Source: Camelus ferus (Eukaryota). From it: a stretch of DNA of 64,000 nt. The position numbers and the translations under genes were made by a program. Shown piece after piece: positions 1 to 64,000 of the stretch (the stretch's first letter is position 1; each line of letters begins with the position of its first letter). Under the pieces are notes generated by a model. It saw only the letters and a list, made by a program, of their open reading frames with translations, was not told the DNA's origin and did not search any database. The stretch spans positions 3,038,001 to 3,102,000 of the forward strand of contig NC_045713.1 in assembly GCF_009834535.1 (NCBI RefSeq), given 5' to 3'.

Positions 1-375
1 CATCCAGGACCTTGGCTGAGGAATGTTTAAATGCCTGAGGGTGAGTCCATGGCTGAAGGCTGGACTTACCTGGAGGTTTCTGGACTCACAAGTCTGGTGC
101 CTGGGATAGGATGATGTCTCAGAGGCTGAGCTCAGCTGAGACCAGAGCACCTGCATGTGGCCTTTCCTTGTGGCTTAGGCTTCCTTACAACATGATAGCC
201 TCATGGTGGTCGGACTTCTCGCGTGGGGTCTAGGAGTTCCAAGAGAAAGTCAAGGCCTCCAAAGACACATAAGGTCACTTTTGCCAACACTCAGTCAAAG
301 CAGTCATGGAGGTGTCCTACGTTCAGTGTGTGAGGGCATGGACCCCACCTCTCAATAGGAGGAGTGTCAGATAAT
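1..375 (-). mobile_element. MaLR MLT1 (F-I subgroup) LTR, truncated by the window edge
   Basis: Reverse complement reads ...tgacactcctcctattgagaggtggggtccatgccc...aaggccacatgcaggtgctctgg..., matching remembered MLT1F-I LTR motifs. Confidence 0.75.
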
Positions 376-619
376 CCGTGTGTTAGAATAATTTGTGCTT
401 TAGAACTTCCACTCCCTTAAGTCACACTCCACAAGTCTTTTGTCAGAAAGCTGGCTGGTGGAGAAAGCAGTGGATTGACAAGCATCAGCCCGAGGCCCCT
501 TGTGACTCTCTCTTTTCCCTTCTCGGAGCCCCCTTGAGACCTCTCTGCAGCTTTCACAGCCTGTGCTGCTGGGTTTCAAGGAAAGACACAGTGTTTGGGC
601 CTCCAATTCCACCCTGAGA

Positions 620-800
620 CATTTCTATTTGATTCCTTCCTTGGTGATTAGGCTTCTGCAGTGGCAGCTTTGAGAAGAACACTGTTCTGGGAGGACTGGA
701 AGGATGGCAGCCAGCTGGGTGGGATGGAGAGGGGCCACCTCGGGCAGGGAGACTGATGAGAAGACCACACAAAGGCTCAGGACTGAGGTGGGGCCTATGT
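620..800 (-). mobile_element. Old L2 LINE fragment
   Basis: Purine-rich ggatggagaggggc...agggagactgatgagaagacc pattern typical of antisense L2. Confidence 0.45.
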
Positions 801-3654
801 ACAGAGAGTGGAGAAGGATCGTATCTCCAAATACAAAGAGCAAAATACAGGAGTGGGTGGCTGTTTTCAAGAACGATCATTGGGTAGATCAGTCCCACGG
901 CCGGACTCCTGGGCAAGGTTAATGAGTACGTATACACATCCTTACTCCTCCTCACTGAACGGCTTCGAAGGAAGAAGCTGCAGCATCTCAGCCCCCTAGA
1001 AATCACATCAAAAATGAGTCAGCTCTTCCCAGCCTCCTTTTGCTAATGAGCCCCAAGTGTGGGGGTCCTCACCCCTCTACCACTGTTGTACAGGAAACTC
1101 ATGAATTTTTAAATATATAGAAAGCACATTGTTTTGTGATTACATTAGACCTTCCAAAGGAAGCATGACCATAAATTTTGAGATGAACAGCCAAGTGCTG
1201 GAAGCCTGCCTCTCTGCTTGACTTCAGTAACTTATCTCAATGAATCCTCAGCAGAAAGCATCTTATATACTTCAGTTCTTGAGAAGATGAGATGCGAATG
1301 CTGGGGAATTATAAGAAAGTGGGGCTTTATTGCAACAGTGAACAAGCTGGAAATTACAAGGTAATGGAATCTCTGTGGGAGGTCCTCGTACCCTGCCATT
1401 AGCTAACTCAGACAATGATTGCTGCAGAAGCGACCAGGATTATAAAGCACCACACAGGTTCCTGCACTTTGCATCCTCGTCCGGTGAAGCCCAGGCATAA
1501 TCTCACTTGAAGCAGAGGGTACACCTGGCTGCTGGGAGCTTTGACCTCACAGGGAAAGTCTACAGAATTACCTGCCTTAGGAATCCTTTATCCTATTGGA
1601 GAGGATTTCATCCTGAGCCCTTGTGGAGCACAGACGCTAAACAGTGTTCGGAAAAAGGTGGAGTGGTGGGTCAGGCCTGGGAGGAGATACTAATCTCCCA
1701 GAAGCAGCCTCTGCAGACTCTGCCTCTTGCCCCTTTGTGGGATCATTGAACCAAAGGATGGCCTGAGCAGGGATGCCAGTCAAGAGCATCTTTCCTGCGT
1801 TCCTTGTGTGCAGCTGTGAAGGCTCCAGGCTGTGCAGGAAATAGAAAGGCAGGGGTGCAGCCCTGATTTGGGCCTATGCAACCACAACCACAAAGATAAC
1901 AACACCGTAATGCCAGATAAAATGTCTATACCAGGTACTGAGCGAGTGTTGCACATACCTTTTTTCTGACCCTTCCAATAACCTCTCCAGGTAGGTGATC
2001 TTAGCCCCATTATAGAGAAGAGAGAGAAGTTCATTGCCTTAGTGCACAAGAAATGTGGATTACATCGTCCCATCAAATACTCTTTCCTAAAATTTGGTTC
2101 TTTGAGAATCATCTTTATGATTCCTACCCACGCACTGTATATATTTTTTTATTGTTTACTTATCTTTGAATCAATTTGTTCATCTTGCCCAGGTTTTGTT
2201 TAGTTAAACACAGCAGAGCCATGCAGCCTGAGAGTAGCTGGGCCCTGGACCAGGTCCCATCCCACCTGAGTTATGCTGACCCAGGTAGGAAGTAGAGTTC
2301 ATCAAGAAAAGCCCTGAATCGTGGTCTGGACAGGCTGCAGTGTCTCATAATCCGAGATGAAGCACGGAGAAGGCAGCAGACAGCACTGAAGGATAAATGA
2401 AGGAGGGACAAAGCTTTGACAAAGCTTGGATTCTGTGGGGAGCCCACAGGGAAAAGGAAGTAACCTGCATCAATTGACACCCTCAGTGGTGACCTTGAAT
2501 GTGGGGTTTTGGTCCCTGGGAGGCGCTGACCAGAGCAGAGCACGGGCACAATGACTGGGCGCTGGGACACGCGCCAGGTCGGGGAGGGTGGGGTAGCACA
2601 GAAAGAGGGTTGAGCTCTGTTTCTAGAACTGAAGCCAAGGCAGGAAATGAGGATGGAACTCTCTGCCAAAGCCCACATGTCAGGGGCTTGAGGGCAGGAC
2701 TTGACTTTGGAGCCAGAGTTCCCACAGTCTCCCTGTTCCCGGGCCTTCCTGAATGCAGGGGGTAACTGCAGGTGGACGGGATCTGCAGGTGGATGTCTGA
2801 GGCTCCAGCTGCAGGGAGAGGAGGGCTGGGAGGCAGGGAAGCAGCCCGGCTCCTGGGGAAGCTGCCTGGCCTTCATGTTAGGATAACAGAGGCTCACTTT
2901 CACTCCCTGGTGGGAAAAGAATACGGGTCAGGTGTCTGCACAAGTGAGCCCACCGCGCTCCTGAGCCCCCTCCAGCTCACCTTGCTCAGCCTCCCTAGGG
3001 GACACGAATGAGAAACATCTCTAGTTTGTGTTCATAAGCATGTGCGAATGAGGACTGGGCTGTTATCCCAAGGCAGAGGTAAAAATGCAGCTAATTATGT
3101 AAAAGGGGGTGAAGTGCTAAATCCAGAACCACTTGAGAGGGAAGAAAGGAAGAGAGGAAGGCGTGAGGAGGGGGGAGCATCGGGAGTCAGGGTCCTCTCT
3201 GCTGCTTGGAGCCTTTGAAATCTGGTGTGTGCTCCCTTTTCACATCGTTCTGAGAAACAGCAGGATTAGCTGATGTCCAAGTTATGGAATTCAATTCAGT
3301 TTATCCACCATTTTCTAGGAGCTTATTATGCAAAGAAAGAGAAAGAAAGAAGAGAGGAAGGAAGGAAGGGATGGAGGGAGGGAGGAACAGTCAAACGAGG
3401 AAACCCCAAAACAAAAATCTTTCTAACAAGTTTGCATAAAATGCTCTGCACATACTTTCTGATGTGTAATTTGTTTTCCTGGCTGCACCTACTCGTCAGG
3501 ATGGAGTGACCGGTGTTCAGATGTGTGCTGTGAGTCGACAGTGTATCCCTACTCCCAATTTTAGAAAAGGAAGAATTAACATCTATGGAACACCTAGTAC
3601 GTACCAGAACTGTGATAGATATTTGCTGTGTATTCTCTCATCAGACTCTTGAAT

Positions 3655-4027
3655 CACACAGGTTAAGCTAAGTTGTGCTGCAGTAGCAACTTTTAAACCT
3701 CAGGGGCTTGAACGTTGTGTTTATTTCTTGCTCACATTACATGTCCGTTGCAGGTGGGCTCTGCTTCTTGTGGGACCCAGGCTGGGGGAAGAGCCTTCAT
3801 CTCAGTGGCACTGGTGGCCATTCTCCATAGAAAGGTAGCTCTGGAGAACACACACCAGCAGTAAAGGTCTCCTGCCCCCAGTGACATATGCTCAGTTCCA
3901 TTCACGACTCATTACAGGGTAGTCACACGGCCCCACCCTGCTCCAAGGGAGCCAGGGCAGAATCCTGCCTTGTGCCCAGAAGGCAGAGAGTGGGAGATAC
4001 TTGCCAAAAAGCAACAGAGGCTTTCAC
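3655..4027 (-). mobile_element. MaLR MLT1K/L LTR
   Basis: Starts ggttaagctaagttgtgctgcagtagcaac, has tttatttcttgctcac (AATAAA on minus), ends ...gctttcaca. Confidence 0.7.
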
Positions 4028-4349
4028 AGTTTCTTAATGCCTAGCCCACAGGGTTGCCATATTTTTCTCATTTTACAAATGAGGTTTCTAAAGCTAGGAG
4101 GACTTGATTGACTTCATCAAAATCCAATGTGTTTTTATGCCTTAATTCAATTTCTTTTGCTTTCTGTATTTGTGAACCTTTTTTTCCTAGTAAAAGCAAA
4201 CGTGTGGTGGACTTGATAAAATCAACTGTCACAGCCTGAAAGCTTGTTGCCAAACTCTCCCAAAAGGCAGGCAGCTTCCTAAGTCTTGCCCAGGTGACTG
4301 GCCATTTCCCTGGCCTCTTTCCTGTGAACACCATTTAAAATAATTTAAA

Positions 4350-4620
4350 CTAGGATGAGGTTCCCCAGACAGAGTCCCATAGAATGTTAGTTCCATTAGA
4401 TACTAAAAAGTGGTCCATTAAATTTACTTAGGAAAAAAATGTTTTGGAATTGGTATACTCAATGTTAGACAGATTGTGTCACTGAAAAATTGTTTTTTTT
4501 TAAAGGATTGAAGTTGCTGATATGCCTTGTGATTCTCCAAAAGGGAGACTCTAGCATGTGATGTATCCCAAACCTATTTGCTTCCATTTTCAGGAACACC
4601 TATTAACAAGGAAACACTGG
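4350..4620. mobile_element. hAT-Charlie-type DNA transposon relic (MER5/MER102-like)
   Basis: Motifs such as gtcccatagaatgttag and tatcccaaacctatttg resemble Charlie MITEs; heavily diverged. Confidence 0.35.
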
Positions 4621-6606
4621 ACCGAGATGTTAAATGAGTGATAATGTTGCTTATTGCATTTTAAGAGGTACACCGCGTAAACGCCTTTCATGCAGTGGCT
4701 CTGGAGTGGGAAAGTTCAGGGGCAGGAGCATCAATTACCACACAAAGGGCCTGTATTACTGCAGGTGCTGTGGATAGAAAACCATACAAGTATGGTCCAC
4801 GTCCTCCTTCAAGGACCGCACGATTGAAACAAAGAGTCATGAGTTACTGGCAGTTGTCATCTGCTAGGCATGGCAGGAATGCGATTTTTTACATCTTTAC
4901 TCTAGTCCAGTCCAGTAATTCTCATCTTCATTTTGTAGATAGCTAAGATGCAGGTGAACTTGCTCAGCCAAAATCGCAGGACCCGTTAGACACTGAACCT
5001 GGCTCCCACCTGGGGTCTTGCTCTCTGTCACTTGGTGCCTGTCTGCCAGGTCTCCTGCAGGGACTAGACTAGAGCTGAGGGCAGCATCACGGGCCCACGC
5101 TCATGAAGCTCCGGGGAGCGTCACCTCCACTCTTAAATGAGACCTCCACACCCTCCCCTCAGTGCACACTGTGCATAGAGCCCCGTGGTCCTCAACCTTG
5201 GCTGCCTGTGAGCGTCACTGGAGGAGATTCACAGAGTGCTCCCATCCAGGCTGTGCGCCATCCCAGTGGACTCAAGGCCGCCAGGGGTGGGAGCCCTCCA
5301 TCACTATTTTGGGAAGCTCCCCAGTGATTTCAAGACTGAGAACCAGTGGTGTGGCCCCCGCTGGACCTGCAGGAAGCATCAGCCTTGCTCTTCATGCCTG
5401 TACCTCTCACCTCCCCTCTGGAGCGTGAGATCACACCTGAGATGTAGCAGTCAGCCTGTTCCAAGAAGAACTCTTCTTGGTGTTAAAATAACCCCCTTCT
5501 CTCTAAGGGAGTCTCAGTCCCTTAGAAGGAGCAAAGACTGTGGTTTTGGACCATCCAGGGTTCTGCCCTTACTGCCGCCCACACTTGAGAATGACTTCAT
5601 CCCTCTGGGCTTCAGGGGTTTTTTGCTTGTTTTTTGCTTTTTAACTGCATCTCTACTAACACCCTCTGCACAGGCTGGTGCAGGGGGGAAAGGAGATGGT
5701 GTTCAGTTGGCATATAGCAGGTGCTGAAACACGATCGTTCCCTTTCTCTTCCTTCACTGTGCCCTCTACTCCCTGTGCTTGGATTTACAATGAAGCTAGA
5801 ATCTTAAGAATGTCACGGCTTGTCCTAAAACTAAGTCTGTGGTGGCACTGCCGTGAAATCCTGCCGTGGGACCTGGAAGTCATGGAGTAAGTGATGGCTT
5901 TGATCATCTTCTGTTGGCTCTGGCTGCATTATTATTAGATGGCCTTTATTTAACTTTGAGGAATCTGAGTCATGTGTTCGTTGAAGTCAGTGAGGCCCAA
6001 CAGAGACAAATATGTGTACAGTCCCCGTCCTTAGATGCGCTAATTGCTCACCCGGCTCTCTAAATTCTAATTAAAACCATTCCACCAGATGATTCTGTTC
6101 TATTCCTTTCAACTTGTAATTAAAGCGTTCACTGGCCAACTAGCCGAAAGAAGGGAAGAGGCTCTGCTTAGCTGTTTGAAGAAGAAAATGGGATGAAGGC
6201 CCCTGAGGTGGTGACTTGGTTGTTTGTGGTTCAACAAGATCAGCCCCCTGTTGATTAGAGATCATTTAAGAGGAAGAACTGACTCTGCTTTTGGACATTC
6301 AGTTTAGGTCGATTACAGCTAAGTTCAAGAATTCGACTCTTCGGGCATTCATTAAATACCACGCTGCATTCCCAGTGGCAGAACCTTTACATGAAATCTC
6401 CTGCTCACCAGTCAGGAATTGACAAGTGGTGAACCAGTCACAGGAGACAGTCCGCACGCTCAGAATTGCCTTAGAGTGCCCTCCTTTGGTCTTTTCCTTG
6501 CCCTCATCTTCCTGGTTGGCTGGTTTAGTGATTCCTCACTCCAGCTCTCTCAGATTTTACTTGCTCCTTACTCACTGGTCCCACTTAGTATTGTTGCGGA
6601 AAAATG

Positions 6607-7121
6607 TGTTACAGCTCGGTGTTATAGCTCAGCTGTGACAACAACCTGGATCCAGGAGAGAGACCAAGCATCACTTGGAGAGCTGGAGAATTCAGGTTTA
6701 TTACGCCAGCAGGCCCAAAGGAGTTAACACTCCAAGCTCTGGACCTAGTCTATAGGTTTACACAGGCTTTTATAGGCTGCCAGTTTACACTTTGCAACAT
6801 CATATGCAAATAAGGCATAACAAAAGTTGACTAATTAGGAACAAGCTTTGCAGAAACAGACCAATCAGGAGGGAGAGAAATAACCAATCAGGAGTGAGGG
6901 AAATGGACCAATCAGGAGGGAGAGAAATAACCAACCAGGAGTGAGGGAAATAACCAATCAGGAGTGAGCTCAGGGAACCAACAGAATTTTAGGGGTAAGT
7001 AAGCTGTTTTGGAGGCAAAATGAGATAGAGCCTCTGGGCCAGGGAACCGGATGGTGCTGGCACAAGAGTAGTGGCCCTGCCTGGGGGTCCTGCTGGTCCT
7101 TTTATGGGGCTTCCCGCCTCA
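6607..7121 (-). mobile_element. Solo ERV1-class LTR (artiodactyl type)
   Basis: TG...CA termini (tgttacagc at 6607, gcctca at 7121); minus-strand AATAAA (tttatt ~6699), TATAAAA (ttttata ~6767) and multiple CCAAT boxes in the expected U3-R-U5 order. TSD not clear. Confidence 0.8.
6860..6983. repeat. 23-24 bp tandem array of CCAAT boxes inside LTR U3
   Basis: CCAAT/CCAAC at 6861, 6884, 6908, 6931, 6954, 6978; unit accaatcaggag(g/t)gag(a/g)gaaata. Confidence 0.92.
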
Positions 7122-7219
7122 GAATCCTACTAATCACAGGCAGTTTTTGTTTTTTTTTTGGAGGCGAGGTAGGGATTGGACAGACACCACCTACCAACTC
7201 TAGGTTGGCGGTTACACAT

Positions 7220-8620
7220 ACAGAGTTTACTATCCTTAATGTAAAGAGAGTCTTTACAAACTTATAAGAAAACCTTGAGGCTACAGTAGATAAATAAGGA
7301 CATAAATCATTCACAAAATAAAAGTATGAATGGCCAAGTATGTTTAAAATACCTTTTAAAACAAGCACGAGATACTGTTTTTCATCTACCAAATTAACAA
7401 AGGAGGATCATAATTTGTAACGTTGGTGAGCAGGCACTTTTGAAGGTGCTGGTAGGAGCAGAAATGGGTATCAAATCCCCCCAACCCACCCAACATGCTC
7501 GGGGCCCAGGACAGGAGTATGCCTGGAGGCCCACACACCATGTGTCTACATATTTAAAAGTTACAAGGATAACAAACTCTTAAGTATTTTCAGTCTCTCT
7601 ACCTTGACAGATACACCTTCCTACTGACTTGGATGAGTTTATAATTCTTGGATTCTCAGGAGTTCTTTGGTAGGACTTGGTGGCTCTTGGCCCCTGGCCT
7701 GTCCCACTCCTCTTCCCTCCCCCAGCTCCATCTGTACTGTGAGAGACTTTGTACACGTGCGTGTGAACACCCCTCTGCACATCCGAGATCTTTCCAAGTG
7801 CCCACCCACCCCACCCAGGCCAGGGCGTGCACACTGCAGTTAAGGTCTGCTCTTGAGAAGACAGCTCCAGGGAAGAGACTCTGAAGCCCTGGAGTCAGGT
7901 GAGGCAGGCAATTCCAGGATCCCAGGCACTTGGAGCAAGATCTAGAAAGTCAGGGATCATGGGCTCCCAGTGGGTTATCTGCTAGACCCATAGGAAGTGC
8001 CATGGCCCAAGGAGGGCCAGAGAGGGGCCCAGGACAGTGTGGGACCAGACTAGGGATGCTTCTCACCAAGGTCAGTAATAACAGGTATTCTCTTCCTGAG
8101 AAACAATTGGACAGTGTGTCTTTGTTTCCTAGAAACTAAGCCCCAGGCATCCAGTCTCTGAGAATTAGAGCTCTATACAAAAAACTCAACAAAAAAGTGA
8201 AAGAATACTTACATATACAATATTATTTGGTAATATTATCTATCATATCCCCCTCAAAAAACCACAGCCTAATGTCCAACAATAAGCCAATGACTAAATC
8301 AGTTATGGTGCTTTCCAAACATGGCTTGTAATGTTCAGTGTCAAAAATAATAAGAAATGATGTAATACATGATGTTAAATGAAGTGTTTAATACATAATG
8401 GCAAGTGGTTGGGAAAAAAAAAAAACAGGATGTGAAACTTTCTGTCCATTGGAAAATATTTAAACATAAATGTGCCAGAATAGAATATTAACTACTATTG
8501 ATGAGGTGAGTGGGCAAGAGGGAGTGGATTCTAGCTAATATTTCTCTCTTTATGTTAGCCATTATTTGGAAAATTTTCTATATAGCAGGTTATTAAGTTT
8601 ACTCTCAAAAAAAAAAAAAA
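7220..8620 (+). mobile_element. Ancient L1ME fragments (7220-7480 ORF2 end; 8170-8620 3' end with A tail)
   Basis: A-rich decayed L1 sequence (tttcatctaccaaattaacaaag; aatgtccaacaataag; ggaaaattttctatatagc) ending in an A run at ~8607. Confidence 0.55.
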
Positions 8621-9467
8621 GAAAGTACAAATTCTTTTAGGTGTTTTGAAATAAGGAATAAGTACACAATAGAAGTTATTGTTGTGGATCTGGTTTTTGC
8701 TTTGGGAGTGGGTTCTTGGTTGCTTATTACATTGTTAACAGTACATAGATCAGGACACAAGCAAACAAACAAGCACTGTATCCTGCAGGGAGTAATGATC
8801 GAGGTGTGTCGTGAGTCAGAATTGTGATGAGTTCTGTACAACTGAGGTCCAGATATAAAGATAAACAGCAAACTCATGCTAAATTTATTAAAATAAAGAT
8901 ATAAATGGAAATGCAGGGTCAAAAAGAAAAGGGAAAACAAAGCTTTGCTGACTACATAGGTAAACATCGTTGGCAGTGATGTGAGTTTCTTCCCCCGAAC
9001 TTACTGGCAGGTAGAGCACAGGAAGACCCCTGTTGACACCTCACCTGTCTCTGTTTGTAATCAGCACCTGGAGGGGGCACATGATTTATCACATTGCGGT
9101 CTTGGTCTGTGTCTTCTTGGTGCACTGCCTCTCTAGAGTGTGCCCCACTCATCTTTATATTTCCCATTTATGAGAATGGCATGGTAAAAAGGGTTCAACT
9201 GAGCAGTTTCTGGCATTTAATGTACTTTGAGTCTCAGCTGTTGAGGCAAGACATTTCTCTGCCCTCGTAGGTGCCAAGAAGATTCCAAAGTGACCCAGCA
9301 TTGCCCTGGGTTGGAGCTTTACAGTAGCCATAGAGGAAAAGACCCATCTCTAGTTTGAAGGTGGGTACAGAGAATCACTGATGAGACAATCCGAATGAAA
9401 AAAAAAAATGCAGAAGAAATGGGTTCCTGCTGGGAAAAGTTTGGGGGAGGAAATTCCCTCTAAATAC

Positions 9468-10088
9468 TGTGCATAAGCTAAAGCAGGGTTTGGAAGTCCC
9501 CAAGACCACTTATGACACTGACTGTAAGCTCAGGGTCCTCAAGACCACCCTCAGGTTTGGTCACTTACTAGAAGGACTCATGGACTTACTGAAAGACATT
9601 AGATGTAATGTTACAGTTTATTATGGCAGAACAATACCAATTAAAATTAGCCAAGGGGAAAGACAGATGGGGCAGAAGCCAGGAGGGTTTCACATGTAGA
9701 GCTTCTGTGGTCCCCTCCCACTGGAGTCATGGACAGCACTGTCTTCCTTGGCAAGAATGTGTGACGGTGCTCAAGGAGTGCTGCCAACCAGGGAAGCTCA
9801 TCCAGGCCTTGGTGTCCAGAGTGTTCATTGGGGTTTCATCATGTAGACATACTTGACCACCCACGTGGCTGACCTCTGTCTTGAGCTCCTCCGAAGTTTT
9901 AGCTTATACCACCTGGCCCAAGGCCCCCACCACAAATCACCTAAACTGTAAGCCATGGCCCAAGGTCCCCAGGTAAACAAAGACATTTCTGATCAGGCAG
10001 GTCATTCCAAGAGCTTAGAGATCACCTCCTAAGAGTCAAGGTCAAAGACCTGACCTGTCTTAGGGTAAAGGTATTTCCTTAATACACA
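9468..10088 (-). mobile_element. MER21C-like LTR
   Basis: Contains caagaccaccctcaggtttg, gccaaccagggaagctca and cccaggtaaacaaagaca motifs; tttatt at ~9618. Confidence 0.8.
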
Positions 10089-10344
10089 AACAGACATACT
10101 TGGATTTTCTAAAGCCAACTTTGCAGGATGTCATAGTGTATGAAGATTGCTCATTTGGATTCTTACATGCTTTAGGTATTCTACACGACTATTCCTCTTT
10201 CTCGCCCCTTGTTAGCAAGAATCTACAGCTGAAATAAGACAGACTGGAAACAGTGTTTCTAGGTAGTAGTGTTGCAGGTTGGGTTCCCTGGAAAACAGTC
10301 TCTGAGATGGAGTCATGTGTGCACCACATTTATTAAGAAATACC

Positions 10345-10838
10345 TGTGGGAGGCAGAAGATTATGCCCCCAANNNNNNNNNNNNNNNNNNNNNNNNNNNN
10401 NNNNNNNNNNNNNNNNNNNNNNNNNNNNNNNNNNNNNNNNNNNNNNNNNNNNNNNNNNNNNNNNNNNNNNNNNNNNNNNNNNNNNNNNNNNNNNNNNNNN
10501 NNNNNNNNNNGAGTTTGGACTGTGGGGAGGATCAGAAGTCAGGAGGGTCTGGGTAAAGATGTGACAACAGAAGCATAGGGTTTAGAGGAGGTTTGAAGAT
10601 GCTTGCACTGCTGGCTTTGAAGATGCAGGAAGGGGCTGTGAGCCAAAGAAGAAGCCAGTCTCAAGAAACTGGAAAAAGCAAAGAAATAAATTCTTCCTTC
10701 GAGCCTTCAGAAAGAACACAGACTTGCCAACATGCTAGTTTAGCCCAGTGGAACTTATGACCTCCAGACCTGTGAGAGAATACATTTTGTTGTATGAAGC
10801 CACTGAGTTTGTGGTAATTGGTTGCAGCCAACACAGCA
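10345..10838 (+). mobile_element. MaLR MLT1C/D LTR containing an assembly gap
   Basis: Starts tgtgggaggcagaagattatgccccc; has ctggctttgaagatg and ggaaaaagcaaagaaataaattcttcc; ends ttgtggtaattggttgcagc. Confidence 0.8.
10373..10510. other. Assembly gap (138 N)
   Basis: Run of N. Confidence 1.
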
Positions 10839-11003
10839 CCTTTGGGAGTGAGAGGAAGCAGGCGTGGGGAGAGAGACAAGGCCAGCAGTGATGCTAAAGG
10901 CTCAAGAGCATTCCTGACCAATGGCCCAGGGAGCTCGAGAGACAGGGAGCCCTGCAGAGGTGCCTGTGGTTGGGCTGAGATGGCCAGGCCTTCACGCCCC
11001 TGC

Positions 11004-11605
11004 TGTTGTCAAAGCCAAGTTCACGTGCCCAATGCAGTGAGGCCAAACAAACCAAGACATGGGAATTTGGAGCAGAGAAAGCCTTACTTACTGCAGGGAC
11101 CATGCAAGGAGAATGGAGCGGCTCATGCTCAAAAGACTCAAACTCCCTGATGGGTTTCAGGGAAGATTTTATGGATGAAGTTCGGGAGGACAGCAGGGTG
11201 TGTGACTCTCCTCTTACTGGTTGGTGGTGAGGTAACAGGGTGGTGTTCCAGAAAACTCAGTCATCAGCCTTCTGGTTCCAACCAGTCTGGGGTCCACGTG
11301 CTTGTGCTCAGTCTGAAGTTACCATCCTCCACCTGGGTGGGGGGCTTATTTCCTGTAGAAGAACTTAGAGATCTGTATCAGAGTGTGATGCTCATTCCCC
11401 GAGGTGGAACCGGGCCCAGGCCCCAGGCTGCACTATTGTTTCTTTCTGCATTCCCTTCACTCCCCTAATAGTGACTGTTTGAGTCTGCCCTTTAGAACTC
11501 TGGGAAGGCCTAGGAGGCTGAAACCTTTATACTACAAACAAGTAATGGGGGACACAGAAAAGCTTGTGTACTTGGGAGGGTCCCGCAGGGTCCTGCTTGG
11601 TTTCA
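11004..11605 (-). mobile_element. Solo ERV1 LTR, Laurasiatherian MER41-like
   Basis: TG...CA termini (tgttgtcaaagccaagttcac ... gtcctgcttggtttca); 4-bp flanks ctgc/ccgt compatible with a decayed TSD. Confidence 0.75.
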
Positions 11606-11745
11606 CCGTCTCTACCCATCATTGCTGCTGCAGAGGCAACCAGGAAGTGGCTGACCACCGAGAGTTACTTGTTAACAGCCCCCAGCTTCTGGGGATACAG
11701 ATTCTTCTGATGTAAGAAAAAGAGCGGGGGAGCGCGAGAGGATGG

Positions 11746-12330
11746 CTGTGTCCCAGGTCTCGGTTGAGTCCCTGGCATGCGCCCTGCCAAGTGAGGGTCC
11801 TTGGCTTCACACAGGAAAGAATTCAAGAGGGAGCCGTAGTTGAGTAAAAGTAGATTTATTTAGAGACATGCACACGGGGTAGAGGGTGGTGGTTACAGTA
11901 AAGGTTAAAGTAAAAGTGGACACACACTCCATAGACAGAGTGCAGGCCATCTTGGAAGGCAAGAGAGAGAGCTAGACCACAAGGTGCAGTGTTGCTAGTT
12001 TTTATATGCTAACAAGTGAGAAGATTATTCCAACTACTTTGGGGAAGGTGTGGGGGTTCCTAGGAATTGAGCCACCGCCCTTTCTTTGAACTTTCATGCT
12101 TAGCTTTGGAGCTGTCATGGTGCCTGCAGGTCTATGCTAGGACATTACAATGTGGTCACCATGCTAGGACATTACAGTCTGTATAATGTAGCTCAAGGTC
12201 CCCTGGAGGTCGAATCTCCTGCTATCTTGGGCCTTAGGGTCTACTGGGAATTGACTTTTCCACCATCTTGGTACTGATTGCTGTGTCATTCTTTTAATGG
12301 CTGTGTCCTGCCCCCTTCCCTCCTGTCTCA
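11746..12330 (-). mobile_element. Solo ERV1 LTR (MER4-group/LTR39-like)
   Basis: Minus-strand 5' end TGAGACAGGAGGG at 12330; TATAAAA (ttttata ~11999-12005); AATAAA (tttatt 11855-11860); internal 16-bp direct repeat atgctaggacattaca at 12134 and 12161. Confidence 0.75.
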
Positions 12331-12394
12331 CTTCCTTATAGGGGATTTGGGCATTGTATCCTGGTATTCACACAAGTCAGCTTGTGGACACATT

Positions 12395-12847
12395 TGAGAC
12401 AGGCTGGGACCTGGGGACCCGGGACCCTTTGTGGCAGTGCCTGTTCCTCGACAAACATCTGGTTAAGCATCAGAATACAAAGAAACTGTAAGGGATTAAA
12501 AAATAACTGCATACATGTGTAGTTGGGGTAAATTATAAACGACAATACAAAAAGACCAAAAACCCGACTACCACTTCTGGGGAGAAAACGCAGGGTACTG
12601 CGCATGATCCCTGCACACAGCACCACCAAGGGGATGGGCCACCACCTAAGCCACCCTGTGGCCTCTGGACCCGCCCATGCCCTCCCCTATTTAAAGGACC
12701 AGCTCGCCCCCACTCAGGGAGCAAGCAAGGGAACCTGTTATTTGTTTTCGCTCCCTCCCACTGCAGCAGAAGTCCCAATAAAGCCTTGCCTGAATTTCTT
12801 ATCTGGTCCATCAATTTCTGTTGATTAAGGAGCCCTGGTCAGTAGCA
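12395..12847 (+). mobile_element. Solo ERV LTR, well preserved
   Basis: TGAGACAGG...GTAGCA termini; 4-bp flanks catt/caat; GC box cccgccc 12670-12676; TATA-like tatttaaa 12688-12695; AATAAA 12777-12782. Confidence 0.82.
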
Positions 12848-13269
12848 CAATCACTCTGTTCCTCCTTGACTTCTTGCTTGGGTCAGAGGGTGGAGAATCT
12901 GGGTATGTCCCCTTGCTTTGCTCTTGAGGACAAAGACATTTTTGTGAAGTTTCCAGCAGAGGTTAAGCCTCCATGCGTTCAGTTAATTTATTCACATGGA
13001 CAGCAGAAGAAGGAGGCTTTTCACAGGGGTAAACCATTCATGCCTACTCCAGATTGGAGGCTTGTCTATCTTTATGTCTGCGTACTAAAAATAAGCTAAC
13101 TGTTCTTGGTGGGGTGAACTGGCTATCAGGATAAAACCCTCAAAACACGTCATGAGGTCTGAGAGGGGGCTGTAGCCAGGGGGAGCTAAAGTAATAATAG
13201 TGACAGCCAGCAATTCTTTATTGCTTCTCATATGTAATTGCAAGTGTTTTACTGCTTTGCTAACTAAGG

Positions 13270-13412
13270 TGAGGTTTGCAGACCTGCAGCGCCTGGAAGA
13301 CCATCAGAAATACACATTCTCAGGTCTCATCCCAGACCTACCAAATGGAAGCTGTAGTTTGACAGGATCACCAGGTCATTTACCTGCAGGTCAAAGTTTG
13401 AAAAGTACTGCT
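13270..13412. mobile_element. MER5A hAT MITE
   Basis: gcagc...ctggaag...agaaat...ctcaggtctcatcccagacctac...aagtttgaaaagtactgc. Confidence 0.7.
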
Positions 13413-13639
13413 TTATACGTGTTAGCTCTTTCAATTGTGAAAAAACAAGGAGGGAGCCACTATTGTTATTCGTGTTTCGCAGACAACAACATTTAGGCAC
13501 AGAGGGAGGAAGTGACTCATCAAATCCCACAGCTGATAGATGTCTAACCAGGATGGTGCTGAGGTCGTCTGTTGTGGAATGTGGGCTCTCAAGCTATCCT
13601 GCTCCTGAGAGAAATGACTCTGGTGTTACACAGAGCTGG

Positions 13640-13980
13640 GTTCATACAGCAGGTCCTTCTTGCTGGCTGTGTGCCTCTGGACAGGTTATCTAACCTCTCT
13701 GAGCTGCTGTTGCCTCACTAGTGAAGCAGGTCAGGAATAGCATTTATGTCACTGGGCTTTTGTGAGACAGCATAGGAAAGTGCATGTGAAGCACTCAGCC
13801 ATCAGTGTCCATTTCTGTAATTATGACTGTTATTTTTATCATCATTCAATATTGTCAACCCCCTGTTATCATCAGCATGGTCATCATGATGTCATCATGC
13901 TGTCATCAGTGGCATTATCACCACCATCATTTGTCATCCTTGTTATTGTCATCATATCGTCATTGTCATTGTCATCATCA
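13640..13980 (+). mobile_element. MIR with a decayed (ATC/GTC)n low-complexity tail
   Basis: ctgggttca...ctggacaggttatctaacctctctgagc...catgtgaagcactcagc followed by an ATC/GTC-rich tract. Confidence 0.7.
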
Positions 13981-16900
13981 GGTGGAGGTTGTCAGCATGA
14001 GGACCCAGGCTCATGGGGGGGACAGGAGCTGCAGGAACTCAGCAAGACATCAGGAGGGTGGAGTTCAGGATTGGTTCTGACAGCTGCCTGGATGGATGAA
14101 CCTCAGACCGATTTCTTCAGACCCGCTAAGCCCCAGTGAGGTTCGTGACTCATATTCTCTGCTCTCTCTGCCCATCCAGAATTGACAGCCCTGACTGAAC
14201 GTCTTTCTGGGATGGATAACTGGAAGGCAGCCTTCTCCCCAAGTCGTGGTTGCTGTGGAAACAGGTGTCCCTCAGGACCAGAAAAATGCTGGCAGGGACT
14301 TGGCTTCTCAGCTCCCGGAAAATAATTGTTCACTTTCCCCTGTGCTTGTTATTCCCAAGTAACGTTTATCAAAAGAGCACATGTTGCTGGGCCCCCACCC
14401 TGATTCTCACCTCTGCTTTGTGGCGGTGGGCAGGAGGGTACCTTCTGGCTTGGATCTGTGTCTTTGCAGTGGTGCTGGTGGGCCAGGTTAGGAATGCTGC
14501 TGACTCTTCGAGATTGATTTTCTTTATCTAGCCTTGTGTTTTCTTGCAGCTCCTTGAAAACATCCCATTATTTTCTGGGACTTCTCATAGGAGCACTACC
14601 GCCGTTATTTAAAAGAAGGCCAGACTCTTCAAGGCTCCAGCACTCAGGGAAGGGAACAGTAGCTCACAGAATAGCTCTGTTCCCTGGAGGTTTGCCTTCC
14701 CTTCAGGTCAAGGGGTTCTAGTTGGATTCCCACTGCTGTCACCACACTTCCTCCTTGACAGAGTTGCATCCCCTTTTATCTGTTGTGTGTGTATTAGTGT
14801 GGACAGAAATAACGTTCTCTTATTTTCCTTAGCACAGCTGAGAGATGCTGAAATGTTAAAAATAAACAAAGAACCTACCCAAATAGCAAGGAAAATAAAA
14901 TAAAATAAAATAAAAAACAGTAGCAACAACAGCAAAGTAACAGAGGCATAAAAACAGTCCAGAACCCCTAGCCAGAGGGTGACACTCGGTCCCCAAGTTC
15001 TGGTCCTGCTGTGCAGGGTCCTTCCCTTCCCCGGGCTCTTTTTACCTCCTGGGGTCAGTTTTCCTCCGTCTCTGAACCTGCCCTGATTCCATCACAAAGG
15101 AGCTGGGTACTCGGCCACCTCTTGAAGCAAAGGCATAGAAGAAAGATTTTTAACTCTGCTATCTGCCCCTCCCCTCCCAACGAGAAGGAAAACATCCTAG
15201 AATAGAATAGGATATGGGGAAAATATCGGGTGCAAGCTACCCTGGACCCTGAATCACCCGTCTCCCTCTTCAGTATTTCTTTAGAAGGAGACTTACTTCT
15301 TCGTGGTTAATCAGGATAAAAGAAGAGAGATTGGGCATCCTCACTTCATCTTGAATCTTTTCTGCTTTGAAATTAGCCAGGCTTCCACCATCTCCCCAGC
15401 CCCCACTCTTCCTTCCTTGCCCCCATTTATCCCATACAATCAATATTGACTTTCAACTATGTGCAGAGTGCATTGTATGGGGCATTGATTTGAAAAGGTC
15501 TGTTTAAATATATTTTCCATTTCTCAACTTCTTAGGCTGAATAACACTATACCTTGCAAATAATGAAACAGCTCTGTAATTTCACTCTCCTTTTCTGGAG
15601 TAGACAACCTTCTGCAGCTCTGTCCGGGAATGCATTCTTGGTCCGTGTATATACGTGTGTTTGTGTTTGGTTAGGCACTCGTGCCAGAATGTGCGTGCAT
15701 GTGTGTGCCAGTCTTTGGACTCCAGCTCTTCATTGATGTTTGCTTTATGCCCACGGACCCAGATACTTTTTGGAGGTAGACTTTCCAAGCCCTTAGCAGC
15801 TCAGCACCCTCACCCCCCTCAACACACTGGAGGCTATCACTGCACAAGGCCAGTGACACAATTTCCAGGGGCAGGGGACAGTTGCTGACTGGTTGCCTAA
15901 GGAGGTGTAGCACAGCTGCTTTTCACGATTTGAGTTCCAGAACAGGCCGTGTGCTGTGGGGAGCCCTCTCAGCCAGGTACTGGGCGGGAGGTAGCAGATG
16001 GTACCCCTGCTTCTCCGCTGAAGCTTCCCCCAAGTGAAGCCCCACTTAGACCAATTTCTCATCTCTCATTGTCTGGGGACTCTGCGCATAGGACACACAG
16101 CTTTCTGCCAACTTTTCCTTTGGAGAGAGGGGCTCTCTGAGCAACCAGCCAAACATTGCCATTCTGCTCTCTCTCTGCTCCCCAGCAGCTCAGATTGTTT
16201 CCCCATGTCCTTCTTTTAACTGCCCTCTCAGGCCACATCCATCTCTCATATCGACAGCACAGGCTGCCTGAGTGCTGGGACCAAAGACCCCAAAGGATCC
16301 TGAGAACTGTTTGTTTTTATGGAATGCCTTTCTTCCAAGGATCTCTGAGTACCTCTCAGACAATTAAATGTTATTGTTTGTAAATGGAGAAACTGAGGAC
16401 TGAATAAATTAAGCTCCTTCTTCAGAAACACCTGGCTGATGATGCAAAAAATCCAGCCCACCTGCTTTTCTCAATTTTAAACCTTCCCAAAGAGTGTAAG
16501 TTTACAGCGTGAAAAGTGAGGCTAAAGCAAAATTATGGAGCCTATTTTCTTTCTTTTTAGCACGTCTCTTTCCTTGACTGTCTGCCTTACCCCACCAGCC
16601 CATCATCTCCTCCGCAGGGTCTGCATGCCCCAAGCCTCCAAGGGTCCTGCTCTCATGCAGTTCCAGTTGGAGAGCTGTGCTCTGGAAAAACAGGGCCAAA
16701 AAGGTCATTAGCATCCACAGAAGCTTTTAGTAAGTTAGTTTTGTTTTGCCATTTTCAGTATGTTTCTGTGGTGGTGCACGCAAGTAAGCTTCATTGTGCC
16801 ACTCCGCTAGACCGATGCTGTCACACATCTTCTGTAATAAGTGAAGATACCCACCTCAGTGGCATCGTAGGATGGGAACCACAAGCTCACCAGATGTCGT

Positions 16901-17699
16901 GAAGAAAAAAGAGGAAGCATGGAACCCCCCAGAAATAGTGGGTTGAATAGGCATCTTGTAATTTGTCAAGAGCTAAGATAAGCACCTTATTTTTCTAATT
17001 GATAAACCCTAGGTGTTTCAATCTACCTGACTCCACCAGCTTCTACTGCTCAGTAGAATACTGAAGAGCTCACTCCACTGACTTCTGTTATCTTGATTTC
17101 TCTGGGCAGCTTTGAGAACTCGTCCCATTGGCCCTCTTATCCGTTCATTTACAGTCAGCTTGTTGGGGTCACAGATAAGTACCCAACTCATTAGGCGCTG
17201 ACCCCTACTGGAGCAATCATCATAAACCACCATGAGCTCTTCCCAGTTCAATTGATGTGTAAACTATTTAAGGACAAGATGAAATGAACAGGAAGGATTT
17301 TCTGGTTTAGTTTAATTGCTTCTCAGGTGGCCTCTCATTTACCAAGCTCTGCTACCAGTAAAGACCCAGAACTACCCTAGTGAAACTAATACAGAAGACC
17401 CAAGTTCTTCGGGGAATAGCGCTTGACTCAGCAGACCCCTGGGAATCTGCATCGCCAGATTGAAAGGAAACCTGTTTCAGTGTACTTGGTGTGCTGGTGC
17501 CGGTTCTTCTCTCCTTTACTTACACCTATGCGTAACTTAAAACTGCATTCTGGTTTAGATTTAGTAAGCAGATTGCATGGTCCGCAAATTCCTTGCTCTT
17601 TAAACTCTACAAAATGATGGCTAACTTAAACGTGAGTCAGGTGGTCTCTAGTGGGATGTCTTCCTTGGGATGCAAATGAGGGCATCAAGAAAAAGCTGG

Positions 17700-17838
17700 T
17701 TTAAAAAATTATGATAAAAGTACAGCGGGGTAGATAAAATAAGATTGGCAGAAACGGATGGTTGCTAAGGCAACATGGTGCTCCATTGTACTAGTTTCTC
17801 TGCTTGTGTGTTGCGTTTGAAATTTTCCATAATAAAAA
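17700..17838 (+). mobile_element. Old L1M 3' end fragment
   Basis: Ends tttgaaattttccataataaaaa, the typical L1MB/MC 3' terminus. Confidence 0.55.
17761..17774. promoter_or_regulatory. RFX X-box motif GTTGCTAAGGCAAC
   Basis: One mismatch to the RFX consensus GTTGCYATGGCAAC. Motif only; function not shown. Confidence 0.5.
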
Positions 17839-18084
17839 TGAAGACTCTTTAAGTCTGCAGTCACATCAACGCAGATTTGAACTCAGATCTGGGCACTTGC
17901 TTTGTGTCTCTATTGTTTGTTCGTTGGGTTTTTAATGAAAGAATGGCAGTTAGGAGCGCCCATTTCACAAAGTGTGCAAGATCCTGGTGTTCTTAAGCTT
18001 TCATTATTTTGTCAAGCCATGGAAACAACTGGTTCTGGATTTTCAAAGTCTGGCTATCAAATTGGTGATTGGCGGCTGCAGAGA

Positions 18085-18385
18085 GCAGGGGACAACATGG
18101 GTAACAGGGGTCAAAAGGTACAAACTTCCAGTTATAAAATAAGTCATGAGGATGTAATGGTGACTATTGTTAATAATTCTATACTATATATTTGTAAGTT
18201 GCTAAGAGATTAGACCTTAAAAGTCCTCATTGCAAGAAAAGGGGAAAAAATGTAACTGTGTAGTGACAGCTGTTAACTAGACTTATTTTGGTGATCATTT
18301 CTCAATGTATATAAATATAGAATCATCATATTGTACCCTGGAAACTAATATGTTATATGCAAATTAAAATTCAAAAATAAATATT
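18085..18385 (+). mobile_element. L1MA9-like 3' end
   Basis: ggggtcaaaaggtacaaacttccagttataaaataagtcatgaggatgtaa...taactagacttattttggtgatcatt... Confidence 0.8.
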
Positions 18386-18877
18386 TTTTCAATTGAAAAA
18401 TAAAATTAAAAAAAATGAAAACTAGGCATAACAGTCCATACTTGGTAAGGTTAACATGAGGATTAGAGTAATTACACATAGAATGCTTCACATCGGGCCT
18501 GACAGACTCTAGAACCTCACTGAATGGTGGCTGTTATTGCTCTCTTTACCTCTCAGTTCCAGAAAGCCCCCAGACATTCAAATCAGATAGGTGAAACAAT
18601 GGAGGATCCAACGTGTTGATGACCTCACATTATCCAGGTGCCCAGGCAGGTGGAAGACAGAGGCCTGAGCCCGAGAGCCTGTTCCTCCCATCAAGGAAAC
18701 TGCCAAAGGCTCTTTCTTCATGAGAAAATGAGCGAAGCTTTTGTGCATTGTGGATAATCTTCCAGGGGTCATTGAACCTGAAAATGTCATCCACAGCGCA
18801 GTCCCCGTGCCTCTCTGCGTTTTCTGGGAAGATAGTCCATGGGTCTTATCAGATGCTCAAACGAGTCTCTTTTCTTT

Positions 18878-18998
18878 CATTCATTCACTCATTCAGCAAA
18901 CATTTTTGGAGTGTTCATGATGTTCTATGTGTAGAAAATACTGCAATGAATAAAACAGGACAAAATGCCCTGCCTTTATGGAATTTAATTTCTAGTGG
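18878..18998 (-). mobile_element. L2a 3' end
   Basis: (ttca)n tail followed by caaacatttttggagtg. Confidence 0.65.
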
Positions 18999-20042
18999 AC
19001 CTAAAAACTCCTAAGAATCACTGATCCAAGGAAACCAAGAAGCAAATGGACTGTGTTTAAATTTGCCAATAGCTCTCTTTTGGTTGCGTTGAATTATAGA
19101 CTCCAAACATCTATCCTATTGGGTCGAACATGTTTTCCGCAGCCATGTGCATTTGACAGTGTGGACACCAAGGGAAAGAACTAATGAAATTTACTGATTA
19201 TATTGGAAGCCAGCAAATTTCCTCTAAGGACCCCACTGTGGAAATACAGGAATGAAAGGAAGCTATTGAATAATGTGGTGAAGTTAAAAATAAAAAATTA
19301 CTAAAACCAATACAAATTCCTGGTATTTTGGCATCAGAGGGACTTGGGTTTGAATCTTCAGGTATCGAACTGTGAAAGATTGGATGGGATACAGAAATTC
19401 TTTGAGAAACAGCACTATCTTGAATTTACTGTGCAGGATTGTCATGAGTGTTAAAAGAAAGAACTGGCCCTCAGTAAATGTTCGTTCTCTGCAGCTAAGG
19501 CAGTGATTCTTATAATGTTGAGACCCTGGACCTGTAAATGTAAACCAGACACACATACATGCACATACACGTGTTTACACACACATACGTTTACACACAC
19601 ATAAAAACACCTGCACATGTTCATGATAATGACAGACTTGCCAAATTTTAAATTTTGTCCAAGGCAAAGGATTTATGAAACACAAATAAGCCTCAGTAAA
19701 GCTGTGCACAAACATACACACACACAACTATGGATTACCTTCTTAGATTTAATAAAGTGTATTTTAAAAAAACAGTAAAAGAGGTTTAATCAGCATAAAA
19801 GACAGCCTTTTAAATGATATAAATTTTGCTTAAAAACTAATACAGTAAAAACTCAATGCATTAAAATTCAAACATATATAAATAGGTAACAATATATTAC
19901 AGAATATATAACAATATGTAAGAATATAAATTTATAAAATTAAAAACTCAGTATGTTTTCTTTATTTCCTCATCTCACTTGCAAAGTTGTTGTAGTCCAT
20001 TTGCTTAATCTCTTTTTTTTTAAGTAGAATGCTTAAAAATCA

Positions 20043-20102
20043 TTTTTTTTAACATTTTTTATTGATTTATAATCATTTTACAATGTTGTGTCAAATTCCA
20101 GT
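20043..20102 (-). mobile_element. Very short 5'-truncated camelid-type L1 3' terminus
   Basis: T-tail plus aacattttttattgatttataatcattttacaatgttgtgtcaaattccagt, as I recall the young camelid L1 3' end. Confidence 0.6.
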
Positions 20103-21348
20103 ATGTGGAGATTCTTTTTTTTTTTTTTTTTTTTTTTTGCTTCATCTCTTGATTATCAGAACCCTGTAACAGGATGGGCAGGACCTTTAGTTGCATTTCT
20201 CTGGAGCACAGACTCGAGGGTAAAGTGGCCGTCAGGTCCTGTAGAACAGGGACCTGCAATCATTGGCTCAGACACTGGTCCTGTCATTCTTCTGGGGCAA
20301 TGGGAGAGAAGTTTCAGCTTGATGTAAGACAGAACTTTGTCAACAGACAAAAATTGTTTGTCTCCCCACCACAGGGGCCTCGTGGCAGAAGCTGGATGGC
20401 CACCTGAAAAGATCTGCTCCCCTTTCTGGCAGCACCTTCAAGGAGGTGAGTCTCAGACCTGCCAGGTCTTCCTCCTACCAGGCCTCCAGCTGAACTCACT
20501 GAGTTCACGGTGAGTTAAGAGAGAGCTTGGATTTTAGAATCAGACAGACTTGGGCTAGAACCCCAGCTGAACCTACATTTACATGAACCCAGTGTTGAAT
20601 CTACCCCCGCCATCCATATTTGTAAAATCAGGACAGTAATCAAAACCTCCTAGTGTGATGAACGTGAAGGAAGGTAATGTGTGTGTGTGAAATTCCTGAG
20701 GTCCTCCCCCCAGGGCCGCTGGGGACAGTTGCGCAGGTTGTTTCTTGCTCAAGGGTGCCAGTCCAGGGGGCAGATGAGGGCAGAATTCCAGCCAGGACTC
20801 AGATCCTGAGCCTTGTACCCTGACAGAGGCTGCAGCCGGGCTGAGCCTCATAGTCTATGTGCTCCCAGACTGGACACCTTTTCCTAAGTCTGAGAAAGGC
20901 TCTCAATACTGTAGGTATGTCCTGCCTTCTTTTCCATCCTCTCCCGTTGGTCACCTCCTCATCAATGAACCTGGGTCAGGAAATAAAACTGCTCTGAGCC
21001 ACTCTCGGCTCTCCACGGGCCGCTTGCCCTGATGGACTGGGCTGCTGCTGCTTCCAAGCGAATGAAAGGAGGAAGATTTCTTGTTACCTTCAGGGCCTTG
21101 ACAAGGATTGGTTCTGTCTCTAAATGAAATACCCTTTAAATTGCCCTGAAATTGCATTGCTTGTCTCAGTTAAGTGGAATCCTATGGACTATAAATCTGA
21201 CTTGAAAGGGCTGTTTAATTTGACTAAGATGTTACAAAGGGTTTACCAAAATTTAAAGCATTTGTCTATGGAAAATCAATTACGGCCCAATCCATCTCAC
21301 CGATGACAGGGGTGTTCTCAGTTGTGGATGGAGCATGGGCACAGGTGT

Positions 21349-21349
<1 letters not shown>

Positions 21350-21397
<48 letters not shown>
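21350..21397. repeat. (CA)24 microsatellite
   Basis: Perfect dinucleotide run. Confidence 0.97.
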
Positions 21398-21398
<1 letters not shown>

Positions 21399-22280
21399 TT
21401 AGGGGTGAAGTGGCTGGAGTCTCATGTTGCAGAAATTCGATGCAGATTAAATATGGCTTATTGACTAATGATAAGCAAGTTATCAATTGCAGTAATTTTA
21501 GCACATTGTACAATGTTTCTAGAATGCTGTGTTCTTACCTGCCAGCCACTGCCCAGGTTTCAGCTTGCTATTTGCAGTAAGTGGAAAGAGAGAAAACTGC
21601 TCTCCATTCCAGGTCCCTCTGTTTCTATTACCCTCCAGCTACATGGGTAGGAGGCCAAGTGGGTGTAATAAAGCTCTGGTCCCAGTATCAAAGGCAAACT
21701 ACTAACTCACCTATCGCCCCATGTGCTGAAGAGAGAAGCAAGTCTCCTCATGTAGTGATTTGCTGTGTCCACCTGGTACCTAATTATGATGAGGGGTTGA
21801 GAGGATCAGAACACAAAGCAAATGGATGAGGAAACTCTTGCAAGACTGCCTGACTCCAGCCAAGTGAGTCCTGCAGTACAGATCCCAAGGTGTTTGTGAT
21901 CAGCAGTGGGCGGGTCTGGGAGAGGGAGACCAGCGACTGACCTGAAGACCTAACAGCCAAGGTGGACAGAGCTATTGGCAGAGGGTGAAGTATCAGGGGG
22001 CACTTTGCATGGAAGCCCAAACACAAAGACATAGGGCCCCACACTAATATGAGACATCAGTTCCAAAGAGGGGGACCTGGCCATGGCAGAAGTTGTAATA
22101 ATGATAGTGATAATACAATGACAATAACAACAACTGACATTTATCAAATACCTACTATGTGTCAGGAGTTTTCTAAGCACTTTATAGATGTATTATCTCA
22201 TTTAATTTTCACAAAACATCCTTTGAGGTAGGCACAATTATAATCCTCAAGCCAAGGCCACATGCAACTAATGAAGTTGG

Positions 22281-22780
22281 TTTGTTTTTAATTGAAATAT
22301 AGTTGATTCACAATGCTGTGTTAGTTTCTGGTGTACAGCACAGAGATTCAGTTATACCATATATATTCTTTTTTATATTTTGTATTATAGTTTATTACAA
22401 GCTATTGAAGGTAGTTCCCTGTGCTATAGAGTAGGACTTGTTGTTTATCTATTTTTTACATAATAATTTGTATCTGCTGCCCCAAACTCTTAATTTATCC
22501 CTGCCCCCTCCTTTCCCTCCTGGTAACAATGAGTTTGTTTTCTGTGTCTGTGAGTCTCTTTCTCTTTTGTAAATAAGTTCATTGTGTCATTTTTTTTTGA
22601 TTCTACATATAAGTGATATCATATGATATTTGTCTTTCTCTGTCTGACTTACTTCATGTAGTATGATAATCTCTATGTCCATCCATGTTGATGCAAATGG
22701 CATTACTTTATTCTCTTTTATGGCTGAGTAGTATTTCACTGTATGCCTATACCACAACTTCTTTATCCAGTCAATTGATG
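22281..22780 (-). mobile_element. Cetartiodactyl L1 3'UTR (L1_Art-like)
   Basis: aattgaaatatagttgattcacaatgctgtgttagtttctggtgtacagc...tccatccatgttgatgcaaatggc. Confidence 0.88.
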
Positions 22781-25254
22781 CTTGTTTTCTTAATCATTAT
22801 TATACATGGTAGTCTTCAAAGACACCACATGAAAAATAACAGCCAAGCTTGGGAGGATTGGAAGGACATATGACCCGGTGGCAGGAAGCAGAGGACTAAG
22901 CTGAGGTCCTCTCCTCCTCCCACCTGCTAAGGTATTGCCGAACTGAGGAGTGGAAGAAGAAGAGGGTGCACAATGGTGAGAAAGAAAGCCCACAAGCCCT
23001 CCTCCCTCCTCCCTCCTCAGGTTGGAACAACTCAGGAGTTTGGGAGGCTCTACTTGAGACTTCAGATTAAAGAGGAGGCTCTCTTGTAGACCCCTTTCAG
23101 GGGCCGGTAGTACCTTCTGCCCAGAAGACTTCTTTCTCCCCGGAGACCCACGAGGAGGATGAATTTGAGTGAGAGTCTATGGGGTGCAGCAGCCAGCAGA
23201 CAGGCCCAAAGAAGAGTGGTGTCATAGCACAGCAGGGCACTGTCTGTTTCTCGGAAGGTATGGGAGGTGGAGATGAAACGTGGAGAGCACCTTGCCTTGC
23301 ATTTGTCTAAGTCAGAATGCTGTGAAAAATTCACCGTGACTTTTCAGAACGCTGGAGCTCTTCACACTGTTTGCATGACAAATCTTGTAGTTTAAGTGCA
23401 GCCCATCATTTTTTAGGTGTGCATGAATGTGAAGCTTCTGGACGTCTCTTGAAAGGCCCTAGGATAAGAGACACTTATTCACTAAATCTTAGGTGTCCTT
23501 GGGACCTGGTTCTTGCATGGCCTACACAGGAGCTTCTGGAGACACAAAGAGCAGAGCAGAGGTGGAGTTAGCTGTCAAACCCAGGATGCCAACTGCCAGA
23601 GGGCCACCACCCAGCCCAGAGCGCACCACACAGCCTCCATAGTGCTCTTCCCTGACTTATTCTTAGAGCAGGCTTAGAGCAGGGCATACTACACGTTCTG
23701 ATTTCCACCAGGACCAATCCAGTTGGTAGTTCTTTAAGGAGAGTCCAAGAAGGAAAGAGAGAGAAACCATCTCAGATCCAGCCCAGGATGGGTCAGCTGT
23801 TCCCCAGGGCTGGATGGAGCACTCGCTTTGGAGAGTGACAAAGGGAGGCTCGGGGTAAGTTCTCTCAAGTTCCGAGCCTCAGATCCTGAGACTGACAGCT
23901 GCTGTTGACCACAGCAAGGTGAGCATGTGCAGCCAGAAAGAGGAGGAAAAGCCCAGGTCAGATCTAGGGTACGCATAGGAGGAAGCAAATCCAAGACGGG
24001 AGTGTGAATGGCTGGCTTGGAAGGTCCAATGGCTTAAAGAATTATCAATAGACACTTGTTTGCATACATCCCTTCCTCTGGGATCTCAGCCTTACCTCTG
24101 CCCTTCGGAGGGTCAACAGAGTATCCTTAAGTCTTTAGAGAAGCAGAAGCAAGTGAAAGTGAATACTACTGTTACCACTCATTTCAAAGAACCAGGCAGC
24201 AAACTAGATGGGAAGACAGGATTGTGGAGTGGTGGGAAGGTGCCCCTTCTGTGGTTTCCCAGTTCTGTCTTCCTCGTGCCGTCTGGCAGCCAGGACTCAG
24301 GCTGCACAATAGAGTCAAGGAACTAGAAAGGATCTATTTGAGAGAAGACGCCTGCGACAGCTCTTTCCATTCAGCTCACACTCCTGCCCTCCCATCATTC
24401 CCCAAGCCCTCCACGTCCCTCCCCACCCCCTCCCTGAAACAGCCCTCTGAAAGGATCAAGGGAAGCAGCTGAGGAGAGGGCAGTCCTCACCAAGGCTGCT
24501 CCGGGCCTTTGACTGACATAGCATTTGTAACATTAGAAGAGAAGGTTTTTTAATGGCGTGAAAATGCCTTTAATCACAGGAGCTAAACGGTGTGCAGCAC
24601 AGGTTCAAGGTGATGGAGATGCTCTTGTTCTACATCTGCATTTTCATCTCACTTAGATTAATTCATATTTTAATTGCTTCTCTTCCTGATTGAAGTACCA
24701 GAAAGGAGCACTTTTCCTTCCTTTGATGTCAGGTTCTCCCAGGCACGGCCAAGGTCAGGTACCGGGCACACGAGCCTTGTGGGAGGATTTCCAGGAAGGT
24801 CACGGGGTGGCACACGCCCCTTTGTGAGCAAGGCATTACCCCTGAGGGAGGAAAGCTGGCGGGGATCTGGGCAAAGCCAAGCTGGCAGCACTGTGGCTTT
24901 TAAATCACCGAGGGGCAGCCCAGGAGGGGTGTGGTGGAGTCGGCACCACTCAGCTCACTGTCCTGTGCTCTGTGGTTTGGAGCTATGATGTTAGAAAGAA
25001 TGTAGCCCCTTCTTTCCTACAACGGGTGGCGTCCTTAAGTCTTCTGGCCACGACTTACCACTTTGCTCTTTAGAAGGAAAATCACAACAATCCTCTTGCA
25101 AAAAATCTCTGGGATTCAGGAGGTGCTTCACATCTGTGTCTTATGGCCTCTTCTTGTCCCAAATTCCTGTCCCAACTTGCTGTCTCTGTGCAGTGGGAAT
25201 TTTCTTCCCTCTGCTCAGAAGCAGGAAATAGGCAACACACACTCTATTCCCCAA

Positions 25255-25413
25255 GAGATATCTGAATCAAGGTATCATCAGAGCCATGCTCCCAGCGGAG
25301 GCTCTAGAAGAAGGGTCCATTCCTTGCCCACTCCCACTTCTGGCTGCCAGAATTCCTTGGCTTGTGGCCTCATCATTCCAGTTTCTGTCTTTGTGGTCAC
25401 TTTGCCTTCTCCT

Positions 25414-25473
<60 letters not shown>

Positions 25474-25678
25474 TGAAATCTCCCTCTGCTTCCCTCTTAC
25501 AAGGATACATACGACTGCATTTTCAGCCCACCCAGATAATCCAAGATAGTTTCTCCATTTCAGGATCCTTAGCATACTCACATCTTCAAAGATTCTTTTG
25601 CCATATAAGAAGACACCTGTGGGTCCTGAGGATTAGGACATGGACCTATCTTTGGGGGCCATGTTTTCGCCTGGCACC
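25255..25678 (-). mobile_element. MaLR MLT1A/B LTR with an internal (TG)n
   Basis: ctgaatcaaggtatcatcagagccatgctccc...aaatctccctctgcttccctcttacaagg...gattaggacatggacctatctttggggg. Confidence 0.82.
25416..25475. repeat. (TG)25 plus imperfect extension
   Basis: Direct reading. Confidence 0.97.
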
Positions 25679-28600
25679 TTGCACTTTTGGGCTGTCTTCT
25701 GACTACCCTTCCTTTGTCTTGTGTCTTTCAGGATCTAGGTTTCTTGCCCTCTTGGCTCCTTCCATGAGCGGGAGTGGAGGGGGGAGGGGGAAAGGAGAGG
25801 TTCCTGTGTGTGGACTGCTGAGAAAACTGCCACACTAGACCACTCCAAAGAGGCACCAGGGAGCTCTCTCTGTCTGGGTTTTATAAAATGGTTGTAATAA
25901 TGCTTGTTTGCAAAGGAGCTGGAGACCCTCTGCTGAAGATGGAAGCGGAGGCTGTTTTGGATGGTAGATAGCTGCTTTGAGCCTCCAGGATCTCATAAAA
26001 TGGAGGTCTTGCAGAGCCGAGATGAGAAAATTATTGTCCTGTTGGGGAAAAGAATTCTTCAGAGTGAGAAAGAGGAGGGAGGAAGCCTACTCACTGACCA
26101 ATGACAGGACTGAATGTCACGGCTGCTACTGCAGGGGAGGGAATCGGTGCCTCCCACTTGCAAGCTTACGTGTGACAGCCATTATTGCAGATTGGTCACA
26201 AGTGCCTGGGTTAAGAAATCCCCAAACATTCATAAGGCTTTTCCGCAGCAATACCTGACGTTGAAACCTTTATGTCACTTTCTGTTTTAAGCATTTCTGT
26301 CCTAAGCTGATGTCATCCATTTTGGTCTCAAAGCATAAAGGTTTTTTGCTTTAAATGTTTTAGCATAGGTGGTACCCCGAGGCCAAAAGCGAGAGGTCAG
26401 GGTCAGCTCTCTAAATATGAGGATCTGAATGCAAGAATATTTGCATTGGGGTATTTGATTTGGGGTAATGGCTGCTACAGCCCTATGTAGCTGCCTAGAT
26501 GCTTTGTATGTGTATATCTTAGTCAGATGAAGTGGGCTGGATTTGACTGGCTTCAGCTAAGACAGAAAAACAAAAATTAAAGATTGTGAAAGCCTGCATG
26601 GTAGAGGCAGGTGTGTGCTGGTCTTCTGAGTCCTTGGGAAACATGCACTATGAATGATGAGCATATAATTTTTGATCTGTGTATGACACTTTTGAAACTG
26701 AAGGGGACATTACTAATAATTAAGTTGGAGTCTCAGGCATAAGCCTGGACTGTCTCAGTTTACTTTCTAACAGTGAGCAACTTGCACTCCCACTTGACTG
26801 GCTGTGAGCAAAACTATGAAGGAGATTTTCTTCCATTTTTCCCTTTCCTTTTGCTTCCGTTCCCCTCTGCCTCGTGCTCAGAAAGCCATCACTCTGGAGC
26901 TTGATGGAAACCGTCTCCCATGTCTGGTTTTATAATTAAGGGAGCTAAGAACTCAGAAGACGGTGACTTTTGGTTCCACAATAAGATGGAGATGGGCTTA
27001 GAGCTTGTCTCCTTTCCCCAGAAGACGGGGTGGGATCTCTTCATGGCTGGGACTAGCCATGGTCCTGCACCACCTGCCCCACTGAACCCAGCTCAGTTCA
27101 GAAACACCTCTTCTCTCACCTGCTTTCCAATGCTTTAGTGCGCCCTGAAATGACTGATGGACATCTGATGAATCAGCAAATGCTGGGGTGCCATAACTGT
27201 TTGGGGAATGACTCACATTTTCATAAAGGGCTTCTGTAGAGAGTGTCTCTATGCAAAAGAGCAGATCTCAAACGTTGGCATTTCACCTACTGGTAGCAGA
27301 TGTATCGAGGAAAATTTTAGATATAGGAAAATGGGAGGGGGGAACACATGGGTAATTTCTGTTATTCCTGTGCAGAAGGGGAGAGCAAGAGAGAGAGCCT
27401 TAGAGTGTATCTCTAGTAGAGGAAAGAGAGAAAGAGAACAGCACAGAGATGGAGAGAAATGAAGGGAGGGGAAGGGAAGAGGGTAAAATAGTTCATGGTG
27501 AGGTTGACATGCTCTGGAGAAAGAGGATGTGTTTGGAAGGGAAGACCTACCAAGATATCATTGACGGTGCTAGAATCCCAGCGCTACAGACAGGGTTTAT
27601 TGTCAGCTCTGGACGCTACCTGGGAGCCTGTGAAGCCAATTCCCTTGTCAAGAGGGACCTGAGCTACATAGTTAGTGACTCACCACGTCCCCAAATGAGG
27701 TCTCCTGACTCCCAGCCCAGCACTCTTCCCACTCAACTTCACTCTTTCCTCAGAACAAGAACGTAGGAAAGGAACAAGCAAGGCAGACACCTCCTGCCCT
27801 GGTGCGAGGTATCGTCATGCACTTCAAGTCCCCGCATTAGAAAACAAAACCAAAGCAATGAAAATCCAACCAGCACCCTTTGCAACACAAGAGAACCAAA
27901 ATTATCAAGGTCGTCCTTGAGTGTTTCCTGTATGTTCCAGACTCACAATGAAACAAGCTTATTTCTGACTTTTACATTTCAGAGGTCTAAGGATATGTCA
28001 TGTTTGTGGTTATGACTGATCGTATCTGAAAACCCTTTTCCACTGTGAATGGACTAATGGTAAAATTAGTAATTTTGTGGAGTTTAACTCTAAATAACTG
28101 TTATGTTTATCTGAGAATCCAGATGTTCTTTGCAAATTAACTTATTCATGCTTGTCTCTGAGTCCATATCCAAATAGAAAAAGAAATATTCCTGGTGGTT
28201 TTTCTCTAAGACTGTCCCAAAGATTAAAAAAAAAAATTAGGTCAGAAAGCCTCAGAGTCATCGTAAGCTTGTCCATCACTTCTTTCTTTACAGGAAATTT
28301 GTCACTTGGTTCTATTGATCTTTTTTTTTTTTAATCATTTCCCACATGCAAACTTACTTTCCTGTTTCCCTTGTCCTCTCTCTGCTCCATGTCTTTTTAT
28401 AATCCTCCCATTTCTTAGTGAGGAATAACCTTCTAATATCCCTTGTGATAACTCCAAAAGCCTTTCCTGCCAAAATAACATTGCTACGACATTATTATCA
28501 TTCTGCCATCATTTCCACTCTCAAAAATTACTGCCTAGAGGAAGCAGTCCAAACTAAACACCATGGTATAGCAGGCCTTCACAGTCCAACGTTACCTTGA

Positions 28601-28679
28601 GTTCTGAATGGATGGCTACCTTCCCACAAAGAACAGCTTCGCAAACTGTGAAGCCCCTGACAGTTATGTTCAGCCTATC

Positions 28680-30258
28680 TCTCTTCTTTAGGTGTCCTCT
28701 CATCACCTGTGTTTCTGATTCGTCTTTTTCTTCCCATCATCCCTCCTGAACCAGTGCTACTCAAAGTGTGGTCCAGGCTTAGCAGCATCTTCACCACCTG
28801 GGAGCTGCTTAGAAATGACAAGCATATGACCACCTAAACACACTCCCCTCCTGCAATGATCACGTCCTCTTCAGCACTGATTTTCTCCCTTTCCAAAGCC
28901 ATTACCATCACCTTTAAAGATACTGCCAAAGCTCTTAAAAAACACTCTCCCTAGGTCCTGCCTTCTCCTTCAGCTACTGCCCCATATCCCTGCTCCCTTC
29001 CATAGCCCAACTCCTCAATGACATTGTCTGTATCTGCTGTCCCCACTTCTTTGTCTCACGGTTTCTCTCCAATTCACAACAATCAGATTTTTGTCTTCAC
29101 TACCCATGGAAACACTCTTGCCAGAGTCAGCAACAGATCCTTCTCTCTGTTCATGTGACTGAAGATTCGGCAGCACGTGACACATTTCCTCACCCCTTCT
29201 GTCTGGAATGACTGTCTTCCCGGGGGCTCTAAGTCACTGCGTTCGCCTGGTTTCCCTCTGACCTCAGCATGGCTCCTGGGTTCTTTAAGTTTCAGCTTTG
29301 CAACCATGCGCCCCCCAGAACCCAAAGACTTTGGTTTCCTGGAAGCTGCCTAGGGGTCGCGGGAATAACGCCACTTGGCATCGCTTCTTTTTCCGTTGAG
29401 ATGTAATTGACAGGTAACATGGTATCAGGTTCAGGAGTACAACGCAGTGATTCAGTATTTGTGAATTTTGTGAAATAATCAGCACAATATGTCTCGACAT
29501 GGTTACACATTTTTTTTCTTGTGTTGAGGACTTCTAAGATCTTTTAAGATGACTCTCTTAGCAACTTTCAAATATAAAATGCAGTATTATTAATGATAGT
29601 CATCATGCTGTACATTACATCCCCATGATTTACTTATTTTATAATTGGAAGTGTTACCTTTTGACCCCCTTCATCCATTTGCCTACCCCGCCCCAGCTCC
29701 CATCTCTGGCAACCACCAGACTGTTGCTACTCATCACTTACTCTGTATCTATGAGATATATATATTTTTAGATTCCACATATAAGTGAGATCATATGGTA
29801 TTTGTCTTTCTCTGTCTGACTCATTTCACTTAGTGTAATACCCTCCAAGTCCACACGTGCAAATGGCAAGGGTAGTCTTACTAAAGCCAGGCCACCTTTG
29901 CTCTGCCTCTTACTTAGAGGTTTGAGGATCTTTCTGCAGATCTTTGCATGGCTCTCAGATCTTGTGGCTCATTCTTTCACTTGATTACGGTCTCTGCTCA
30001 AAAGTGACTTTCTCAGACCTTTCCTGATCACCCTCAAGAGATCAGCACCCTCCCTGCTCCACAACTATCTGTATCTGTCTCATCACTCTGCCTTATTGCC
30101 TTCATAGCATCTTTACTACCTTACAGTGTGTAGCAGGTCTCCCCCCTCGCCTAGAATGTAAGTTCCCTGAGGGCGGGACCTTGGTTTGCTCACGGCTGTA
30201 TCTCCAGCGACCACAATGGTCCTGATGAACAGCACTTGCTCAGTGAATGAATGAATGA
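28680..30258 (+). mobile_element. L2a LINE, interrupted by a MER5A piece (~28750-28815) and an L1
   Basis: RT-region remnant (ggcagcacgtgacac), 3' end tagaatgtaagttccctgagggcggg and (tgaa)n tail. Confidence 0.75.
29390..29870 (-). mobile_element. L1MA9-like 3'UTR inserted in L2a
   Basis: caactttcaaatataaaatgcagtattattaatgatagtcatcatgctgtacattacatcccc...tagattccacatataagtgagatc. Confidence 0.85.
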
Positions 30259-33200
30259 GTCAACGAGCATGTGTGTGGTGTGTTGGCTGTGGTGGCATTC
30301 AGGGGTGGGCCTGTGTATGGTCCCACCTGCCTTCACGTTGAGGGACCCAGGATTCACAATGCCTTCCCTGTGTCTCTCTTCTCCCTCCACATCCCCAAGA
30401 CACAAGGTAACAGAATGGGAGCTCCATCAGTATTAACTGTATAAATAAATGGATATGTGGATCCCAGAGACTCTGTTGGTAGTGACTTTCCATTGCTTTT
30501 AGGTATAGTGACAAGATCTGACAAGCCCTGTATCAATCAACATGGATGTTCTGATCAATAAAAATGTTTTCGTAGGGAAAACGAGGCCAGGTCCTTGACA
30601 TGGGGACTGCCTCATACGTGGAGGAGGGGAGGCTGTGGTTTTGAAGATGATCTTTGCCGCCATGAGCCTCCCCTCACCTCAGCCCACACGGCCTTGTCCA
30701 GCATTAGAGCCGCTTGCACATCCTGCCTTAATTTGATTAGTGACAGATGCTCTTATCTGAGGAAATCTGAATTGCCTCTTCCTGTGCTAATGAACTCCTG
30801 TACCAAGTGCGTGGGGATTTGAGAACAAGATAGATTTATTAATGAGCGCCTAATTAAAGGGACAGTTACAGATTTCTTTGTGTGTTGGGGGGGTAGGGTT
30901 GGCGGTGGGGGACATGTTTCTATTTCTTATAAAGCTTGACGCATTTTTATGACAAAATGAAGATTTTTTTTACATTTGCTTAAAAATTTAAATGTCACAG
31001 TTTTGAAGCTGAATGTGGAGTGAGGTTTAATTAAATGCAGTCAAAGGTGACACCCTTCTCCTGGATGACGGTGGGGTCTGCAGGTCTTTCTGTCACCGCT
31101 CTCCCCCAGGGTCCCCAGCAACTAGCCCTGGTGCTTGATTTTTTCATCTAGCACTGCCCTGAAAACCCAACTCTGAAAACAGTGACTTTCTTCCACACCA
31201 AAGTAGAAGCCTGCCTCTGAAGCTCTGGGAACTGCTTGGCTCCTAGTGGACACACAGGACGTGCTCAGGACCACCTACCCTGACCCTCTGTGCATAAGGA
31301 TGCCACACACCCGGCAGCACGGTGAAAAGGGACTCCAAACGGACCCTCCATCCTCCCGTTATACTCCGTAGTGTGAGAATACAAAGTTGGCTGGAAGTAG
31401 CTGGGTTTAGTCTTTGAAAGACATAAAGGCTTGTGGGTCATAAGAACAAGAAATACTCCAGTAGTTTACCCAAGACCTTAGAGCTACAAATAACTGTAGC
31501 TGGAATTGAATGAAATCCATTTGTTTCCAAAGCTTGCTGTTCTTTGTCATCCTTTCTCTCCATCATGTAGAAGTCTGCGGCTTTGCCCACAGTTAAGAGT
31601 GACACTCTGGTTTTGAGAGAGCGGAGTAATCATCAAGGGAGGAAATTGAGGCGTGATGAGGGAGTGAGAGCAGGAAGGGCCTCCTGCTGCTGGGGGTCCA
31701 CTGTCTTCTCCCAGAGTCCACCCACCCGCTGTCAGCCAGGCTCCAACTGGCTCAAGGATGGCGTCTACCAAGCTAGTGGTTTTCAAGTCTTTGGTTTGTG
31801 TGAGTGAGACTGAGCCACTGAGTACTGATGATTTCTACCCTTCTAGCTCGAGAGGGAGGTTCTCCATGGGTCTCTCAAGCACATCAATGCTGTCACATTG
31901 TAGATTCAAGGGGGCTGATTCCCACAGAGGAGTGAAGTGCCGAGTGATGAGAAATTTGGCGCACCTTGGCGGAAAATTTCCTGCCACAGTTGGCAGCAGT
32001 GTCTGTGCTGCCCTTTGAGTCAGGCCCTTTGCTCGAGGGTGATGAGGTGTGAAGGTGGCAGCCTGGATAAGGTTTCTTCCCACAGACTCCTAAGCTTCAG
32101 AGAGGCCAGTGCGGAGCCCTGTTGTCAGAGGAGATGGGCTCTGCCAAGCGTTCGTTTGAGAACAACTGACAGTGGGGCTACTTTTTGTGCAGAAGAGGTC
32201 AGGGATGCAACCAAAGGAGTTCGGGGGGATTTCAGATAGTACTGGATGGCTTCTCCAGAAACTGAAGGCTTCAGGCAATCCTCCACGCTGACATCCCACA
32301 CACGGCCGAGTGGGAGTGTATAACATCTCTCTGCTACAAAAGCTGCGGTTTGTTTGTTTGTTTTTTTTAACCAAGCTGCTGATTATAGTTCAGAAACATA
32401 AATCTCTTACCATTTCCTGGAGGTGCTGGTGTGCAGAGTCAGATCTTAGAGTCAAAATCTGCCAGGACTAGAGCCTTTTAACTCCTAATTTAGCAAAAGT
32501 GAGGCAAGAGAGAGAAAACGATTTTCTTAAGAGGACATAGCACTGAGTGGAGAACTTGAGTTGGCATTCAGTCTCCTAACTCCTTGAACATCAGTGATTT
32601 TTTTCTCTTTTTGCAGAAGAGATAGAGTCTACTATTTCCCACTGTACCCCCATCAAGAACTCCATAAACGCACCAACTGAAGAAGATGAAACAGGGGTAT
32701 AGAGTCCCTGTGTGTGGGTCCCACAATCTGTCCTTTCTGTCCAGGATCCTGGATTTCACTGTCTTTGCTTCAAGATGGAAGCCTCTCAGCTTAGACATCC
32801 CAAGAAGAGGGTCTTCTGGTCTTCCTCTTTTAATGTAAGCTATGCACAGGGTTCTCTTACATGTCAGGCCGAAGTCAAGGTTCTGGTGCCTGGAGAGGGG
32901 ACTCTTATGGATTGACTGTCCCTGTTCTTGATTTGGAGAACAAATGCCTTCCTTGTCATTGGAGGGTGCGTGGCAGGGGTAGTAAGAAACAGAGAGGACT
33001 GTCACTCCTTCCACAGCTGTCGTCTGTTGTCATACTCTGCTCCAGAACCAGGTAAGTACAAGGACATGAAAGGACATATTTAAACAGAAATCCAGAGCAG
33101 GGGGACGAATACCACCCCAGTGCCCACCCCAGCACACATGATCCTACTGAAGTCACAGAATGAAAGATGGAAAATTCCAAAAAGTGGAAAAGGGCAAAAA

Positions 33201-33669
33201 TGTTTTCGTGGATGTCTTGCCCCCACCCTGGCATGTAGACGGGGTGTGCCTTAATAACTACTTTTAAAGGCCTTTTGTCATAAAAGCAGAAGTGATCCTG
33301 CAGCCAGGATCCCCAGATCTCACCTCCTCGGACAGCTATCCCCCACTGGTCCTTTTTAAGGCTGATCTTACGCCACACGGAAGATCTGAACAGCAATGGT
33401 GCAGGAAGAGTATCCTTCACATATGGGTCAGGATGTGTGACCCATGACCCAGGTCACTTCTGCCCTGACACAGCATGTCCTTCATGGGTGGGACTCCGCC
33501 CAGCCCATTGGTAAGGGACAGCAGTATGGCTGAGCAGAAGATAAAGCAGAACAGGTGGGCTTTGTGAAGAGGATGGTCCCTTCCTGACCCAGAGTTCTGG
33601 GTTATTCTTCTGTGAGGCCAGATTGGCTGGAGTTTTAGTGGTTTGGGTTGGAGGGAGATTGTGATGGTA

Positions 33670-33777
33670 GTGGAGGTGTTAATCTCATCCAAAAACACCT
33701 TGTCAGAAACATCCCGAATGACGTTTGACCACACATCCAGCTAAGTTAACACACAAAAAAATTAATGATGACGACAT
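33670..33777 (-). mobile_element. MLT2 (ERVL) LTR 5' fragment
   Basis: gttaatctcatccaaaaacacc...tttgacca...aagttaacacacaaaaaaattaa. Confidence 0.7.
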
Positions 33778-34732
33778 CCTTCAAATCGGCTTAAATTTTG
33801 TGTGAAGAGGGAAGGGGCTCCATAGTTTGGAGGAGACAGGAGTGAAGCTGAGTGACGAGGATGGAAAGACGTGAGGAGGCAAGTAGTGAAGACAGTATTG
33901 AGAAGGCATTGGCTCCAGAAACTCATTTCCCAGTATTTCCTAAATCAGCAACATTTGGCATTGTGACTAAGAGATGATCATCATTGCTCTGACCCACCAT
34001 GAACCATAACCCCAGGGCAGACGTGGGTGCACGAGGGTGTATCGTTCCCTGGAATGTTTCTTACTGGCCCACTCCACTCATTTAAGTTTCTCCAGAACCT
34101 TTGGGAGTAGAATAGTAAATAGCAAGGAATACCGTTCATGGCTCAGTGCCCCCTTCTCTGCCAGTACTCTGTGGAAAATCACGGCACTTATCAGAGTAGG
34201 TTCCAAGTTTCTGTCTGCCTATCTCATAACATGCACTAACAGGTTAATTCCTCAAGGGCCAAAACCTCACCTGATTTACCAGTCTTCGCAGCCCAGCACG
34301 ATGTCCTATTTTTGTCGTGTGAGGCAATTGGCATGCCCCCAACAGAGAACAGAGGGGCCAAAAAGCAGGTGATGATCCCCCCAAACTCCCATACTCCGAT
34401 CCTTCGCTGGAACTGGATCATTCCCCGCTTCTCTGAGTCCAGCCCCGCCAACAGCATTCCTCACCTTCCTCCCCTCCTCAGCCCAGCCCCCACCAGCCAC
34501 AACAGTGTTGTGTAGATTAGTATCGAATTCCCTACCACTTTGTGTATCACCTTCTTTTCCTGGCCTTGTGGCAGCAGGGAAATTCTTCCTTGTTTGCTGC
34601 TATGAAACACAGCCACTCTGTTTCAGCTTGCCGACCGAAGGGACTCTTGCAAATGGGCATATTTCCACAGAACTACACAATAGGCCTAATTGCCTGGGTT
34701 TGCAGTGTAAGCGGAGGTCGTTTGATTACTAG

Positions 34733-35024
34733 NNNNNNNNNNNNNNNNNNNNNNNNNNNNNNNNNNNNNNNNNNNNNNNNNNNNNNNNNNNNNNNNNNNN
34801 NNNNNNNNNNNNNNNNNNNNNNNNNNNNNNNNNNNNNNNNNNNNNNNNNNNNNNNNNNNNNNNNNNNNNNNNNNNNNNNNNNNNNNNNNNNNNNNNNNNN
34901 NNNNNNNNNNNNNNNNNNNNNNNNNNNNNNNNNNNNNNNNNNNNNNNNNNNNNNNNNNNNNNNNNNNNNNNNNNNNNNNNNNNNNNNNNNNNNNNNNNNN
35001 NNNNNNNNNNNNNNNNNNNNNNNN
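34733..35024. other. Assembly gap (292 N)
   Basis: Run of N. Confidence 1.
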
Positions 35025-37344
35025 TTTATATTTTAACTGCTTCCTCCATACCCTTGTTCTGTCCACTGCTCCTCTGGTGAGCAGTGGGGCTGCAGTTTAT
35101 CTTTCAACATGAAAGCAATGAGTTCTTTGAAGGAGAGGAATAAAGGGGGGACTAAGGCACTCAATCATGATAAACCTTAAATAATAGTGGAGTGTTTGCT
35201 CCAGAGCAAAAGACAGACCCTCTCACAGGGACCATCGCAGAGTTTCATAATGGGCTTTTCATTGATTAGGATTGTCAGACCTGTCTTACAGAGGAGGAAA
35301 CTAAGGCTCGGAGAGGGACGAGACTTCCTTGCAGCTGTACCAGTGCTTTGTAGCCCCTGGCATCTGGCTGTCTCCGCTCCATCATGCTATATTCGGAGTT
35401 AAGACCATTCAGCAGCACGTAAGGCATTATATGGGTTGGTTTTGCCAGGCAAACACAGCCATGCTGTATTTAGGCATGAAATTGTGACATTTTCACAGAC
35501 GAACATCAGCCTAAAGTCTTTTCTCCTCTGGGTGGTCACTGTACTTCTAAAATGAAGCTCAGATATCCCTTCCGCTGGGAAGCACTCTCAGGGGCAGAAT
35601 TCATCACCCCTTGCTTTGTTCCCATATTGACCCAATTAATGTCTCCATTGTGATTCAAATTCATAAATTAGAAAACTATAGTAAAACACAGAATCTCTCA
35701 CTGGACTGAGAACCCTTGAAGCGTCCTGGTTCACGTATCTTTGGCAGTCAGTGAATGCTGAGGAAATGTTTATTAACTGAGTCAATCAATTAATCAATCA
35801 CTTATTACCTGTCCACTCTGCTCATTATCTTGTGTTAGACACAGTGAAGGTTGTAAAGAAAGGTAATAGTATCTATCTGCTCCAGGATTTTGCAATCCAG
35901 CAAAGGGGAACAAACAACAGATAAAGATGAAGTAGCAATGCAAACATATTTATCATCACTGAACAAACTGCACCAGTGTTATAAGTGTTTGCTGAGATAA
36001 GTTATGAATTTTTCCTCTGTTGAAATGCCACAGGAGTTGCCCAGACACCTATCTGCCTTGCTTAATCAGGTTCAGTTTTACCTAGATGCAAGGAGATAAA
36101 TATTTCCTGTTGTCATCATCTAATTACGGGATGATGCCTACAATAAATACTGACTGAGCACCTAATCTGTGCCAGGCTCCATGCTGGGAAATAGGACACC
36201 AAAAGGAACAAAACCCATCCAGTGCATTAGTTGGGAAGACAGACTTGGGCAGTGCAAATGTAAAGCAAAGAAGGATGTCTGCTCTTACTCAGTAAGAGCC
36301 ACAAGGATGAGGGTGGGGGGAGAGTACTAGGGAGGGGCAGCAGAGGGTGAAAATGCCCCCAGTGGTGGGGGCAGAGGGAACTCTTCAGGGGGACTTGAGT
36401 CTTGAGAGACACCTTGAAAGATAAGAGAGATTTCAATAGTCAGGGAGGAAGGGTTGAAATGGGTGCCATCCCAAGAGAAAGTAACAACATGAGTAAAAGC
36501 AGAGGACATGTTTAATATGTCCTACTGATCTCTCAGGCAGTGGGATCACAATGACTCAGGTTAGCAGCTTCCATAAATTGCTGGTTCTGGTTAGTCCCCG
36601 TAAACTAGGTTGATCCTATCTTCTTCTTCTGGCCCGCAATTCAGTGAGGAGTACCACGTGGATGGCCCACCAGCAGCATCCTTCCACAACCTCACAGTGG
36701 CTCAGAATGAAGGGAGGTCCCCAGGGGTGGGAATGCTCTGCAGAGATGATGTGCTGGCACTCCTGCTTTGAGCAAGAACTTAAAAGAGGGGCTGTGCGTC
36801 AAGCAGCCTTACTGTGGGTAAAGTCCCTCTTCTAGGAGCCTGAAACTCGTGCTTAGAACAAACCCAGTGTTGTCAGATGGGATTTGCTGGATTAGGCAAA
36901 TCAACTACTTCCAAAACTGGGCTCCTATGGCTTGGAGGAGTCAGATGGAGATACAACTCAAGAAAAAGCTAAAAGAATATTTCTTCTCATATGACAGTCC
37001 TGTGCTGGATCTCATGGAGAATAGCAAACCAGTGATCACACAATCTCTGCCCTTAGGATACTTTACAATTAATGAGGGATAAGAGGCAAGATCTGACACA
37101 TACATATGTAGCTTTATTATAGGGGAGCACGTTACTGCCATAGAGAAGTAGTGAGTGTGGTCGAGCCGAAGAGAGCATGACCACTTGGGCTGGGAATATG
37201 GGCTGCCATTTTTAATTAAGGTGTTGGTATTTAAACTTGGTCTTGAAAGAAAGGTAGGATTCTGAGAGTTAGAGATGAGAGGGTGAATTCTTAGAGAGGA
37301 AACAGTACCTACAAAGGCAGGCAAATGGGTGGAAAAGCACACAT

Positions 37345-37720
37345 CACATTGTTAACTGGAATTATTTTGGTCGCAAAAGACTGAAAAATCAACTTGCCAT
37401 AGCTGAGGTCAAAATGGAAATTCATAGTAAGGCTCACAAAATTGCAGGATGGGCAGAAATATAGCTGGTCTTAATGACAAAGGGGCCAAGTGGCTTGAAA
37501 ACCACCATCACTTACTCTCAGCACCTGACCCTGTCTCAGAATCTCTCAGCTCGTCTATTTTGTTCATCTAAACTGTCTTCCTGCTTCTGGTGGGAACCAG
37601 AGTTGCTGGCACTTCCATTAGCACACGTCCAGGTTTGTTCCCAAGGAGCAACTCAGACTGTGGTTCAAGTTCTAAAATCCCATGCATGTGCCCAGCTCAG
37701 GTGGTACCAACTTCTGTGGG
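37345..37720 (-). mobile_element. MaLR MLT1J-like LTR
   Basis: Begins with the reverse-complemented 3' end (ttttggtcgcaaaagactgaaaaatcaac); heavily diverged. Confidence 0.5.
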
Positions 37721-38054
37721 CGGAGGTGGGGAATCTTGTAAACACATAGAAGTTGTAAGAATGTGAATGTCACTTTTAAAACCACATATTTGGACTCAGG
37801 AAGGAACACTTGTGAGAAGAAATGATGGGAGGGATAAAATACGAAGCATATTTCCCAGAAGAAAATCAGAAAAGTCTGGGCCAGTGAAGTAACAGATGTC
37901 TCAAAATGTAAAATACAAGTTATAGAAGATGTGGTTGAAGTGTTGGTCAGCGTCAAATTGTGGGACGCTTAGAAGGCTGGCCTAGAAAGTAGCATCTTTG
38001 TACTTGAGACAATATTTAGCACTGCTGAGTTTTTTTAAATCATTGTTTAAATTT

Positions 38055-38429
38055 CTTCCTATTGAAGTATAGTTCATTTACAATGTGTTAGTTTCTGATG
38101 TACAGCGTAGTGGTTTAGTTGTGCATACATACATAAATATATTCTTTTTCATTATGGGCAATTACGAGGTATTGAATATAGTTCCCTGTGTTATACAGTA
38201 GGACCTTATTTATCCATTTTCTATATAGTAGGTAGTATCTGCTAATCCCAAACTCCTAATTTATCCCTCCTCCTCCTTTCCCCTTTGGTAACCATAAGTT
38301 TGTTTTGTGTGTCTGTGAGTCTATTTCTTTTTGTAAACAAGTTCATCTGTCTCATTTTCTTAGATTCCACATATAAGAGATGTCATATGATACTCGTCTT
38401 TCTCTGTCTGACTTACTTCACTTAGTGTG
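38055..38429 (-). mobile_element. Cetartiodactyl L1 3'UTR running into a gap
   Basis: Same family as 22281-22780 (attgaagtatagttcatttacaatgtgttagtttctg...). Confidence 0.88.
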
Positions 38430-38619
38430 NNNNNNNNNNNNNNNNNNNNNNNNNNNNNNNNNNNNNNNNNNNNNNNNNNNNNNNNNNNNNNNNNNNNNNN
38501 NNNNNNNNNNNNNNNNNNNNNNNNNNNNNNNNNNNNNNNNNNNNNNNNNNNNNNNNNNNNNNNNNNNNNNNNNNNNNNNNNNNNNNNNNNNNNNNNNNNN
38601 NNNNNNNNNNNNNNNNNNN
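38430..38619. other. Assembly gap (190 N)
   Basis: Run of N. Confidence 1.
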
Positions 38620-40510
38620 TGAGTAGATACTTTCCATCATATCATTTCACCTGACTTTTCATTAACTATTAAATCAAACCACTGTGAATTAGATTAAAGG
38701 AGACCTATTAGAAATAAGGGTTGAGGTTTATCACAAAGATGAGGCAGATAAACTAGACAGGATAGAGATAATAATCATATAAAGCATTCATTTTGAAAGC
38801 ACTTTACTTGGAAGATAATGGGTAGTTTTCATTGTGGGTGCACGTGCATGTAGGCATAGATACAGCTGAGATGGCCGTGCTTAATGGCATCTGCTTCCCT
38901 GAATACACCCTGCTGGTCTGCTGACCCCACAGGGCTGGCTCACCAGCCCCATCTTGGTGGATCAGAGCTTCCAAGCCTATATATTAACTCAGATGACAGC
39001 CAAGTTCTAGTTCTCTTTTAACAAAATACGCCTGCTGTAGGGACAGTGAAAAATGTGGACTCCACAGCGACTTTCACTGTAATTTGCCTTTGGAAAATGA
39101 ACACAACCTCTCCTCCTTCCCAAGAACATCGTACCTCCTCTAGCACCAGAGTTGGAGAAGGCTTGGTGGCCTGTCCTCACGTTTATCCATCTAAACTGCC
39201 TTAGCTAAAGAGAGAGCATTATTTAGATGATCACCCGGTGACTAAGGGTTTCCAGCCTTTGCCCTGCCCATCTTTCATGACTTTTCTGTAAGCTGGATGA
39301 GAGTAAGTTCTGCAAGCTGGATACTTACTAGGGGGCCAAAGGACCTTAGTCCTTGAATTGAGGAATAGTTTCATTTCTGGTGTTGGATGGAAATTCCTAC
39401 ATATGGGGGAATGGTGACAAGCCCTGTCCTGAAATGACAACGGGTGGGTTGAGTCTGGAGTTGGATAGCAACAGGTGAGCTAGAACGAGTACCAGTTACC
39501 CTCCCTTGACAAAGCATTTCCGATGTTCCAGCTGGAGAGTGAATATTTCCCGTTCCCGTCACAATGAAGGCGGCATCATATTCATCTTATTTTTGGGTAG
39601 GGAGCAGGTCTAGGATAGCTGAGAAATGAGCCAGCCCTTCACACAGCCCTGGAGGGACTGCTGCCTCTTGTATATCTGTGAAACGAGATACACCGAATGC
39701 CAGTGCCTGGGGTCAGTGCTGGACTGTGGCCAACCAGGCCGGATGAGGTTTTGTTGGCACATATCTGAAAAGCTCCATGTTATGTGAGGCATGCCGGGAA
39801 TAGGTGGCCACTCAGGATCAGCAGGGAGGAGGAGCAGCCAAGACTGATCACTGTGTTGTAGGCAGAAGTCATTGAAACTGAACCAGCGGCAGAAGTTTGC
39901 CCCAGAGGCTGAGGCATAATCATTAAATGTAATCGTAGGCTCATGTGTGGTTGAGTAGACACCTGGACCAGCAAGCGTCTATACCAGCTTCAATGAGAAG
40001 AGGGTGCAGTGTACCTGAATGGTCAGGTGGAGTTGGTCCAACGCAGGTGATCCACATTAGTTCCCCCCATCACAGCACGATCCAACAAGCTTCCAGGAAT
40101 GGACCAGGACTGAGCACTGCAAAGACTATAAGAGCTGAGTAAGTACAGAGAGGCTGGCATTCCAGGGAGGGCTCCAAGCTCAGGAAAAAGCCTGGAGCAC
40201 AAGGCAGGGTAACTGTGCAAGCAGAGGACAGATGTTTGGTCTGCTGGTGCCATGTGGGCTAGATGTGTGGGAAGAGCTATGACTCCCAGGCTTTACAGGG
40301 GTCAGGGCTCAGCCCACCTATGTTTAGATTCAGGTGCTTTTGTCCCAAGCGCCCCTGGACACTGAGGCCAAGGTTGCTGGGCAGCATTTTGGCTCAGGCA
40401 GACCTGGACCTTCCTTGGCTCTCCCAGGGGCCCCTCAGTATATCTGGCAGTGGGGGTTAGGGAAGGCCAGTGCAGTGAAACATCTTTGGGCCTGACCCTG
40501 TCATGGATAC

Positions 40511-40600
40511 TTTTTTTTTTTTAATGAAGGTACTGGGTATTGAACCCAGGACCTTGTGCATGCTAAGCATATGGTCTACCCCTGAGCTAAACACCTCCCC
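40511..40600 (-). mobile_element. tRNA-Ala-derived SINE (camelid Vic-1 type)
   Basis: Minus strand GGGGAGGTGTTTAGCTCAGGGGTAGACCATATGCTTAGCATGCACAAGGTCCTGGGTTCAATACCCAGTACC plus A12 tail; A box, intact B box GGTTCAATACC, AGC anticodon loop remnant. Confidence 0.88.
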
Positions 40601-40674
40601 AACCCCCACTGCCAAATTCATCCATTTGTGCACTTATCATTTGTGAACTTTTTTGTTTTGAATGTGTGTAATGC

Positions 40675-40771
40675 TTTTTTTTCGGAGGGGGGGGGTAGAG
40701 GCACTGGGGATTTAATCCAGGACCTTATACATTCTAAGCATCCACTCTACCACTGAGCTATACCCACCACC
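40675..40771 (-). mobile_element. Second tRNA-Ala-derived Vic-1-type SINE
   Basis: Minus strand GGGTATAGCTCAGTGGTAGAGTGGATGCTTAGAATGTATAAGGTCCTGGATTAAATCCCC plus C-rich linker and A tail; B box degenerate. Confidence 0.85.
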
Positions 40772-41314
40772 TGACATTTTTTTAATTTAGATCCAGGAAA
40801 CTAGTCCTGGCAAATGAGCTCTCCTGACTCTAACCACTAGTTTCCCTCAAAATGATCCTCGTCTATCACCATTGCTGCAGAAGGTCACTTCCAAGTCCAA
40901 GATAGTTTTATTTTTGTTATTCCATTCCACACAGCTGAGGTCTATGGCATGTAATTAAAATAGCTTGTTGTTTTATTTGATTATGAATGTAATACATGTT
41001 CATCATTAGGGCATACAGAAAAATGTTCATAAAAATAAGTAGTCTTTTATGAGGATGACTTCTGTCTCTAAAGGATACATAGCTAAAATTGATCAAAGAA
41101 ATAAGGCTTTAAAAGTCTCAGAGTCATTTTCCCCTGGGATTCTGGAGCTCTGTTCAGCCATCCACTTGGATGCACAGAGGTGATCTTCCCATTAACAAAT
41201 GCAAGGCAGGCAGGCAAGGACATGGAGGGTACAAAACGGGAGATGGCCGAAGAAATCTCTGCTTTTTGATTTTTACATGCATTTTCATACTTCCATTTGA
41301 GCGGAGATTAGTCT

Positions 41315-41486
41315 NNNNNNNNNNNNNNNNNNNNNNNNNNNNNNNNNNNNNNNNNNNNNNNNNNNNNNNNNNNNNNNNNNNNNNNNNNNNNNNNNNNNNN
41401 NNNNNNNNNNNNNNNNNNNNNNNNNNNNNNNNNNNNNNNNNNNNNNNNNNNNNNNNNNNNNNNNNNNNNNNNNNNNNNNNNNNNNN
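41315..41486. other. Assembly gap (172 N)
   Basis: Run of N. Confidence 1.
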
Positions 41487-42879
41487 CAGTGAGGGTGGCC
41501 CTGAGCTAGGGCCAGTAGAGCACAGGGACAGGGAGAAACTGGTCTCATAGCGGTGGGTGCCAAGATGCCAAAGCTCTATGTGCAAAGACCATGGCTAACT
41601 GTAGTCTTGGAGCGGTCTGACATATCTGAGCAGGGAGTTGCAGTTTCCAAAGCTTCTGGCAGCAGGATACTCACTATCAGAGGACTGTCAAAATCATAGA
41701 TGCCGGAGAGCCACTCAGATGGAAACAATGAGTATTATTGTGTCTCTGGGCACTTAAATGGAGCCAGACTATCCATGTGGCTCAGGACGGAGAAGAGCAG
41801 CAAGGCTAGCCAGGGGCAACATCTCCCTGCGTCTGCCTCTGCATGTATTCTTGTCATCCTCTGGTGAACCCACTGCCCTGGACATCTTCTAGCTCCTCCC
41901 CAGATTTCTGAGCCCTTCGGTCCTTCTTTGGCTCCTGACGCCCACCTCAGGCTTGCTCCGCTCGCATGATAATCTGGATTTCTCAGGTGTCAGGATATTT
42001 GTCTGCCCAGCCCAACTCTTTCTGGCAAACACTTTTGGCTCCACATCTCCATTCACCCTGATCCTTTGGGACCCTTCCAAGAAAGTGAATGAATTCCAAT
42101 GAAGAACCGCAGTCAAGGATTAAGCCTGTGTTGATTGGATGGAAAAGCTTTACTGAAACAAGGACAAAAGGACAAGACCCTAGTCAGCTAGACTGGATTC
42201 AAGGCTAAGAGCTCTGTCCTTTGGGGAAATGAAGGGCAAATCAGATCAAGAGGGAAAGGCAAGCCAGTCATACACTCCACACATAGACCGTGGTTCTTAG
42301 GCTGCAGATTGAGTTTCAAGTATCACAGTGTTCATTTTCAAGATGCTGGTTGAGAGGCTGGTGCAGGGTCCCTAAAGCTGGAAGTTGCAGACCTGGGATA
42401 TGTCCCCAGGCACTATCATTACCCAGAAGGGAGCAGGAGGAAGGTGGATGGGTCCAGAAAAGCCAGAAACTAATCATTGGCCACTACAATGCAACGTCTA
42501 CAGCCACATTTCTTCCCTTACATTTATTTCTCAAAATACCATCACTTCACAATTCAATATTCCAGGTACAACTGAAAATACTCCCCTCTCTTTACCAAAA
42601 AAGAACAAATTAAACTCCTATCACTTATGCCTGTAGTTCCATGTTCAGAATCTCTGCTTGATATTTACTTCACCTCCACTTCTGCTTGAGTCTGTCTGGA
42701 TATTCGGCAAGCTATGAAGTAGATGGCTAATTTAACTACCACCCACCGAGCCTACACACCCTGTGAGGCAAAGAGAGGAGGAAAGAAGAAGAGGGAAATT
42801 AATTAAAATACAGAAATGCACATCTGACAGCAGCCACACGCCTTATTTATATCTCCCTACCTGCTCCATCTCCACTTGT

Positions 42880-43775
42880 ACGTCTGTATGTCTACCTCTA
42901 CGTGTCCAAACTGAGTGCTTGGTCTTCCCCTACAACCTGTACAGTCTTCCCATTTCTGTGACTTAGAACAGAAACCTTAGGGACCTCTCTTTCTCAGGCT
43001 GTATCGAATATGTCAGCAAGTCTCACTGGTTTTACTTTCAAGGTACATCCAGAATCTACCCTTTTTCAGTTATAACCCTGGTGCAGACACCACCAACTCC
43101 TGCTAGGATTGCTGCTGTGACCTCTGAGTGCACCTGCCTGCTCCTCCTCTTGCCCACTCGAGTCTCTTCTCAACACGGCAGACAGAGTGAACCTGTTAGA
43201 AGGTTGTCATAGCAATATACACCATCCTGCCCTAACCCCCAGTGGCCTCCAGCACTAGAAACCAGACTCTTCATCATGCCTGCAGGGGATCCATGATCTG
43301 GTGCCCATGATGCCCTGACTGCAACCCCATCCCTCTCACTCACTCACTTCACCCACCCTGCTTCTTTGCTCTTGCTCCCACAGGGCTGGCATATCCCCAC
43401 CCCATGCTGTGTGCACTGGCTATCCCCTCCACTTGAAAACAGCCACATGGCTTTTTCCCCCATGTCCTTCATATCCTTATTCAAATGCCACCCTCTCAGT
43501 GATGTCTGCTCTGACCACATGGCTTAATATCATAACCCTCTACCAACACCCAATTTCCATTCTCTGCCTTTATTTTCCCCTGTACTCCTTATCACCTTCT
43601 ACCATAATATATATTTTTCTTATTTATGTGGTTTATTATCTGCATAAATGCCACAAAAAAAGGGTATTTTATTTTATTCATTACTTTGCCCCTTAGCCCA
43701 GACAGTGCTTGGCACATAGGAGACACTCAATAAATATCTGTTGAATGAATGAAAGAACAGATGAATGAATGAATG
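42880..43775 (+). mobile_element. L2a LINE 3' portion
   Basis: tccagaatctaccc...tcaaatgccaccctctcagtg...gtgcttggcacataggagacactcaataaatatctgttgaatgaatga. Confidence 0.88.
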
Positions 43776-43799
43776 CTTGAACTGCTCATGGGGCCAGAG

Positions 43800-45200
43800 C
43801 TGGTGTTCCACCATCTTCTCTCCACCAGAACCCGTTCAGACTTCCTTCACCTCTTCCCAGCGCTGCGGCCAATGGACAGGGCAGGTTAGGATGACCCGAA
43901 TCTGCATCTTGAGTCCTTGGTGTACTTACCTGTGCAGAGTTGCTGTCATCTCCTATTAAACTTTACTGCACATCAGAGTGATGTGACTGTCCCAGGGAGT
44001 CCCTGGGTTCCACCTGTATGTTCCCTGCTCCCTATTATATAATAGCAGCCTAATTTCTCCTTGATTGGCCAGGACATCAGTCATCCCAGCCAGTGGGACA
44101 AACCACAATTGTCCCAGTGAAATGAATAGCTGGGATTATCTAGGTGTCAGTCTCAGCTCCCAATTCTACTCTCTCTCCTAAGAAAGTCAAGATCATGGGC
44201 ACAAAGAGTAAAATGTTTAATAATGGGTCATTAGGTATATTCATGAGAATTGCTTTTCTCCCATTGTCTTCCTTGGTACTGGACTCATGTGTCCTAGCAA
44301 TGGAGCAACAGCACCATATTCTGAACCCTGGTGCACAACTTTCAGAAAGAACCTTGAAGGTGTTGTCTTCCAGCTGTCAGTGTAATTGAGCCATCAGCAA
44401 GCCATTCTGCCAGTCTGTGAAGTCAGATGCTTCTGGGTGATAGGATTCATGATAAGAGTGGATCACATGGGCATCAGCTCATTGCCTTTCTTCTCTGCCT
44501 GGGGAGAACATTCTTTGGTCAGAAGCAATGTTGTGTGAGACAGTGAATAACATATTCTGTAACTTGACAGATGACAGTGCTCACAGAGGCCTGGCAGGCC
44601 AGGAAGCAGAAGCAAAATCAAACCCAGAATAAAGGGCTGCTCCAACAGGATCCATTGCACAGCCTTTATGACAGGAGGGGCTCCGTGTAATTAACCTGCC
44701 ACCAGGAGCTGGATGACCTCCAACAGGCAAGTGATCATACCGGTGCTCCATCATGTCCAAGGTTAGTCACTGATGTCAGCATACTGGTCAGTGTAGAGTC
44801 ACAGCTGGTGACAGAAGGGCCTTGGTGAGGGGAAGTGCATATTGCAGAGCCTCTTCTTAGCCTTCATCTTTAGAAACATAGCTGCCATTTCATTTGCTGG
44901 GTCCTTTCATTGGGTATTGGCAGAGGAGGGTGATTAATATTGACAAAAAGGCCAAACTGTCCATCTAATTATTAAACATCCTCAATAGCACGGGGCCTGT
45001 TGGTGAGCATTTACATTGCACACAAATATTCCCATACTCTGGCCAAGTGTAAAAATTCCACATGATTCTTCCCCCAACTGCCTTGTCATCAGCATCCTGA
45101 TCTTATTCCTCCCCAGTTCCTGTCCATTGCCACCACCCTGGCCTGCTGTCCTGGAATTCCTCATTTGCTTCGTGTGGTCTGTATTAGCAGCAGTCTGATT
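43800..45200 (-). mobile_element. ERVL internal pol remnant (RNase H and integrase)
   Basis: Minus-strand translation of 44341-44460 gives SYHESYHPEASDFTDWQNGLLMAQLH*QLEDNTF, matching ERVL IN SYHVPHHPEAAGLIERWNGLLKSQLQCQLGDNTL. ORF 44982-45164 contains IFVCNVNAHQQ, matching RNase H IFVSHVxAHQR. Stops and frameshifts present. Confidence 0.88.
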
Positions 45201-45214
45201 GGTCTGCAGTCATT

Positions 45215-45610
45215 CTAGATGATCATGAGCAGTGACCTCATTGGCTGCTTTTGCCACTGTTGATGATGATTTGGAGAAGGGCAAACTCCAAGAGATGACA
45301 GGGACGCTGCATAATAAGGCCCAAAAGAGCAAGGACCAAGGAAACTCAAGGGTCTAGGGAGCATGAATTTTGATGGATCCACAGGAGTGCAGCTCCTGGA
45401 GTAGATGAGCATTACCATCGTCATGGTCATTGTGGCAGCTCAAGATTCACATTCTGGCCCAGAATGTCTGACTGGTCCTGCCTGGGTGCCGTATCTCTGC
45501 TTCTTGGCTATTCCAGACTGTAGCTCATGGGAGGGAAGCAGTTTCCCAAAAGGAAATCAGCGTGGCAATATCGAAGGTGAAATGGACATTGAGCAGCCAT
45601 AAGCTCTACA
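45215..45610 (-). mobile_element. Old MaLR/ERVL LTR (MLT1J-L-like)
   Basis: Ends ggaagcagtttcccaaaaggaaatcag...tggacattgagcagcc...ctaca, the reverse complement of an MLT1J-type 5' end. Confidence 0.55.
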
Positions 45611-46040
45611 AATTTCTGCTATACCGGACCTCGTGGTCTGAAGATCTTCAAGGCGTTCAGTGGTCTTTTTGGTGGGGATGGTTGTGGTGGTTCCAAGAGG
45701 GTGGAGTGATCATTACTCATGGACTTACTTAGTTGGTGCCTAGCAAATAAATATTTCCTACCACCACCGGTCCTTTCTCCCGTCTCCGTCTCCTTGTCCA
45801 CAGTCTGAGCTGCTGATCCTGCTGGCTGATACGTGATAGCCACTCGTGCTTCTCAGAAGCGACATTTGGCCCACTGACCTGTGCTCTATCTTTTGAAAGA
45901 CCGCCCTGACCTCTGGCACACACGTCAGAGCACACAGCCTGTTTTTTGGTTGGTAGGGTATGGCTGCCGTCTTCCCAGGCTGCTGGTTCAGCCTCTGCTT
46001 CTGGTTACGTTCATTCTCAGCTTTCCCAGACGTGGGGTCA

Positions 46041-46048
46041 TATAAAAG
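46041..46048 (+). promoter_or_regulatory. Consensus TATA box (TATAAAAG) in a CpG-retaining region
   Basis: Motif only; no transcript evidence. Confidence 0.3.
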
Positions 46049-47514
46049 GCCACCACAAAGAAAAGAGGAAAAAAAAAATCTCATAAGCGCCAGGGCTCAG
46101 CCTCATGGCAGGTTTTCATTAGGTCTTAATGAAGCTTGGGTCTGCTGTCCCCGAGGCCCTTTTTAATTTCCACTTGATCTGGCTCAGCCGGCTCCTTAGC
46201 CCTGAGGACTCCCAGAAGAAGATTCCTGGGCTCAGGTGTCACACAGAGCTAAAGCTCAGGCTGGGGACAAGGAAGGAGAGTGGAAGGAACTGGAAACAGA
46301 ATTTCTGTTGCTTCCAAGAGCAGCAGCATCATGTCTCTAAGACATCTTCCCTGCATGGCTGTCTGCTGAGTGTCAGCCTCTTGAGAGGGGACCTGGAGAG
46401 GGATCACAGGCTGGGATGTCAGAGAAACTTGGCTCCGGTTCCAGCTCTGGCCGCTTACTAGGTCTGTCACTTGCATACTTCCCCTCCAGCCTTGACTTTC
46501 TGTTTCTGTGGAGTATTGTAAAAATAGTGTCTTAGTAAGTACAGTCTATGTGCATGTTGATCTTGCACGCACATAGTTAGACACTCTGCCGTGTATTTTT
46601 ATCTACATTATTGTATTTCATAGCCACATCTAGCTTTGGGACTTAAATACTATTAAACCTAACTTATCGATGAGAAAATTAACATACGTTTTAGCTGGCA
46701 TCAGAATCCTGTCTGACTTGAAAGCTTGTGCATACGCGGTTGGATTCTGCACCTCTGTCCGCATGTGATGAATGCCGTGTCTGGGGTGGAACAACCACTT
46801 CGCTGCTCTGTTTGAACATATGCTTAGTTGCCCTGCGTATGAGTCTAGCTGACTCCGTGCACGTGGGCCGAGCTGTCATGAGCAATATTTCAGCAGATCT
46901 TGTCACCGAGAGCATTTTCATATGCTAATAAGAATTAATAATTCATGTTCAGTAATCTGCCTGGTGTTTTTCCTATCCCTCTTCCCCTGCTGCGGGACAA
47001 AGTGGACGAGAGAGAGGATGCTACCTGGAGGACAGGCCGGGCCATCTGCATAGCTATCTCCACATAGGGCATGGTGGGCTGTCTCTGCTGCTGAAGATGG
47101 GGAGGGTGACTAGGGGGAATGACAAGGCAATGCCCGCCTCCTTTGGGTTTGGGGAGGCTCTGTGCTGACAGCTGTCTGGCTCTGTCTGCATGGGGATCAC
47201 ACTCCGCTGCCTACTGTTTCTACCTTATCTCACTTTTCACAGCGATTGTTGAAAATCAGGTACCCTGTGATATTTCTGGACTTGGTCGAGCCTGAATCAT
47301 CCCTCCCTGGGAAGCAGGCCTAGCAGGCCAGGAGGGCTTTCCCTATTTAGGCTAATGTCTGTGTTACCCTTGAGCTTGGAGGAATTTTCCAAGCCACTAA
47401 TTTGTACTTTGCCAGGAGACAAGAGCGAGGAGTGAGTGGTATTATTTTTGGCTTTCCAAATTGGAGTACCGCTTTGGGGTACTAGATGTTCTCAATTTCT
47501 TATTTTCTTCAACT

Positions 47515-47662
47515 NNNNNNNNNNNNNNNNNNNNNNNNNNNNNNNNNNNNNNNNNNNNNNNNNNNNNNNNNNNNNNNNNNNNNNNNNNNNNNNNNNNNNN
47601 NNNNNNNNNNNNNNNNNNNNNNNNNNNNNNNNNNNNNNNNNNNNNNNNNNNNNNNNNNNNNN
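47515..47662. other. Assembly gap (148 N)
   Basis: Run of N. Confidence 1.
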
Positions 47663-47799
47663 TGCCAGGCTCTGAGTTAAGTACTGCAGGGGAATAAAGA
47701 TGGATTTATTCATTCCTATATCCATCTAGTCATTCATATAACTTTTTTGAGCACCTGCTACTGACCAGTTACTGGCAGGTGCTAGAGCTGGAGCTATTT

Positions 47800-48060
47800 G
47801 TCAATTAGGGCTGTGTCCTGCTTCGAGTAACAGAAAACTGAATAGATGTGCCTTAAATAAATAAGGGCTTCTTAATATTAGTTAATAGGACCTATGATGT
47901 TTCAGATGATATTTCTGCTTTAACTGAGCCTCTTCCTCATGATCTCATGATGGCTGCTGCAGCACCAGCCATAACTTCTGCTTCAAGGCAGGAAGAAAGA
48001 AAGGCTGAGTCAGCTGAGTTCAGATATTTCTATCAAGAAAACACAAATTTTCCCCACATC
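47800..48060 (-). mobile_element. MaLR MLT1J-like LTR
   Basis: gagtaacagaaaactg...catgatggctgctgcagcaccagccataac...ttcaaggcaggaagaa. Confidence 0.65.
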
Positions 48061-49248
48061 ACATACATGAATTCATTTGATTCTCAATATAAACCTATGA
48101 GACGGGTTGAACAGACATCACTAGTCCCATTTTATAGATGTCCTCATCTAGAAAACTGAGGCACAAAGAGGCAAAATAATGGTATTCGGGGGACCCAAGG
48201 GTAATACATAGTAATCCAGGGAACAAAATCTAGATCTGCCGTCTCTTACTCAGTGTTCTCACCTTAGTCTAAGCATCTGAAGTTTGACACAAGGCTTCTG
48301 TCTTCTTATCTCCTTATAAATCATCAAGTAGCCTCAGCCAGCTGCCAAAACCTTATCTGCTCACCTACCTAACCACCAACCCACCGTTCCACTCACTCAC
48401 CCACACACATTCAACAGATACCACTGACGTGAAGTAGGCATGTGACAAACCAGAAAGCAAACACTGAACAAGTAAGTGATTAATTAATCCTAAAAGTTAG
48501 GTTTTTTTTAAAGGAACACAAACTATACAGATAAAAGATAGTTTTAATAGTCATTTTTTCCCCACATTCACTTGGGTGCCCTTCAGGGATTCCGTGTTGC
48601 TCTGCCACCAATGGGCATTTCTACCCAGATGAAGATACTGCCAAGTTCCTGACCTCTCGTGCTATTCACCTTTCCGAAATGAAAGCTCTCCGAGTGACTT
48701 GCCCAAGAAAGCCAGCCAGATGGGAAATCTTGTTGTGAAATGCTGAAATACTTCAGACCCTCTTTCGCTGTGCAGGTCTCTTACTTTCAGCCTCTGGATT
48801 TGTCCCCCAGCAAGATGACCGGCTCTGCCTATTGCACAATGCACTTGAACTGCTGAGAATAAAGGCTGCACATGTTGAAGTCTGAGGTTCGCACTTCCCA
48901 CATCATGTCCTGTTTAATTTTCACAGTTTACCCTGTGAATGTTATTATCTCCATGTAACAGATGACGGCCTTGAGGCTCAATTTTTTTGTACAAAAATTT
49001 TAAAAAGTATTACTTTTCAAAATTTATTGCCAGGAACAACACATCAAGGATGCATGTTTATGTTCGGATAGGTAGGTTCAGAGAAGGTAAACAACTTGCC
49101 CAGGGTCACAGAGCTAATATGAACGAGACAGAGCAGCAATGAGAACCCAGGCTTGTCTGATCCCAAACTTGTGTTCCTTAGTACCAGGCAAACTGCCTCT
49201 GTATACGTCTTTGTTATGGTCTTCACTAGAGCTTCAGCACAAGAGCTT

Positions 49249-49435
49249 CAGCACCGTCCGGTGGACCTTTTGTGATGGTGGAAATATTATGTACCTGTGC
49301 TGTCCAGTATGGCAGCCACCAGCCACTTGAAATTGCAGTGAGAGCAATTGAGGAACTGGATTTTTAACTTCATTGAATTTTAATTAATTTAAATAGCTGC
49401 TAGTGAGGCTAATGGCTACTCTATTGAGACAGCTC
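49249..49435 (+). mobile_element. MER3 hAT-Charlie MITE
   Basis: cagcaccgtcc...tgtgatggtggaaat...gctgtccagtatggcagccaccagccac...gaggaactggattttt...aatggctactctattgagacagc. Confidence 0.82.
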
Positions 49436-50389
49436 TAGAACATTAACAACAATTAGGGAAACTCAGGCCACATAAAATGCCTGATTTCCTTAAGGTGGCT
49501 GACCCTAAGAGCTCCTAGTTACACACAAAGGAACAAGTCCTGAGGAATGAAAAGCCAATGGGAACTTTTGACCCCAAATTTACTACTTTGAAATAAATCT
49601 GTAAATTGCAGTTTTCTGTTTGTTGGTTTCGTTCAGGAAATCAGAAACTAATCTAGGTATTTTAGGCAGGATGGGATTTAACTAAGTGAATGAATCAGAA
49701 CCCCATCCATCCCTCCCTCCCCACCAACAGAAATGCCAGTAAATTTGATGTTAATACTATGATTCTGACTTTTGTGAATACGAGAAGAATGGCGAAAAAG
49801 AGAAATCTGGGGGATTTAATGGACAGGACATCTGCCCTATGGTTACCATTTTCCTCCAGGTAACATTATAGGTGAGCAGTAAATGTTCACTCAATTAATG
49901 ACTCGTCAGCAACAACATGAAGCAAGAACAAACTGAGTTTAAGAAACAGAGATAAATCAAAGGGTGGCACAGAGACTTTAGAAGAGACATTTTTGTAATG
50001 GAGACTTTTGACAAATAAAGGAGCCTCATTGCTGTTTTTCAGGGGAGTCAGGAGGTCAGGAGAATTGGGGGCCACCAGCCAGCATGTCCTGCAGAATGTC
50101 CAGGTGTTGCCTGGGCAGAGCTGAAGGTTCAGGAACCCCAGGTCCTGGAAGGAGGCTGCAGTCATTTCCCCACCATGCAGAGTATCCCAACTGTCCACTA
50201 AGCTAAGGACATTAATAGGGGTTACCTAGACCCTTTCCTGCCTTGGGCATTCTAGTTATTTCTCCTGTATGAACCCCCTGTGGACTCTGAGTTGACTTTC
50301 CCCGGAAACCCCAGTCTGGTATTGCCATGGGAGAAGAGAAGTATCCTCTACACTCTCTGCCTGCCAGGGAGCAGCGTACGAATCCAGTA

Positions 50390-50526
50390 GAATCAGGGCC
50401 CCATCCTTATGACCTCACTTAACCTTAATTACTTCCTTAGAGACCTCACCTCCAAAAACAGCCATACTGGGGGTTACAACTTCTGCATATGGGTTTTGGA
50501 GGGTCAGAAACATTCAGTCCGTAATA
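50390..50526 (-). mobile_element. MaLR MST/MLT1A LTR 5' fragment
   Basis: gggccccatccttatgacctcacttaaccttaattacttcc...acattcagtccgtaa. Confidence 0.8.
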
Positions 50527-50801
50527 GTAGGCTTCTCCTTCATTCTAATAGGAGAAGAACTCAAGGCACTATTCACCATCTCCCCCATAAACAATCCAGA
50601 GTCCCATCAGGGGGCAAACCAGATGGCATAAATGAGGTGTTCATGCGTATCCATGAAAAAGGTCTTTTCCCCAACTTCAAGGGCACCTCCACTTGAAAGC
50701 ATCATGCCTGTCCCAGAGTAGGTGATCATTAATGTTTAATACATGTATGTGTGTCACTCAGCCCAGAACATTGCTTGGACTGTCAAGGTTCAGATGAAGG
50801 G

Positions 50802-50875
50802 AGGGATCTTAACCAAAGGAAGGGATCTTAACCAAAGTGTCTTTAAACAGAAGGGCAGGATGCTGCTGGGTACCA
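50802..50875 (+). other. Locally templated insertion (tandem duplication plus two exact copies of downstream sequence)
   Basis: agggatcttaaccaaag at 50802-50818 and 50821-50837; 50834-50852 equals 53485-53503 (19 nt); 50849-50875 equals 52988-53014 (27 nt). Confidence 0.85.
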
Positions 50876-51679
50876 TTCACAGCCCAGAAAGACTTGAGAG
50901 TCGGCAGTGAATTATTTCAAATTGTGCACCTTATAAAGGTGGATTCAAGGGAGAGATTATCCAAACCCACCTGCACTTTGCAAGTTTGAGAAAGGGCCAT
51001 CATTTTCTGACAAATCTAGGTGGAGGTACAGGCAGGATGGTTGTCTCAAGGACATGTTGATTTCATAATTGCATCGGGGTTGAGAAAAAAAAAAGGGGTC
51101 CTCGGTCATGAATTATTAGTTTCCAATGAAATGCAAAATACACAGATTATTCTTTCCTAGGATCAAAATCTGACTTTGACTTTCTCCCCCTAAATTGTTA
51201 AAGGCGAGTGAAAGATTGAGGTGATAGGAGGAAATGAGGAGACGTGGAATCACCTGGAAGGATTCAGCAAAGAGAAGCAGCAGGCCACTGTGGGAAAGCT
51301 CATATTGACTCACTGTTCTACCATTTACTGTTTTCACGACCCTGGTCAAGGAATTAAAATGTCCATGACACTCATTTTGTAAAAGTTGATGTTGCCTTCC
51401 CCGCTGGGTTGTGGTAAGGATCAAATCCAGTAATTTTTCTGCAGTGCTTAGCATCATGCCTGGGACTTCATAAGCCACCTATAAATGTTAGTTCTATCTG
51501 AATATGTAATAACACAAATCATCTGATATACTTTTCAGAGCATGGCTGTGGAGATGGTACAAATTAGGACGCTGAGAGGGCAATTTGCTCGTTACATGAT
51601 CAGTGAGACCAGTCTGTCCTCCAAATGTATTGGTTTGAAATAAATCAGTTAGGTTTCAGTCTAAGTGATATGCTTAGAT

Positions 51680-52980
51680 ACAGGTTTGCTATTGTGAGTT
51701 TAGTCAGAGACCCAGAAACCACTCTAGATGTTGTTGTCGGAGAGAAATTTAACACAGGGAATTAGATGCTGAATAGAAAAAAACCTCACTCTTTCTTCCT
51801 GGGTCTCTCCATTACCCCCACCCCCTACCCCCCACCCCCCAACTAATAGCACACTCCCAATTCTGATATCAAACGTGTGGGACTTTTTTTCCCCACCAAA
51901 CAAATTTCTGTGACATCAGCTGGGTGTCCTGCAGTTTAACTCCATTCTATGTGGAGATAGGGTCAGATCCCACAGGCTTAGTCCTACAACATTGCCCCCC
52001 TGCCCCTCCTTCCGATATCAATTGCAAAACCAGGTGGTCACCTCTGCTTCTGGCCATTGGGGCTATAAATTGCATTCTCATGACTGACTGCCCCCACCCC
52101 TCAGGTTCGACTGATTTGCTACAGCAGCTCACAGAACTCATGAAAATAGCTACTTTTACCAGTTTATTAAAGGACATGATAAAGGATTCAGATGAACAGC
52201 CAGATGGAGATACTTAGGCTGTGGTCAGGGAAAGTCCCGCGGGTGGGCAGGAGCTTCTGTCCCATGGAGTCAGGATGCGTCACCCTCCCGGTGCACAGAT
52301 GTGTCCCCCAACCCAGAAACTCTCTGAACTCCATACTACTGGGATTTTATGGAGGCTTTCTCATCCAGGCAAAATCAGTTATTGTCTCCATTTCCAGCCC
52401 CTCTACCCTTTTTGGAGAATGGGGGGTCGGGCTGAAAATTCCAAGTTTCTAATCACAGCTTGATCTTTCTGGTGACCAGCCCCCATCCAGGAGCCATACA
52501 GGAGACCACCCAGAGTCCCCTCATTAGAACAAAAGATGCTCCCAGCAATCTTATTTAGGAATTGACAGGGATCTTGGAAACTTTTTCAGGTATAGGGACA
52601 AAGGCCAAATATATGTTTCATATTATAAATCACAGCATCACAGGTGCGTCATGGAAGTTTGGCCAAGCTAGGAATGCAAACATCAGGGAAAATCAACATC
52701 GACCCCAGGAAATCAGGCAGTTGTAGGAATTGCAAGAAGCAGCCACCCAGAGCAGGTGATTCATAGGAGAATGCTTGGGAACCACTGCAAGACATCACAC
52801 AGCCTTCTGCTGGACTCTGTGCACCTGCCCACCTACGTCCAAGGACTACAATTGTTCCTGCTTCTCTCCCAACTTCCACATCTGATGTGAGTTCCTGTCA
52901 CTGGCAGAATCAAAATAATCCCACTGACAAGGGGGCCTGTGAAATGTAGCTTTTGGGCTCCTAGCAGCGGCACTACATGG
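51680..52980 (-). mobile_element. LTR33-like ERVL LTR split by MER21
   Basis: cagaaaccactctagatg...tttaacacagggaatt before 51770; ttccacatctgatgtgagttcc...ggcagaa...gaaatgtagc after 52642. Confidence 0.6.
51770..52642 (-). mobile_element. Full-length MER21B-like LTR
   Basis: TG...CA termini; 5-bp TSD gatgc (51765-51769) / ggtgc (52643-52647); tttatt at 52163. Confidence 0.88.
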
Positions 52981-53019
52981 AGAGCTTAGAAGGGCAGGAT
53001 GCTGCTGGGTACCAAGGAA

Positions 53020-53270
53020 AAATCGATCCTCATTATTCACGGATCCTGTATTTACAAATTCACCCACTGGCTCACTAAAATTTATCTGTAACCTCCCGAA
53101 TCAATAATTATTCATAGTACTTTTGCAGTTGTTCACAGCCATATGAAGAGCAGCAAAAAAATTGAGTAGCCCAACATATACTTTCCCAGCTTGATGCTGA
53201 ACAACAAGCAATCTGTCTTGTTTCAGCTCTCAAACCATGAACAAGGGTGCTTTCCATGATCTATTTAATA

Positions 53271-53321
<51 letters not shown>

Positions 53322-53669
53322 CTTTTTTTGTTGGTGATTTTGCTGTTAAATATGGCCCCCAGGCAGTGTTGAAGTGCTATCTGGTGTAGGAGCATCCAAG
53401 GAGGCTGTGATGTGCTGGATAAGCATGGTCCAGGCATGAGTTTTGTGCTGTTCTACGGTAATGAATCAACAGTCTCTATTAACAAAAGTGTCTTTAAACA
53501 GAAACACGCATAAAGCAAGGTTCTGTATTGATTGGGTGATGGATATATGACCAGAGACTTGCAGGAACCTAACTGTACTTGTGCTGGGAGCAGTGAGTCA
53601 GTCTTTGCTAATTCAGTGCTTTCTGTGACTCTGCAGTAACTACCACAAATGGCTAGTGAGAATCAAGTA
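53020..53669 (+). mobile_element. Tigger4/Zombi-type TcMar DNA transposon (nonautonomous)
   Basis: tcgatcctcattattcac...ctcactaaaatttat...gtgtctttaaacagaaacac...gcaggaacctaac...gagaatc. Confidence 0.82.
53272..53322. repeat. (GT)20(GC)3 alternating purine-pyrimidine tract
   Basis: Direct reading. Confidence 0.95.
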
Positions 53670-56258
53670 ATATTTAGCGCACGTGGCCCCATCCTTTGAT
53701 GGCTTAGGACCTCCTTGTGAGAATATCCAGTTAAGAAGGGAAGCGGTTCAGCATGCTTTGACATACTTCAGATCATCCCAAATTCACATGAAAAGCTGGT
53801 GTTGAAATCGAGACTTTAGAATTCCCAGCATGGTTTCCCCAAGTCTACGCTCCTCTTGTAGATTCTTCTTCTTTCCTTTTCTTTTTTTTTTTTTAAAACA
53901 ACTTAGAAGATTAAGCAACTGCCTGAACCGCCAATGTTTTTCAAACTTAAAAAACGACTAAGATATAAGAATTCATGCTGACCTTGGGGGAGGGAAGGAA
54001 ATATCAGGTTTAATCCACTGTCCTCAGGCAGTAAGTTTGACCTTGTTTTACATATGAGACACCCAAAGCCCACAAAGGTTAAGAGGTTTGCCTGAGGCCA
54101 CCGTGAGGTCAGAAAACCTGCCTACTTCAGTGTCTTTCCTTTTTGCTTGGTTGCTTTAAAATGCAGTTCAATTGCTTGTAAAGTAAGGAAGTTGAACTGG
54201 CTGATCTCTGAGGTCTCTTACAAATCTGAAATTCCATGACTTGGTGATTCTGGCATTCACTGAAGGCTTAAAATGGTTCAGCGCTCTGCTTGGGGCTGGG
54301 GCTGACCAGGTGAGGGAAGATACACAACAGAAGACACTGAATATGCCCCAGAGAGTCTGCGTGTGCAAACAAGGCACAGACAGAAACATTTAAATAATAC
54401 TGCATGGCATCCTTTATGCCTTTGAGCAAGTGACACCTCCTCCAGGAAGCCAGCCTTGATTTCCACCCTCTTCTTATTTGGAAATTATTCTGTGATCTTA
54501 ACTGCTATAGCATTAACCTGATCGTCTCCTTAATACTAATTTATTGACATTTATTGATTGCATATTACAATCATTGCATTTTACATAGTGTTAAAGTTAA
54601 TCCTCACAGCAGCTCTATGAGGTGTTCTTAGTAGCTTCGTTTTACACATGAGGATATTATGTTTTCTCTTCTGATGAACCTCTTGCCATTACAGCTTCTG
54701 GCCATATCCTTCCTGAGATACTATCTTTCCTGTGATTTTTATCATTGAGTATCTTCTGGTCTTTCCCTACACTCTCTGTCCATTACTTTTCCATTTTCAA
54801 ATTTTAAAAAATTTATTTTGATCATCTTTATTTAGGTTTAATTGATTATATAATAAACTGCTGATGTTTAAAGTACACAATTTTATGAACTTTCTCATAT
54901 ACCTGAGAAACCATTGCCACAATCAAGATGATGAATGTACCTATCACCCCTGAGTTTTTGTGTGTCCAAGTGTCCCATTGTATTCTCCACCCATCTCTCC
55001 CCTCACTAATCTGCTTTCAGTCACTGAGTTGAGGCAGTACTTTGTATTAGAATTTTATATAAATGGAGTTTCATACACTATGTAGTCTTTTTTTGTGTGA
55101 CTTCTTTCAATCAGCAGAACAATTTTGAAATTCATTCTTGTTGTGTAAATCAGTAGTGAATTTTTTTATATTGCTAAGTAGCATTCTATTGAATGCCACA
55201 GTTCTACCACATCCTTGTCAGCACTTGGTACGGTCAGTCTTTTTAATTTTAGCCACTTTATTAGGTATGTAGTAGTACCACCTTGTGCTTTCAGTTTTCA
55301 TTGCCCTGGTGACTGATAATGTTGAACATATTTTCATGTGCTTATTTGCCAGCCTTACATATTCTTTGATGAAGTGTCTGATCAAAAAAATTGTTTTCTT
55401 TTAATTAAATGTTGAGTGTTCTTTCTATATTCTGGATGCAAGCACTTTATCAGATAGATGTTTGGCAAATATTTTATCCTAGTCTGTGGATTTTCTTAAT
55501 AGTGACTTTTGAAGAGAAGAAGTTTTCAATTTTGATAAAAGCCAGTTCATTAATTTGTTCTTTCATAGGAAGTGCTTTTGGTGTCATATCTAAGAATTCT
55601 CTGGGTAACAAAAATTCACAATGAATTTCTTCTGACTTCTAGACGTTTTACAGTTTTAAGTTTGATGTTTGGTTGTATGATCTATTTTGAGTTAATTTTT
55701 CTATATGCTGTGAAGTATGGATAAACATTCTTGTGTGTGTGGCAGGGAGGGACATTATCCCCTTATGAAAACATTATTTGTTGAAAAGACTATCATTTCT
55801 CAACTTAATTGCCTTTGTACCTTGGTTGTAAACCAATTCTCCATATATATGTAGATCTACTAACTCTTAAAATCAGATAATGTTAGTTGTCCAGCTTTCT
55901 TGTTCTTTTTCGTAGTTGTGTGACTATCTAAGGTGCTTTGCGTATCAATAGGAATTTTAGAATCAATTCATCAATTTCTACAAAAAGTTCCCAGGGCTTT
56001 CAATTGGAATTGCATTGATTGCATCAACTGAATTTGGGGGAAAATTGACATCTTAACAATATTAATTCTTCTGATCCATGAACACAATATGTTTCTCTGT
56101 TATTTAAGTCTTCTTTAATCTTACAGTGTTTTTTAGACTTTGATATACAGGTATTATGTGTGATGATGATTTTTGTATGTTGGTCTTATAGCCCTCAACC
56201 ATGCTAATCTCACCGAACAGGTTTTTAGAAATTTCATCCTATTTTTTACATCATCAGT

Positions 56259-56815
56259 TGTAAGGGTGGGGTAAAGTTTTACTCTACCTTCTTAGGTTCT
56301 GTTACTGGGTCCTGTGAATTAAACTGATAAAATAAAGATTCACAGGAGAAAAATGAATGGAAATTTAATATTTTAAATTCTACATGCATGGGGGATACAC
56401 AGAAAAGAAGTGAAAACCTAAAGAAGTTAGGCTTGGAAGCTTATATACCATTTTAACAAAGTGTAATAAGGAGAAGTAACTAGATAAAGGAAAAGGGAAT
56501 TGAGGCTTCCAGGGATAGTAAATTGTGATAAGGTAAATATATGGGGAAACTAATGGAAGATAAGGGAATTTTAGTAAGATTTATTTGTACAGACCCTTCT
56601 TGATGCTGGCTTTCTGTCTTCTTCATGGCCATAAAACTCCCCTGGAGAAGGGATTTATAGCATCCTCCTTTTTCAGAAGTTCCTGCTTTTTGTCAGATAA
56701 GGGAAGCTCCAAGAAATCCCCTTTCTGCATCTGTTGATTCCCAGTTGCCTTCAGCTTGAAATAACCCATATACCAAAGTGGCACACTTTGAGGTGACATA
56801 TTCTGATCCCCTTCA
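56259..56815 (-). mobile_element. MER34-family ERV1 solo LTR
   Basis: Minus-strand start tgaaggggatcagaatatgtcacctcaaagtgtgccactttgg; 4-bp TSD cagt/caat. Confidence 0.85.
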
Positions 56816-57157
56816 CAATCGTGTCATCTGTAATAAAGATAGTTTTACTTTGTTCTTTCCAATCTGAATGTCTTATCTTTCTTTTTTCTTTTTTTTTTTT
56901 TCCCCTCACCTGATTGCACTGCTAGACCTTCTGGTGAGAGCTGACATCTCTGTCTTTTTCCTGATCTTAAGAAGAGTGTTCAGCCTTTCACCATTAAGAA
57001 TGATGTTAGCTATAGGCTTTGTTTAGATGTCCTTATGAAACTGAGACCGTTCCCCTCTCTTCCTAAGTTGCTGAGAGTTTTTATCTGCAATGGATGTTGG
57101 ACTTTGTCAAATGCTTTTCTGCACCGATTGAGATATTCATGTGGTTTTTCTTTTAAG

Positions 57158-57378
57158 TTTTTTTTTTAATAGCTTCACTGAATTTATTTTAAAAATCATA
57201 AAAAGTTTCTTACAAAAAAAGCATTACATTCGGCATCCCGCTCTGAATAGATGCCAGGGACATACGGACTATTGTTCCTTTTCCTCCCTGGCTTACTCCC
57301 TGACCCCCCCCCCCCCCAAATGTTACAGTGACCACAAAGCAAAGGGTTCACAATAATTACATGGGAGGAATTTTTTAA
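57158..57378 (-). pseudogene. HNRNPK: 5'-truncated processed retrocopy of the HNRNPK 3'UTR
   Basis: Minus strand aaaaaattcctcccatgtaattattgtgaaccctttgctttgtggtcactgtaacatttgggg...atgtccctggcatct...ttttatgatttttaaaataaattcagtgaagctatt plus A10 closely matches the mammalian HNRNPK 3'UTR as I recall it. AATAAA lies 15 nt before the A tail. Confidence 0.85.
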
Positions 57379-57829
57379 TATGGTGAATCACATTGATTGA
57401 TTTTCTAAGTGAAGCCCGTAGAAAGACTTCCCTAAGGAGTCTTTTCATGTTACCCAGATAAGTCATCATGCCTTTCCCTCCATTTTATGAGGAATGTTGG
57501 GCTGGGAACCAGAGCAAGTGTGAGTAGGAGGAAGAAACTTGTAAATCTCAAAGGAGAACACCAAGAATTATTAGCTAATCAGTCCCAGGACTCTGCACTG
57601 AGCCAATTCAAAGAAGTTGGTAAATGGAGTTTGTCTGGAGAGCAGGGTACCTCTGGGGACAGTTTCATGGCTTTTGGAGAAGAGATAGAAAACGTCTCTT
57701 ATGGACAGATGGAAGTGGGGCTCTGGGTGCCTTAGTGACACTGTTCACAGGTCATTGTCATTTTACTTACATGTTGAAGGGAAAATGCAGCTAAAAAGTG
57801 AGAACTTCCCTAACATTGCTAGGATTCCA

Positions 57830-58890
57830 TTGGTCCTTGGTACATGACCCATCACCTTCTTTCTCTTCTTCCCTGAAGCTGCTACTCGAGTGATAGCTTA
57901 AAATCCAAATGTGATCATGATACTGTCTACCCTGTAACTCCACTGCCTATGAAATAAATTGTCTGTCCCATTAGCATGACTTCCAAGGCCCTTTATATTC
58001 TACACCCAACCTACCCATCCAAGCCCTTCTTCCACTGCTTTCCAAGCATACCCAGATGACCCAGAAGTATCAACATTTCTGATATTCAGAAAACAATACA
58101 CCTTCTCTCCCAAGCCTCGTTGCTTTTGTCTGCAGTGCCTTCCCCCCCATTTTTAATCTCTTTCTGTCTGTCTCCTTCTATAGTCTTAGGTTTAAAGTTA
58201 CATTAAACTCAGTTGTAATTCATTGCACACCATCATCTGTGCAAGGGTTTGCCTCCAACTCCCCAGAACCCCAAATGATGCTACAGTGGATTTGTATGAA
58301 AATTTCCCTGGGAAGATAGATGCTCAGAAGTTGAATTGCTGGCCAGAGAGCATTAGTGTACCTAATTTGACTAAATATTGACAGATTGTTCTACAGAATG
58401 GCTGCTCCAATGTCTGCATCCTCTGCCTCTCAGAAACACTTGGCATTATCCAGCTTTCTAAATTTCCCAGTCTGATAGGAATTAATTACTGTGATTTTGA
58501 ATGTATCATCATAAGCTCCTCCTTTAAAATTCCCTCTGTCAGTTTCCTGTTTATATCTTTTGCCCTCTCTTCTCTTGCCTTTGCCTTTTTCTTCACCTAA
58601 TATTCCCTCTGTCTTTCTCACATGGGACTCAGTTCCATCGCCACTACCTCCCTGAAACCTTCCTCGATTACCTAGACAGATTTAAAGCCTCCCTCTTCTG
58701 AGTGTCTATGGCATTTTGCTCATACCCATATTATATGTATCATAATACACTGTCATTTCCTTTCCTTTTTTGTCTCTTCTGCTAGAAACCAAGACAGAGA
58801 TAGATAGATAATAACACTATTTCTTTATTAAAGAACATAACACAGGGCTTGGCACAAGGCTAGATCTCAATTATGTTTAATGAAAGGAAA
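57830..58890 (+). mobile_element. L2 fragments, interrupted by an antisense L1ME piece (~58290-58520)
   Basis: catgacttccaaggccct...; gaaaccttcctcga...cacagggcttggcaca...tttaatgaa. Confidence 0.6.
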
Positions 58891-60134
58891 AGAAGAATTG
58901 GGCAACACGAATAAAAATATTCATAGGATAAATTAATCTGTGACATCAGAGACAATGCCACATAGACATGTTGGAAACAGAGGACAGTTATGCCTAGAGG
59001 ACAATCCCGAGTCTAATTCTTAAAGAAAACATCTGTTTATTTTGATCTACGTCTAACCAAGCTGGGTAAACTCCCTGCTCTATAACCACACACATTCACA
59101 GTGTTTGTTGATGTTGGGCCAAGAGGCATCAAGCTGAATTCAGATGATTGGAAGGACAGATTTGTTAACTCAGCATCTCAAGACACTGCCAAGTACATTC
59201 ACATCAATTTGCAAAGCCACCATTCCAGTTAGAGGTGTCATCTTCAGGGGCTGCACTTGGAGTTAAAACAAGACAAACAGAAGGGTTTAAATGTCATAGG
59301 ATGAAAAGTCAAACGGACCTTTGCTGGCAAAGAAGAAGGATGTTTCTATTCCCAGTGCTCAGTGACTGTGGTCAGGGTTGGCCTTACAGCTGCATAATTA
59401 AGGATAAAAACTGGTCTTTGTTCTTATGAGAGAGGGCCCGTGAGAATTCCTATGGTTGGACAGGCCTAGCCAAAAGAATTAAAGTCCTATCTTCTGTTTT
59501 GCAACCCTGGAAGGGTGAGTGCCTTGGACTCTGAGATTGGCCAGATTTTTCCAGAGGGAGTCTGAGGATTAGCCAGCTCAGCAGGGCTGGAACATGTCGT
59601 TTGGGGTGCTCATACCTCAGCTTCTGCCTGGGGTGTGGGGAGTGGCATTTGAATGAGCAGGAGATCATCACTGACTTGAGCTGGCAGTGTTTCCTCCTGG
59701 CTTCCTGGAACTTCTACTGATGTAACGTTTGTTCAGCCTTGACCATAAGACATGCCAGGACTGGAGTGGAGACCAAAGGAGAAAATCAGGGTTGAAGGGA
59801 GTCAGGTCTTGAACTGGCCCTTAGGAGTTAATCATTCTTTGGAATTGATCTTCAAATAGACGTGGGATACCTGGGGCAGTCATCAGTTTCCAGCTTGTCT
59901 GTCATGGATGGAATGTTTTGGATGAGAATGATCACAAATTGTAGGCCAGCTGGAGCACCTTGGTCCTTGGGCTGAGAGAATCCATCGGGTGTAGTGTGGA
60001 ATTCTAGGTTTTCATACGACAGCATCTCTAAGGAGACAAGGGTGTTTGTAATATGATACCCACTTTACAGAATGTGTAACTTTCCTCCACTTTCCCAGAG
60101 AGGAAAATTGTTCTTGCCAAACGTGTTCATCGTC

Positions 60135-60960
60135 CAGTCATTCATTCATTCATTCCCATCCAGTGACTACTAAGTAAGGGTCTATCATGCGCCAATCACT
60201 TTGCAGTCTTTAGAGATACAGTGATGAACAGGACAGGATGGATCGCTGCATTCAGGAAGTGCGCAGCCTTAGTTATCCAAGGTCCCATGTAATTAGAACC
60301 ATGACAACGTGCTCCGAAGGAAGAGAACAGCAGGCTGGGAGAGTGTAAAACAGGGGACTCCAGCTAGTCTTGGAGAGGCCTGCAGAGGTGCTGAGCTCAT
60401 CCCAGAGGGAATGGGCTCCCTGGGGAAGAAACAGTTAAGCTGAGATCAGAGGAGTAGGCATCTTGGAGAAGAAGGGAGGTGGGGGAGGTTTTGGAGAACA
60501 TTCCTGGTGGAGACACAGCATGTGCTGCCGCCTTGAGGAGTGAGAACTTGCCATGTCCTAAAAACAGAAGATGCATGTGGCTGCCTGTGGACCATGAGGA
60601 GAAAGATAGGCATTGGCTGACCCCACAAGGGTGTTGGGGTCGCACTGAGAATTTTGCTGTTAATCCTCCAAGCAGAGAAGGGATGGTATTTTCCAGTGTG
60701 TCTGTAAAAGCTCTCTCTGGCTGCAGCCTGGAGAATGGATGATGGGGCTGGAGGAGATGCCCATGGACCAGTTAAGAGACCATGGTAATGGTCCAGTTGA
60801 GAGATGTTTGTGGCTTGGATTAGGGTGGAGGCAGAAGAGATGGACTCAAGCGGACATCCTCTAAATATATTACAAAGCAGATACCTGAGGGAGGACTTAA
60901 GGGGAAAATAGAGACAAAGGATGCAGGGGAACACCAAAGAAGGTAGGAGCAGGTCTTTAG
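60135..60960 (-). mobile_element. L2a LINE 3' portion
   Basis: (ttca)n tail; gaagagaacagcagg; ggaccagttaagagaccatggtaatggtccagttgagagatg. Confidence 0.8.
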
Positions 60961-61559
60961 TCTTCTGTCTGCAAATCAGTGCTCAGGAGTAAATGACTGA
61001 GAGCAGGATTCAAGGTATAAGAGAGATGGGAGATCCTGACATATCATGTGACCGTCACCTCCCTGGGGCCCATCCTGTCACTCTCAAAGCTGCTGCCATG
61101 GAGACTGGTAGGCAGGAGGCTGTACTTTGGGGACAGCAGTGGGAGGGAACCAGCCAGAGAGACAGCCAGAAGCAGAACAGATCTGGTTGGAGGGTGCGGC
61201 TGCCAGTCAACATCTTTCCTGAGTGGTAGAACTTCGTTTCAAGTCCCCTTGTAATGTACAAACAGAACATCCACTCCCCAGGCCACCGTGAACAAGGTGA
61301 TGCTCCCCTGAGGAGAGAAAGAGAGAGGCAGGGACAATCTGCAGCCCTCACCATATCCCAGGAGCAGTGTTCATTCTGTTTTCCCATCTCAGATGCCTCT
61401 GTTTATAAAATTAAAGTGTAGAGAAGGATTTTCTTTGCTCCTAAATAATGATTCAAATCATCATCACTACCATTTCTAGTCAAGAGTACCCATCACAATC
61501 TCATTCTTGGAAAGTTAACAAAAATGCGTACATGCATTAATTTAGCGTTCACGCGTTGC

Positions 61560-61720
61560 TGGGAGCCTACGTGTTTAATCTTCCTGATGGTATGAAGAAG
61601 GGCACTTTGCAGTGAAGAACACTGAGACTCTTGGAGGTTTATATCGTCTGCCTCAAAGCCATTTAACAAATGATTTGGCAGAGCTGAGATTTAAACTCAG
61701 GTCTCCTCAGTCAAGCCCGT
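61560..61720. mobile_element. MIR fragments
   Basis: cagagctgagatttaaactcaggtctcc. Confidence 0.5.
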
Positions 61721-62654
61721 TGAATAGTTGACTCTCCTCTGGCCCTGACATCCTCTTGTCTCACACCTTTGTGATACCGTGATTGCAGCACCCGGTGTGG
61801 GCTGGGCCTGAGCGGAGGGCGAGGCTGGGGAGCTGGGTGTGTGACCGGTGCCCATGGCCTCTGGCTTTGACCCTCCTACACTGCCAGGCACTAGGGCTTG
61901 AAAAGTCTCCTCTTTCTTTTATTTGAAGTGAGGTGAAAAACCTCTACTCCCCCATCTGCCTTACACACACTAACACACACGCTGGGAGGAAAGCCAGAGA
62001 CATGTTTTCACTGTGTTGTCGCACAGGAAAAGGGTTCTGAGGTGTTAATATATTCTGTCCAACTGGAGCTCAAATGAGCCCAGCAGGGGAGAGTGTCCGC
62101 TGGTCCTGGCTCAGCATCTCCCTCTTACAGGGTCATCCGGTGCTTCGGCCTTTCCAGTCTCCCTGAGGTCCCAGATGATGCTCCCTGGAGATAGGACAGA
62201 ACTTCTGGGTTGAACACCCAGCCGTCCACACTGATAAGGAGGAATGGCAGTGTGCAGTGGTCACTTCTCCACTTCTCTGATGGAGGTGAATAATTTTCTT
62301 CAAGAGCACTGGATACAGGCAGTGGCTCCTTGCAAAACAACACTCCAGTCACTGCTCTTGGCACATGCAGCCCTGGGTCTGATGGAGCTGTGCAGACTTC
62401 AGAGCTGCTGTGCCCTCTCTGGGTCTCTGGGACCTCAGAGCCTGCCTCTCCTTCCCTGGCCTGGCCTGCCTTGTCCCCAGGGGGCCTGGCCTGCAGACTG
62501 CGTTTCTCGGGCTATGTCTGGGTTTGGCCAGTGGAGGAATCAGTGCTTAACGGGAGGCAGTAAACTGGAAGAAACCAGAGTACCACTCTGCTTCCACACC
62601 ATCTCCAGCAGAATTTCCAGCATCCCCTGCTTCTCCCTCTAGGGTCTCATTCCC

Positions 62655-62740
62655 TCTCCTCCCCATCTCTGTCTCTGCTTCTGTCTCTCTGTGTCTCTAT
62701 CGCCCCTTCTCTCTCTCTCTCTCTCATCCCCTTCCCTCCT
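62655..62740. repeat. (TC)-rich low-complexity tract
   Basis: Direct reading. Confidence 0.8.
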
Positions 62741-64000
62741 GCCTGTCTTATCTACAGGACCATCAAAAAAAGCACAGCCACATACGAAGGGGCTTATCGA
62801 TTGCTTATTTTGCAAGCAAGCACATACCTATTTTTGCAGGATACCTTAGAGATCATTACACTGCTCAGTGCTCTGTCCCATTCTGGGGCTGGTGCTGGCC
62901 TGCACCAGACCTTCTTAGGAATATTAAATCTCAATGGTCCATTCCACAAATTCAAAACTCTAGATATTTCAGTGTAACCCTTGGCTGTGACGTGACCACA
63001 GATTTTGAACTATTGATTTGTCCTTAGGGCCTTGAAATTCCTGTGGATTCCAGATCTGATCCCTAAGTATTCTCAGGAAGTGAGTTTTTTTGTGGTTGGT
63101 TTGTCTGTTTGTTTTCCTCTGCCCAAGGTTACAGGTTATTTTCCCATCATGCAGACTGTGGTGGGAGATCCACCTGAAAGGCAGGTGCACAACGGGAACT
63201 TTTCATCAAGAACCACTTGTTAGTGTCAAAAAGAAACCACAGGAGATCCATGGGCATTATTCAAAGCATATAGGGAAAAACATAGTATTTATCCCTAAAT
63301 GATCTCTGGTTTTGAAGAGTGGGATTTCATAAACACTGTGGGATTCTGAACAACACTTTCTCGCTGCACTCCACCTGTGCATCAGTCTACGAGCTGAGTG
63401 CTGGAGATCTAGACATGCACGAGACCCAATTGTTCCTCAGACATCCCACAGCAGAGAGGAGTGAGAGCAGCAAATACATAATTAAAGTGAATGTGAAATG
63501 TGCTGGCTGAATCATTAACTCAGACTCAGCGAGTAGAGGAAGGCTTCATCAACAGGAGTGAGGCGGGAGCTAGATCTGGACCACGGAAGGTACTTGACTG
63601 TGTTTGTTGACTGAATACGTGAGCATGTGATACCAGACAAAGTAGATTTTTTTTTTTTAATCAACTGGAAAAATGGGGGTGAGCCAGAGGAAATAGCATA
63701 TTCAGTGCAGCAGGAAGGAACATGTCTTTTCTAAACCAGAGCATCCGCATGTCCTTTTGTAATCCTTTTCCTGGATGTTTCTGAATTGCAATTTGTAATC
63801 CTGGAGCTTATGGGCTTCAAGGTAAATACTGCGACAGCTGTGGAGAGAGAATGCCTTTCTCATGGCCCAGGTCCCAGGTTGCAGGGGGCTGCGTGGAAGA
63901 AGAGGGAAGGTAGTTCCTTAGAGGTGAGCCATGCAGTCAGAGCTCGGGGTTCCTTCACCTGTAGACCCATTGCCCGGGCTCTGGGTGGGCCTCACCAGGC

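Follow-up and report, generated by a model that had tools for sequence, protein, structure and literature searches.

A composite segment in the Camelus ferus genome: a probable germline insertion templated by two nearby downstream sites

Templated insertions and the locus at 50.8 kb

Template switching of low processivity during break repair has an established signature, in which tracts of copied sequence are short, synthesis is re-primed several times on homologies of 4-10 nt and a small duplication lies next to them. Polymerase-theta end joining (TMEJ) is active in germ cells and generates inserts whose sequence recurs unchanged in the vicinity of the break (PMC4490562). In the human germline, events of the MMBIR type have been described in which up to five templates were copied (PMC8421209), and the insertions referred to as MMB-TI are, as defined, inverted copies of a template located within 100 bp (Osia et al. 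2021, PMC8421209). Short-range template switch mutations (Walker et al. 2021, PMC7954356) arise when replication transiently switches to a nearby template and leave a mutation cluster or complex indel. Moreover, breaks may be patched by class 2 TSIPs, which are thought to be derived from RNA and which usually consist of single longer pieces from distant loci, often on other chromosomes (Onozawa & Aplan 2016, PMC5110952).

The locus described here lies at 50.8 kb of a 64-kb stretch of DNA (the window) and combines features of several of these systems. With TMEJ it shares the short bursts of copying (15 and 23 nt), the repeated re-annealing, the microhomology at the switch, the small tandem duplication and a heritable germline outcome; yet the templates of TMEJ inserts usually lie close to the break, whereas those used here are 2.1-2.7 kb off and only a 19-nt duplication is local. 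The resemblance to MMB-TI consists in a germline insertion that draws on several templates, shows microhomology wherever the template changes and is not accompanied by gross rearrangement, but the copies are direct and come from more than 2 kb away, i.e. they lie outside the configuration (inverted copy, template within 100 bp) by which MMBSearch recognizes MMB-TI. Direct copies from 2.1-2.7 kb are atypical for the TMEJ and MMB-TI reference sets alike. A switch to a nearby template that produces a complex indel is also what the short-range template switch mutations have in common with this locus. The events of that model reportedly involve one inverted copy each, taken from a distance of tens of bases, whereas the copies at 50.8 kb are serial, direct and spread over kilobases. 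Like class 2 TSIPs, the segment looks like a break patch with microhomology at its junctions and with neither poly(A) nor an L1-type target-site duplication; in contrast to them, it is made of two very short pieces from one 0.5-kb neighbourhood.

The locus adds a clean but ordinary example to a familiar class of mutation, and as a single, neutral-looking, non-coding event it leaves the knowledge of the pathways unchanged. Nevertheless, direct orientation, a template distance of kilobases and ordered use of the donors are found less often in catalogues than templated inserts of the local or inverted kind, and a clear multi-template scar in a non-model mammal is usable as a worked example. Independent recurrence of so complex an event is very improbable, and the scar may thus double as a rare genomic change with which to date splits in the lineage.

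Anatomy of the segment and its donors

The exact copies, their order and orientation and the microhomologies at the junctions can be read directly from the DNA. From left to right, a flank ending in ...GGGATCTTAACCAAAG is followed by a second copy of its final 19 nt with one mismatch, by 15 nt from a first and 23 nt from a second donor, by TTCA, by CAGCCCAGAA and finally by AGACTTGAG.... The local tandem duplication (50797..50837, + strand) is recognized by TRF with a period of 19, 2.2 copies and 95% matches; its sole mismatch is a G at 50801 versus an A at 50820, and the exact 17-mer AGGGATCTTAACCAAAG is present twice within it (50802-50818 and 50821-50837). The end of the second duplication copy (50819-50837) coincides with AAAG, the 4-nt start of the donor 1 copy (50834..50852, + strand), which is identical to 53485-53503 in 19 of 19 positions. 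AAAG (50834-50837) constitutes the entry microhomology, and the new bases are the 15 nt at 50838-50852, corresponding to 53489-53503. If a single mismatch is allowed, the match grows in the upstream direction to 25 nt (50828-50852 versus 53479-53503, by script and blastn), reading TTAAC[C/A]AAAGTGTCTTTAAACAGAA; the entry microhomology is then an imperfect 10-mer, TTAAC[C/A]AAAG, that reaches to 50828 and matches in 9/10 positions, the final four being exact.

The donor 2 copy (50849..50875, + strand) is identical to 52988-53014 in all 27 of its 27 positions and contributes 23 new bases (50853-50875, from 52992-53014). It has AGAA (50849-50852) in common with the donor 1 copy, and these four nucleotides represent the switch microhomology. 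At the right-hand junction (50875/50876) no microhomology was identifiable; TTCA (50876-50879) separates the donor 2 copy from the right one of two exact 10-nt direct repeats CAGCCCAGAA (50759..50768 and 50880..50889, both + strand) that bracket the segment. The sequence-only reading had reported the duplicated 17-mer, the 19-mer and 27-mer identities, the AAAG entry and the AGAA overlap; the three repeats were reproduced exactly by script and repeat finder at its coordinates, and both overlaps are present in the sequence. The 10-bp bracket that it had added as weaker evidence fared differently: both copies are exact where it had placed them, but a repeat of this kind occurs at chance level, with 31 comparable pairs of at least 10 nt within 150 nt in the window, and is not significant.

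Donor 1 (53479..53503, exact part 53485-53503) and donor 2 (52988..53014), both on the + strand and both found by script and blastn, are still in place at 53 kb, i.e. the sequence was copied and not cut. Both are located downstream of the recipient site in direct orientation, at distances of 2.65 kb (donor 1) and 2.1 kb (donor 2), and donor 2, oriented like its copy, precedes donor 1 by ~470 nt. Each donor runs on into sequence without counterpart at 50.8 kb, donor 1 on either side. The two pieces that adjoin at 50.8 kb are 470 nt apart at 53 kb, and their order is reversed. This arrangement, abutting pieces at one site and non-adjacent, reversed ones at the other, supports the assignment of the 50.8-kb site as recipient and of the 53-kb sites as donors, the direction that had been proposed from the letters, since one event at 50.8 kb is far more parsimonious than two at 53 kb. 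The reverse direction is disfavoured, as two independent events would have to split the chimera exactly at its junction.

Chance cannot account for the repeat arrangement and is effectively excluded. Under a uniform model, 2e-7 exact 27-mer pairs and 0.014 exact 19-mer pairs are expected in the 64-kb window. Only nine exact repeats of at least 17 nt that are not of low complexity are present there on either strand, three of which are this feature, the other six being accounted for by a 23/47-nt minisatellite at 6.85-6.97 kb and three LINE-1-like copies. For the 27-mer no other match was found in the 64-kb window, and blastn with 50500-51200 and 52500-54200 against the whole window yielded nothing further save the (GT)n tract described below. 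Likewise, local alignment of 50.65-51.0 kb with 52.8-53.75 kb on both strands revealed no collinear similarity outside the two blocks; an old duplication of, or gene conversion between, these regions was rejected, as only the two blocks are similar. If sequences were juxtaposed at random, an overlap of at least 4 nt at both junctions would have a joint P=1.5e-5, and upstream of AAAG 5/6 of the next bases match too (P=0.005).

Between the two donors sits a perfect (GT)20 microsatellite (53273..53313, TRF), bordered by a stretch of GC dinucleotides and then a T-run, which might be a source of replication stalling or non-B DNA near the templates. The 19-mer of donor 1, which the sequence-only reading had placed in a Tigger4 copy, may belong to an old element of the pogo/Tigger type, of which thousands of copies exist. 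A putative element of ~650 bp (about 53021-53669) has ends that may resemble pogo/Tigger termini; the alignment of its putative terminal inverted repeats scores 17, no better than shuffles, for which the mean is 14.3 and the maximum 24. If this assignment is right, donor 2 is located just beyond the 5' end of the element and donor 1 in its 3' part.

Template switching and competing explanations

Based on the evidence within the sequence itself, we consider it very probable that the segment is a germline templated insertion that arose by serial, microhomology-primed template switching. The sequence-only reading had suggested a composite insertion whose pieces came from a pair of sites shortly downstream and met at microhomologies, and both the exact copies and the improbability of the joint overlaps (P=1.5e-5) argue for it. 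The segment displays what characterizes templated insertions in general, namely identity to donors that are retained (19/19 and 27/27), microhomology beyond chance at the AAAG and AGAA junctions, and presence in the organism as judged from contig 31-mers in the 20 runs listed.

In the mechanism that we propose, a break near 50.82-50.88 kb would have undergone error-prone repair or restart, in the course of which a free 3' end of the top strand, ending in ...TTAACCAAAG, would have been extended in short bursts on several templates. This 3' end probably slipped back by 19 nt and recopied GAAGGGATCTTAACCAAAG; alternatively, given its one mismatch, the 19-nt tandem duplication could stem from an older, unrelated slippage. 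The end would then have annealed 2.65 kb downstream at TTAACAAAAG (9/10 bases, the last four exact), where 15 nt were copied, would have dissociated and re-annealed via AGAA 0.5 kb nearer to the break, where 23 nt were copied, and would finally have rejoined the right-hand side, possibly after one further short copy. Priming from the right end on a sister template would yield the same product; the direction of synthesis, just like the break and the enzyme, is inferred.

Small free fragments from the 53-kb region might instead have been ligated into the break by classical NHEJ, without any template switching. Breaks are known to take up genomic fragments (PMC5110952), and the right-hand junction, lacking clear microhomology, would be compatible with it. 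However, the fragments would be merely 15-27 nt long, and both internal junctions overlap by 4 nt, at the joint probability given above, with one overlap extending to 9/10, which argues for annealing-primed synthesis and not ligation, rendering fragment capture very unlikely. We give just as little credence to an RNA-templated patch of the class 2 TSIP kind, for which a reverse transcriptase would have jumped twice on a nascent downstream transcript before the cDNA patched the break. The donors share one strand, which a single transcript would demand, and class 2 TSIPs show microhomology and are devoid of target-site duplication and poly(A) (PMC5110952), but the pieces are very short and reversed in order, a local genomic tandem duplication is found at the junction, and the segment exhibits no poly(A), L1 endonuclease site or convincing target-site duplication. 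An L1-mediated insertion (class 1 TSIP) was rejected, as both ends of 50769-50879 lack an A- or T-run, a TTTT/A nick site is missing and the 10-nt repeat occurs at chance frequency.

The chimera could also be part of a dispersed repeat or of an older local duplication, in which case the matches would reflect shared ancestry, and the 19-mer, which may lie in a pogo/Tigger-like element with thousands of copies, would be in line with this. Nevertheless, on neither strand does similarity go beyond the blocks of 25 and 27 nt, the donors are not collinear with the copy, the 27-mer is without another match in the window, and perfect identity over 19 nt followed by abrupt divergence is not what independent copies of an ancient element would show; scans of metagenome and prokaryote contigs, although a weak test, were empty as well. 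Thus, shared ancestry hardly seems probable. Most remote is an artefact of assembly or polishing, or mere chance, a probability close to nil: 0.99 of the sampled words recur in each of the 20 independently assembled runs listed, and the number of 27-mer pairs expected by chance is negligible (2e-7).

As to the pathway behind the proposed template switching, the sequence fits polymerase-theta end joining and MMBIR/FoSTeS, and we assign them roughly equal weight, favouring the replicative version slightly. In the TMEJ version the left 3' tail would sample the bottom strand of the right-hand end after a resection of at least 2.7 kb, and the sequence of events, 53.49 kb to 52.99 kb to the junction, would represent successive trials that step back toward the break. 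The downstream location of the donors, their direct orientation and their use in an order that approaches the break would suit this version, and the alternative equally well. In the MMBIR/FoSTeS version the nascent strand at a stalled or collapsed fork would switch among nearby single-stranded templates. Our slight lean toward it is based on the kilobase distance of the templates and on the use of templates in the left flank, i.e. the 19-nt duplication and possibly the 10-mer.

More speculatively, and we think it rather doubtful, the locus might reflect end joining in the mammalian germline during which the resected strand of the partner end was probed by a 3' tail over at least 2.7 kb, in steps back toward the break. 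If this was the case, the microhomology search of TMEJ-like repair would not be limited to the terminal tens of bases, contrary to what cell-based assays indicate, and a genome-wide census of direct, same-side, distance-ordered donor series could be used to gauge resection lengths in the germline.

Occurrence, extent and age

The sequence-only reading had named an assembly chimera as one alternative to a genuine event, and this was checked by querying independent contig sets, one per run, with 111 31-mers sampled from 50300-51400. Among the runs listed, 20 runs (7 studies, 20 samples, two organism labels, one of which occurs once and the other nineteen times) each contain 0.99 of the 111 31-mers. 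By our arithmetic ~9 of the sampled words touch 50819-50875 or the junctions, so that a run without the insert would be expected to score ~0.92 or less; thus, the segment is not a chimera of the assembly. The insert is common or fixed under both organism labels, where contigs lose rare variants and the 31-mer shares are compatible with heterozygous empty alleles. A further listing limited to WGS runs contained additional runs of the more frequent label alone, and the stretch was shown in none of them. Exact scans of metagenome and prokaryote-genome contigs with the 23-nt donor-2 core and a 22-nt word from the left flank gave no match, a very weak test as host DNA is rare there.

The extent of the insert depends on which elements are counted. 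It could be 38 nt long if only the two distant pieces are included, or 57 nt (50819-50875) if the duplicated 19-mer is added. It could also comprise 73 nt (50819-50891), with a return on AAAG and with CAGCCCAGAA copied from 50759 as a fourth template; the candidate empty site would then join ...GGGATCTTAACCAAAG straight to ACTTGAGAGTCGG.... Finally, it could span 121 nt (50769-50889), the 10-mer being the mark of a staggered break; here, the candidate empty site would join ...GTCACTCAGCCCAGAA to AGACTTGAGAG... with a 10-nt duplication, and the first 50 nt (50769-50818) would have to be sourced from outside the window. The left CAGCCCAGAA could thus be a fourth template or one half of a staggered-break duplication, both readings resting on a repeat of chance-level frequency. 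For this very frequency the 10-bp bracket was rejected as a target-site duplication and kept only as an alternative boundary.

The lack of mismatches in the copies had been taken as a sign of a recent, lineage-specific event, a conclusion firmer than the identity warrants. The 42 nt without a mismatch correspond to a median age of 4-8 My and permit an age of up to ~16-36 My (95% upper bound), both copies being free to mutate and the rate being set at 2.2 to 1.0e-9 per site per year. A very recent or private variant is disfavoured by the presence of the segment in all 20 runs listed, under two organism labels.

Among the ORFs of at least 90 aa in the window, read by eye, no recognizable gene was seen, nor any recognizable coding ORF outside five N blocks, and a 120-aa ORF close to the segment (51116-51478, - strand) had no homologues in the protein collection. 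The N blocks (10373-10510, 34733-35024, 38430-38619, 41315-41486 and 47515-47662) measure 138-292 nt and are of exon-like sizes. The last of the three LINE-1-like copies mentioned above (22627-22656, 29768-29821 and 38360-38420), which have exact runs of 18-25 nt in common (TTAGATTCCACATATAAG..., GTCTTTCTCTGTCTGACTTACTTCA) and which look like LINE-1 3' ends, adjoins the N block at 38430. The minisatellite (6852-6968) consists of five copies of a 23-nt unit with 85% matches, is also described by a period of 47 with 2.4 copies and 93% matches, and includes CCAAT-like ACCAATCAGGAG motifs. Two tRNA-like sequences are located ~100 nt apart on the - strand, one at 40525-40598, called by ARAGORN as tRNA-Ala(AGC), and one at 40696-40767, matching the Rfam tRNA model with 38 bits; they could be a pair of tRNA genes or the heads of tRNA-derived SINEs.
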